Source: a virus
Taxonomy: Duplodnaviria > Caudoviricetes
Strand: one strand, 5' to 3'
IMG/VR virus record: IMGVR_UViG_3300022670_000398
Span: 1 to 41,785 of that record
DNA: 41,785 bases
Positions 1-41,785 of the stretch are shown one piece after another. A program made the translations under genes and the position numbers. Every line of letters starts with the position of its first letter. Position 1 is the first letter of the stretch. A model generated the notes under the pieces. It did no database searches. It saw nothing but the letters and a program-made list of their open reading frames with translations, and had not been told where the DNA came from.

Positions 1-144
1 TTTCGTCTTATGTTAATTTCCATTGATAAAGTCCTCTCCTAGTTCGTCGAGTGAATAACCGCGATCACCTTGAACGATGTGATTTATGATTTCATCTTTC
101 CAGCGCTCTCCGTTCAAATAGGTCGTTGGGTGCATTTCTGTAAA
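1..144. repeat. Terminal direct repeat, left copy (circular-assembly overlap)
   Basis: 1-144 is identical to 41642-41785 (tttcgtcttatg...catttctgtaaa). Confidence 0.97.
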
Positions 145-729
145 GCCAAGTTGATTAGAGTTAAGCCTTGCTTTCACATCCTCGATCAATATTTCAGTAA
201 ACTCACTCCAACCTTGATCCTTTGTTTTTTTAAGGATGTTTGAAAATAGAGATTTTGATTTTTTCTTATTAACCTTTCTTATTCCAGAATTCCAGAATAG
301 TTCAAAGCATTGGTCAATCTCTGATTGATCTAATTCTTTTACTATTGGTTTATGGTTCTTGGTTAATGGTTTATGGTTAGCATTGCCTTCGCTATGCGTT
401 CGCATTGCCTTCGCATCCCATCTTACCTTAGCTGAAAGCCGCGCCTTCTCTGACTTTGCGTTATATTTCTTGATTTGCTCTGAGCATTTTTTGTGAGTGT
501 AGCCTTTTTTGGTTAAAACAAAAAAATCATTCAACACATTTTTAAAAGCCTTTTGTTCTTCGTCTGTACGAATGCAATGCAAACGCATAAGAGTCGCATC
601 ATCTTCGCATAATGGAAACTCACTTAAGTAGTAGGTGTCGAGCAGTGATCGATAGATGCCGTGTTCTAACAAGCTTAAATGGCCTGCTGACCTTCGGTAG
701 TCACCTATATTAAATTGGTAGTAATGCAT
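13..729 (-). CDS. Replication initiator, YdaU/DUF1376 family
   Basis: N-terminus MHYYQFNIGDY...HLSLLEHGIYRSLLDTYY is typical of DUF1376; C-terminal FELFW...KKK...HPTTYLNGERWKDE initiator-type motif; start reassigned to ATG 729 (upstream AAGG RBS). Confidence 0.85.
   Translation of the reverse strand: MHYYQFNIGDYRRSAGHLSLLEHGIYRSLLDTYYLSEFPLCEDDATLMRLHCIRTDEEQKAFKNVLNDFFVLTKKGYTHKKCSEQIKKYNAKSEKARLSAKVRWDAKAMRTHSEGNANHKPLTKNHKPIVKELDQSEIDQCFELFWNSGIRKVNKKKSKSLFSNILKKTKDQGWSEFTEILIEDVKARLNSNQLGFTEMHPTTYLNGERWKDEIINHIVQGDRGYSLDELGEDFINGN
346..416. repeat. Iteron-like repeats, candidate replication origin inside the initiator gene
   Basis: Five 7-bp-period TGGTTnn units (346-380), then 11-bp-period GCATTGCCTTC/GCTATGCGTTC/GCATTGCCTTC; lambdoid origins lie within the initiator gene. 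Confidence 0.6.
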
Positions 730-830
730 ATTTAACCTTGTGTCTATTGCCTTGTTTAAGTAAAAATTCGCGGCTGGCACAAGGCAGAGGCAAGAAAAAG
801 GGATCAATCAATTCCACAGCCGCGATGAGT

Positions 831-839
831 ATTATAACA
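831..839 (-). promoter_or_regulatory. Extended -10 promoter (TGTTATAAT) for the initiator gene
   Basis: Minus strand reads gatttgTTATAATactc about 100 nt upstream of ATG 729. Confidence 0.55.
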
Positions 840-848
840 AATCCTATT

Positions 849-1055
849 TTATTTTGTAACTTCTTTCTCCGCTTGTGTAATCGAGTTAAACAGTCCAGCA
901 TATGCAGCCGAATGATATCTATAAGAATTTACTTCAGTTTTCTTAATCGGGAACCCTAAAAAGTAAGTGTATTGAAATACGACCCACGGGTGTGTGCTTG
1001 TCCATGTTGACTCGTTTACATTCTCAATAGTGGCACGATATGAGATTATTCTCAT
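849..1055 (-). CDS. Hypothetical protein
   Basis: 68-aa ORF, GGAG RBS, in line with the leftward operon. Confidence 0.65.
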   Translation of the reverse strand: MRIISYRATIENVNESTWTSTHPWVVFQYTYFLGFPIKKTEVNSYRYHSAAYAGLFNSITQAEKEVTK

Positions 1056-1059
1056 CTGT

Positions 1060-1392
1060 CTATTCTCCTTGTAATACTTTTAATAGGCATTCAGCTAGTG
1101 CGCGTTGTGGGTTTTCGTTAAAAATCTCAATTTGTGTTATAAGCTCCGCTGCGCAAAATTCTTCACCTTTAATTTGGTTGCGTTCTTTACTGTAATTCCA
1201 AAGGGTTATCCCACGCTCAACCACCAAAGGCATTAAGTCGCTCCAGTTGCCAGTGTAATTTAATATTGGTCTGCATGAGTTATTCAAACATGTCATAGTC
1301 TGACCTGTAATATCACTTAAAGGAACAAGTTGTAATTTAGAACCTTTGTGTAAAATTAAAGCAATCTTCTCATTTACGGTTAATTTATCCAT
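1060..1392 (-). CDS. NinX/DUF2591-like phage protein
   Basis: YTGNWSDLMPLVVERGITL...ENPQRALAECLLKV pattern; start ATG 1392 overlaps the upstream stop and has an AAGGAG RBS. Confidence 0.65.
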   Translation of the reverse strand: MDKLTVNEKIALILHKGSKLQLVPLSDITGQTMTCLNNSCRPILNYTGNWSDLMPLVVERGITLWNYSKERNQIKGEEFCAAELITQIEIFNENPQRALAECLLKVLQGE

Positions 1393-1549
1393 TACTTTTA
1401 AACTCCTTATTGTATAAATCAACAATTGCTTTCGCAACAACATCTTGTCGGCTCTTTATAAAAACATCTCTCTTGGTTAGCTTTTTCTCTAACTTATCAA
1501 CCATTTTGCTAACCATTGGTGTGACTCTTACTTGCTTTGGTATGCTCAT
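1385..1549 (-). CDS. Small ribbon-helix-helix (Arc/MetJ-like) DNA-binding protein, not in ORF track
   Basis: 54 aa MSIPKQVRVTPMVSKMVDKLEKKLTKRDVFIKSRQDVVAKAIVDLYNKEFKSNG; beta strand plus two helices; AGGA RBS; first gene after the leftward promoter. Confidence 0.7.
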   Translation of the reverse strand: MSIPKQVRVTPMVSKMVDKLEKKLTKRDVFIKSRQDVVAKAIVDLYNKEFKSNG

Positions 1550-1578
1550 TTTTAATTCCTATGTTTTGGATTTGACTA

Positions 1579-1606
1579 ACAATACCACAGCGACAGAAAT
1601 AGTCAA
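1579..1606 (-). promoter_or_regulatory. Leftward sigma70-type promoter
   Basis: TTGACT-16 nt-TATTGT with an extended-10 TG on the minus strand. Confidence 0.65.
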
Positions 1607-1624
1607 TATAAATAACAAAACATG

Positions 1625-1653
1625 TTGACAGTCTGTTTTTATAGGAGTACATT
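1625..1653 (+). promoter_or_regulatory. Rightward sigma70-type early promoter
   Basis: TTGACA (1625-1630)-17 nt-TACATT (1648-1653), with AT-rich upstream sequence. Confidence 0.75.
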
Positions 1654-1693
1654 TAATTCCTGCAAATAATTTCAATCAACCAAAGGTAAGAAG

Positions 1694-1921
1694 ATGAACG
1701 GTAAAAAAGCAAAACAACTTAGAAGGCAAGCTGAGAAATTATCAATAGGTATGCCAAGCGTTGCTTATAGAAAGTACAACCCAGCGCCTCCTAGCCTTGT
1801 TAGAAACCCAAAATCAACTGGACTAAACGATAAATTCTTAAGAGTTGGCGACTGGAGACCGATCGTTATGTTGCACGCTTGCACACGTAATATTTATAAA
1901 CTGTTAAAAAACAGCCTGTAA
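1694..1921 (+). CDS. Hypothetical basic early protein
   Basis: 75 aa, MNGKKAKQLRR start, AAGG RBS. Confidence 0.75.
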   Translation: MNGKKAKQLRRQAEKLSIGMPSVAYRKYNPAPPSLVRNPKSTGLNDKFLRVGDWRPIVMLHACTRNIYKLLKNSL

Positions 1922-1925
1922 GATT

Positions 1926-2033
1926 ATGAAAATAAACAAACAAACCGTACAAGACGTCATTTTAGGCGCACTTGCCTTAGCCGCCATATGCTTCATAGTG
2001 CTGGATTTAGCCAAAATTCATGGGTTAAGTTAA
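1926..2033 (+). CDS. Small single-TM protein, not in ORF track
   Basis: 35 aa MKINKQTVQDVILGALALAAICFIVLDLAKIHGLS; stop overlaps the next ATG. Confidence 0.5.
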   Translation: MKINKQTVQDVILGALALAAICFIVLDLAKIHGLS

Positions 2034-2134
2034 TGAAAAAGTTAAACCTAAAAGAAAGATTCTTAGTTTTAGCCTGGCTTTGTGGATTTGCCACAGCGTT
2101 TGCATTAATTAAAATTATTGGTGTGTGTTTATGA
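2033..2134 (+). CDS. Small single-TM protein, not in ORF track
   Basis: 33 aa MKKLNLKERFLVLAWLCGFATAFALIKIIGVCL; TAATG and ATGA coupling at both ends. Confidence 0.55.
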   Translation: MKKLNLKERFLVLAWLCGFATAFALIKIIGVCL

Positions 2135-3096
2135 GCGACGTAGATTTAAATAAACTTCAAAAGCAATTAAATGATCCATTCCCTGAAAGCGATATTGAAT
2201 GGAGAGTTCAACAAAGCGGAATGGCGCAAAAACCCTGGGCTATGGTTATACCTTATGTTACTAATCGAGCTATCACACAAAGATTAGATGATGTATTTGG
2301 CTTTATGTTTTGGGAGGATGTTTACCGGGAAACTCCACGCGGTATGCTTTGCGGGATTACTGTCCACTGTAATGGACGAAGTGTCACTAAATGGGATGGC
2401 GCAGAAATACCAAGAGCTTTAACCGACGAAGAAATAAAAAACGGTAAAAAACAAACTATAGACCCAGTTAAAACCGTACTTTCAAATTCAGAAAAGAGAG
2501 CTGCTGTGAAATTCGGTATAGGCCGTTATTTATATAATCTAGAAACCGCTTTTGCTAATTGTAAGGTTCTTGGTAGTCGCAGTGAGTGTTCTGAATATGG
2601 TAAATACATGAAAATAAAGCAGAGTGGTGGCGTTGTAATTCATGTGGAATGGATACCACCACCACTAGAATCATGGGCTTTACCTTCTGTCGAGTTCGAT
2701 TCATTGCTGGAAAAAATAACCAAAGCAACAGATATAATTATAATGAAAGGTGCTTACATTACCGCTTACAAATACGCCAGCTCTTTTAGTCGTGGTGATT
2801 TGGTTAAAAAAGCCGTTGAAGTAAAAGACGCTAAAAAAATAGAGCTGGAAAAGCAATCAAAAAAAGAAAACAACCAAGAAGAGAAAAAAATCCGTGAATG
2901 GCTTGAGCTCCAGGTCACAGACGAGATATTCAGCGCCAAAAATGAATCAGTGTTAAAACTCGCTAAAGTTAGAATCTCTAAGGGTTTAAAGGAAAAATCA
3001 TTAAACCATGATGTCGATATTATGGAAATGATGAAGGTTCTAGAAAATTACTACCAAAAACATTTAACTAAAATAAACAACGGAGAAAGATTATGA
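2131..3096 (+). CDS. Rad52/Rad22-family (Sak) single-strand annealing protein
   Basis: PFPESDIEWRVQQ, YVTNRAITQRLDDVFG and KRAAVKFGIGRYLYNL motifs; helical C-terminal extension. Confidence 0.9.
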   Translation: MSDVDLNKLQKQLNDPFPESDIEWRVQQSGMAQKPWAMVIPYVTNRAITQRLDDVFGFMFWEDVYRETPRGMLCGITVHCNGRSVTKWDGAEIPRALTDEEIKNGKKQTIDPVKTVLSNSEKRAAVKFGIGRYLYNLETAFANCKVLGSRSECSEYGKYMKIKQSGGVVIHVEWIPPPLESWALPSVEFDSLLEKITKATDIIIMKGAYITAYKYASSFSRGDLVKKAVEVKDAKKIELEKQSKKENNQEEKKIREWLELQVTDEIFSAKNESVLKLAKVRISKGLKEKSLNHDVDIMEMMKVLENYYQKHLTKINNGERL

Positions 3097-4250
3097 ATCA
3101 GATTGTAAAACAAGTGTATGCCAATGAAATGACCGAAAAAGGTTTAGCTGAATTAAGGCAGAAATACCCTGAAGATTTAAAGCTTGAGATAAGTGATGAT
3201 AATGTCTTTAAAGCTGCTAGAAAGACTCGAACCGAAAAAAACAAACTGGTCGAAGCGCTTAACCGCCGACGCTTGGATGTTACTGGTGAGATCAAAAAGT
3301 ATGGCGATAGTCTAATCGAGCAAATCGAAAGTATTTATGACGTGGTTGTTCTCCCATTTGAAAAGGAAGATAAAGTCCGGAAAGATAAAGCGGCTGAAGA
3401 AGCTAGAAAGCTTGAGGAATTACTCAATAAAGAAAGGGCTCAAATCAAAGAAATTCACGGATTTGTCGATATGTGCCGAGGTGAGGACTCTAAGTTCATC
3501 CAAGGAAAAATTGAAGCGGTCGATTTAATTGAAACCGATATCTTTCATAAGGATGTTATTCATGAAGCGATTGAGGCTAAAAAACAAACCTTGGTTGATT
3601 TATCTCAATTATTAAGTGATACCATCATCCGTGAAAAGGTTGAAGTTGAGCGGGAAGAGTTAAGAGTTAAGCAAGCTGAAGCCGATGAAAAACTCCGAAA
3701 AGCAGCGGCAGACCACAAAATAACCGACCGCATTAACGCTTTGAGAATGAAGCCTACTGATTTTATTGGCAAATCAAGTACAGTAGTCAACGCTCAAATT
3801 GTTTCACTATCCCGTTTTATGGTCACTAAAGAAGAGTTCGGCGATAGAATGTCTGAGGTTAATACAGTGGTAGAGCTCGTTATCAGCCAATTAGAACTCA
3901 TACGCACTCAAGCCGAGCAAATGGAATATATTGATAAGGTTGAAGCCGATAAAAAAGCTGAGTTGGAAAAGGTTGAATTGCCGGTTGAAGATTCGGAACC
4001 AGAACCTTCTGGTATGCTGTGCGGTACTTATGAAAAAGAGCCTGTTGATGATGTTCCTATTGAACAAACGGAAGATGCGCCAATACTAAATAGCCATGTA
4101 AGTAATATTAAAGGTTTTTTGGAGTGGTCTTCTTCAGACAGAGACTCAATAGAGGATTTTGGTCACCTGTTAATTTCTGACGATCCAAATCATAACGCTG
4201 AAGCTTTGGATAGTATTAGAGAAAACTTTAAAACTTATTGCGAAGATTAG
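3093..4250 (+). CDS. Coiled-coil recombination-associated protein (DUF1351-like)
   Basis: Long E/K-rich helices (ARKTRTEKNKLVEALNRRRLDV), coupled to the Sak gene. Confidence 0.6.
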   Translation: MNQIVKQVYANEMTEKGLAELRQKYPEDLKLEISDDNVFKAARKTRTEKNKLVEALNRRRLDVTGEIKKYGDSLIEQIESIYDVVVLPFEKEDKVRKDKAAEEARKLEELLNKERAQIKEIHGFVDMCRGEDSKFIQGKIEAVDLIETDIFHKDVIHEAIEAKKQTLVDLSQLLSDTIIREKVEVEREELRVKQAEADEKLRKAAADHKITDRINALRMKPTDFIGKSSTVVNAQIVSLSRFMVTKEEFGDRMSEVNTVVELVISQLELIRTQAEQMEYIDKVEADKKAELEKVELPVEDSEPEPSGMLCGTYEKEPVDDVPIEQTEDAPILNSHVSNIKGFLEWSSSDRDSIEDFGHLLISDDPNHNAEALDSIRENFKTYCED

Positions 4251-4307
4251 TTTTTAACAATGGTCTGCTGGTCAGGCCATGATTAAACCAACCGACAGGA
4301 AAATATA

Positions 4308-4709
4308 ATGAAAATAGAAGGTGAGATGATTAAGTCAAGAAATAAGCACGGGTTACCTTTGCCAAGGTTAGAGTTTAACTGGTCAAAAAAAGATGATAGC
4401 TGGGAATTTAGAATTTGTGATTACTATTTAGTTTTACCTTTAGGCACTTATGATATTCGCGCTGAAGGGGATGATGAAGACGGTGAGCATCACTTTGGAT
4501 TTTATAATGAATTTAAAGTGTTAATCGGAAAAACAAAAGTTGAAGGCGGAAATGATGATCCGCCAATACACGATGGTAAAGTGGATACTCCTTTCAGAGA
4601 CACTGCACACATTCAATATGATAACCGGTCACTTGGCGGTCACCTTCCAATGTATGCGGTATGTGAAAATGAAGTAACTAAACTAAAAATGACGATTAAC
4701 GGAGAATAA
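4308..4709 (+). CDS. Hypothetical protein
   Basis: 133-aa ORF with AGGA RBS. Confidence 0.75.
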   Translation: MKIEGEMIKSRNKHGLPLPRLEFNWSKKDDSWEFRICDYYLVLPLGTYDIRAEGDDEDGEHHFGFYNEFKVLIGKTKVEGGNDDPPIHDGKVDTPFRDTAHIQYDNRSLGGHLPMYAVCENEVTKLKMTINGE

Positions 4710-4711
4710 CA

Positions 4712-5068
4712 ATGAAAAGCAAATTAATCACGATAGCAAAATATCTCACTGATCAATATGAATCAAAAAAGCATGGTGGTTATGAGGTTTATGAGGACGA
4801 TAAGATTAAGATAATGTATGACACTTACTACCCAAATGTTCAGGTTAACGTAAAGATTGACGATAAAAGCACGTTAGCAGCTATTTATAGTGGACATGGG
4901 CACACCCAAGAATTTCACGGTGGGGCATGGGAAAAGTACGTTTCTGATACCCTTTATCCAGCCGCTTTAATTGCAAAAGAAAAGTATCTAGAATTGCAAG
5001 AACAAAGAAAAAATAAAGAAATAAAGAAAAAATCAGCAAGATTAAATGATTCTCTTGTATTTAATTAA
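4712..5068 (+). CDS. Hypothetical protein
   Basis: 118-aa ORF with GGAG RBS. Confidence 0.75.
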   Translation: MKSKLITIAKYLTDQYESKKHGGYEVYEDDKIKIMYDTYYPNVQVNVKIDDKSTLAAIYSGHGHTQEFHGGAWEKYVSDTLYPAALIAKEKYLELQEQRKNKEIKKKSARLNDSLVFN

Positions 5069-5085
5069 ATCACAATAGACTAACA

Positions 5086-5187
5086 AAGGCTCTTAATTGA
5101 GCCTTGAGTGGTGCCAGGGTTTGTTTTTGTTCTCTGGCGGTTAAATGGCTAGGGCCGGGATAATATCTCGCTAATGAGGCCCTAGCC
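5086..5187 (+). other. Intergenic triple stem-loop (candidate structured RNA)
   Basis: AAGGCTC/GAGCCTT, GCCAGGG/CTCTGGC and GGCTAGGGCC/GGCCCTAGCC; GC-rich in an AT-rich genome. Confidence 0.5.
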
Positions 5188-5204
5188 CACTAATTGAGGT
5201 TAAT

Positions 5205-5330
5205 ATGACACAATCAAACAAGCAAAGAACCAAAGAATTAAACAGTGCTAATAAAAAATGGGTTGATGCCGAAAATACCAAAAAATTTAAGACGTTTTTA
5301 GATGGTCACGTTAAAGCTATAAGGGGTTAA
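5205..5330 (+). CDS. Small hypothetical protein, not in ORF track
   Basis: 41 aa MTQSNKQRTKELNSANKKWVDAENTKKFKTFLDGHVKAIRG; GAGGT RBS. Confidence 0.6.
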   Translation: MTQSNKQRTKELNSANKKWVDAENTKKFKTFLDGHVKAIRG

Positions 5331-5332
5331 TA

Positions 5333-5587
5333 ATGAAAATAAATATGGATGGACTGAGACGAAATCTAACAAGAGAGTTTACAGAGCTTTCAGAAATGAT
5401 TGAATCGATATCTGCTGATATTAAAAACGATAACGTCTACCGTCTAGGCGAGCGGCTTAATGATCTGATAGAACAGCATGATCAAGTAGCTCAGAATATT
5501 GGTATTTTAAACTGTGTTTATGGAGACGACGATGAAGGATTCACCGATCAATCTCAAATTCTAAAAGTCCGATTTTTGCTTGAATAA
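5333..5587 (+). CDS. Hypothetical protein
   Basis: 84-aa helical ORF with RBS. Confidence 0.7.
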   Translation: MKINMDGLRRNLTREFTELSEMIESISADIKNDNVYRLGERLNDLIEQHDQVAQNIGILNCVYGDDDEGFTDQSQILKVRFLLE

Positions 5588-5601
5588 CAAAGGTAATAGA
5601 T

Positions 5602-5862
5602 ATGAAAGTATTTCAAATGAATGAATGCGACTGGTATATGGCAGAATCAGCCGAAGAAGCGCGTATTGGGTATGATCGTGACTATGATCCTGGTGATGAT
5701 TCAGAAAACCAGCCAAGAGAACTGGAAGAATACGAAATGCAAAGCCTAATGTTTACTGATGAAGATGGAGCCGATTTGCCCCGCAGTTTTGCGGAAGAGT
5801 TGAAGATCCGACTTTCAAAAGAAAACGTCAAGCATGGCATTTTTGCTAGCACAGAATATTAA
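5602..5862 (+). CDS. Hypothetical acidic phage protein
   Basis: MKVFQMNECDWYMAES...FASTEY; AAGGT RBS. Confidence 0.75.
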   Translation: MKVFQMNECDWYMAESAEEARIGYDRDYDPGDDSENQPRELEEYEMQSLMFTDEDGADLPRSFAEELKIRLSKENVKHGIFASTEY

Positions 5863-5881
5863 CCACTAAAGGTAAATAACA

Positions 5882-6328
5882 ATGAGTAACAAGGTTGCAG
5901 ATAAAATATCTAATTATTTCGAGATGGTAGAAAAGTCCAACCAGTTAATGGGTAAAGCAAACGATATTCTTTCGGGAGGACCAAAGAGTTTTTATTTTGA
6001 GCGTTTGAGGGAATATGCAGAAGCTTTATTTGAAAAATACGCACCCTTCAAAGAAGGCGATAGAGTTGAAATATCAGCCGAAATAGACACAGATAATGGT
6101 TGGTTCCATCATTCTCATTTTTTAAAAGAGGGGGAACAAGGCTTAGTTATGGAGGTTGATTACTACAAGAATAAATTTTTCGTAACAGTTGTCTTTGATA
6201 ATACGTCGTGGATATCCTCTACAGGCCCCGATAAAGGAAAAATAAACCCCATTCCATTCAAAGAGAGAGGCGGGTTTTGTATTGGAGAAGATAAGCTAAC
6301 GCTAATTAAACAGCCTGATTTGAGCTAA
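5882..6328 (+). CDS. Hypothetical protein (SH3/KOW-like PFKEGDRV motif)
   Basis: 148-aa ORF, AAGGT RBS. Confidence 0.7.
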   Translation: MSNKVADKISNYFEMVEKSNQLMGKANDILSGGPKSFYFERLREYAEALFEKYAPFKEGDRVEISAEIDTDNGWFHHSHFLKEGEQGLVMEVDYYKNKFFVTVVFDNTSWISSTGPDKGKINPIPFKERGGFCIGEDKLTLIKQPDLS

Positions 6329-6348
6329 TCACTCTAATAAGGTAAAAT
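6320..6348 (+). promoter_or_regulatory. Putative promoter for the peptide/membrane/lysis module
   Basis: TTGAGC-17 nt-TAAAAT. Confidence 0.5.
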
Positions 6349-6391
6349 ACCAACTCAACTAACCCAAGGTTCTTAAAATGAAGCAAAGGCA

Positions 6392-6550
6392 ATGTGCAAA
6401 CTCACTGTTTATCATAAGCGGTGGATCATCAAGAAAGGCGATAAAACCGTTCTTCTTGGCATTGGTACACCATCCGAAGCAATAGCAATCGCTAAGGCTA
6501 ACGATGTGGTATTGACTGAATTTGAGGACTTAAACGAGAGAGTAGCATAA
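6392..6550 (+). CDS. Small hypothetical protein, not in ORF track
   Basis: 52 aa MCKLTVYHKRWIIKKGDKTVLLGIGTPSEAIAIAKANDVVLTEFEDLNERVA; TAATG-coupled to the next ORF. Confidence 0.6.
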   Translation: MCKLTVYHKRWIIKKGDKTVLLGIGTPSEAIAIAKANDVVLTEFEDLNERVA

Positions 6551-6660
6551 TGTCAGATCATAAAGACGATCAAGATGAGAAAAAAGACGATAAAAAACCC
6601 AAACCTCAACCACAAGGTGGTAATGATGGAAGCTCTGATCCACCACCCAAGCCAAACTAA
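6550..6660 (+). CDS. 36-aa acidic/Pro-Gly-rich peptide, not in ORF track
   Basis: MSDHKDDQDEKKDDKKPKPQPQGGNDGSSDPPPKPN; TAATG overlaps at both ends. Confidence 0.7.
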   Translation: MSDHKDDQDEKKDDKKPKPQPQGGNDGSSDPPPKPN

Positions 6661-7142
6661 TGTTTGGTTATTTCTGTATAGTAATTTGTTTTATGTTGGC
6701 CCGAAATTCTCGTCCAGAGTATCGGGTCATTGCTTATTTATTGCTTATTGAATTTATAGCACATAAAGCAGCCTATGTTTTAGGCGATCAATTAACTTCT
6801 ATTTTGCGAGGCTCCCCGCTTTACTTAACCTATATAATTATAGAGTTAGTCGCAATTATTTATCTCAGACTCGTTATATCTCATTTTGTGATTATGACAT
6901 TAGTTTTTATTTCTTTAGTGTATAATGGCTTAATTGTGTCGCAATATTCTTATCCTATTTACGATTATGCAGAATTTTACAGTATATTAATGGGTATTGT
7001 GATGATTGCTGAGTTGATATATTTAGGGATGTTGACAGCTTATGTGGCAAATTTTCGCAGAAAACAAGGATTTATTAGCGCTAGCCATATCGATAGGCTG
7101 TTCTTTATACGGCGCAGGAATGCTGCATGGGGTTTATCGTGA
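6660..7142 (+). CDS. Multi-pass membrane protein (about 5 TM helices) with basic C-terminal tail
   Basis: Hydrophobic segments containing Glu/His/Asn; coupled to the peptide upstream and to the lysis-associated gene downstream. Confidence 0.8.
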   Translation: MFGYFCIVICFMLARNSRPEYRVIAYLLLIEFIAHKAAYVLGDQLTSILRGSPLYLTYIIIELVAIIYLRLVISHFVIMTLVFISLVYNGLIVSQYSYPIYDYAEFYSILMGIVMIAELIYLGMLTAYVANFRRKQGFISASHIDRLFFIRRRNAAWGLS

Positions 7143-7477
7143 AAGAAGAAGTAATCAAAAGGCCAGAATTCGCTCTCTATATGAAAATGAATGCAGAGAG
7201 CAACAGGACAACTGCTAAAGCTGTAACCGCCATCCAAAAGCAGGGCCAAGAAACCTTAAACGTACTGAAAGAATATACCATCCACAACAATCATAAACAC
7301 GATGAAACGAATAAACGTGTAACGCACCAGGGCGAAGAAATTACCGTTTTAAAAGAGGTTGTTGCAGCAAATGAGAAAATAACAAGCTTTTGGAATACGG
7401 TATTCAAATATTTGAAATATATTGTAATTGGTGGATTAACGGTTTTCGGCGGAATTCTTGTTAAAGGATGGTTATGA
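7139..7477 (+). CDS. Coiled-coil protein with C-terminal TM, lysis-associated (holin/antiholin-like)
   Basis: C-terminal YIVIGGLTVFGGILV helix; immediately before the endolysin; GTG 7139 start overlaps the upstream TGA (track start 7127). Confidence 0.6.
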   Translation: MKEEVIKRPEFALYMKMNAESNRTTAKAVTAIQKQGQETLNVLKEYTIHNNHKHDETNKRVTHQGEEITVLKEVVAANEKITSFWNTVFKYLKYIVIGGLTVFGGILVKGWL

Positions 7478-7833
7478 ATTACTTCAGCAAAAAAGAATTA
7501 AGTTGCCCCTGTTGCGGGGAAGATAAATTTAGCGGCGAAACACTGGAAAAGCTAAATAACATGCGTGAAGATGCTGCATTTCCAATGAATGTGACATCAG
7601 GATATCGATGCGAAGCGTACAATAAATTCAAAGGTTACACTCAAACTCACGCAACCGGCCAAGCGGTTGATATTGCTTGCACTCATAAAGCCGCCGTCGT
7701 TCTATTGAAATTAGCTATCAAATACGGAATGACAGGAATTGGAATTAATCAGAAAGGATCAAGACGTTTTTTACATTTTGATGATCTCGATCAAGTATCA
7801 GGCAGACCACGCCCACATATTTGGTCATACTAA
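7474..7833 (+). CDS. Endolysin, peptidase M15A-type Zn peptidase
   Basis: YFSKKELSCPCCG, TSGYRC, HATGQAVDI and FLHFD motifs. Confidence 0.9.
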   Translation: MNYFSKKELSCPCCGEDKFSGETLEKLNNMREDAAFPMNVTSGYRCEAYNKFKGYTQTHATGQAVDIACTHKAAVVLLKLAIKYGMTGIGINQKGSRRFLHFDDLDQVSGRPRPHIWSY

Positions 7834-7842
7834 GGTGATATT

Positions 7843-8043
7843 ATGAAATGGTTAAAGAAAAGACTTAAGAGCAAGACAATCTGGCTAACATCAATAGCCC
7901 CAGGTGTTTTGGCGTTTATGACCATGTATTCAGAGCCGCTAAAAGAAGTTTTACAAGGCAAGTATGAATATGTATTTCTAGCGTTTGGAATGCTTGCATG
8001 GGCCACTAGAGAAGCCACTAGCTCAAGCTTGGATGAAAAGTAA
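7843..8043 (+). CDS. Putative holin (2 TM)
   Basis: 66 aa, basic N-terminus (LKSKTIW), two hydrophobic helices, between endolysin and spanins. Confidence 0.7.
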   Translation: MKWLKKRLKSKTIWLTSIAPGVLAFMTMYSEPLKEVLQGKYEYVFLAFGMLAWATREATSSSLDEK

Positions 8044-8300
8044 TGTTTGCCACAATCAAAGCTAAAATCATTGCCGCAGCTGTCATTGTTGGCGCCATTA
8101 TGGTTCGATACATCAAATATTTGAGAGATAAAAACGCACGATTAGAACATAATGAAGAAGTCCGGGAAGAAATCGACGAAATCCACGAAAAACAAGTAAC
8201 CGATAGACAAGAGGCTCTTGAAAATGAAAAGCAAACGATTAAAAAACGGGTTAAAGCTAATTCTGGCAAGTCTCGTCGTGATAGGGCTAGCAAGTTGTAA
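8043..8300 (+). CDS. i-spanin (Rz-like)
   Basis: N-terminal TM followed by a charged coiled coil. Confidence 0.7.
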   Translation: MFATIKAKIIAAAVIVGAIMVRYIKYLRDKNARLEHNEEVREEIDEIHEKQVTDRQEALENEKQTIKKRVKANSGKSRRDRASKL

Positions 8301-8508
8301 GACCCTAGAAATCGCTCACGACCCACTAAATTGCTTACCACAACCTGAAACATCCTTAGTTGATAGACTAACGGACGATGAGCTTAATTCGTTCTCTGAC
8401 GAAGTATTTACCGTATTAGAGCTACACATTATCAGCTATCAAGAGCGCTTTAATACTCAATGCGATTTAATCAATAAACATAACCAGGCCCACGAAGGCG
8501 AAAAATGA
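8218..8508 (+). CDS. o-spanin (Rz1-like lipoprotein)
   Basis: Signal peptide with LASC lipobox and a Pro-containing mature part; overlaps the i-spanin in another frame. Confidence 0.7.
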   Translation: MKMKSKRLKNGLKLILASLVVIGLASCKTLEIAHDPLNCLPQPETSLVDRLTDDELNSFSDEVFTVLELHIISYQERFNTQCDLINKHNQAHEGEK

Positions 8509-9419
8509 AAATACTATTTCTTATAGGGCTGTTGTTTAGCTCAAATGTTACAAATGCGGCCAATATCAGTGATTATAGCCCGGCTGGTGACCTTATTAAT
8601 TTAACCAGGGTGGATGGTTCATCGGTAAATAATGTTAGTACCATTTTCTCCCACGATGGAAATATGGTTGCATTGCTAAATGGTGGTGGTCGTTTAATGT
8701 ATCGAACCGACATGGCCGATCCTAATACCGCTATTCGAGAAATTAATAGCAATATGGGCGGCTGTGGCGATATAGAAGGCGGCGTACAGTTTGGTAATTA
8801 TAATTTTTACGCCAACGAACAAACGCCAGCGACTATTTTTGTCATGCCTGGTCCAGATTCAGCTAGGAAATGCAGCCAAGCTATTGAGACTTTCACCTTA
8901 GTTGGTATGGACGAATCTAGCGGGAGCTTTGGCATTGAAGGGATCACAATTTTACCAGATGGGCGAATAGTTGTTGTTAAAGAAGCGGCCCCAGAAAGAG
9001 TGGCCGTTTTTGACTATGTTTCGGGAACGAATAGTTATACACCGGTTGATTTATTTCCGGTTCGGTCCGATTGTAATCGTTTAGGTGATATAGCGATAAA
9101 TCCAGAAGGTAATATAGTCGTTATTTGTAAAAGACAAAGAACGCTGCAAGAGTACACGATTGAAGGGGTGTTTGTTGCACAGCTTCCTATTCCAGAATTT
9201 CCACAAGCGGAAGGGCTTATGTTTTCAAATGGGTTACTTCACCTTGTTGGTGAGCCTAATCATTACCGGGTGTACAGTGCAACGCCCCCCATTTATGAAA
9301 CTTGTGAATTATCGGGAAGCATTCAAATTGATATTATTAATAATAAAGCGTTAGGATCAGGGACGGTTATTTGTTCTAACTTAAACGGAACGGTGATCAT
9401 TGATAGCGATGTTTTCTAA
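8505..9419 (+). CDS. Exported beta-propeller, SdiA-regulated/YjiK-like
   Basis: Signal peptide MKILFLIGLLFSSNVTNA; blade motifs DIEG, GIEGIT...VVVKE and PQAEGL...LVGEPN. Confidence 0.7.
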   Translation: MKILFLIGLLFSSNVTNAANISDYSPAGDLINLTRVDGSSVNNVSTIFSHDGNMVALLNGGGRLMYRTDMADPNTAIREINSNMGGCGDIEGGVQFGNYNFYANEQTPATIFVMPGPDSARKCSQAIETFTLVGMDESSGSFGIEGITILPDGRIVVVKEAAPERVAVFDYVSGTNSYTPVDLFPVRSDCNRLGDIAINPEGNIVVICKRQRTLQEYTIEGVFVAQLPIPEFPQAEGLMFSNGLLHLVGEPNHYRVYSATPPIYETCELSGSIQIDIINNKALGSGTVICSNLNGTVIIDSDVF

Positions 9420-10747
9420 TGTCTGTATCGATACTCAATACCGCAAAAGGAATTGGAGATAATAACACCAATAATCAAGTACCAAGTGCGGGTATCGGTG
9501 AGCGATACTGGGTAAAGGTTGTCGCAAAAGAAGGAGCATGGGCTAATATTCCGACAACGTTAACAGTTGCCGGGACCACGGATACTGTATTTGATTTAAT
9601 TACCTCTAATCAAAGTGCAGTAATGAAAGTGGCTATGTACGGTGTTAAGGAAACCGGGATAGGCACCGGGATCAGCACGGCAAATGGATCGATTACTTAT
9701 AATGCTGATGGGGACACACCTGGAAGTGCTGCGATTGTTGTTGCTTGCGTTGTGGCAGATGGCGTTAATCAAACTACACCATTTACAAATACTAACAATG
9801 TGGGTTTCTCATCAGATTCATCAGATAACACTGAAGATTGCCCGTTCACACTCGATGAAATTCTAGACGGGTTAGGGATAGCATTTGTTAGTTGCTCGAA
9901 AACTAATACAACATGGACTTTAACAGATAACGGTTATGCTAAAAATGGTGATGGTCAATGGGTACAAGGTTCAAATACTTCTGGTAATTGTGCTACAAAA
10001 TTAATTACAAGCCAATCATTAGGGCAGCTTACTACGTTATTAAGTGGTTTATCACCGCAGAAGACCGGCACCATTGGTATTATGCTTTTACCGTCTGGTG
10101 GCGGTGGAACACCATTAATTGTTCAAAATCTCACGCAGGCTCAAAACATCGATCAGCCGGCGTTAACTCAGACTAATTCTTTGTCTGCCAACAGTATAAA
10201 TCAATCCCAAACTATTGATCAACCAATACTGACACAACAAAATATTCTATCAACTGACGATATCAACCAATCTCAAACGATAGATAGCCTGATATTGACT
10301 CAAGCGCACATCTTATCAGTTAACGATATCACGCAAAGCCAAACGATTGATAATATCACGCTATCCGTTGCAGGGGCTTTACTGGTCAATAATTTATCTC
10401 AGACACAAACTATCGACCTGGCCAGTATCATTCAAAGTCACATATTATTAGTTAATGGTTTGGATCAATCACAATCTATCGATGAACCAGGTTTATCAAT
10501 TGGAATAACGGTTGACGATATAAACCAGGCGCAAACTTTGGACCTTGCATCACTGACCCAGGCTAATATTTTAAGCGTTGATAATTTAACTCAAGCGCAG
10601 CTTTTAGATAACGTCTATTCAGGTGAAATAGTAGTCGGATCCCATAAAGGTGAAGTTTTAGTATTTTCCGCTTATAATGGTATAATCACATCAACCAACG
10701 CTCACACCGGCGAAGTTAAAGTATTCAATGCCGTTGATATAACTTAG
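9419..10747 (+). CDS. Putative virion fibre protein with eight ~22-aa repeats
   Basis: G/T/S/N-rich beta N-terminal domain, GGGG linker, repeats LSVxxIxQSQTIDxxxLTQxxI. Confidence 0.65.
   Translation: MSVSILNTAKGIGDNNTNNQVPSAGIGERYWVKVVAKEGAWANIPTTLTVAGTTDTVFDLITSNQSAVMKVAMYGVKETGIGTGISTANGSITYNADGDTPGSAAIVVACVVADGVNQTTPFTNTNNVGFSSDSSDNTEDCPFTLDEILDGLGIAFVSCSKTNTTWTLTDNGYAKNGDGQWVQGSNTSGNCATKLITSQSLGQLTTLLSGLSPQKTGTIGIMLLPSGGGGTPLIVQNLTQAQNIDQPALTQTNSLSANSINQSQTIDQPILTQQNILSTDDINQSQTIDSLILTQAHILSVNDITQSQTIDNITLSVAGALLVNNLSQTQTIDLASIIQSHILLVNGLDQSQSIDEPGLSIGITVDDINQAQTLDLASLTQANILSVDNLTQAQLLDNVYSGEIVVGSHKGEVLVFSAYNGIITSTNAHTGEVKVFNAVDIT
10114..10616 (+). repeat. Degenerate ~66-bp coding tandem repeat, 8 copies
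   Basis: Eight QxQx(I/L)D cores at about 22-aa spacing (one unit is 20 aa). Confidence 0.85.
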
Positions 10748-10757
10748 AGGTTTAATT

Positions 10758-11120
10758 ATGGCTAAAGTAATACCAGATGCCAATATTGACGCAATGCTAG
10801 CCATTGTCGAGGGCACAAATATTCATGTTTGCTCAGCAGAGCCCACAACATTTTTAGAAGCAACCACCACATTTAATCTGGCTTCCGATTCTGTGGGTTC
10901 TTACACCAAAGCAAATGGTGACGTTTCAGGGCGTAAGAATACGCAAGCCGGAACTACTGGAACGAGCATTTCCAACACCGGAACGGCTACCCATGTGGCC
11001 ATTACAACCACCTCAGGAAGCGTTTTAGAGTTAGTTACCACAACCACCAGCCAAGCATTAACAAGCGGTGGCACGGTGGATATAGGCGCATTCTCTCACG
11101 AAATTCCGGACCCAGCATAA
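10758..11120 (+). CDS. Small virion structural/fibre subunit
   Basis: Thr/Gly-rich, IHVCSAEPT...GTATHVA...QALTSGGTV pattern seen in phage fibre modules; GAGG RBS. Confidence 0.6.
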   Translation: MAKVIPDANIDAMLAIVEGTNIHVCSAEPTTFLEATTTFNLASDSVGSYTKANGDVSGRKNTQAGTTGTSISNTGTATHVAITTTSGSVLELVTTTTSQALTSGGTVDIGAFSHEIPDPA

Positions 11121-11129
11121 GGTGAAATC

Positions 11130-11333
11130 ATGAAAAAGTTTGAGGTTACAGAAGATCCACATTTCGATCACAAAGGCGAAAGGTTTATGCTTGGTGATAT
11201 ACGCTCTCATGAAGACGGTCAATACTTCATTGATCTAGGTTGGGCCAAATGTACTGAAACCGGAAAATCTGGCAAACGGATTGAAGGGCCAAGCAAATTG
11301 CAGCCAAACAACGTCAAACAAGAATTGAAATAA
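11130..11333 (+). CDS. Hypothetical protein of the fibre module
   Basis: 67 aa, AAGGTG RBS. Confidence 0.7.
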   Translation: MKKFEVTEDPHFDHKGERFMLGDIRSHEDGQYFIDLGWAKCTETGKSGKRIEGPSKLQPNNVKQELK

Positions 11334-11647
11334 TGGCATCGTTAGAGCTAGCGCCTGACAATTCTGTAAACGTCCAAGTAACCATAACCAACCCGGTTAC
11401 TGGCGCGTCTGTCGATGATGCAACGGTAACGGGTAGGATTGATAACCCAGACGACACTGTATTGGAAGCAACCTTTTCAATGCCATTCGTAGCATCTTCA
11501 AGCGGCATCTACAGAGCGACATTAGCACCTATAACCGGTTTGACTCTAGGCGTTATCTACAAAGTCATTATTGATTCAACTGGCACAGATTCATTAATTG
11601 GCCACTGGGAATTAGATATTAAGGCCACGAAAGCGGAAACTAGCTAA
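11333..11647 (+). CDS. Ig-like/adaptor-like beta-sandwich protein
   Basis: ITNPVTGASVDDATVT...SSGIYRATL...G.IY pattern. Confidence 0.55.
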   Translation: MASLELAPDNSVNVQVTITNPVTGASVDDATVTGRIDNPDDTVLEATFSMPFVASSSGIYRATLAPITGLTLGVIYKVIIDSTGTDSLIGHWELDIKATKAETS

Positions 11648-11962
11648 ATGGACGACGAACTAATAGACGAAATCGAACGCAAATCAATCCAATATATAAG
11701 ACCATGGGTTTGGTCCCTATTGGGTTCGTTAATGGCCCTGACAGCGTTTTTACTGGCTAACGGTATACATTTAGGCACGATTGCTAATCGACACATCGAT
11801 ATCATCCAAAAAGAACGAGAGCAAGGCATTAAATCAAAGTCTGAACTCCAAGCAGACATAGAGATGGTCTATACATTGATAGCTAAAAACAATAAAGAAA
11901 TCCTCGAACTCAAGAAAGACAACGAAATTCTCAAAGAAAACTCCCATCCTCCCGCAAATTAA
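11648..11962 (+). CDS. Single-TM coiled-coil protein
   Basis: WVWSLLGSLMALTAFLLANGI helix followed by a charged coiled coil. Confidence 0.7.
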   Translation: MDDELIDEIERKSIQYIRPWVWSLLGSLMALTAFLLANGIHLGTIANRHIDIIQKEREQGIKSKSELQADIEMVYTLIAKNNKEILELKKDNEILKENSHPPAN

Positions 11963-12027
11963 AGCTTCACATTAGCAACAAAACCTGCCACAATAGTCCC
12001 TATTAAATGTCAAATCCTCGGGAATAT

Positions 12028-12186
12028 ATGAGAACTCACACTGCTTCACTTATCGTAAAAGGTTACACGCTCGAAGAAGGTTTGTTTGCGCTCAAAATGA
12101 GTAAGCGAACCTATTACCGGTGGACTTCGCAAAAGCCCGATATGCTGACCTTCCGAATCGACCAATTAAAAAGACGGGGTGAATAA
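12028..12186 (+). CDS. Small helix-turn-helix DNA-binding protein, not in ORF track
   Basis: 52 aa containing GYTLEEGLFALKMSKRTYYRW; GGGA RBS; weak TTCACA-17-CACAAT promoter upstream. Confidence 0.7.
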   Translation: MRTHTASLIVKGYTLEEGLFALKMSKRTYYRWTSQKPDMLTFRIDQLKRRGE

Positions 12187-12188
12187 TA

Positions 12189-12458
12189 ATGAATGAATTA
12201 TCTAAGAACGATTTTTTATTTGGTTTCTCGATTGTGGTATTGGTTATATTTTTATGCCTCTTAATTTTGGTTATTTTTCATATACTTAGAGAAGTATCAC
12301 GGGAAAAACAAGAATCGGTAAAGCCTATCGGTAGAAAATTAAAAATTAATATTGGCGGCAATGAACTAGTTGGTATTGCTGGCGAAGATTTAAGCTGTGG
12401 TGATTATGTTGTTATTGGCGAAGATGGGAAAATACACAGGGCTAAAAATAATGTGTAA
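12189..12458 (+). CDS. Membrane-anchored hypothetical protein
   Basis: N-terminal TM; C-terminal GIAGEDLSCGDYVVIGEDG. Confidence 0.7.
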   Translation: MNELSKNDFLFGFSIVVLVIFLCLLILVIFHILREVSREKQESVKPIGRKLKINIGGNELVGIAGEDLSCGDYVVIGEDGKIHRAKNNV

Positions 12459-12663
12459 CAAGGTTCCTTACAACTCCAAAGCTGAAGCAAAAAGGGACGC
12501 AAAACAGATCCAATTCGTCGGCAAAAACAGATTCAAGGTCGGCCACAATAGAAAAGACAAGAAACTTAGCCCCTATAAATGCGCTATTTGTGGGTTATTT
12601 CACCTAACATCATTGCCTAAGACCGTGACTAGAAGGCTTGAGAAAGCAAGGAGTGGCCAATGA
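12451..12663 (+). CDS. Small C-CxxC-H zinc-finger phage protein
   Basis: MCNKVPYNSKAEA...PYKCAICGLFHLTS; start reassigned to ATG 12451. Confidence 0.75.
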   Translation: MCNKVPYNSKAEAKRDAKQIQFVGKNRFKVGHNRKDKKLSPYKCAICGLFHLTSLPKTVTRRLEKARSGQ

Positions 12664-12995
12664 GTCAATTAAAACCTATTAAAGCAAGGTGCTTGGCGTT
12701 TACTTATAATTGTTATGTAAAAACTAACAACAGTAAAATAGTTACTGTGTTGGGACTAGTCGAACGCCCTATCGGAAGGGTAGACAAAGGTAGGTATTGG
12801 CAAGTAGATCGAGAGTTTGAAATTAGGCACGATAAAACTTATGAGCTTATAGAAATGTCTGACAAGCTTCCTGAAAGTCGGCTAATGAGAATAGACGATC
12901 CAGACCTAAAGGAAGAGCCAAAGACTGTTGAGGTATCAATTAATAGCGATATAACTATCGAGAATTTTAGATGTATACCGGATGTCAAATTGTGA
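12660..12995 (+). CDS. Hypothetical protein
   Basis: 111 aa, AAGGAG RBS, ATGA coupling. Confidence 0.7.
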   Translation: MSQLKPIKARCLAFTYNCYVKTNNSKIVTVLGLVERPIGRVDKGRYWQVDREFEIRHDKTYELIEMSDKLPESRLMRIDDPDLKEEPKTVEVSINSDITIENFRCIPDVKL

Positions 12996-13242
12996 TTAAA
13001 CCAGTAAAGAGAAACAAGCGGTAAAGTGGATAGATTCTCACTATGCTGATTTCTATAAGGCGGCTTTATTCTTACAAAGATGTCAGATGGCCTCTGTTGT
13101 AGCTCAGGGAGTGGCTCAGCAAACAGTGATAATCTCGAGTGATGGATCTATCGGAAAGTTTGCAGCGATCGCACTAAATGCACACAACACTAAACAATCG
13201 TTAACACGGTTTCCACAGGTTCAAGGAAGGGTAACAAAATGA
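12992..13242 (+). pseudogene. Apparently frameshifted small gene
   Basis: GTGA-coupled start and ATGA-coupled end are 251 nt apart; one extra base near 13020 would restore an ~83-aa ORF. Confidence 0.4.
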
Positions 13243-13466
13243 CTGATATAACAACGATTCAACTTATATGTATCCTTACGCTGTCAGGATTTTTGGCGTA
13301 TCTTCTATTTGTCTGTTTCAAATCAAGCAAAACATTTAAAAAATTAGAACAAAAAAGAATCTCAAACAATATTGCCTTAGATGAGTGCAATCGGAAGCTT
13401 GATATATGCATAGAAAACTTAAAAAAAGCCACGAAATATTATGAGGGACTAAAAGATGACATTTGA
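13239..13466 (+). CDS. Single-TM hypothetical protein
   Basis: N-terminal hydrophobic helix followed by a coiled coil. Confidence 0.7.
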   Translation: MTDITTIQLICILTLSGFLAYLLFVCFKSSKTFKKLEQKRISNNIALDECNRKLDICIENLKKATKYYEGLKDDI

Positions 13467-13734
13467 TATAAGAAACCACAGATGGAGTGACGTAAATCCT
13501 TTTGGAATAAACGTCCCTATCCTCAGAGGAGTGATAAATCTAGTTTTTAACAGACCAGTCCTAAATTTCAAGTTAAACAAAAATGACTCTACAGCCATCG
13601 CTAAGCACTTCCACGATTTAATGACTGATGACGAAAAAATAGATTTCTGGGATACCATGTATGAAGGGTATGAAAGACATTATGGCGATGCCCCCCAATC
13701 AGAAACCCCAAAAGGCTTGAACGATAATGACTAG
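13456..13734 (+). CDS. Hypothetical protein
   Basis: 92 aa, GAGGG RBS. Confidence 0.7.
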   Translation: MTFDIRNHRWSDVNPFGINVPILRGVINLVFNRPVLNFKLNKNDSTAIAKHFHDLMTDDEKIDFWDTMYEGYERHYGDAPQSETPKGLNDND

Positions 13735-14209
13735 AGAAATTAAATTCAGAGCTTGGATCCCGGATATACAAAGAATGTATCAGGTTATGAGTGTCGATGT
13801 AGAGCCGCAAGATGGAAGGCAAAAATATGTCACTTGTTGGGAGCATCCTTGCGTTAAATCAGCAATTATAAAGGGTAAAGTTGCAAAATTTAGGCTCGGT
13901 GATGGTGTCGAATTAATGCAATACACCGGACTAAAAGATAAGAACGGTGTAGAGATTTATGAGGGGGATGTTTTAGAAACCCCTTTTGAATATACAAGCA
14001 GTCACCCGTACAGCGATGAAGAAGATAGTTCGGGAAAATATAGAGGGCTAACGCACTATCGACCATCAAAAGGGTTTATTCAAATCAGAGTTTTAGAGCT
14101 TAATGATGATGATGATTGCTGGCGAAAGAGGCGAGATTTAGAGATAAGACAGTCTTACACGAAGGTAATCGGCAACATACATGAAAATCCAGAGTTATTA
14201 AATGGATAA
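13727..14209 (+). CDS. YopX family protein
   Basis: REIKFRAW...LMQYTGLKDKNGVEIYEGD...VIGNIHENPELL. Confidence 0.95.
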   Translation: MTREIKFRAWIPDIQRMYQVMSVDVEPQDGRQKYVTCWEHPCVKSAIIKGKVAKFRLGDGVELMQYTGLKDKNGVEIYEGDVLETPFEYTSSHPYSDEEDSSGKYRGLTHYRPSKGFIQIRVLELNDDDDCWRKRRDLEIRQSYTKVIGNIHENPELLNG

Positions 14210-14540
14210 CGAACTATCACCAGAAACACTAAGGATTGATATGGACGAACAAAATTTAGTAAAAAGATTGGAAAGTCTCATTCCAGATTTAAAGGAGTGT
14301 CAAGAGGTTCATCGAGAATGGAGGGATTGCGATCAAATACATAGAGATAATAATCCTAATATTGGCGATGAAAATTTTCACAATGAAATGGTCGATACTT
14401 ATGAAAATCGAATATTAACCGTTAAAGATGCTATCAAAGAAATATCCGGACTTAAAGAGCAACTATCTCATTGCGAAGATTCAATTACCAAATACATTCA
14501 AAGCACAAGCGAATTGCTTGAACGGCTTGATCGAAAATGA
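14202..14540 (+). CDS. Hypothetical coiled-coil protein
   Basis: 112 aa, overlaps the YopX stop. Confidence 0.7.
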   Translation: MDNELSPETLRIDMDEQNLVKRLESLIPDLKECQEVHREWRDCDQIHRDNNPNIGDENFHNEMVDTYENRILTVKDAIKEISGLKEQLSHCEDSITKYIQSTSELLERLDRK

Positions 14541-14716
14541 AATACAAATTTGGGAAAAATAGTTTTATTATTTGGCTTTGGTCTTTTGTTTGGCAACACT
14601 GGCTACAAGATTTTAACGTCATCACGGTAAAAGGGTGGAGAACAGCTATTGTTGAAGATAAGCGCTGGAAGGGGAATAGACAAACTATATCCCCCTGTTT
14701 TTGGATATTTAAATAA
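14537..14716 (+). CDS. Trp-rich small hypothetical protein, not in ORF track
   Basis: 59 aa MKYKFGKNSFIIWLWSFVWQHWLQDF...; ATGA-coupled and fills the gap. Confidence 0.55.
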   Translation: MKYKFGKNSFIIWLWSFVWQHWLQDFNVITVKGWRTAIVEDKRWKGNRQTISPCFWIFK

Positions 14717-14733
14717 AAAGAGGAACGAAAGCA

Positions 14734-14991
14734 ATGAGTATCAACTTTGAAAACCCAATGAACGATGAAACAAGACGTTTAGCAGAGACGATGTTTAAAG
14801 GCTTGGTCGCTATGGACGAAAAAACCATTCTTATTAATGATTGCACGCTGTTTCAACCTGATTTTAAGAAGTTGGTGAATGCTTCTGGGCAAATTGTTGA
14901 GGTTGAAATGCATGATAAAGGCGATATTAAGAAAATGTCCGATGGCACAAGATATCAAATGACTATATTTGGCTGGAAAAAACTTAATTAA
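14734..14991 (+). CDS. Hypothetical protein
   Basis: 85 aa, GAGGA RBS. Confidence 0.7.
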   Translation: MSINFENPMNDETRRLAETMFKGLVAMDEKTILINDCTLFQPDFKKLVNASGQIVEVEMHDKGDIKKMSDGTRYQMTIFGWKKLN

Positions 14992-15008
14992 TAACCGGAG
15001 AAAATTAA

Positions 15009-15284
15009 ATGAACAGACACATAGAATTACTTGGTTTGCGTGCAAAAGACGCTGTTACGGGATTTAGCGGTGTAATAACCTCAATATCCTTTGATTTATA
15101 TGGATGCGTACAAGCTGTTGTATCGCCCAAGGTTGGCGATAATAGTGACTTAAAGGATGGTCAGTGGTTCGATGTTACTAGGCTAAAAATTACCAGTAAA
15201 AAACGTGTGATACCGCTACCTGACTTCAATAAGGGCTATATTGCCACAGGTAAAAAGGGATGTGCTGAAAAGTCGTTGCCATAA
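15009..15284 (+). CDS. Phage hypothetical protein
   Basis: LG...KDAVTGFSGVITSISFDLYGCVQ...QWFD pattern; GGAG RBS. Confidence 0.8.
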   Translation: MNRHIELLGLRAKDAVTGFSGVITSISFDLYGCVQAVVSPKVGDNSDLKDGQWFDVTRLKITSKKRVIPLPDFNKGYIATGKKGCAEKSLP

Positions 15285-15395
15285 AACCCCATGAATTTAT
15301 GTTATACTGAGCCCATGAAAGAACGATCCAAAAAGGCCATGGAGGCCACATTATGCCTCAGATAGTTTCGAGGCAATTTTTTATTCGAGAAAGTG

Positions 15396-15572
15396 ATGAG
15401 TATTGTATTTAGAAAGCCCGAACACTGGTACCAGCCAATCGATAATGAAATATGTGATAGGATGGACTGGTTTAACTCATTAAGTGATGATGAGAAGAAA
15501 AAGCAATTAGAAGGTGTTTTTTCTCCCGAAAATAAGGCTCAGGTCAAAGGTCGTTACAATGGGCGCACCTAA
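15396..15572 (+). CDS. Small hypothetical protein upstream of terS, not in ORF track
   Basis: 58 aa [40 protein letters not shown]...; overlaps the terS start. Confidence 0.5.
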
Positions 15573-16014
15573 AGGCAATCAATTCTGGAAAGCACGGAGC
15601 TCTCATGGTCGTGATCCTATATTCAAAAATAAAGAACAACTTTGGTCGGGGTGCCTTGAGTACTTTGAATGGGTAGATGAAAACCCCTTGCAGGAAGATA
15701 AAGTATTTCACAACAACGGTAAAATCACTCGAACAACAATAGCCCATATGCGAGCTATGACCATTTCCGGACTATGCTTATTCTTAGATATTTGTGAAAA
15801 AACCTGGGCAAATTATCGAGATCAAGATGATTTTGTACAAGTCATTACGCGAGCAGAGCGGTATATCTACGATCAAAAGTTCTCTGGAGCCTCGGCAGAT
15901 ATGCTTAATGCAAATATTATAGCCCGTGATTTAGGTCTGAAAGACAAACATGATTTAACCTCGAGTGATGGCACAATGTCTCCCAAGTCATTCAATGATT
16001 TCTACCCAAAGTAA
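15559..16014 (+). CDS. terS: Terminase small subunit, P22 gp3-like
   Basis: [22 protein letters not shown]...[11 protein letters not shown]...[14 protein letters not shown]...[12 protein letters not shown]; start reassigned to 15559. Confidence 0.92.
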
Positions 16015-17410
16015 ACCAACCGAGAAAGCCAGTCTCAATCCCGCACTGAGAGAATTTTGGCAAACAAAAGCAGATACCAAGATTCTTAAGGGTGGTCGGA
16101 TATCATCTAAGACCTGGGATTGTGCCGGGTTCGCTATATTCTTAGCCTGTAACTACACCGTTAAATTTCTCTGCATGAGGCAATTCCAAAATAAGATCAA
16201 GGAATCTGTCTATGCAGTATTAAAGGTCCAAATAGAACGGTTTGGATTAGAAGACCAATTCGAGATATTGGCCACTGAGATAAGGCACAGGGTCACCGGT
16301 TCGTCATTCCACTTTTACGGAATTCATCGAGACATCGCGGAAATAAAAGGCTTTGAGGGCGCTAATATCGGATGGATAGAGGAAGGTGAAGGGCTAACCA
16401 AGGAACAATGGGCCATTATTGAGCCCACTATAATTAGGAATGAAGGGGCGGAATGCTGGATATTATACAATCCTCGCCTAGTATCTGACTTTGTTGAAAC
16501 ATTCCACCATGATCCTGAAAACGGTACAATTGTCCGGCATATTAACTATGACGAAAACCCCTTCATATCAGAAACCGCACTAAGAAAAATCAATCTCCTC
16601 AAAGAGCAGGACCATGAAGAATATGAGCACTATTATTTAGGTGTGGCTCGAAAAGACGATGATAACGTGATTATTAAGCGTTCCTACATTGAGGCGGCAA
16701 TTGATGCTCACATTAAGTTAGGAATAGAGCCAAGCGGTGCCAGAAGGTCTGGTTTCGACATAGCGGATGGCGGAAAGGATTTATGCTCTCACATTTATGC
16801 CCATGGCATTGTGGCATTGTGGGGTGAGCACTGGAAGGCCAAAGAGGACGAATTACTCGAGTCGTGTAAGCGTGTATATTCAAAGGCTTTATCGTTTAGA
16901 TCCCATATCGATTATGATTCTATTGGTGTTGGTGCCGGTTCCGGGGCTAAGTTCAAAGAGCTCAACGATGAGCGAAAAGGTATCTCAGGATATTATGAGA
17001 TTAAATACTCAAAGTTTATAGCGGGTGCCGGCGTTGCTAATCCTGATGAATATTACGTTGATACAGATGAAGAAAAAATAACCAACAAGGACTTTTTCGA
17101 AAATTTAAAGGCTCAATCATGGTGGATAATCGCGGATAGATTCAGAAATACCTATAACGCCGTCACCAAAGGGCATAAATTCGAAGAACATGAATTAATC
17201 AGTATAAGCTCTGACATGCCAAACCTGGCCAATCTAGTCACAGAATTATCAACTCCAAGGCGGAAATTTAGCAAGACAAGCAAAGTAATGGTCGAATCTA
17301 AAGAGGAATTACTTAAAAGAGAAGTTCCCAGCCCTAACGATGCAGACGCGTTTATTATGGCTTATTGCCCAAGGATGAAAGACCAAACGCGCAAAGCGGG
17401 TGGATTTTAA
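15995..17410 (+). CDS. terL: Terminase large subunit, PBSX family
   Basis: Walker A variant KGGRISSKT, Walker [19 protein letters not shown], nuclease GFDIAD and SPNDADA; start uncertain (15965 or 15995). Confidence 0.95.
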
Positions 17411-17435
17411 CATAGGCTAAGGCTATAATACGCCA

Positions 17436-17606
17436 ATGCCTATAGTCGATTGCACATCAAACGGTAACCCGGGAAAGAAATTCGGCGAAAGCGGTTTCTG
17501 CTTTACTGGTTCTGGTGCTCAAGAAAAGGCGGCTGCTCAGGGCCGCGCCATCAAAGCCGAGCAAGGCAATTCGGGCCATAAAGACGAAGAAAAGGACAAG
17601 CGATGA
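17436..17606 (+). CDS. Small phage protein between terL and portal, not in ORF track
   Basis: 56 aa MPIVDCTSNGNPGKKFGESGFCFTGSGAQEKAAAQGRAIKAEQ...; ATGA-coupled to the portal; TATAAT at 17424-17429. Confidence 0.75.
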   Translation: MPIVDCTSNGNPGKKFGESGFCFTGSGAQEKAAAQGRAIKAEQGNSGHKDEEKDKR

Positions 17607-18982
17607 ATCCTAATGTGGTCGAAATCACAAAGAACGATACCAAGGTATCTAAATGGATTAATTCTCTGCAGCACACACTCAGACGGCTAGGCACATCCCT
17701 TAATTTCGGCATATCACCAGACGGTAAGCGTAACTACAACACAATTTTCGGCTATGGTGAGCAGTTATCCTATTCTGATTACTTTGGTATGTATTTACGG
17801 TCAGCTGTTGGCAGGGTGGTTGTCACTAAAATCGCTAAGGCTTGCTGGAACGAAATACCCAAAATCACATCTAACAAAAAAAGAATCTTAGAAGAAGAAT
17901 TAGACACCCTCAATAAAATAGGTTTTTTTCGTGCATTAGAAAGAGCGGATATACTCAACCGAATAGGTAAATTCAGCGTTTTATTGATTGGCTTGCCTGA
18001 CGGAAATAAATTAAATGAGCCTTTAGGCGCAGTCAATAACATGGATGGGCTGTATTTTAATCCTTATAACTTTGACGGTATTGAGATATTAACATGGGAT
18101 CTTGATCCAATTTCCAAGCGATTCGGCAAGCCTATTACCTACCAACTCCAAACAACCAGCTTTGGCGAAAAAGAAAAAGATATTCAAACCACCTCAGTCA
18201 TTGCGCATTTCTCCAGGGTCATTCATTTAGCAGAGGGCGCATTAGATAGCAGTATTGAAGGCTCGAGCTCATTGGAGCCGGTCTGGAATAATTTAATCAA
18301 CACTCTAAAGATTGTTGGCGGTGCCGGAGAAGCATTTTTTAGAAATGCCAGGCAACAATTAGCATTAGAGGCTGACAAAGATTCAAAATTAGAGCAAGGC
18401 AGTGAAGAACTCACGAAACTTAAGCAAAATATTGATGATTTCGGTAATGCGTGGGATACAACTTTAAGACTCCAAAACATGAAAGCCAATCATTTACAAA
18501 TACAAATGATTAGCCCTCGAGACTCATTCGATGTCAATATGGAAGAAATGAGCGGCGAAACGGGTATCCCTATTCGAATATTTACAGGCAAAGGCGGCGG
18601 TCAAACGACTGGATCAGAAGATAGAGCAAGTTGGAATGGCGTGATAGGCGATAGACGAACCACTGAATGCGATAATTATTTATTCCAGGGTTTAGAGATA
18701 TTTCAAGAGGCTGGATTATTAGAACTGCCTGATAATGCCGTGATTGAATGGCCTCCACAGGCAGCACTCAACGAAAAAGAACAATCTGAAGTGAATAAAA
18801 ACAAAGCCGAAACATTTAATAAGATTGTCGAAGCACTAGCTAAACCTGTTGGTGATGAGGCTGATGTTAAAAAAGTCTTAGAGGCTGTAGGTTTAGAAGA
18901 TATTGAGATAGATGAGTCGACTATTGACGATAAAGACATTGACGAAATTGAACCAGAGGAACCAGAAGATGGCAACGAATAG
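17603..18982 (+). CDS. Portal protein (DUF1073-like)
   Basis: Position after terL; DPISKRFGKPITY, HFSRVIH and GIPIRIFTG...GSED motifs; acidic tail. Confidence 0.88.
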   Translation: MNPNVVEITKNDTKVSKWINSLQHTLRRLGTSLNFGISPDGKRNYNTIFGYGEQLSYSDYFGMYLRSAVGRVVVTKIAKACWNEIPKITSNKKRILEEELDTLNKIGFFRALERADILNRIGKFSVLLIGLPDGNKLNEPLGAVNNMDGLYFNPYNFDGIEILTWDLDPISKRFGKPITYQLQTTSFGEKEKDIQTTSVIAHFSRVIHLAEGALDSSIEGSSSLEPVWNNLINTLKIVGGAGEAFFRNARQQLALEADKDSKLEQGSEELTKLKQNIDDFGNAWDTTLRLQNMKANHLQIQMISPRDSFDVNMEEMSGETGIPIRIFTGKGGGQTTGSEDRASWNGVIGDRRTTECDNYLFQGLEIFQEAGLLELPDNAVIEWPPQAALNEKEQSEVNKNKAETFNKIVEALAKPVGDEADVKKVLEAVGLEDIEIDESTIDDKDIDEIEPEEPEDGNE

Positions 18983-19355
18983 AATTGAAAAAGAGGCTCT
19001 AGTAGCTGCAACCATTACATTTGATCAGGCAGATAGCGCGGTTGAGAGGCCTAATCCGAGTTTTCCGAATGTCACTGTTGATGTTATTGGATTGACTGCA
19101 TTAGGTGGTAGTCCGGTCGTTCCTGGTGCTGGTACATTTGCGGTATTCTATAAAACAGATGTTGACGGAGGATTTAAAGATGCAACAACTAATCCAACAT
19201 TAACAGCGGCTCAATCAGGCGGGTCAGCTGGCGCGGATGGTGCAGCTGATAGTTCTAAATTTACCGATTTACCGCTTGAAATTAAAGTTGTTCCTGCAGG
19301 TATAACGACTGCAGTCGCTTATCGCGTATTGGTTAAGCAGACAAGCGATCAATAA
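18969..19355 (+). CDS. Putative virion decoration/spike-base protein
   Basis: 128-aa A/G/T/V-rich beta protein; paralogous to the N-terminus of the next gene; start reassigned to ATG 18969. Confidence 0.6.
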   Translation: MATNRIEKEALVAATITFDQADSAVERPNPSFPNVTVDVIGLTALGGSPVVPGAGTFAVFYKTDVDGGFKDATTNPTLTAAQSGGSAGADGAADSSKFTDLPLEIKVVPAGITTAVAYRVLVKQTSDQ

Positions 19356-20522
19356 ATGTCCGTTAAGCGTGTCAAGAAAGAGGCTTTAATAACTCAAACT
19401 ATCTTTTTTAAAGCTGAATCAGAAAACGAGTTTGAATCAATCAGTCCTAGTTTTGGCTATAATCTAATCGATATTATCGCCTTAGATATTGCTGGGGATC
19501 CTGTTACGCCTACGAGTGGCAGTTTTGATATTTTCGTACGCACTGATATCGATGGTGGTTTTAAACGCATTACCGAGCGTTCGAATTATCCTGTCTCATT
19601 GACGGGTGGTTCTGGATTGGCTGACGGGGTGGCACTTGAGGCTAAATTTGTCGGTTTCCCTCTTGAATTTAAAATCGTGCCTAATAATGTTGACGTTGCT
19701 GTTTCTTATCGTGTGAATATTAAACAATCCAGCGTCCAATTGGGGTTAGCGACACCAGTAGAAACATCGGGTCGAGGTACTCTCGGTGTTCCTGTGTTCA
19801 TTCAAGACCAAACCACACAAAGTTTGGATTTATTATTTAGCCAAGACCTCGATACTGCAACACTTGATGGAGCAACCACGGTTAGTTCAAGGTTTTTTGA
19901 TGTTGCAGCTGGTGACGGCACAAAATTCGCTGTTGGCAATCTGATAGAAATAGCTAGAAATTCAACATTTATGCAGGCCCACGTATTAGGGATTGTTTCT
20001 GACACCATCGAAATAGAAAGTCCGATAAATAGCGTATATCCAGACGGAAATACAGTGTTTATTAAGGACGATAATCTCAAAGTTGATGGATCGGTGACAC
20101 CACAAGTTTTCAGCATATCACCAGAGCCCTTACAGGTTGGAGATATCAATCGAATCATTATCAGTTTGGAAGGCACATTGGCAATGGATAGCGGAACGTT
20201 TGGCCCGTTGGTCGCATTAACTAATGGTGTTGTTTTGAGAATAAAGAAAGCAGATGGCGATTTTATCAATTTGGTTAATTTTAAAACTAATGGTGATATT
20301 GTTTCAAAATCGTTTGCTCATTCATTTCTGCCTAATAATGGGCAAAACGTTCGGTTATTTGTTGCTCAGCTTACTTGGGCTGGATCACAAAATCATGGTG
20401 TAACACAGCGATTAGACGGCAATTTTTTTGAAGAATTACAAATTGTCATTCAGGATGATTTAACTAATGCTGCCTTTGTTACCTTTGTTCTAACCGCGCA
20501 AGGACACGAGACACAAAACTAA
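19356..20522 (+). CDS. Putative virion spike protein (paralogous base domain plus extra beta domains)
   Basis: N-terminal ~125 aa aligns with the upstream protein (KEAL, PSF, TD.DGGFK, GGS..ADG, KF...PLE.K.VP, AV.YRV..KQ). Confidence 0.6.
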   Translation: MSVKRVKKEALITQTIFFKAESENEFESISPSFGYNLIDIIALDIAGDPVTPTSGSFDIFVRTDIDGGFKRITERSNYPVSLTGGSGLADGVALEAKFVGFPLEFKIVPNNVDVAVSYRVNIKQSSVQLGLATPVETSGRGTLGVPVFIQDQTTQSLDLLFSQDLDTATLDGATTVSSRFFDVAAGDGTKFAVGNLIEIARNSTFMQAHVLGIVSDTIEIESPINSVYPDGNTVFIKDDNLKVDGSVTPQVFSISPEPLQVGDINRIIISLEGTLAMDSGTFGPLVALTNGVVLRIKKADGDFINLVNFKTNGDIVSKSFAHSFLPNNGQNVRLFVAQLTWAGSQNHGVTQRLDGNFFEELQIVIQDDLTNAAFVTFVLTAQGHETQN

Positions 20523-20806
20523 TGGCATTACAAGACGCAGGCACAGCCAGAGCAGCAGCAGACGCAGCAAACCCTATGGATTATGATTCAATCACCATGG
20601 GCGAATTGAATGTTTTAATTACTGCGTCAAACGGCGAAGTGATTTTGAACCCATCCACACAAGGCAAAAACGGGACGCGCAAAATCATACAAACAGGCGG
20701 TACTCAAATTGATTTACTTGATTTTGTCAAAGCGGTTAGAGCAAAAAACTACGATGTTAGTTACGTATATGATTACGATAAAGTCATTATATTTGTGAGG
20801 TTTTAA
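20522..20806 (+). CDS. Hypothetical protein in the head module
   Basis: 94 aa, TAATG-coupled. Confidence 0.7.
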   Translation: MALQDAGTARAAADAANPMDYDSITMGELNVLITASNGEVILNPSTQGKNGTRKIIQTGGTQIDLLDFVKAVRAKNYDVSYVYDYDKVIIFVRF

Positions 20807-20808
20807 CC

Positions 20809-21690
20809 ATGGCTATTAGTGACAATCCAACAAAGACCAGAGGCATTGAAAAAGCGTGGAATCGTGACATTAACAAGCGATTTTCAGAGTTTAGAAAGTC
20901 GATTATCGATGAATTGCGAGCTTTAAATCAACTAACCGTTAACCAATTTGATGTTAATCCTGACCAATTACGCGCGTATATGCTGTTTTTCCAGACAGAG
21001 TTAGATAATTTAATCGTTGGCGATTGGCAAGAAATATACCAACAACGGTCCTATCAATTAGCGATCGACCGCTCAGTCCAAGAGCTTAGAAGACAAGGCG
21101 TATCGGTTGCTGCCCAAGCGGGTGCAGGGTTAGAGGCTATTGAATTAGCTGCATTATCACAAGCCTTTACTCAGGTTTCAGCCTCGATATTTAACCCGGT
21201 TCACCGAGAAGCTTTAAGCTTTCTATTTACTCGCTCATTCGAGGCGTTATCCGGACTTTCTCAAGAAATGGCTAGAACTGTCAGAATCATCTTATTTAAT
21301 GGTGCCCAGCAAGGTATAGGCATTACTGAACTAGCGAAACAAATCAATGATCGTATTGATGTCGGTCGGTCAAGAGCAAGAACTATTGCGCGAACAGAAA
21401 CCGTTCAAGCTTTCCAACGTGGCAGTATTAACCAGGCCAATATAGCCAGTGAAGTTTTAGACGAGGATGTTATGTTGAGGTGGTTAACTGTTCGAGACAA
21501 CAAGGTCAGACACCTTCATGCTGGATGGCATGGCCAGGTTTTTAGCCGAAAAAACGCCTTTAGGAATATTAATATCAGCCCTTGGAATTGCCGTTGTGGG
21601 TTGGCCCCAGTGATCGAGGAAGCCGACACAGAAGCCAAGCGAAAGAAGTTCTCTAAGGAACGTAAACAGTTAAGAGATTTGACGAATTGA
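20809..21690 (+). CDS. Head morphogenesis protein, SPP1 gp7/Mu gpF family
   Basis: RARTIARTETV, WLTVRDNKVRHLH and PWNCRC motifs. Confidence 0.92.
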   Translation: MAISDNPTKTRGIEKAWNRDINKRFSEFRKSIIDELRALNQLTVNQFDVNPDQLRAYMLFFQTELDNLIVGDWQEIYQQRSYQLAIDRSVQELRRQGVSVAAQAGAGLEAIELAALSQAFTQVSASIFNPVHREALSFLFTRSFEALSGLSQEMARTVRIILFNGAQQGIGITELAKQINDRIDVGRSRARTIARTETVQAFQRGSINQANIASEVLDEDVMLRWLTVRDNKVRHLHAGWHGQVFSRKNAFRNINISPWNCRCGLAPVIEEADTEAKRKKFSKERKQLRDLTN

Positions 21691-21707
21691 TAGGGTTAAA
21701 ATATAAT
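21679..21707 (+). promoter_or_regulatory. Near-consensus sigma70 promoter for the protease/capsid genes
   Basis: TTGACG-17 nt-TATAAT, followed by the TTAAAT-GCT-ATTTAA palindrome (21724-21738). Confidence 0.75.
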
Positions 21708-21768
21708 TACGCACAGACAATAGTTAAATGCTATTTAATTGTGTTAAACTATCGCAAAGTGAGAGCCT

Positions 21769-23100
21769 ATGTATATATCAATCAATAGTCGTACGAGCGG
21801 AAAGTTTAGAAGAGAAATGATTAATAATCGTTCTCATCTAATTACTTCAATGATGCCTATTCGCGGCGATATCTCAATGAATGGGATTTTATACCCCAAT
21901 AAAGAGGTTAAAGCCTCGTTTCAACAACTTCACGATTTACCAGCGCCTAACGGCCATCCTATTATTAATGGCGTGCATGTCAGTGCATTTAAACCAGCTA
22001 GCATGAATGCATTTAATGTCGGCGGCTTTGTTCGTAACCCAAAGATGAAAGGAAAAAAGGTTTTCGTTGATTTCTTAATTGATGAAGATGTTGCCAACAA
22101 GTCAGATGATGGCAAAGAAATCATCAGGCGTATAGAAAACAGTGAGCAAATAGGTGTCTCTACCGGCCTTAATATCAATCAACTTGCGCCAAAAAATGGC
22201 AAAGATGATTTAGGCGAACCATTTAGTAAGGTTGGATCAGGGTTTAATTTTGACCATGTGGCTATTCTTTTGAATGAAAAACCAGCCGGCGCGCACGCTG
22301 GCACTGAATTAGTGCTCAATACAGCCAATAAAGACGATCCTATTCACGTGGTCAACCTGGTAATGAATGATCCAGAACAACTTAATATGAATTTAAATTC
22401 TGATCATGCATTAAGCGCTTCGGATATTCACGAACAACTCAATCGATTAATCGCCACTGACAACGAAGAAATACACAAGCATGTTATTGACTTCTTCCCG
22501 GAAGATAAAACATTCTTGTTTGTTATGTCTAGTAGCAATAATAGAAAAACATTTCAACAATCATTTGCTATCGGCAATGATCTAATCGCTTTAGTCGGAG
22601 AGCCGGTTGAAGTTGTCCTGACTCAAAAAGTTACACCTGTAATGCAAACCAACGAGGAAAACGACATGAACAAAGAACTAATGATTCTTGCGATTATCGC
22701 CAATACTCATAACGCCTTCACTGGTGATGATAAAGCACGCCTTGAGGCGATGTCTGAATCTCAACTGGTTAATGTGTTATGTGTTGAAGTCGATGAAACT
22801 CAAGCGAAAAAAGTTTTAGCTGCTAATGACTTTGATTTTGATGGCTATGATAATTTCACTGCCAACAAAGATGGTTTTAAAACCTATCAAGAAGCCGAAG
22901 ATAATCGAATCAAGGAAGTTAAGGATTCGATTATTAAAGCAAATTCAGACTACACCACCGAACTATTGGACGGTAAGTCAGAAACGGAATTGCTTGTTAT
23001 CAATAAAATGATTACAGGCGGTAAAGAAACCCAGCGAGTGGCAGAAGGTCAAGCGCCTGGTATTAACAATTCAGCGCAAGCTGATGACTACAGAATGTAA
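21769..23100 (+). CDS. Prohead protease/scaffold (DUF2213-like)
   Basis: PAPNGHP, GVSTGL and FDHVAILLNEKPAG motifs; helical scaffold-like C-terminus. Confidence 0.85.
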   Translation: MYISINSRTSGKFRREMINNRSHLITSMMPIRGDISMNGILYPNKEVKASFQQLHDLPAPNGHPIINGVHVSAFKPASMNAFNVGGFVRNPKMKGKKVFVDFLIDEDVANKSDDGKEIIRRIENSEQIGVSTGLNINQLAPKNGKDDLGEPFSKVGSGFNFDHVAILLNEKPAGAHAGTELVLNTANKDDPIHVVNLVMNDPEQLNMNLNSDHALSASDIHEQLNRLIATDNEEIHKHVIDFFPEDKTFLFVMSSSNNRKTFQQSFAIGNDLIALVGEPVEVVLTQKVTPVMQTNEENDMNKELMILAIIANTHNAFTGDDKARLEAMSESQLVNVLCVEVDETQAKKVLAANDFDFDGYDNFTANKDGFKTYQEAEDNRIKEVKDSIIKANSDYTTELLDGKSETELLVINKMITGGKETQRVAEGQAPGINNSAQADDYRM

Positions 23101-23111
23101 AGGGGGCTATC

Positions 23112-23582
23112 ATGGCTGATCCAGCACAAGTTATACAAGCGCTAGGCGGTATTAGTGGCCAACCCGTCATTAACGAATCACTAGCAGCAGCAGCGACCAC
23201 TATTAAACCTGGTCATTTAGTCGAAGAAATTCTAGCCACAGTGCAAGAACATTCTACGGCTGCAGCTAATGCTCAGAAGTTAGTTGCTTTAACCAATACT
23301 TCGAACGGCGGCACCATTGACGATGTTTATACGGTTGCTGAAACTGTCCGATATGGCGCATTCAACACCGGGCAACGCGGTTTCTTAAGGCTAGCAGCCT
23401 CGGCAGCGGCTATCGTTGTCGGTAACGTGTTAGAAAGCGCAGGCGATGGGACTGTAAGAATTGCCACAGCAGACGCGGCAACTGATACGGCCCAACGTGA
23501 TGCTATCGTAGCTTACGCAGTTGAAGCGGTTGACAACAGCGGCGGCGGTACTGAAGTTTTCATTGAAGTTCGATTCGCATAG
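23112..23582 (+). CDS. Capsid decoration/cement protein
   Basis: Ala-rich, IKPGHLV and GNVLESAGDGTVR beta-tulip-like pattern; between protease and capsid genes. Confidence 0.8.
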   Translation: MADPAQVIQALGGISGQPVINESLAAAATTIKPGHLVEEILATVQEHSTAAANAQKLVALTNTSNGGTIDDVYTVAETVRYGAFNTGQRGFLRLAASAAAIVVGNVLESAGDGTVRIATADAATDTAQRDAIVAYAVEAVDNSGGGTEVFIEVRFA

Positions 23583-23591
23583 GAGAATGAC

Positions 23592-24680
23592 ATGGGTAAA
23601 TTAATAACATCTTTCGGCGAATCAAGAGAAGAACACGCCGCAATGATTGCGATGCATGGTCTAAACTGGAGTGGCTATGAGTTATTTCATAATGATCTGT
23701 TTGCAAAGCACAATCTTCATAAATATCACGTTATCGATGCTGAAGGTAAGTTAATTACCAATGGCGATGATAAACTAGCTTTAATCACTAATGCCAATGG
23801 CACGGTCCGTCACGAAGATTTCTTAGTGATCCGTGATATGGTCATTGAGGTTCGTCGACGCGCTTTACACGCAATTTCAGACCTTCGAGAAGCGGGATTA
23901 TCATTTACCGTGGCGATTGGTGAACAGTTGGTGGGATTTGAATCTGTCAACGAGTTCCAAGCCGCTAGGCAGGATATGAACCCGGCCAGCTTCGATAACA
24001 ACGACACGACCTTTACAGAAACGTTTGTGCCTAATCCTATCACTCACAGTACGTTCCAAGTGCCGTGGAGACAGGAAGGGTTTAACTACAAACGGTCATT
24101 AGGTTTGGCTGAAAGTCTACGCCAGGTGTCTGAGCGATTGGAAGAAACAACCACGAATGGTAATGCTAATGTGGTGGTTAATTTCAACGGCACTAATCAT
24201 GGAATTTTTGGTTATACCAATGATCCTAATCGTGGCACTGGAACCATTTCTGATTGGACGGTTGAAGCAAACCGAGACAAGATCATTAATGAGCTCATTG
24301 AGCAAATTAGCGACATGTGGGACACTCAGGGCGGCGTCGATAATGATTCTGTCATGGTTTATGTGGCTAATGATATCTGGAATATTCTCCAAAAAGATTA
24401 TATTACCGGCCAGGTCAGCGAGTCAATTGCGGCCCGTATGATGAAAGTTGCCCAGGTGAAAGATGTTAAACCACTTGAAAAACTTGCTTCTACTCAGGTA
24501 GTTTTAGTTGAAATGGAACGCAGAACGGTTGAATTAGCAGTGGCTAGTGACATCATTGTAACTCCACACACTAAAACTAATGTGATGATGCCTCAAGTTA
24601 TGACTACTTACGCCGCGATGGTCCACAAGATCAAGGCGGATAGTAAGGGTAATACCGGCATTAGACATCTAACTGTTTAA
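23592..24680 (+). CDS. Major capsid protein (HK97 fold, encapsulin-like)
   Basis: 362 aa; VPNPITHSTFQVPWRQ and GIFGYTNDPNR; strong AGGAG RBS; terminator follows. Confidence 0.88.
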   Translation: MGKLITSFGESREEHAAMIAMHGLNWSGYELFHNDLFAKHNLHKYHVIDAEGKLITNGDDKLALITNANGTVRHEDFLVIRDMVIEVRRRALHAISDLREAGLSFTVAIGEQLVGFESVNEFQAARQDMNPASFDNNDTTFTETFVPNPITHSTFQVPWRQEGFNYKRSLGLAESLRQVSERLEETTTNGNANVVVNFNGTNHGIFGYTNDPNRGTGTISDWTVEANRDKIINELIEQISDMWDTQGGVDNDSVMVYVANDIWNILQKDYITGQVSESIAARMMKVAQVKDVKPLEKLASTQVVLVEMERRTVELAVASDIIVTPHTKTNVMMPQVMTTYAAMVHKIKADSKGNTGIRHLTV

Positions 24681-24686
24681 TCTAAC

Positions 24687-24708
24687 GGGAGGGTAAAACC
24701 TCCCCTTT
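24687..24708 (+). terminator. Rho-independent terminator after the capsid gene
   Basis: GGGAGG-gtaaaa-CCTCCC followed by a short CTTT tract. Confidence 0.6.
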
Positions 24709-24718
24709 GGAGAATAAA

Positions 24719-24982
24719 ATGTCAGATACAAAAATGTATGTAGTCACCATGAAAGGCTGTTGCTTAAAAGGCATTAAGCATGAAAAAGTTGGTGCAAAGG
24801 TCAGACTCACGGATGCTAAAGCCAAGGCAATGTCTGGTAAGGTTCAGCTATTGAAGGATTATGAGCAAACGAGCCCTTCAGAGCAGGAATTGATTAAGGC
24901 AAATGCCAAACTTACTAAACAGGTTGCAGAATTAACTGCTCAGCTAGACGAGGCCACTGAGCCACCTAAAAAGGACAAGTAA
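24719..24982 (+). CDS. Hypothetical head-associated protein
   Basis: GGAG RBS before ATG 24719; C-terminal coiled coil. Confidence 0.7.
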   Translation: MSDTKMYVVTMKGCCLKGIKHEKVGAKVRLTDAKAKAMSGKVQLLKDYEQTSPSEQELIKANAKLTKQVAELTAQLDEATEPPKKDK

Positions 24983-25338
24983 TGGCTAATCGTGTTACGG
25001 ATGAAGAAGTTAAGGCGATTAAAGCGGTTAAGATAGATACAACACCATTTATCACCGCCGCGAATTTAATTGTCAACGATATTAATTCAAAATGTAATAA
25101 GTCTTTTGATGAAACTCGATTGACTCAAATTGAATTATATCTATCCGCTCATTTTGCCGGTAATTTTACACCAACACTGGTGAGTGAGAAGTTTGAGAAC
25201 GCGACTAATACTTATCATGTCGGCTCTACTTCGTTATCTGGTGTAATGTCGGATAAATACGGACAGATGGCTAATATGTTGTCAGATAGCTGTCTGCATG
25301 AATTCGATAAGGCGCCAGCGGTGGTTAATTTCTTGTGA
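24982..25338 (+). CDS. Head-tail adaptor
   Basis: RVTDEEVKAI, IELYLSAHF and YGQMA motifs; synteny. Confidence 0.8.
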   Translation: MANRVTDEEVKAIKAVKIDTTPFITAANLIVNDINSKCNKSFDETRLTQIELYLSAHFAGNFTPTLVSEKFENATNTYHVGSTSLSGVMSDKYGQMANMLSDSCLHEFDKAPAVVNFL

Positions 25339-25655
25339 GTAATTTTGCTCTTGATCAAGAAGTGACTTTCTGGATACCGCTAACCAACAATGGAACAGGC
25401 GGTAAAACTTGGGAGTTAGGCGTTAAAACAGATGCTAGGATAGCCCCAACAAGTGATATTGTGTTTACTGCAGAAGGCAAAGAGATTACGGCTAATAAAG
25501 CGGTTTATACGCGAGTTGACTTGCCTGAAGGTGCTTATGTGATTGAAGGTGATTTTTCTGGTAGTTCCACACCAGAAGAGCCGGGATCGCAGCAAGTGAT
25601 TAAAGCGTCCAGCAATTCAACGATGAGTGATATGTTTAGAGCGTTGTTACAATGA
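25335..25655 (+). CDS. Head closure/stopper protein
   Basis: Synteny; Q.VTFW...G...G beta pattern. Confidence 0.65.
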   Translation: MSNFALDQEVTFWIPLTNNGTGGKTWELGVKTDARIAPTSDIVFTAEGKEITANKAVYTRVDLPEGAYVIEGDFSGSSTPEEPGSQQVIKASSNSTMSDMFRALLQ

Positions 25656-26017
25656 CTATTAAGATAACCGGGAAAAGGGGCGTACTAAAAAACCTAAATC
25701 GAGCAATTATCCAGATTGAAGGAAATACAGCCAAAGGAATGTTAGCTGCAGGTTTATTTGTCGAGGGCGAATCGAATGAAATTGTTCCTCAAAGACTAGG
25801 CGGTTTAATTAATTCGTCTTTTACTTCAGTTGGAAAGATAGGAAAACGGATTGTTGCAAGAGTTGGATATACCGTTAAGTACGCCGGTTTTGTTCACGAA
25901 ATGCCAGAAACCAACAATTTTACTAAACCAGGCACCGGCCCAAAGTTTTTATTTAAGGCTGTGACCAGAAATTCAGCGCAGATATTGCAGATTATTAGAG
26001 CAAGGGCAAAATTTTGA
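25652..26017 (+). CDS. HK97 gp10-like neck/tail-completion protein
   Basis: VPQRLGGLINS, VGYTVKYAGFVHE and PKFL motifs. Confidence 0.82.
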   Translation: MTIKITGKRGVLKNLNRAIIQIEGNTAKGMLAAGLFVEGESNEIVPQRLGGLINSSFTSVGKIGKRIVARVGYTVKYAGFVHEMPETNNFTKPGTGPKFLFKAVTRNSAQILQIIRARAKF

Positions 26018-26415
26018 ATGCAGTTAGTTTTGATATTGCTACATTATTAGCCGCCAATGGATTCGGAAATTTTGGTGATCCAAATGGAAATATAGGTGCC
26101 ATGGCATGGATTGAGGGTCTTGATGAACAAATATTAGTATTAGGTGTTGGAAGTATTAACAGACCTTTAGCCTTGCAGACTGAGCAACCGACATTTCAGA
26201 TTTTGGCGAGAGGCAAAAAGAACGACGATATGAATGTGACTTACAACAATTTGCAAGCGATCCACGAATTTTTACTACCGTTGAGCACGACAACGATTAA
26301 CGGCGATGACTATCTTAGCTTTTTCCCAACTAACGCACCAGCGGGAATAGGCCGAGATAATAAAGACAGAGCGGTATTTACTGCTAATTATTCAACTTTT
26401 AGAAACCCGCTATAG
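26014..26415 (+). CDS. Tail terminator protein
   Basis: PTFQILARG and IGRDNKDRAVFTANY motifs; directly upstream of the tube gene. Confidence 0.78.
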   Translation: MNAVSFDIATLLAANGFGNFGDPNGNIGAMAWIEGLDEQILVLGVGSINRPLALQTEQPTFQILARGKKNDDMNVTYNNLQAIHEFLLPLSTTTINGDDYLSFFPTNAPAGIGRDNKDRAVFTANYSTFRNPL

Positions 26416-26427
26416 GAGGCCAATCAG

Positions 26428-26847
26428 ATGGCACATAACAACATACAAGGCCGCACGTTATTGCTCGAAATCTTCGATGGTGGAGTTTTTAAAGAGATCG
26501 GCGGTATTAATACTAGAGAATTTACTCGTGACAACCCCGTATCTAATACTACTAGTCAATCTACTACAGGCAATGAGACAGAATCGGAATATGTCGGTTA
26601 TTCTACCGTTACTTTATCAGGAGCAGGCATGGTTGATAAGCGATCTAGTGGCACTTTGATTGCTTATAAAACGCTTGCCACGATTGCCAATAGTAGTGAT
26701 CCATCGGCTCGATTTAGACTCAGCGATGAGTTAGAAAGTCACGACGGCACATTTAATATTACCTCTTTCGGAAAAACTGCCGAAGAAGAAGATATGGTTC
26801 AATTTTCAATCAGTCTGCAAAATCAAGGCGTTGTCACTTATTCATAG
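26428..26847 (+). CDS. Tail tube (major tail) protein, TP901-1/GTA-like
   Basis: GRTLLL...IGGI, TLSGAG, GTFNITSF and FSISLQNQGVVT motifs. Confidence 0.85.
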   Translation: MAHNNIQGRTLLLEIFDGGVFKEIGGINTREFTRDNPVSNTTSQSTTGNETESEYVGYSTVTLSGAGMVDKRSSGTLIAYKTLATIANSSDPSARFRLSDELESHDGTFNITSFGKTAEEEDMVQFSISLQNQGVVTYS

Positions 26848-26856
26848 GAGTTAATC

Positions 26857-27198
26857 ATGGCTTTACTATCAGTTCAAAAAGTTACTAAATCAAGCGCGGG
26901 ATTATCTCTTGTTGCTGCAGCGGCGGCGGGTGACACCTTTCCAAATGCCGACGGCGTATTTATTCAGGCCGATAAATCGAGCGTAGGAGATACAACCCTG
27001 ACGATTGTAGCAATAACCGATCCATTAATTACAGTAGAGGCCGGTAGTTTGGTAGTCCCTGACATTGTGATCACGGTACCGGCGCAAGGTAACATATTAT
27101 TTTCTGTCCCACCTTCTCATACATCTAATGGGATTGTGAGCATGACATATAACTCTGAAACGGATTTAACTATTGCCGCCGCTCAGGTCGCGCAGTAA
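26857..27198 (+). CDS. Small virion beta protein (tail decoration-like)
   Basis: AAAAAGDTFPN...DIVITVPA; lies between tube and chaperone genes. Confidence 0.6.
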   Translation: MALLSVQKVTKSSAGLSLVAAAAAGDTFPNADGVFIQADKSSVGDTTLTIVAITDPLITVEAGSLVVPDIVITVPAQGNILFSVPPSHTSNGIVSMTYNSETDLTIAAAQVAQ

Positions 27199-27686
27199 TG
27201 GCAAATAATCGACGTCTAGGCATTGAAGAGGTTTATGTTGATAAGGATTTGTATTTATTTAAAGCGGATTTTAAGTTTTTACAGAGTCTAAAAGAAAATA
27301 ACAGTATTGATCCAATGAAAATGTATGAATCTTTCTCTGCAAGTGAGTACGATTTAGATTCAATTGTTGACATTTTAAGTTTTAGTGTTATTTCAATTAA
27401 TAAGGAACCAGTTGGCAATCCGAAAGAAGCGATTGAGGATTTAATATCACGATTTGGCTTACAGCAATGTTGGTATTTGTGTTATCAACTACTTAGCGAT
27501 GCAATGATCGGTGATGTAAAAAAGTCCGGGCTGCAATTGGACGAGAAGATCCAGCGGCTAATAGGGTCAAAAAATTCCCTATTGACGAGTTTGAAAGAAC
27601 GGCCATTTTCATGGGCATGTCAAGTGTGGCTTTTTGGAACATGTCTATGGGTCAATTTCAATCTTATAAATCCGCTTTTTACCTAA
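27198..27686 (+). CDS. Tail assembly chaperone (gpG-like)
   Basis: Synteny before the tape measure; contains slippery A-AAA-AAG. Confidence 0.8.
   Translation: MANNRRLGIEEVYVDKDLYLFKADFKFLQSLKENNSIDPMKMYESFSASEYDLDSIVDILSFSVISINKEPVGNPKEAIEDLISRFGLQQCWYLCYQLLSDAMIGDVKKSGLQLDEKIQRLIGSKNSLLTSLKERPFSWACQVWLFGTCLWVNFNLINPLFT
27518..27524 (+). promoter_or_regulatory. Programmed -1 ribosomal frameshift site
   Basis: A AAA AAG in the correct phase (GTA AAA AAG). Confidence 0.85.
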
Positions 27687-27787
27687 AAAACGGACTAGAC
27701 GAAAAAGGCCGCAAACCTGATGAAATGACACTTGAAAAGCTCGACGAACTCAAAGAGCGCATGAAGGCGAACAACAAATGGCACTAA
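27518..27787 (+). CDS. gpT-like frameshift extension of the tail chaperone (full product 27198-27787)
   Basis: The -1 frame is open: KVRAAIGREDPAANRVKKFPIDEFERTAIFMGMSSVAFWNMSMGQF...; FWxM motif typical of gpT. Confidence 0.8.
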   Translation, partial: KKVRAAIGREDPAANRVKKFPIDEFERTAIFMGMSSVAFWNMSMGQFQSYKSAFYLKNGLDEKGRKPDEMTLEKLDELKERMKANNKWH

Positions 27788-29871
27788 AACTCGGTGAATT
27801 AATAGTCGAAATTGGCGCTGATATTAAAGATTTAAAAAACGCCAGAAAAGAAGTAGATCGCACGGCTAACAGTATGGAGAAATCCTTTAAGCGTGTCGGC
27901 TCTGCAATTGCCGCCGCTTTTTCCTTCTTAGTCATCAAAAGAACTATTTTACTCGCCGACAATATGAATCTTCTTGATTCTCGTATCAGAGCATTAACTA
28001 AAAGTGCCAAAGGTTTCAGAGAAATACGAGAAGGGATCAGAGGTGTAGCCAAAGAAACCGGCGGCTCTATTGCATCAATCACACAATTAGCGCAACGTGC
28101 ATTAATTGCAAAAGAGGCGTTAGGTGCAACCAATGAACAGATCATTGAAATGGTCAACAATGTTCAGAAATTAGGTGTAATCGGCGGAGGCTCTCAAGAG
28201 AATTTAACTAGGGCAACTGTTCAACTAGGTCAGGCATTAAGTACTCCAAGAGTTCAAGCAGAAGAACTTAACAGTATTTTAGAACAAATGCCATTGCTAG
28301 CTAAGGAGATTGAAAAGAATTTAGATTTACTCCCTGGTACATTAAAACAAGCTGTCATTGCCGGTGATGTGCTAAATACAGATATATTCCAAGCGCTAAT
28401 CAAATCAACAGACGATATAAATAGAAGATTTAATGAATTACCGCTTACTATTGACCGTGCTTCTGGCATGATTGCCAATGCCTTTGCGGTAGCCGTTCAA
28501 GATCTAGACAATGGACTTGGTGTCACAGAATCGATTGCTAGTGTCATGAAGGATTTAAGTGAGGTTATCGAGTCCGATCTAGTGTCTGGAATTGATAACA
28601 TGATTGATGGATTAACGGAATTTTTGCTTTTACTAGACGGAGTGACCGGAGATACACAAGATTTAGCTGATGAGACATTCGATTTAGAACAATCTTGGAA
28701 ATTAGTTAAAAATTCGATTTCCTTTGTTCTCGATGCTATAAAGAATATAGGCCCTAACCTCCGTGACATAACCACAATAATCATTGGTGAAGTTGATCAA
28801 GCATTTATTAAATTAGGCGCCTCAATTAGTAAAGTTTGGAATTTTATCGCTACGGATTTTCAAAATACAATGACAAGTGCCATTGGTTTTGTTAAATCAG
28901 GATTTTTTAGTTTTATTGGAGGTATTCAAAGTTCATTTGCGGCTTTATTTAATTTGATTGGATTGGAAGGAGTGGCAGAAACTTTTAGAACTGCCGCTGA
29001 TTCGTCAATGCAAACAGCCTTTGAATTAACCACTGCTGTTAATGAGCAGGTTGCGCTCAGAATAGAAACACTTGAAATAGAAAATGAAGCCATTGATGAA
29101 AATACTGAAATAAAACTCGAAGCTTCTCAATTGGCCATTGAGGCCGGACTTGCTGAAACAGAAGCATTGAAAAAACAAGTTCTTGAACGAATTAAGCAAT
29201 TAAGGAAAGAGCGAAAAGCAAGACGAGACAAAGCGGCGGGTATAAATAAAGATAGTGATAAGGAGGTTGTAACAGACAAAAAAAACAAAGACAAACTAAA
29301 CTTTAATCTAGACGATGCTCAAAAAACAGCCTCCGCTTTAGAAAGTGCGGGTATACTGGATAGTAAGGCGGCTGCTGCTGTTCAAATCGGCATATCAGCA
29401 TCTAAAGCAATCTCTAAATCAGCCGAGGTAGGTTTTCCGGCGGCTATTCCGTTCATTGCCCAGGCATTGGCAACAATTGCTACTGCTAGAAACGCCTTAA
29501 AAGGTGGCGGAAGGCAGGCGGGCGGTGGTGTCTCACAAGGGGTTTTGCATCCCGTTAATGAGAATGGCCAGCCTGAATTGCTCATACAAGGCTCCAAACA
29601 ATTCCTTTTGTCAGGTCAGTCAGGCGGTAGAATCATCCCTGCTAGCGGTATGTCGAGCGGCGGTAGTGGGGGTTTAAATGTGACAGTCAACAATAACGCA
29701 CCTGATTTAGTTGAAGTTAGTGAGCCCTTTGTCACTCAAGGAGAGTTAATGATTGCCATTGACAGAGCAGCAAGCAAAGCCATTGATCAAGTGAATGGAA
29801 GTCTAGCCAGCGGTCGTGGCGAAACTTCTGACTCAGTACGCCAAGGCTTTAACTTGACGAGGAATATTTAA
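27778..29871 (+). CDS. Tape measure protein
   Basis: LGELIVEIGAD start, QLGQAL...QAEELNSILEQMP domain, C-terminal GRQAGGGV...VNENGQPEL. Confidence 0.95.
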   Translation: MALKLGELIVEIGADIKDLKNARKEVDRTANSMEKSFKRVGSAIAAAFSFLVIKRTILLADNMNLLDSRIRALTKSAKGFREIREGIRGVAKETGGSIASITQLAQRALIAKEALGATNEQIIEMVNNVQKLGVIGGGSQENLTRATVQLGQALSTPRVQAEELNSILEQMPLLAKEIEKNLDLLPGTLKQAVIAGDVLNTDIFQALIKSTDDINRRFNELPLTIDRASGMIANAFAVAVQDLDNGLGVTESIASVMKDLSEVIESDLVSGIDNMIDGLTEFLLLLDGVTGDTQDLADETFDLEQSWKLVKNSISFVLDAIKNIGPNLRDITTIIIGEVDQAFIKLGASISKVWNFIATDFQNTMTSAIGFVKSGFFSFIGGIQSSFAALFNLIGLEGVAETFRTAADSSMQTAFELTTAVNEQVALRIETLEIENEAIDENTEIKLEASQLAIEAGLAETEALKKQVLERIKQLRKERKARRDKAAGINKDSDKEVVTDKKNKDKLNFNLDDAQKTASALESAGILDSKAAAAVQIGISASKAISKSAEVGFPAAIPFIAQALATIATARNALKGGGRQAGGGVSQGVLHPVNENGQPELLIQGSKQFLLSGQSGGRIIPASGMSSGGSGGLNVTVNNNAPDLVEVSEPFVTQGELMIAIDRAASKAIDQVNGSLASGRGETSDSVRQGFNLTRNI

Positions 29872-30236
29872 TGGCCGCTGCATATCCGACTAATTTACCT
29901 ATTCCGTTAGTGACGAGTTATTCTCATCCTGATTCGCAAAAAGTCAGGCGCAATGATGTTGAAACCGGCGTTCCGAGGTTTGAGTTACTATCCGAAGATG
30001 GCCCATCAATGCCGTCTGTTAATTGGTTATTTAATACTTTACAGTTTCAGGTGTTTGAAGGGTTTTATCGTCATACTCTACAATTAGGCTCCATATCGTT
30101 TGAAATGCAATTAAAGGTAGGCTTTGGTGTCGAGGTTCACGAATGTTATTTTGTCAAGCCTTACAAGCCAAGCCTTCAAGGTAAATTGTGGAAAGTCACA
30201 GCAAATTTATTGACGGTAGAAAAACAATATGGCTAG
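29871..30236 (+). CDS. Distal tail protein (lambda gpM-like), copy 1
   Basis: Follows the tape measure; YP..LPIPL, FE.FY...L..G...F.M.L and WKVTA.L motifs. Confidence 0.8.
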   Translation: MAAAYPTNLPIPLVTSYSHPDSQKVRRNDVETGVPRFELLSEDGPSMPSVNWLFNTLQFQVFEGFYRHTLQLGSISFEMQLKVGFGVEVHECYFVKPYKPSLQGKLWKVTANLLTVEKQYG

Positions 30237-30744
30237 TTTAGATGAATATGAAAAGTTTGTTTCCAGTATGCCAGAGGCCCAGCGAGAGTTTAGGACAATA
30301 GAATTATTTCATCCGGATTTTAGTCTTTTAAGGTTTGTGCAGGATTTCAAAGATGTTAATTTGACACTCGAATCAACCGCGCCTCGAAACCCTTCAACCA
30401 GTGTCACGTTCAAAGCGATCAGTATGAACATCAACGAACCTGGGGAAAATGGGCAAATAGAGCAAGTATTATCGGTTAACATGGGCGCAGTGGGCAACGA
30501 AGTGAATGATAAGCTGCAGCAAATCACCGAAACCGGATCATTGGAGCCCATAGAATTAATTTATCGAAAATATTACAGCGGCGATCTAACTGAGCCCGTT
30601 TTAATTCTGAATCTATCGGTAGCTGATGTCTCTTTCAAAGGTTATGAGGCGGTGACATTTACCGGCGAGGATACGAATTTTGCGATTAAGCGAGCGGGAG
30701 AATTATACACTTCTGAGCGCTTCCCAACTCTTAGGTTAATATGA
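30229..30744 (+). CDS. Minor tail protein, DUF1833-like
   Basis: TIELFHPDF, YRKYYSGDLTEP and YTSERFPTL motifs. Confidence 0.82.
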   Translation: MASLDEYEKFVSSMPEAQREFRTIELFHPDFSLLRFVQDFKDVNLTLESTAPRNPSTSVTFKAISMNINEPGENGQIEQVLSVNMGAVGNEVNDKLQQITETGSLEPIELIYRKYYSGDLTEPVLILNLSVADVSFKGYEAVTFTGEDTNFAIKRAGELYTSERFPTLRLI

Positions 30745-30754
30745 TTGTGCAATT

Positions 30755-31162
30755 ATGATTGATTACAACGACTATATAGGCATTCCATGGGAATGTGGAA
30801 AGGCTTCTTTTGATGGCGCTGATTGTTGGGGGTTAGTCTCTATGGTTTATATGGGACTTTTTAATATTTCAATCGCGCATTTTGAGATCAATGATATTGA
30901 TAACCCACAAAAAACGATGCGCAAAATAGAAGAGATTAGGGATAATTCAAACAGTTGGGAAAAAACGGTTACACCGAATGAGGGCGATGTGGTGATGATG
31001 ATTAGCCGTCAAACTCTCAGACCTGAGCATGTCGGGATCTATATCGGAAAAGGTAAAATATTGCACTCTATGACACGCGAGACGGGGCAATCAGCAATAC
31101 ACCCTGTTAAACTGATGACTAAACTCTTTAAACGATTAGAATACTATCAATATGTCGGCTAG
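30755..31162 (+). CDS. NlpC/P60 tail-assembly peptidase (gpK-like)
   Basis: YIGIPW, GADCWGLV and HVGIYIG..ILHS motifs. Confidence 0.92.
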   Translation: MIDYNDYIGIPWECGKASFDGADCWGLVSMVYMGLFNISIAHFEINDIDNPQKTMRKIEEIRDNSNSWEKTVTPNEGDVVMMISRQTLRPEHVGIYIGKGKILHSMTRETGQSAIHPVKLMTKLFKRLEYYQYVG

Positions 31163-34100
31163 CATTATCATTCATAACGATCCTGAAGGGATCAATAAAC
31201 GCATCATCCATAATGTGGATAATGGAGTCAATTTTTTGACTTGGCTTATATCAGAATATGGTGAAACTGGCTTTAATGTGCCTACCAAATTGTTTTTAGG
31301 TGACGTTACAGAAGAGAACGAAATAGACCAAAAAAGCTTCATAGAAGTTAATCGGACGCTTAAAGATGGCGATATCATTAATATTATCCATCGACCTCAG
31401 GGTACTGAGATAATTATTGCGTTAGTGGTGGCAATCGTGGCGTCGGTTATTTTATCGCCAGATATATCACCGCCACCACAAGTTGAAAACCCCAACTTCC
31501 CCAGGACGAACGAATCCCCCAACAACCGATTAACCGGGCAAACTAACCTTGCCAGGCTATTGGGAAGGATACCGGACATTTATGGTCGCATGAGAGTTTA
31601 TCCTGATTTGGGCGCTAAAACTGTCTCAGAATTTATTAATCATGTGAGATTTATCACAGAGTATTTAATTATTGGTCGAGGCGAATATGATTTAGAAGAT
31701 ATCAAAAGCGGAGAAACTCTGTTAAGTGATGTCGCTGGATCAACTTTTACCATTTTTAACCTAGGTGATTTAATTCCTGAATTATTAGATTTGACTTCAT
31801 CTAATGAAGTGAACGGGCAAGAAGTTAAGGCGCCAAATGATGAAAGTTTATTTAGTACCAATGCTGAAAATGTCACATTTACCGCCTCAACATCGAAGTT
31901 TACGGGTAACGGTGATACGGGTGGAAGTGGGTTATCTGCATTTAACGGGCTAACAATTGGCACTCAGTTTGTCATTTCTGGAGCGCCAAGCAATAACGGC
32001 ACTTTCACGCTTAAATCATACGTTGAATTGATTACTGGTGGCGGAGAGCCCGATTTCGAAAGTTTTTCAAAATACACCATAGAGGTAGAGGAATCGCTAG
32101 TTGATGAGACTGTCGCATCTACTGTACTATTTAATGCAACAGAAACCGCATCGTCAGATATTATTGGCCCGTTTGTTGTTCCCGGTGAAACTCAGGAAGT
32201 TTGGTTTGATATTATCGCTAGCCGAGGGCTTGCCGATAGACGAACCGATCCAAGCGTTAACGTCTCAATATCATTCGATTTGATTTTAGATATCATTGAT
32301 AGTGGTGGTACGATTATTAACACCGAAAAATCAACCGTCACCATTACCGATAATACGTTAGATCAACGGTTTTATACCTTCAAAATCACTCCCGAGAGCC
32401 CCGGGTCGCGATATCAAGCCAGTGTCCAGAGATTAAGCGATACCATTAATGATTCCTCGTATTATGACACCACCAAATGGTCAAGCTTGTCAGGGGTGAA
32501 TCGATTAATTGATTTCGATCAGGGAAATGTCACCAGCATCGTTTTAACAACACAAGCCACTAATCAGGCTACGCAAGCGCAGGAGCGTAAATTTAACGCC
32601 ATTGTGACACGAAAATTAAGAACTTATACCACATCAGGCGGTGTGATTATTCCGGCATTAACGGCTACAACCAAGTTTGCCGACGCACTGTTAGAACATA
32701 TGACTAATAGCTTTATAGGGAATAAGTCAACATCAGACATTGACCTGGACGAGCTCTATACGATCCAAGAAGCGCTTGATGTTGATGCTATTTATGGATC
32801 GGTATTAGGCCGATTCAGTTATTCATTCAGCAGCGAAAAATCGAGCGTGAAAGATGAGTTATTGACTATTGCTAATGCTTGCAGAGTGTTTATTAAAAGA
32901 AACGGTAATCGACTCGAGTTTAGCCGCGATGAAATACAGGTAAACAGAACCACTTTATTTAACACCAGAAACAAAAAACCGAAATCTGAGCAAAAATCTA
33001 TCCGCTTACAGAAGCCAAGTGATTTTGATGGGGTTGAAATACAATGGTTATTTGAGGATACCGGCGAAGCTTTCACAGAAGAATTCAATAGTGGATCAGC
33101 CGTTAACCCTAAAAAAATAGAGGCCGCTGGAATACGCAATTTTAAACAAGCCTGGAATCGGGGGTTTATTGAATTTCTAAAACTTAAATTACAACGGGAA
33201 TCGGTTAAATTTCAATCCACAAAAGAGGGGTTGCTTTCTCAAGTCGGTGACAGGATTGCCAACGCTGACGGAACCGATGTGAAAGCTCAAAGTGGCGAAA
33301 TAAAAGCATTAGTTAGTTTAACGGTCGAAACCTTCACGTTTATTGATTTTGATGGAAATGCGAGTGCAAATGTTATATTACGGGATGAAGCAAGCAATGT
33401 GGACTCTGAGATAGTCGTTACGCCTCGTTTAGATGATGTGAATGGTTTTATCCTGGCAGGGCTTCCAAGCTTCACCATCAGGGTTAGAGGGGACTTAGAT
33501 TACCAGATTGGTACGCTTTATACGTTTGCTTTGACCGGCGAGGAAAAAATAAGAGACTATATTTTACAGAAAAGAACACCAAAATCTGACGGTTATGTCA
33601 CTTTAGAGCTATTGAATTACGATGCTGATATTTATGCGCCAGATACAACGGTTCCACCAACCCATGAGACAACGCTGCTCGAAGTTGAGTTAGATCCGGT
33701 TGCTAGTGGTAACATCGTTGAAGATATCACGGTTGCACTGAGTTCACCATCCGTCGAGACATTAGCTTGGGATTTAGAGCCAGCAGGGACTTATACATCA
33801 AGAGATTTAACCGGCACAGCAAGCACGACGTTTAGTGTCGATATTTTCGGAAATTGGAATATCTCAAGTGTTGGCGTGCAAGATGCTGATTCTGATGCGG
33901 GAGATTATCGTCCTAAAGTTGTTGGCAGCGATCCAGATAATTATGAGATTAAAGTCACATTAACCTTAAATTCTGGATCAGGTGCTACCATATTGTTAGG
34001 CGGGGCAACCCTTAATACGTTTGTTCCGTTGAATGGCGGTGAAGGGGTCAAGGTTCAACAATCATTCAGTGGTACAACTAACGTGACGTTTACATGGGAA

Positions 34101-34181
34101 ATCAGAGAAATAGCCACACCAGCCAATACGACCGGTGTAGCAACATTTACATTTGATGTCACTGGGGCCGATCCAATTTAG
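31152..34181 (+). CDS. Tail tip/host-specificity protein (TipJ-like, with gpI-like N-terminus)
   Basis: ESPNNRLTGQTNLARL..RIPDIYGRMRVYPDL; 1009 aa; C-terminal beta domain. Confidence 0.88.
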   Translation: MSASIIIHNDPEGINKRIIHNVDNGVNFLTWLISEYGETGFNVPTKLFLGDVTEENEIDQKSFIEVNRTLKDGDIINIIHRPQGTEIIIALVVAIVASVILSPDISPPPQVENPNFPRTNESPNNRLTGQTNLARLLGRIPDIYGRMRVYPDLGAKTVSEFINHVRFITEYLIIGRGEYDLEDIKSGETLLSDVAGSTFTIFNLGDLIPELLDLTSSNEVNGQEVKAPNDESLFSTNAENVTFTASTSKFTGNGDTGGSGLSAFNGLTIGTQFVISGAPSNNGTFTLKSYVELITGGGEPDFESFSKYTIEVEESLVDETVASTVLFNATETASSDIIGPFVVPGETQEVWFDIIASRGLADRRTDPSVNVSISFDLILDIIDSGGTIINTEKSTVTITDNTLDQRFYTFKITPESPGSRYQASVQRLSDTINDSSYYDTTKWSSLSGVNRLIDFDQGNVTSIVLTTQATNQATQAQERKFNAIVTRKLRTYTTSGGVIIPALTATTKFADALLEHMTNSFIGNKSTSDIDLDELYTIQEALDVDAIYGSVLGRFSYSFSSEKSSVKDELLTIANACRVFIKRNGNRLEFSRDEIQVNRTTLFNTRNKKPKSEQKSIRLQKPSDFDGVEIQWLFEDTGEAFTEEFNSGSAVNPKKIEAAGIRNFKQAWNRGFIEFLKLKLQRESVKFQSTKEGLLSQVGDRIANADGTDVKAQSGEIKALVSLTVETFTFIDFDGNASANVILRDEASNVDSEIVVTPRLDDVNGFILAGLPSFTIRVRGDLDYQIGTLYTFALTGEEKIRDYILQKRTPKSDGYVTLELLNYDADIYAPDTTVPPTHETTLLEVELDPVASGNIVEDITVALSSPSVETLAWDLEPAGTYTSRDLTGTASTTFSVDIFGNWNISSVGVQDADSDAGDYRPKVVGSDPDNYEIKVTLTLNSGSGATILLGGATLNTFVPLNGGEGVKVQQSFSGTTNVTFTWEIREIATPANTTGVATFTFDVTGADPI

Positions 34182-34189
34182 AGGTAATT

Positions 34190-34600
34190 ATGGCTAATCA
34201 ATGGTATGACAAGACAAAAACAACGATAGGCAAAGCAGGCTTGGACCTAAATACGTTATCCGATCCTAAAATGATAGCCATCGAAACCGGACTTTACACT
34301 TTTAGCCAGGCTCATGATTTTTTAGATGATATTCCGGTTGGCGCGAGATTGGCCACAGTTGATTTAGCTAATGTTACTTTTGGTGTGTCTCTGGAATCCT
34401 ATTTAGATGCAGACGATCCGACCTATTTAACGCCGGCGGTCGGAACGGTAGTGGCTTTTGTGATTTTTGAGGATACCGGCGTAGAGACAACGAGCCCTTT
34501 AATTGTCTTTATTGATTCAGGTATCACGTTGCCAATCACAACCGAATCAGGCCGAGATTTAGAAATCACCTTTAATGCGAACGGAATTGCTAAATTATGA
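34190..34600 (+). CDS. Minor tail/fibre-associated protein
   Basis: MANQWY...AHDFLDDIPVGAR...DADD...IFEDTGVETTSPLI.FID..LP pattern of a small virion protein family. Confidence 0.7.
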   Translation: MANQWYDKTKTTIGKAGLDLNTLSDPKMIAIETGLYTFSQAHDFLDDIPVGARLATVDLANVTFGVSLESYLDADDPTYLTPAVGTVVAFVIFEDTGVETTSPLIVFIDSGITLPITTESGRDLEITFNANGIAKL

Positions 34601-35079
34601 GTGTTGCTTATCCCGCTATTCCTATTCCATTGGTAACCGGATATAGTCATCCGGACTCACAAAAGACCCGATTTAATAATTTTAATACTGGGCCGCCTGA
34701 CTTTGTGCTGTTATCAGAACACGGCCCATCATTCCCAAAGGTTAATTGGCTGTTCAAAGATGCTGATTTTGCAACCTTCGAAGCGTTTTACAAAGATTCG
34801 TTAGTGTTTGGCGCCATCTCATTTGATATGAATCTATCGGTGGGTGCTGGCTTAAAATTACATGAATGTTATTTTAGCAGGCCATACAAACCTTCTTTGC
34901 AAGGGAAGTTGTGGAAGGTCACCGCCGATTTAGTCACCGTTGAAAAACAATACGACACGCTGGCAGACTTTACTAGCGCTGAAGAAGAACTAGCCCAACA
35001 ACTTAGTATGGTAGAATGTGGTAAGTCTTCATCGGCTTGTGGCGACTCCTTTGCTGAATGCGGAAATTTTGAGGAATAA
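34597..35079 (+). CDS. Distal tail protein paralog with Cys-Gly C-terminal extension
   Basis: About 65% identical (hand count 79/121) to 29871-30236; extra tail ending VECGKSSSACGDSFAECGNFEE. Confidence 0.85.
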   Translation: MSVAYPAIPIPLVTGYSHPDSQKTRFNNFNTGPPDFVLLSEHGPSFPKVNWLFKDADFATFEAFYKDSLVFGAISFDMNLSVGAGLKLHECYFSRPYKPSLQGKLWKVTADLVTVEKQYDTLADFTSAEEELAQQLSMVECGKSSSACGDSFAECGNFEE

Positions 35080-35081
35080 TT

Positions 35082-37292
35082 ATGGCAATTGTACCAGAAA
35101 CCGAATTTGTCGGAAAAATTAACGCAGCCGATGCGAATTATGATCTGGGCTCGGCAAGGGATGTCGTTACTGATGATGATGGAACTGGCACACCTTGGAA
35201 AGCTCGTTTAATTAATGATATTTGGGGACTCAACCAAAAATTACTGAATGTAGCAGGAATAACCCCAAGCGGAAGTCCTGATACTATTTTAGCATCTGAT
35301 TATTTTGATGCTTTAATGACTCTCGTATCTAGGCCCACTTTAACCGTTGCGACCATGACCGCTTTAACTGGCGTGAGGGCTGGCAATGTCTTTAATGTGG
35401 CTGAGCGATCAACTGATAATGGTGGCGGCGCAATTTGGGTAGCAATTACCACAGGATCGACTCCGGGGGTTGATTTACCCGACACAGCCAGAATTGTTGT
35501 TGGCGTAGCCGATCCTTTAATTAGTTTTGTTTTGAGAACTGGCTCAAAACTCTTCATCTCTCAGTGGTTGAGTGGAGTTGACGCCGATTTAGTTTTGCCA
35601 ATTATGGATACATTCTCGGCGGGAAAACTGGCAATTGTTATCGATAAAGCAGTAACGGCCCCAACATTAACCACTATCGCATCTAAAGTGGACTTTGTAG
35701 GTTTGGGCGCTATTGCTAACACATTAACGTTAACATTCTCTAGAGAAGTCAATGAAAGTATTTATAATCGATTGGAGATATTTAACAGCACTGGTGATAT
35801 TGTTCTCGCAGGTAAAACCCGTAAAATTTATCCTGAATGGTTTGGTATATTTAACGAAGATGATGGGAATGATGGCACCGTTGATTTGGATAGCAATACC
35901 AGGCGATGCGGTAGATGCCACGGAGACTCAAAAGGCTGCTTAATATGGGGATTCGGTAAATATTTTATTCGAGATTACTTGTTAGATGCTAGTGATATGC
36001 TTATGTTTGGGCAAGGAATGGATAAAACCTTTTTAGAGAATTCAATCGTTAATAATGTATCAACCAGATTAGGAAATGTATTAGCAATTTATGCACCAAC
36101 CGCAGCACTTAGCCCCCTTATAGGAAATAGAGATTGGACGGGTGATGTTAACACTGAAAATTGCCATATGGCTGATTTTACAGTGATATTTGATGATACT
36201 AAAACAGTTAGTCAAGATCCAACGATGAACAATGTAGCTATTTTAGGCGTTAACGGGGCTAGTGCGAAAAATATTAAATCTATATTGTCCACGGGTAATA
36301 GAGCGTTCTTTGTGGGAACTAATTACCCAAATCAAAAGACATTGAATGTAACGGTTTCTCGTTGCAAATCAGAGGGGGCTATAACAGGTGGCTTTATATC
36401 GGAAGGTTTTGATTCTAATACCGGTAAGCAACTCAAAGGTATTGTATTTAAAGAGAATGATTTTAAAGTCAGGAGAGTTGCTAGTGATGCAACTGGTGGC
36501 CCGTCTAGCGCGTTCTTTATGCATGGCGGAGATACTACAGCTAATAGTGATGTTGGGATTGTATCCCTTATTGATAATAGAGGCAGTGGCGGCGCTATTG
36601 GGATTCATACTTCCGGTGCGGGTGCAACAACAAGATTCCACTCTAAACTAGTCGCAAAAAATACTTATTTAACAGACTTTTCAGAGCAAGGCATCCAATC
36701 TAACATTGAAGATGCTGAGTTCTTAAATACAGAACTAGACCTTGAAGCTTTGGTAACAATAACAGTCCAGGCGGCTGGATTTAAATTAAATATAGGTGCT
36801 AATGGCGGTGCATTAAGAAATACTATTCGAGGAACTAAATTCACAAATATCTCAGGTACAGGAAATATTAGGAGTATCGATATTTCGCCAATTGCAGGGA
36901 TGTCTCACACTATAGATGATAACGACTTTATTTATGAAAATGCTATTACTCCGCAATTCGACATTTTCTTTTTGGATTCAGTGGGAGTTACCGGAGATGT
37001 AATATTAACTAATAACGCATTTAATGACACAGGCGTTGCTAACGTGCGCGGAACTACAGTTAACAATGAAGCGCTTTATCACGACAACGGAGGCAATTCC
37101 GGCATGAAATTATTTAATTTACAGACGTACCTATCTAGAGCTACAGCACCCGTTGATAAACGATATTATGAAACCGGAACGAGGCTACAGTTTACCGCGC
37201 CTTTGTTTACCGCTAACACACAGGTTAGCTGGATATGTACAGCATTACATACCCCTCTTGCTGCAGGAACGTGGAAGGTTGGATTTGGTTAG
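35082..37292 (+). CDS. Tailspike/tail fibre with parallel beta-helix (putative depolymerase)
   Basis: N-terminal anchor DGTGTPW...NDIWG..QKLL..AGITPSGSPD; G.G...T and N-rich beta-helix region. Confidence 0.8.
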   Translation: MAIVPETEFVGKINAADANYDLGSARDVVTDDDGTGTPWKARLINDIWGLNQKLLNVAGITPSGSPDTILASDYFDALMTLVSRPTLTVATMTALTGVRAGNVFNVAERSTDNGGGAIWVAITTGSTPGVDLPDTARIVVGVADPLISFVLRTGSKLFISQWLSGVDADLVLPIMDTFSAGKLAIVIDKAVTAPTLTTIASKVDFVGLGAIANTLTLTFSREVNESIYNRLEIFNSTGDIVLAGKTRKIYPEWFGIFNEDDGNDGTVDLDSNTRRCGRCHGDSKGCLIWGFGKYFIRDYLLDASDMLMFGQGMDKTFLENSIVNNVSTRLGNVLAIYAPTAALSPLIGNRDWTGDVNTENCHMADFTVIFDDTKTVSQDPTMNNVAILGVNGASAKNIKSILSTGNRAFFVGTNYPNQKTLNVTVSRCKSEGAITGGFISEGFDSNTGKQLKGIVFKENDFKVRRVASDATGGPSSAFFMHGGDTTANSDVGIVSLIDNRGSGGAIGIHTSGAGATTRFHSKLVAKNTYLTDFSEQGIQSNIEDAEFLNTELDLEALVTITVQAAGFKLNIGANGGALRNTIRGTKFTNISGTGNIRSIDISPIAGMSHTIDDNDFIYENAITPQFDIFFLDSVGVTGDVILTNNAFNDTGVANVRGTTVNNEALYHDNGGNSGMKLFNLQTYLSRATAPVDKRYYETGTRLQFTAPLFTANTQVSWICTALHTPLAAGTWKVGFG

Positions 37293-37327
37293 ATGCTAAT
37301 AAGAATAGTTAAACATTTGGCTTAATA

Positions 37328-37357
37328 CCGTTATCTCGAAGTATTGCCCGGTAACGG
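37328..37357. terminator. Possible hairpin where the two arms converge
   Basis: CCGTTATC/GGTAACGG imperfect inverted repeat between convergent stops; no clear U-tract. Confidence 0.3.
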
Positions 37358-37364
37358 ATAATCT

Positions 37365-37709
37365 CTACTCAATTTCAATAGCGCCCTTATAGGCCCATAT
37401 TTTATGGGTGCAAATACTCCAAACAGTGCAATCTTCTTTAAATAGAGCGTCTAGCAATGCCTTGGTTAAGTTGTCAATGTCTGGTCTTTGCTGGTGTGGA
37501 GTTTGATCCATTTCTTCTTTTTTCTTTTTACTCCATGATTTAGGCATTGGCATCCAAAATGTGACTGTATCGCCCATATCGTGAATATTAACCTTTTTTA
37601 ACCGGCATTCATCAGCAAACGCTCTGTAACGCATCACACACGGTCTTTTTTTCCACTTGTCACTCTGCGTCTGCCTTGGCTTTGGCACAGGTGTAATGTC
37701 GTAAATCAT
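37365..37709 (-). CDS. rusA: RusA family Holliday junction resolvase
   Basis: PVPKPRQT, MPMPKSWSKKKK and RPDIDNLTKALLDAL.EDC.V motifs. Confidence 0.92.
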   Translation of the reverse strand: MIYDITPVPKPRQTQSDKWKKRPCVMRYRAFADECRLKKVNIHDMGDTVTFWMPMPKSWSKKKKEEMDQTPHQQRPDIDNLTKALLDALFKEDCTVWSICTHKIWAYKGAIEIE

Positions 37710-38017
37710 GCCTTTATCAACCCCTTTTCTAATAGAATGTATTGAGTTCTAAATATACCTTCGTAGTGCATCTGCCTAATCTCACCACGCGTTATTGCTA
37801 ATCTGAGAGCTGGTACTATATGGCCGTCAATAACGCTATGACAGTCGCTACAAGCATAAGCAATAAACATATCATGATGCTTCGTACCCATGCCAGCACC
37901 ATTCATATGGGCTGCTATCGTTGTCTCAGGGTTAAAGTTGCAGATTCCAGGTATGCGAACTTGGCAATCTTCACCCCTTGCGGAATCGGTTATCTTTTTA
38001 TTTTTCTTGCGTGCCAT
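37706..38017 (-). CDS. DUF1364/YbcO-like putative nuclease
   Basis: SARGEDCQVRIPGICNFNPETT..AH and AYACSDCHS.ID motifs. Confidence 0.9.
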   Translation of the reverse strand: MARKKNKKITDSARGEDCQVRIPGICNFNPETTIAAHMNGAGMGTKHHDMFIAYACSDCHSVIDGHIVPALRLAITRGEIRQMHYEGIFRTQYILLEKGLIKA

Positions 38018-38023
38018 TATTGT

Positions 38024-38287
38024 TTATTCCTTGGTTAGAATCTGAAATGGTATGTATGTCACTTCGATAATGAAGTCAGTTAAATAGCTCGGTGAGCATC
38101 CTGTGTGCTTGAAATGCAAGCCTTTCTTATTTTCGTACAGTTTTTTATGGCATATTTCACCAGTACACTCATTCACTACTAAAACATATAAATCAAGTCC
38201 TTTTTGTTGATTTGGGTGTTGTTTGTGTTTATGCGGCCCCTCCAACAAAGAAAATAAACCGTTAGATTTTAAGTTACGTGATTTCAT
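38024..38287 (-). CDS. Hypothetical protein
   Basis: 87 aa, AAGGGG RBS. Confidence 0.65.
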   Translation of the reverse strand: MKSRNLKSNGLFSLLEGPHKHKQHPNQQKGLDLYVLVVNECTGEICHKKLYENKKGLHFKHTGCSPSYLTDFIIEVTYIPFQILTKE

Positions 38288-38303
38288 CTATCTATCCCCT
38301 TGG

Positions 38304-38747
38304 TTAAAAAAAACTCAACAACTGATTATAAATCGACTCAGACGGGTCTTTAAATATATGCTTCGATGCCGCATTAATCAAAGCAGTATAGAGTTCTCGA
38401 AACTCTTCCTCTTCCATATTACCAAAAGCTATGGATTTGGCCTCAAGCCTGACAGAGCCGTCGATTCTGGTTGTTTGGATGTAGTACCCGGCCAATATTG
38501 TTAAGTCATACCTGAAGCGGTCAAACTGGGCCGAATGAGAGCCAAACTCCATTACCTGTTCGCCAGCCCAATACTCCATACAAAAAGTGAAGAATGCCAT
38601 TACTTTACGGTGGAATTGTGGATTTCTGCATAATTTTATATCAACTGGGTAATACTCACCTGTTTTAAACTTAGTCATTTTTTCAACATCAATCTCACTT
38701 GATGGAATAAGAACGCCGCCAGGCTGTTTTATAAAGTCGACTTTCAT
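38304..38747 (-). CDS. DUF1367 family protein (NinB-like)
   Basis: RNPQFHRKVMAFF, FDRFRYDLTILAGY and AKSIAFGNMEEEEF..LY motifs. Confidence 0.88.
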   Translation of the reverse strand: MKVDFIKQPGGVLIPSSEIDVEKMTKFKTGEYYPVDIKLCRNPQFHRKVMAFFTFCMEYWAGEQVMEFGSHSAQFDRFRYDLTILAGYYIQTTRIDGSVRLEAKSIAFGNMEEEEFRELYTALINAASKHIFKDPSESIYNQLLSFF

Positions 38748-39361
38748 TGAAACATAGCCTGCTGGCGTGTAGAATCGTTAAACCTGGCCTGTGCTGCCTC
38801 GAAATAGTCTTTATCTAACTCACAGCCTACAAAGTCAACACCGTAGTAGTGGGCCGCTATTGCACTACTTCCTGAGCCTAAATGAGTATCTAACACTCTT
38901 TCACCAAATTTACAGTATTTATTTAGCAGCCACTCATATAGACATACTGGTTTCTGTGTTGGGTGAATTTTCCCATTAGATTCCTTTGTGTACTCATCAA
39001 ATATTATCACCTTTCCTTTTTTAATATTGGTCCAAGCTATTTCAGCATCGGAGAAATGGCAGTTTCTATTTTTCTTATCCCAAATAATAACGGTTGTAGC
39101 CTTTCCTAAAAAATCAAAGAAGTGATTACCACCCCAAACTATGGCCGCCTTTGAGACCCTAAACAGTTCATCGAAATATTTCTGATCTGGCAAGTTATCC
39201 CAGTTTTTCAATTTCTTGATATCTTTTTTTGATATTGATTGATTGCCAGTTGAGCTCCATGTGGTGATTCCATAGGGTGGATCTACAATAGCGAGGTCGA
39301 ATTCATTATCTTTGCAGGTTTTCATATATTCCATGCAATCAATATTTAGCAGTTCAATCAT
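38744..39361 (-). CDS. Orphan DNA methyltransferase (N6-A/N4-C, beta class)
   Basis: DPPY catalytic motif, HPTQKPV and LDTHLGSGS SAM-binding motif. Confidence 0.92.
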   Translation of the reverse strand: MIELLNIDCMEYMKTCKDNEFDLAIVDPPYGITTWSSTGNQSISKKDIKKLKNWDNLPDQKYFDELFRVSKAAIVWGGNHFFDFLGKATTVIIWDKKNRNCHFSDAEIAWTNIKKGKVIIFDEYTKESNGKIHPTQKPVCLYEWLLNKYCKFGERVLDTHLGSGSSAIAAHYYGVDFVGCELDKDYFEAAQARFNDSTRQQAMFQ

Positions 39362-39681
39362 TCCGCTTCATCCTGTAATGAGATAGGAAAATCTATATTG
39401 TTTGGATTTTTTAATTCACTAACTCTATCTTCAAGCTGTCTGGACATATCATTAAAGGCCCAATCAGCACCATCTAAAAAGGTTCCTGCTCTTGGTGGTG
39501 AATGCAAAACTATTGAAAGTCTAGCGTTTTCAACCGCGTCAGCCTTAATCTGGTTGGTGTAGTCGCTTAACTCGTCATACTTACGTTTGAGCTCATTTAT
39601 CGTTTTAGCATCCTCATCAGCCTTGTTTGAAGCTCTAGCAAGCTCCGCTTTCATGTTCTCAATCGAAAATTGGTCAGTCAT
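39358..39681 (-). CDS. Hypothetical coiled-coil protein
   Basis: 107 aa, overlapping neighbours in the operon. Confidence 0.7.
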   Translation of the reverse strand: MTDQFSIENMKAELARASNKADEDAKTINELKRKYDELSDYTNQIKADAVENARLSIVLHSPPRAGTFLDGADWAFNDMSRQLEDRVSELKNPNNIDFPISLQDEAE

Positions 39682-39883
39682 TTGTCTGTCCCTTTTGTTT
39701 ATCCTCTATTAAATCGCAGCACTTTTTTGCCCGTTCGAGATAAATTGGATCGTCAAGCTTTGGATAATGATCTTCATCGTCAGATCGCTTATTACAAACA
39801 TAATAATCAAAAGCGTTATAACCATCAGAATCACAATCAGTCTCTATACTTGAATGGATGCAATTAAAACAGTTCTTTTTCAT
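39674..39883 (-). CDS. Small Cys-rich hypothetical protein
   Basis: KNCFNCIH...C...KKCC; ATG 39883 coupled to the upstream stop, GGAG RBS. Confidence 0.7.
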   Translation of the reverse strand: MKKNCFNCIHSSIETDCDSDGYNAFDYYVCNKRSDDEDHYPKLDDPIYLERAKKCCDLIEDKQKGQTND

Positions 39884-40134
39884 TTGTATTTCTCCAGGCA
39901 TTTACCGGGCTTTTGGCTCTCGGTTTCGGTACATTTACAATATAAAACGTCATTAATATATTTTACTGGATAATCGCCGCAAGCTTTAGCGTCTTGCTCC
40001 GCTTGTAATTTAGCGTCTATACTTTGTTCAGCTCCACCAAACCATTCTACGAACACCGGTACAAGATGTTGCCCTAAGAAGAGGCAGAAGCCTATAACAC
40101 ATATCGAAGCGATTGATGGGCCTATTTTAACCAT
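39880..40134 (-). CDS. Membrane-anchored hypothetical protein
   Basis: N-terminal TM followed by a Cys-containing domain. Confidence 0.7.
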   Translation of the reverse strand: MVKIGPSIASICVIGFCLFLGQHLVPVFVEWFGGAEQSIDAKLQAEQDAKACGDYPVKYINDVLYCKCTETESQKPGKCLEKYK

Positions 40135-40420
40135 GATTAACCTCGTCGATTAGTTTTTGAATTTTAGCTACTTCCAAATATCTAACATCTACAAACGGTT
40201 GAGATTTCATTTCTTTTATCAACTCTTCAATCTTACTAATTGGTATTAAGTTTTCGGTTACGCCAGCTAATGACATGCGGCAACGTCTTTTTTCGATTTC
40301 ACTTAACCCGTCCCAAAAATCCATTGAGCCGCCATTTTGAGATGAGTATCGTTCACCCCACATAATCATTGCTATTTTTGCCTCTGGGGTCGGATTTAGA
40401 TTTCTTGTTTGATCTTTCAT
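40127..40420 (-). CDS. Hypothetical protein
   Basis: 97 aa, ATGA-coupled. Confidence 0.7.
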   Translation of the reverse strand: MKDQTRNLNPTPEAKIAMIMWGERYSSQNGGSMDFWDGLSEIEKRRCRMSLAGVTENLIPISKIEELIKEMKSQPFVDVRYLEVAKIQKLIDEVNHG

Positions 40421-40608
40421 TGGTCTATTCCTATCATAATTTTATTGGCGAGCTCAATTTGTTCGGCCAACTCTCTATCATACCGCTCTTGTTGGTCTGT
40501 ATATTTCGATACCGTTGGAAAAAAAAGTAAATAGCCACCACTATCCCGAATTCCGTAAGGCTTTCCAAATTGAAAAATAATCTCAAGATTCTTGTGTTTC
40601 ATTATCAT
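40417..40608 (-). CDS. Hypothetical protein
   Basis: 63 aa, ATGA-coupled. Confidence 0.65.
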   Translation of the reverse strand: MIMKHKNLEIIFQFGKPYGIRDSGGYLLFFPTVSKYTDQQERYDRELAEQIELANKIMIGIDQ

Positions 40609-40841
40609 TCCACCTTAAGGCCGCAATCTTCTGCTAAATCAGCGCCCCAATCTTGAACAATATTATTAACCTCGATCTTATATTGGTCTTTAATGTAATT
40701 TCTTGCAACTTGGTGAATTTCCGCTAATGTGGGATTATTTTTATCTGTAAACCCACTTTCAAAAGCGCCGATCATCATATCAACAAATTCCATTATCGCT
40801 TCTGACTTTATTTCTTTTACTTCTACTTGATCTGTTGTCAT
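40605..40841 (-). CDS. Hypothetical protein
   Basis: 78 aa, RBS present. Confidence 0.7.
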   Translation of the reverse strand: MTTDQVEVKEIKSEAIMEFVDMMIGAFESGFTDKNNPTLAEIHQVARNYIKDQYKIEVNNIVQDWGADLAEDCGLKVE

Positions 40842-40845
40842 TTTC

Positions 40846-41214
40846 CTATCTCCGGTTAGGTCTTGTAAAATATGTAAAAAATCTTTTAAGTGCTAGAAAA
40901 CGCCTTCGCTCATCATTTCTTACAATTTTAGGAATAACACTTTCTTCCATTACGCGCTTATACTTCTTGAGTTCCTCTTCTGTAACAGCCCGTTTTATAT
41001 TACTTTGTATCGTCATATCAGATTTATAGCAACCGCATGATTTAGTATTGCCAGATTTAAGATTTGATGTTTTAACCTCAACCTTATTACCGCATTCGCA
41101 CTGGCATAGCATAACCCTTTCACCGGCCTTTCCGTTCCTTCGCCTTGCACTATAAGCCAAATCTATAACTGTCAATCTTCCAAAAATTTCGCCGTTCGAT
41201 ACTGACCATCCCAT
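40846..41214 (-). CDS. Zinc-binding N-terminal module of an HNH/AP2-type endonuclease, without a nuclease domain
   Basis: FGRLTVI...LCQCECGN...LKSGNTKSCGC; no HNH motif follows. Confidence 0.75.
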   Translation of the reverse strand: MGWSVSNGEIFGRLTVIDLAYSARRRNGKAGERVMLCQCECGNKVEVKTSNLKSGNTKSCGCYKSDMTIQSNIKRAVTEEELKKYKRVMEESVIPKIVRNDERRRFLALKRFFTYFTRPNRR

Positions 41215-41238
41215 TTTATTCTCCGGTTAAAAATTATA

Positions 41239-41664
41239 TTAAAGCTCTAAGCCAACAATTCGTTTACACTCATCAAACGGTGTGCCGTATCGTTCCTGTA
41301 TTTTCTCGGCGCTTTTAAGTTTCATGGAATCACTAACAACCGGCATTTTAATGGCCTCCGCTACGTTATCAGGCATAGGCGACCATTTGTAAGAGGGTGT
41401 CCTGTACGTTTCAGAGCTCTTTGGAATAAACTTGATTAATTGCGGTATCTTTGGAAATGTCGATTCCGCTTGACGATGTTTCCTAAAAGCAATTTCCAAT
41501 GAGTATTGATTAGCAAAACAGAGAGAGCTGTAATACATTTCTAATACCGTTCTTTCGTTTTCGCGCTTTTCGCTATCCGTTGTTCCTTGCCATTTTTTAT
41601 TAAAGTAAGCCAATTCAGGTTTGATTAGCCTCCAAAACTCGTTTCGTCTTATGTTAATTTCCAT
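41239..41664 (-). CDS. Replication-associated protein (helicase loader/inhibitor-like)
   Basis: Overlaps the initiator stop across the circular junction; STFPKIPQLI resembles the G39P-type FPPTIAEI motif. Confidence 0.55.
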   Translation of the reverse strand: MEINIRRNEFWRLIKPELAYFNKKWQGTTDSEKRENERTVLEMYYSSLCFANQYSLEIAFRKHRQAESTFPKIPQLIKFIPKSSETYRTPSYKWSPMPDNVAEAIKMPVVSDSMKLKSAEKIQERYGTPFDECKRIVGLEL

Positions 41665-41785
41665 TGATAAAGTCCTCTCCTAGTTCGTCGAGTGAATAAC
41701 CGCGATCACCTTGAACGATGTGATTTATGATTTCATCTTTCCAGCGCTCTCCGTTCAAATAGGTCGTTGGGTGCATTTCTGTAAA
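41642..41785. repeat. Terminal direct repeat, right copy
   Basis: Identical to 1-144. Confidence 0.97.

Follow-up and report, generated by a model that had tools for sequence, protein, structure and literature searches.

A conserved gene module heads the lysis cassette of the virus record IMGVR_UViG_3300022670_000398 (Duplodnaviria; Caudoviricetes), whose 41,785 nucleotides are referred to here as the window. It comprises the genes of a short peptide, a membrane protein with five transmembrane helices (5-TM protein), an overprinted protein with a single membrane helix (ORF-X) and a holin-like protein. The module has a promoter-like box of its own, its genes keep their order and are inherited together, and ORF-X is under selection across loci. 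We tentatively propose, with a probability of about 0.45, that the module times lysis in the manner of an antiholin, the peptide acting as partner of the 5-TM protein.

All genes of the cassette lie on the plus strand. The initial annotation described five genes chained by stop/start overlaps, and inspection of the sequence confirmed this chain and its coordinates. ORF-A (52 aa, accessory; 6392..6550) is joined by TAATG to the gene of the 36-aa peptide with its GG...DPP core (6550..6660), which is joined by a second TAATG to the 5-TM gene (160 aa; 6660..7142). There follow, via GTGA (7139-7142), the gene of a helical coil protein with a C-terminal membrane anchor (7139..7477; GTG start at 7139, with an in-frame ATG at 7127 as alternative) and, via ATGA, the endolysin gene (7468 or 7474..7833), whose assignment to the M15 peptidases was borne out by matches to PF08291 (E 3e-10) and phrog_894 (endolysin, E 4e-24). 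Further downstream, a 66-aa two-helix protein (7843..8043) precedes a spanin pair (8043..8508) consisting of an i-spanin (8043-8300; phrog_739, Rz-like, E 0.005) and an overlapping o-spanin, a lipoprotein with lipobox LASC (about 8224-8508). Presence of the spanins indicates a Gram-negative host. The initial annotation had named the spanin pair and a two-helix holin; the two-helix protein is holin-like, and its slot is occupied by a GTA_holin_3TM protein in locus L004. Pfam, PHROGs and NCBIfam gave no family match for the window copies of the coil and 66-aa proteins, and nothing above noise for the peptide, ORF-A, the 5-TM protein and ORF-X. Two further reading frames, ORF-0 (6378..6485) and ORF-X (7042..7218), had been overlooked. 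No integrase or repressor gene was detected in the subset of window ORFs scanned, nor a histidine kinase or response regulator gene among the neighbours in that subset. Endolysin, holin and coil genes are exchanged between related loci, while the module is retained. The segment 6300-7900 was matched without difference by one public contig, which may be the source of this DNA; a search of GTDB genomes with two patterns confirmed no relative.

A sigma-70-type promoter (TTGAGC at 6320-6325, a 17-nt spacer and TAAAAT at 6343-6348; 9/12 match) had been placed ahead of the chain. The motif is present, but the match itself is not above chance (10 sites found vs 17.8 expected); the conserved part is the -10 box. 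TA[TA]AAT occurs 46-49 nt upstream of ORF-A in 12/12 loci and 33-36 nt upstream of the peptide gene in the 3/3 loci without ORF-A, hence at fixed distance in all 15 close (family-1) loci, and in 19 of 24 loci overall vs 5.5 expected. The out-of-frame ORF-0 (35 codons in the window) starts with an ATG 11-17 nt before ORF-A, overlaps it at a constant frame offset, spans 30-37 codons in 12/12 loci and owns the first Shine-Dalgarno-like AAGG. Its sequence is unconserved, and its length has a per-locus P of 0.03-0.32 under recoding; ORF-0 is possibly regulatory. ORF-A, present in 12 of the 15 family-1 loci, is predicted to adopt a soluble beta-beta-beta-alpha-beta fold (pLDDT 91), for which a structure search gave no specific match (best Z 5.2). 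Residues W11, L21, G23 and G25 are invariant among 11 aligned sequences. Searches found ORF-A in the L001 record and none in the L002 record, CP-T1 and ICP1.

The proposal that homologs of the 5-TM gene would be preceded by a short GG/PP-rich peptide was borne out in the close loci. In 15/15 distinct family-1 loci (the window, L005, included; L011 removed as duplicate of L002), an ORF of 15-45 codons containing [DGK]PP terminates where the 5-TM gene begins; the same holds for 0/83 other ORFs of at least 120 aa in these loci. The loci are mutually related, which makes p-values derived from them optimistic. The peptides comprise 21-43 residues, all 15 contain xPP, 12 contain GG, and 13 have their stop codon -1 to +3 nt from the start of the 5-TM gene. 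Motif, Shine-Dalgarno sequence and position are kept throughout, though the identity of the 5-TM proteins falls to 27-35%. The peptides are otherwise low in complexity and vary widely in length and charge. The initial annotation took the peptide for a precursor in which a charged leader is followed by PQGG and a Pro-rich core. The GG and xPP elements are kept, but PQGG is not conserved, and the precursor reading was not sustained: only three of the 12 GG-bearing peptides have a long charged leader, the other nine having 5-8 residues before GG; none of the 15 has a hydrophobic N-terminal stretch that could serve as export signal, and the cassette contains no processing or export gene. The alignment revealed no conserved Cys. 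A lasso peptide was considered and rejected, L002 and L010 having Lys at the position of the ring acid and no cyclase gene being seen. In L014-L016, both the GG of the peptide and E31/H35 of the 5-TM protein are gone; since these loci form one clade, the co-loss is a single event.

Structure prediction for the 5-TM protein yielded five long helices (pLDDT 89), and the distribution of charge by loop predicts an N-out/C-in topology. The polar residues within its hydrophobic helices (motifs IEFIAH, IIIEL, VYNG and IAEL), to which the initial annotation had drawn attention, are indeed conserved: E31 in 67/71 homologs, N89 in 70/71, E118 in 67/71 and H35 in 57/71, besides Y58 and E/Q62. Because these residues lie in the middle and outer halves of helices with this predicted topology, they may form a site reachable from the periplasm. 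The family has 62 representatives at E<=0.001. Foldseek found nothing in the PDB at E<=0.001, VIA-align only generic helical bundles (best Z 10.2), and the ESM Atlas returned hypothetical clusters only, all of them under 0.9. The window protein had no PHROG match at E<=0.1, and family-1 proteins had no real tblastn match in cultured phages.

ORF-X (58 aa, +1 frame, with a basic tail) starts inside the 5-TM gene and overlaps the end of that gene and the start of the coil-protein gene. Its ATG is present directly behind a stop codon in 25/25 loci, and this position disfavours a frameshift fusion of the 5-TM protein to ORF-X. The membrane helix is kept in all 24 complete loci, and M1, G26, G30 and E34 are invariant in 14 sequences. 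Third-position T is raised (0.61 vs 0.31; Wilcoxon p 2.4e-7, optimistic given related loci) in 23 of 24 loci, and the chance of such an ORF under synonymous recoding is 0.0002-0.14 per locus. The window itself is the sole exception and has a weak copy, with the lowest hydropathy (1.61), third-position T of 0.42 vs 0.45, and P 0.094.

Distant relatives were indicated by Foldseek, which matched about twenty phage proteins (136-178 aa) with probabilities of 0.3-1.0, 17 of them at >=0.8. Those in the cultured phages PEi21, JD001, PEAT2 and VP16C (probability 0.8-1.0) have E-values of 0.1-3, and small helical bundles match readily; these phages share the order peptide, membrane protein, ORF-X and holin-like gene. 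The PEi21 protein ORF-50 (probability 0.82 to the window 5-TM protein) and nine sequence relatives examined, all from a second family (PHROG 15451), have the order 4-TM gene, ORF-X, holin-like gene; in PHROG terms, 15451/13707/36947 (PEi21 ORF-50, -51 and -49 and relatives) repeat the arrangement of the window, including the overprinted one-helix ORF. Invariant D51, N81 and Y97 align in register with E62, N89 and Y107 of family 1, while the profile comparison of the two families (hhalign, E 0.093) was not significant. Family 2 differs in having four clear helices instead of five, no ExxxH, peptides of a basic AGGRGK type as opposed to the acidic GG..DPP type, and, where the window has the coil protein, a two-helix holin-like gene (phrog_13707; weak holin matches, E 8e-4 to 5e-3). 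A basic AGG-type peptide precedes the 4-TM gene in 9 of 10 loci by eye and 6 of 10 by script, so that joint inheritance of peptide and membrane protein beside lysis genes, as anticipated, extends from all 15 close loci to most of the distant ones. In PEi21, JD001 and PEAT2 the module stands head-to-head with endolysin and spanin genes. The look-alike module, with 93 matching records, is unannotated in cultured phages of Klebsiella, Edwardsiella, Pectobacterium, Vibrio, Aeromonas and Iodobacter. Among family-2 coliphages, the membrane gene is present in ZCEC13. A further pair was found in phiCbK, where gp288, ending GG..KP..PP, accompanies gp289 (4-TM, picked as the sole 166-aa phiCbK ORF with at least three hydrophobic helices); the family-1 profile retrieved nothing from phiCbK.

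Among characterized systems, the closest resemblance is to the antiholin ArrA (gp138) of the Vibrio phage ICP1, which is needed for lysis inhibition and is a multi-helix protein of about 150 aa encoded beside the holin TeaA and a TM-plus-coil protein (PMC7182436). Helix spacing is similar, with Asn in helix 4 and Glu in helix 5, and in loop 1 both proteins have S17, followed five to six positions later by an Arg. The 5-TM gene likewise neighbours holin-like candidates, which in the window are without family match, and TeaA-type GTA_holin_3TM occurs in L004. ArrA differs in having its sixth hydrophobic stretch in frame and a different gene order, and the seven ArrA loci examined contain neither an adjacent peptide nor an overprinted ORF-X. 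Comparisons with ArrA gave E 0.22 for the single sequence (hhalign), and non-significant values of 0.66 for the family-1 profile and 0.021 over 69 columns for family 2. The Foldseek match A0A2I7R1J0 (152 aa, probability 0.98, TM 0.50/0.53, E 0.23) is probably NVP1101O_096, as judged by length and by accession arithmetic fitted afterwards; NVP1101O_096 is a tblastn homolog of ArrA (27%, E 2e-6). The 5-TM fold is probably related to the antiholin family of ArrA, with weak sequence support (E 0.02-0.7). The literature search found no description of the module; neighbours of ArrA homologs may be listed in the supplement of PMC7182436.

The coil protein, whose hydropathy peaks at residue 98 of 116, has the single C-terminal anchor and helical cytoplasmic domain of class III holins. 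It resembles in topology the 110-aa N4 pinholin gp63, which is followed by the two-TM regulator gp62, so that both N4 shapes occur in the window (PMC12642591). N4 shows lysis inhibition in response to an unknown signal and uses a SAR endolysin, and no 5-TM protein, peptide or overprinted gene is described for it; T4, where holin T is timed according to outside conditions by the separate products RI and RIII, relies on a soluble periplasmic RI thought to sense superinfecting DNA, with no polytopic receptor or peptide (PMC12642591). For Mu gp19/gp20, a holin/antiholin role had been proposed solely on topology, yet lysis does not require them (PMC9239132). A small peptide gene beside its partner gene, as here, is also found in the Arbitrium/RRNPP and agr systems of Gram-positive bacteria and their phages (PMC10075063). 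The window differs from both by its Gram-negative host, and from Arbitrium/RRNPP by lacking a signal peptide and a TPR/HTH receptor, the neighbour being the 5-TM protein. For phages that infect Gram-negative bacteria, the literature search turned up no case of peptide signalling.

Agr systems are marked by the AgrB family and a thiolactone core with Cys or Ser, and intramembrane glutamic peptidases of the CPBP/Rce1 type by EE..R, F..H and H..N motifs. An AgrB- or CPBP-like action of the 5-TM protein, which would cut the peptide at GG, export it and release the core as a signal, could account for the intramembrane E31, H35, N89 and E118, for the joint loss of GG and E31/H35, and for the PEi21 peptide, which repeats its AGGRGK unit up to three times and resembles a multi-core precursor. 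It is nevertheless unlikely: H35 is replaced in part of family 1, ExxxH is missing from family 2, the cassette has no second receptor or regulator, and most peptides offer only a few residues before GG. Of the agr hallmarks, neither AgrB matches (Pfam, NCBIfam) nor a thiolactone Cys nor, among the neighbours scanned, a histidine kinase or response regulator were found. With respect to CPBP/Rce1, the PDB matches listed included no such protein, and conservation is confined to ExxxH, N and E. Polyproline is known to stall the ribosome, a process involving EF-P, and the peptide might be a translational leader whose xPP slows the ribosome while the stop/start overlap sets the amounts of 5-TM protein, ORF-X and holin. 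The xPP motif and the tight stop/start spacing in family 1, the low complexity and variable length of the peptide, and the second, out-of-frame upstream ORF at the head of the operon in 12/12 loci agree with this. On the other hand, family-2 peptides lack xPP (0/10), contain the repeats and end up to 44 nt upstream of the membrane gene, and GG loss coincides with loss of E31/H35; we consider this role improbable.

With equal reservation we regard a membrane accessory unit, for superinfection exclusion or control of the host envelope, that merely rides beside the lysis genes. Its own -10 box, the location of the phiCbK pair about 110 kb from the lysis genes with neither ORF-X nor a holin beside it, and the lack of an annotated endolysin within the 2.5-kb flanks in VP16C and CKB-S1 would fit. 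Against it stand the probable relation in fold to an antiholin family and the fact that, on every contig extending far enough, the gene after ORF-X is holin-like or encodes a C-terminal anchor. Least probable is a reading in which the 5-TM protein, ORF-X and the coil protein make up a conventional holin/antiholin set, with the peptide as a near-neutral spacer ORF. The CP-T1 locus, with 4-TM gene, ORF-X and holin-like gene, has no adjacent peptide, as is the case for the ArrA loci, and peptide length and charge vary; preservation of motif, Shine-Dalgarno sequence and position in 15/15 divergent loci speaks against neutrality.

In the lysis-timing module favoured here, the neighbouring holin, for which the anchored coil protein is the candidate, would be restrained by a predicted antiholin-type unit of 5-TM protein and ORF-X in the membrane. 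The CP-T1 and ArrA loci without an adjacent peptide, and the phiCbK pair remote from the lysis genes, weigh against this reading. Five helices plus ORF-X may correspond to the six hydrophobic stretches of ArrA; this likening of the sixth helix to ORF-X is by count only. The peptide, as putative binding partner of the 5-TM protein, would set the duration of restraint. Since it has no export signal, it would either act inside the producing cell or reach infected neighbours only when cells burst; the latter route would give lysis inhibition by the density of lysing neighbours. A more specific, rather doubtful version has the burst-released peptide entering the periplasm of neighbours, binding the outer polar pocket of the 5-TM protein and delaying the holin via ORF-X. 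The acidic GG..DPP and basic AGGRGK peptides would then be two dialects, and ArrA a relative that has no peptide.

By what means phages other than T4 perceive crowding and postpone lysis is an open question, stated as such for N4 (PMC12642591). For this question the module supplies a defined peptide and its putative membrane partner, in which conserved residues are identified, together with an overprinted one-helix gene and a candidate holin. The presence of its look-alike in cultured phages makes the question directly testable, bearing in mind that any deletion in the 3' part of the membrane gene also strikes ORF-X. It also names a probable holin for phages whose lysis cassette seemed to be without one.

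The window is a complete phage record of 41,785 bases with direct terminal repeats. Among sequencing runs, a marine sediment metagenome, possibly the source of the record, was the sole one to contain it in full. All coordinates, gene overlaps and motifs of the initial annotation were recovered in its sequence. Its five chained genes are real, but it lacks ORF-X (7042–7218), which lies in the +1 frame over the end of the 5-TM gene (6660–7142) and the start of the coil-protein gene (7139–7477). The endolysin (7468–7833) matches the M15 peptidase family, as had been proposed, and an Rz-like spanin (E 0.005) was found behind it (spanin genes at 8043–8508); since spanin genes are present, the sequence points to a Gram-negative host. 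Family searches with the peptide (6550–6660), ORF-A (6392–6550), the 5-TM protein, the coil protein and the 66-aa two-helix protein (7843–8043) gave nothing above noise. Directly behind the spanins, positions 8505–9419 encode a protein of 304 aa whose N-terminus resembles a signal peptide and which has an SdiA-regulated match (PF06977, E 1e-5). Positions 9419–10747 encode a 442-aa protein without family match, whose second half consists of about ten QxQxLD-type repeats. Despite lambdoid-like genes for a Rad52/Erf-like annealing protein (2125–4250) and a DUF1376 replication protein (13–807), no integrase or repressor was detected among the window ORFs scanned.

Profile search identified 42 relatives of the window 5-TM protein; at E<=0.001, the cluster representatives numbered 62. 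None of these proteins is named. Fifteen loci of these close relatives (family 1) were fetched; with L011 dropped as a repeat of L002 and the window counted, the set comprises 15 distinct loci. A peptide ORF had been predicted to accompany homologs of the membrane protein, and in all 15 loci a [DGK]PP peptide of 21–43 aa ends at the 5-TM start, compared to 0/83 other long ORFs of the same loci. GG precedes the xPP motif in 12 peptides; because nine of these carry just 5–8 residues ahead of GG, the charged leader seen in the window peptide is not a general feature. GG is absent in L014–L016, whose cognate membrane proteins have lost E31 and H35, a joint loss that counts once, the three forming one related group. 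ORF-A was found in 12/15 loci and a TA[TA]AAT box at fixed distance ahead of the first gene in all 15; a promoter consensus scan taken alone was below chance. The module is constant across these loci while endolysin, holin (GTA_holin_3TM in L004) and coil genes vary. Two family-1 loci (L008 1287–1761, L009 1648–2101) have near-identical 5-TM genes and peptides and different coil proteins; the exchange point falls within ORF-X, which is open in both.

The ATG of ORF-X, made of the Tyr128-Val129 codons of the 5-TM gene, occurs in 25/25 loci (15 close, 10 distant), and a matching NAT-G pattern at residues 128–129 fits 60 of 71 5-TM homologs. The product, a single hydrophobic helix followed by a basic tail, retains the helix in all 24 complete loci (hydropathy 1.6–2.9; L007, which ends three codons into ORF-X, was left out). 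Third-position T in 5-TM codons amounts to 0.61 under ORF-X versus 0.31 upstream and is higher in 23/24 loci (p 2.4e-7, an optimistic value, the loci being related), and synonymous recoding retained ATG, open frame and helix in 0.02–14% of draws per locus. The window is the exception in third-position T (0.42 versus 0.45; recoding P 0.094); its ORF-X is 50–52% identical to those of L001 and L008 in the ORF-X frame. Another out-of-frame ORF, ORF-0 (6378–6485), overlaps ORF-A and owns the operon's first Shine-Dalgarno-like site. Its start lies 11–17 nt ahead of ORF-A with constant frame offset in 12/12 loci; its sequence is not conserved and support per locus is modest. ORF-0 may damp or couple ORF-A translation.

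AlphaFold2 models the window 5-TM protein as five long helices (pLDDT 89). Loop 1 is basic and the tail holds seven K/R, whereas loops 2 and 4 are uncharged or acidic, which by the positive-inside rule suggests an N-out/C-in topology. The conserved residues E31 (67/71 homologs), H35 (57/71), Y58 (69/71), Q/E/N62 (70/71), N89 (70/71) and E118 (67/71) sit mid-helix or in the outer half of helices 2–5, and may line a pocket. Searches of solved structures gave no specific match to the protein.

Foldseek searches of viral models returned phage proteins of 136–178 aa with probabilities up to 1.0, yet E 0.1–3. Among them, the named match comes from Edwardsiella phage PEi21 and corresponds to ORF-50, its sole gene of 143 aa. 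ORF-50 is preceded by a peptide of 41 aa in which DAGGRGKTR occurs three times, contains a +1-frame one-helix ORF, and is followed by a protein of 89 aa whose matches to holins are weak; the module stands head-to-head with a SAR endolysin and spanins. Tblastn yielded 78 and 93 phage records of such relatives (family 2). In PEi21 and nine phages from these records, ORF-X and a holin-like gene are present in 10/10 loci, and a basic AGG- or AGNG-type peptide in 9/10 by eye or 6/10 by script; CP-T1 has no peptide beside its membrane gene. In phiPLPE (L022 2341–2456), two AGGQGK units of the peptide gene lie in different frames across an A-run, owing either to a slip in sequencing or to a genuine frameshift. 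The invariant D51, N81 and Y97 of family 2 align with window E62, N89 and Y107; as this alignment reaches E 0.093 only, which is not significant, the case for kinship is made by the fold, the register and a gene layout of an unusual kind that both families have. The module's last gene in PEi21 (L017 27644–28484), JD001 (L019 2381–3219) and PEAT2 (L021 2393–3207), phrog_13707, is a likely candidate holin; the nearby endolysin strand of these phages has no holin.

Among known systems, ArrA (151 aa) of Vibrio phage ICP1 is needed for lysis inhibition (PMC7182436). Its helix pattern resembles that of the 5-TM protein, but includes an additional sixth hydrophobic stretch. Profile comparisons with ArrA were weak for both family 1 (E 0.66) and family 2 (E 0.021), and no peptide or ORF-X was found beside the ArrA-type gene in seven ArrA loci. 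NVP1101O_096 (152 aa) is an ArrA homolog (tblastn E 2e-6). The Foldseek match A0A2I7R1J0 (152 aa, probability 0.98, TM 0.50–0.53) is probably the same protein, since accession arithmetic lands within 2 numbers, with the anchor matched by length and a 35-letter alphabet picked for fit (36 letters are off by about 530). The case of N4 gp63 (PMC12642591) shows that a helical protein of 110 aa anchored at its C-terminus can serve as a pinholin; a 2-TM regulator adjoins it. The window coil and 66-aa proteins agree with this pair in shape only. Mu gp19/gp20 (PMC9239132) warn against reading function from topology.

The module is real and conserved, its gene content, order and selection being evident from these loci. 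Our preferred reading, with a probability of roughly 45%, is an antiholin-type timing unit, in which the 5-TM protein and ORF-X would act on the neighbouring holin and thereby set timing, and the peptide would be a partner of the 5-TM protein. Topology, complex formation, peptide binding and the identity of the holin are what we infer here. That the peptide is freed by lysis and sensed by infected neighbour cells appears rather unlikely.

It is quite improbable that the peptide is a translational leader. We give equally little credence to a peptidase or exporter function of the 5-TM protein. An accessory membrane unit without connection to lysis is likewise improbable. The peptide-membrane pair can stand alone, because in Caulobacter phage phiCbK gp288 and gp289 (L037 2565–3336) lie far from lysis genes, without ORF-X or holin; gp289, a probable Foldseek match, is a 4-TM gene occurring in 26 Caulobacter phage records, and gp288 (86 aa, C-terminal end TGGEDKPDAPEVPPGG), directly before it, has a GG..KP..PP tail. 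Plain holin parts beside an idle peptide are very improbable.

Sequence look-ups found no look-alikes of the window. Searches of openly available literature gave no description of the module, nor do passages of PMC12894885, PMC11657625 and PMC13577005. Most likely, the module is an undescribed variant of holin control, with a putative role in signalling.
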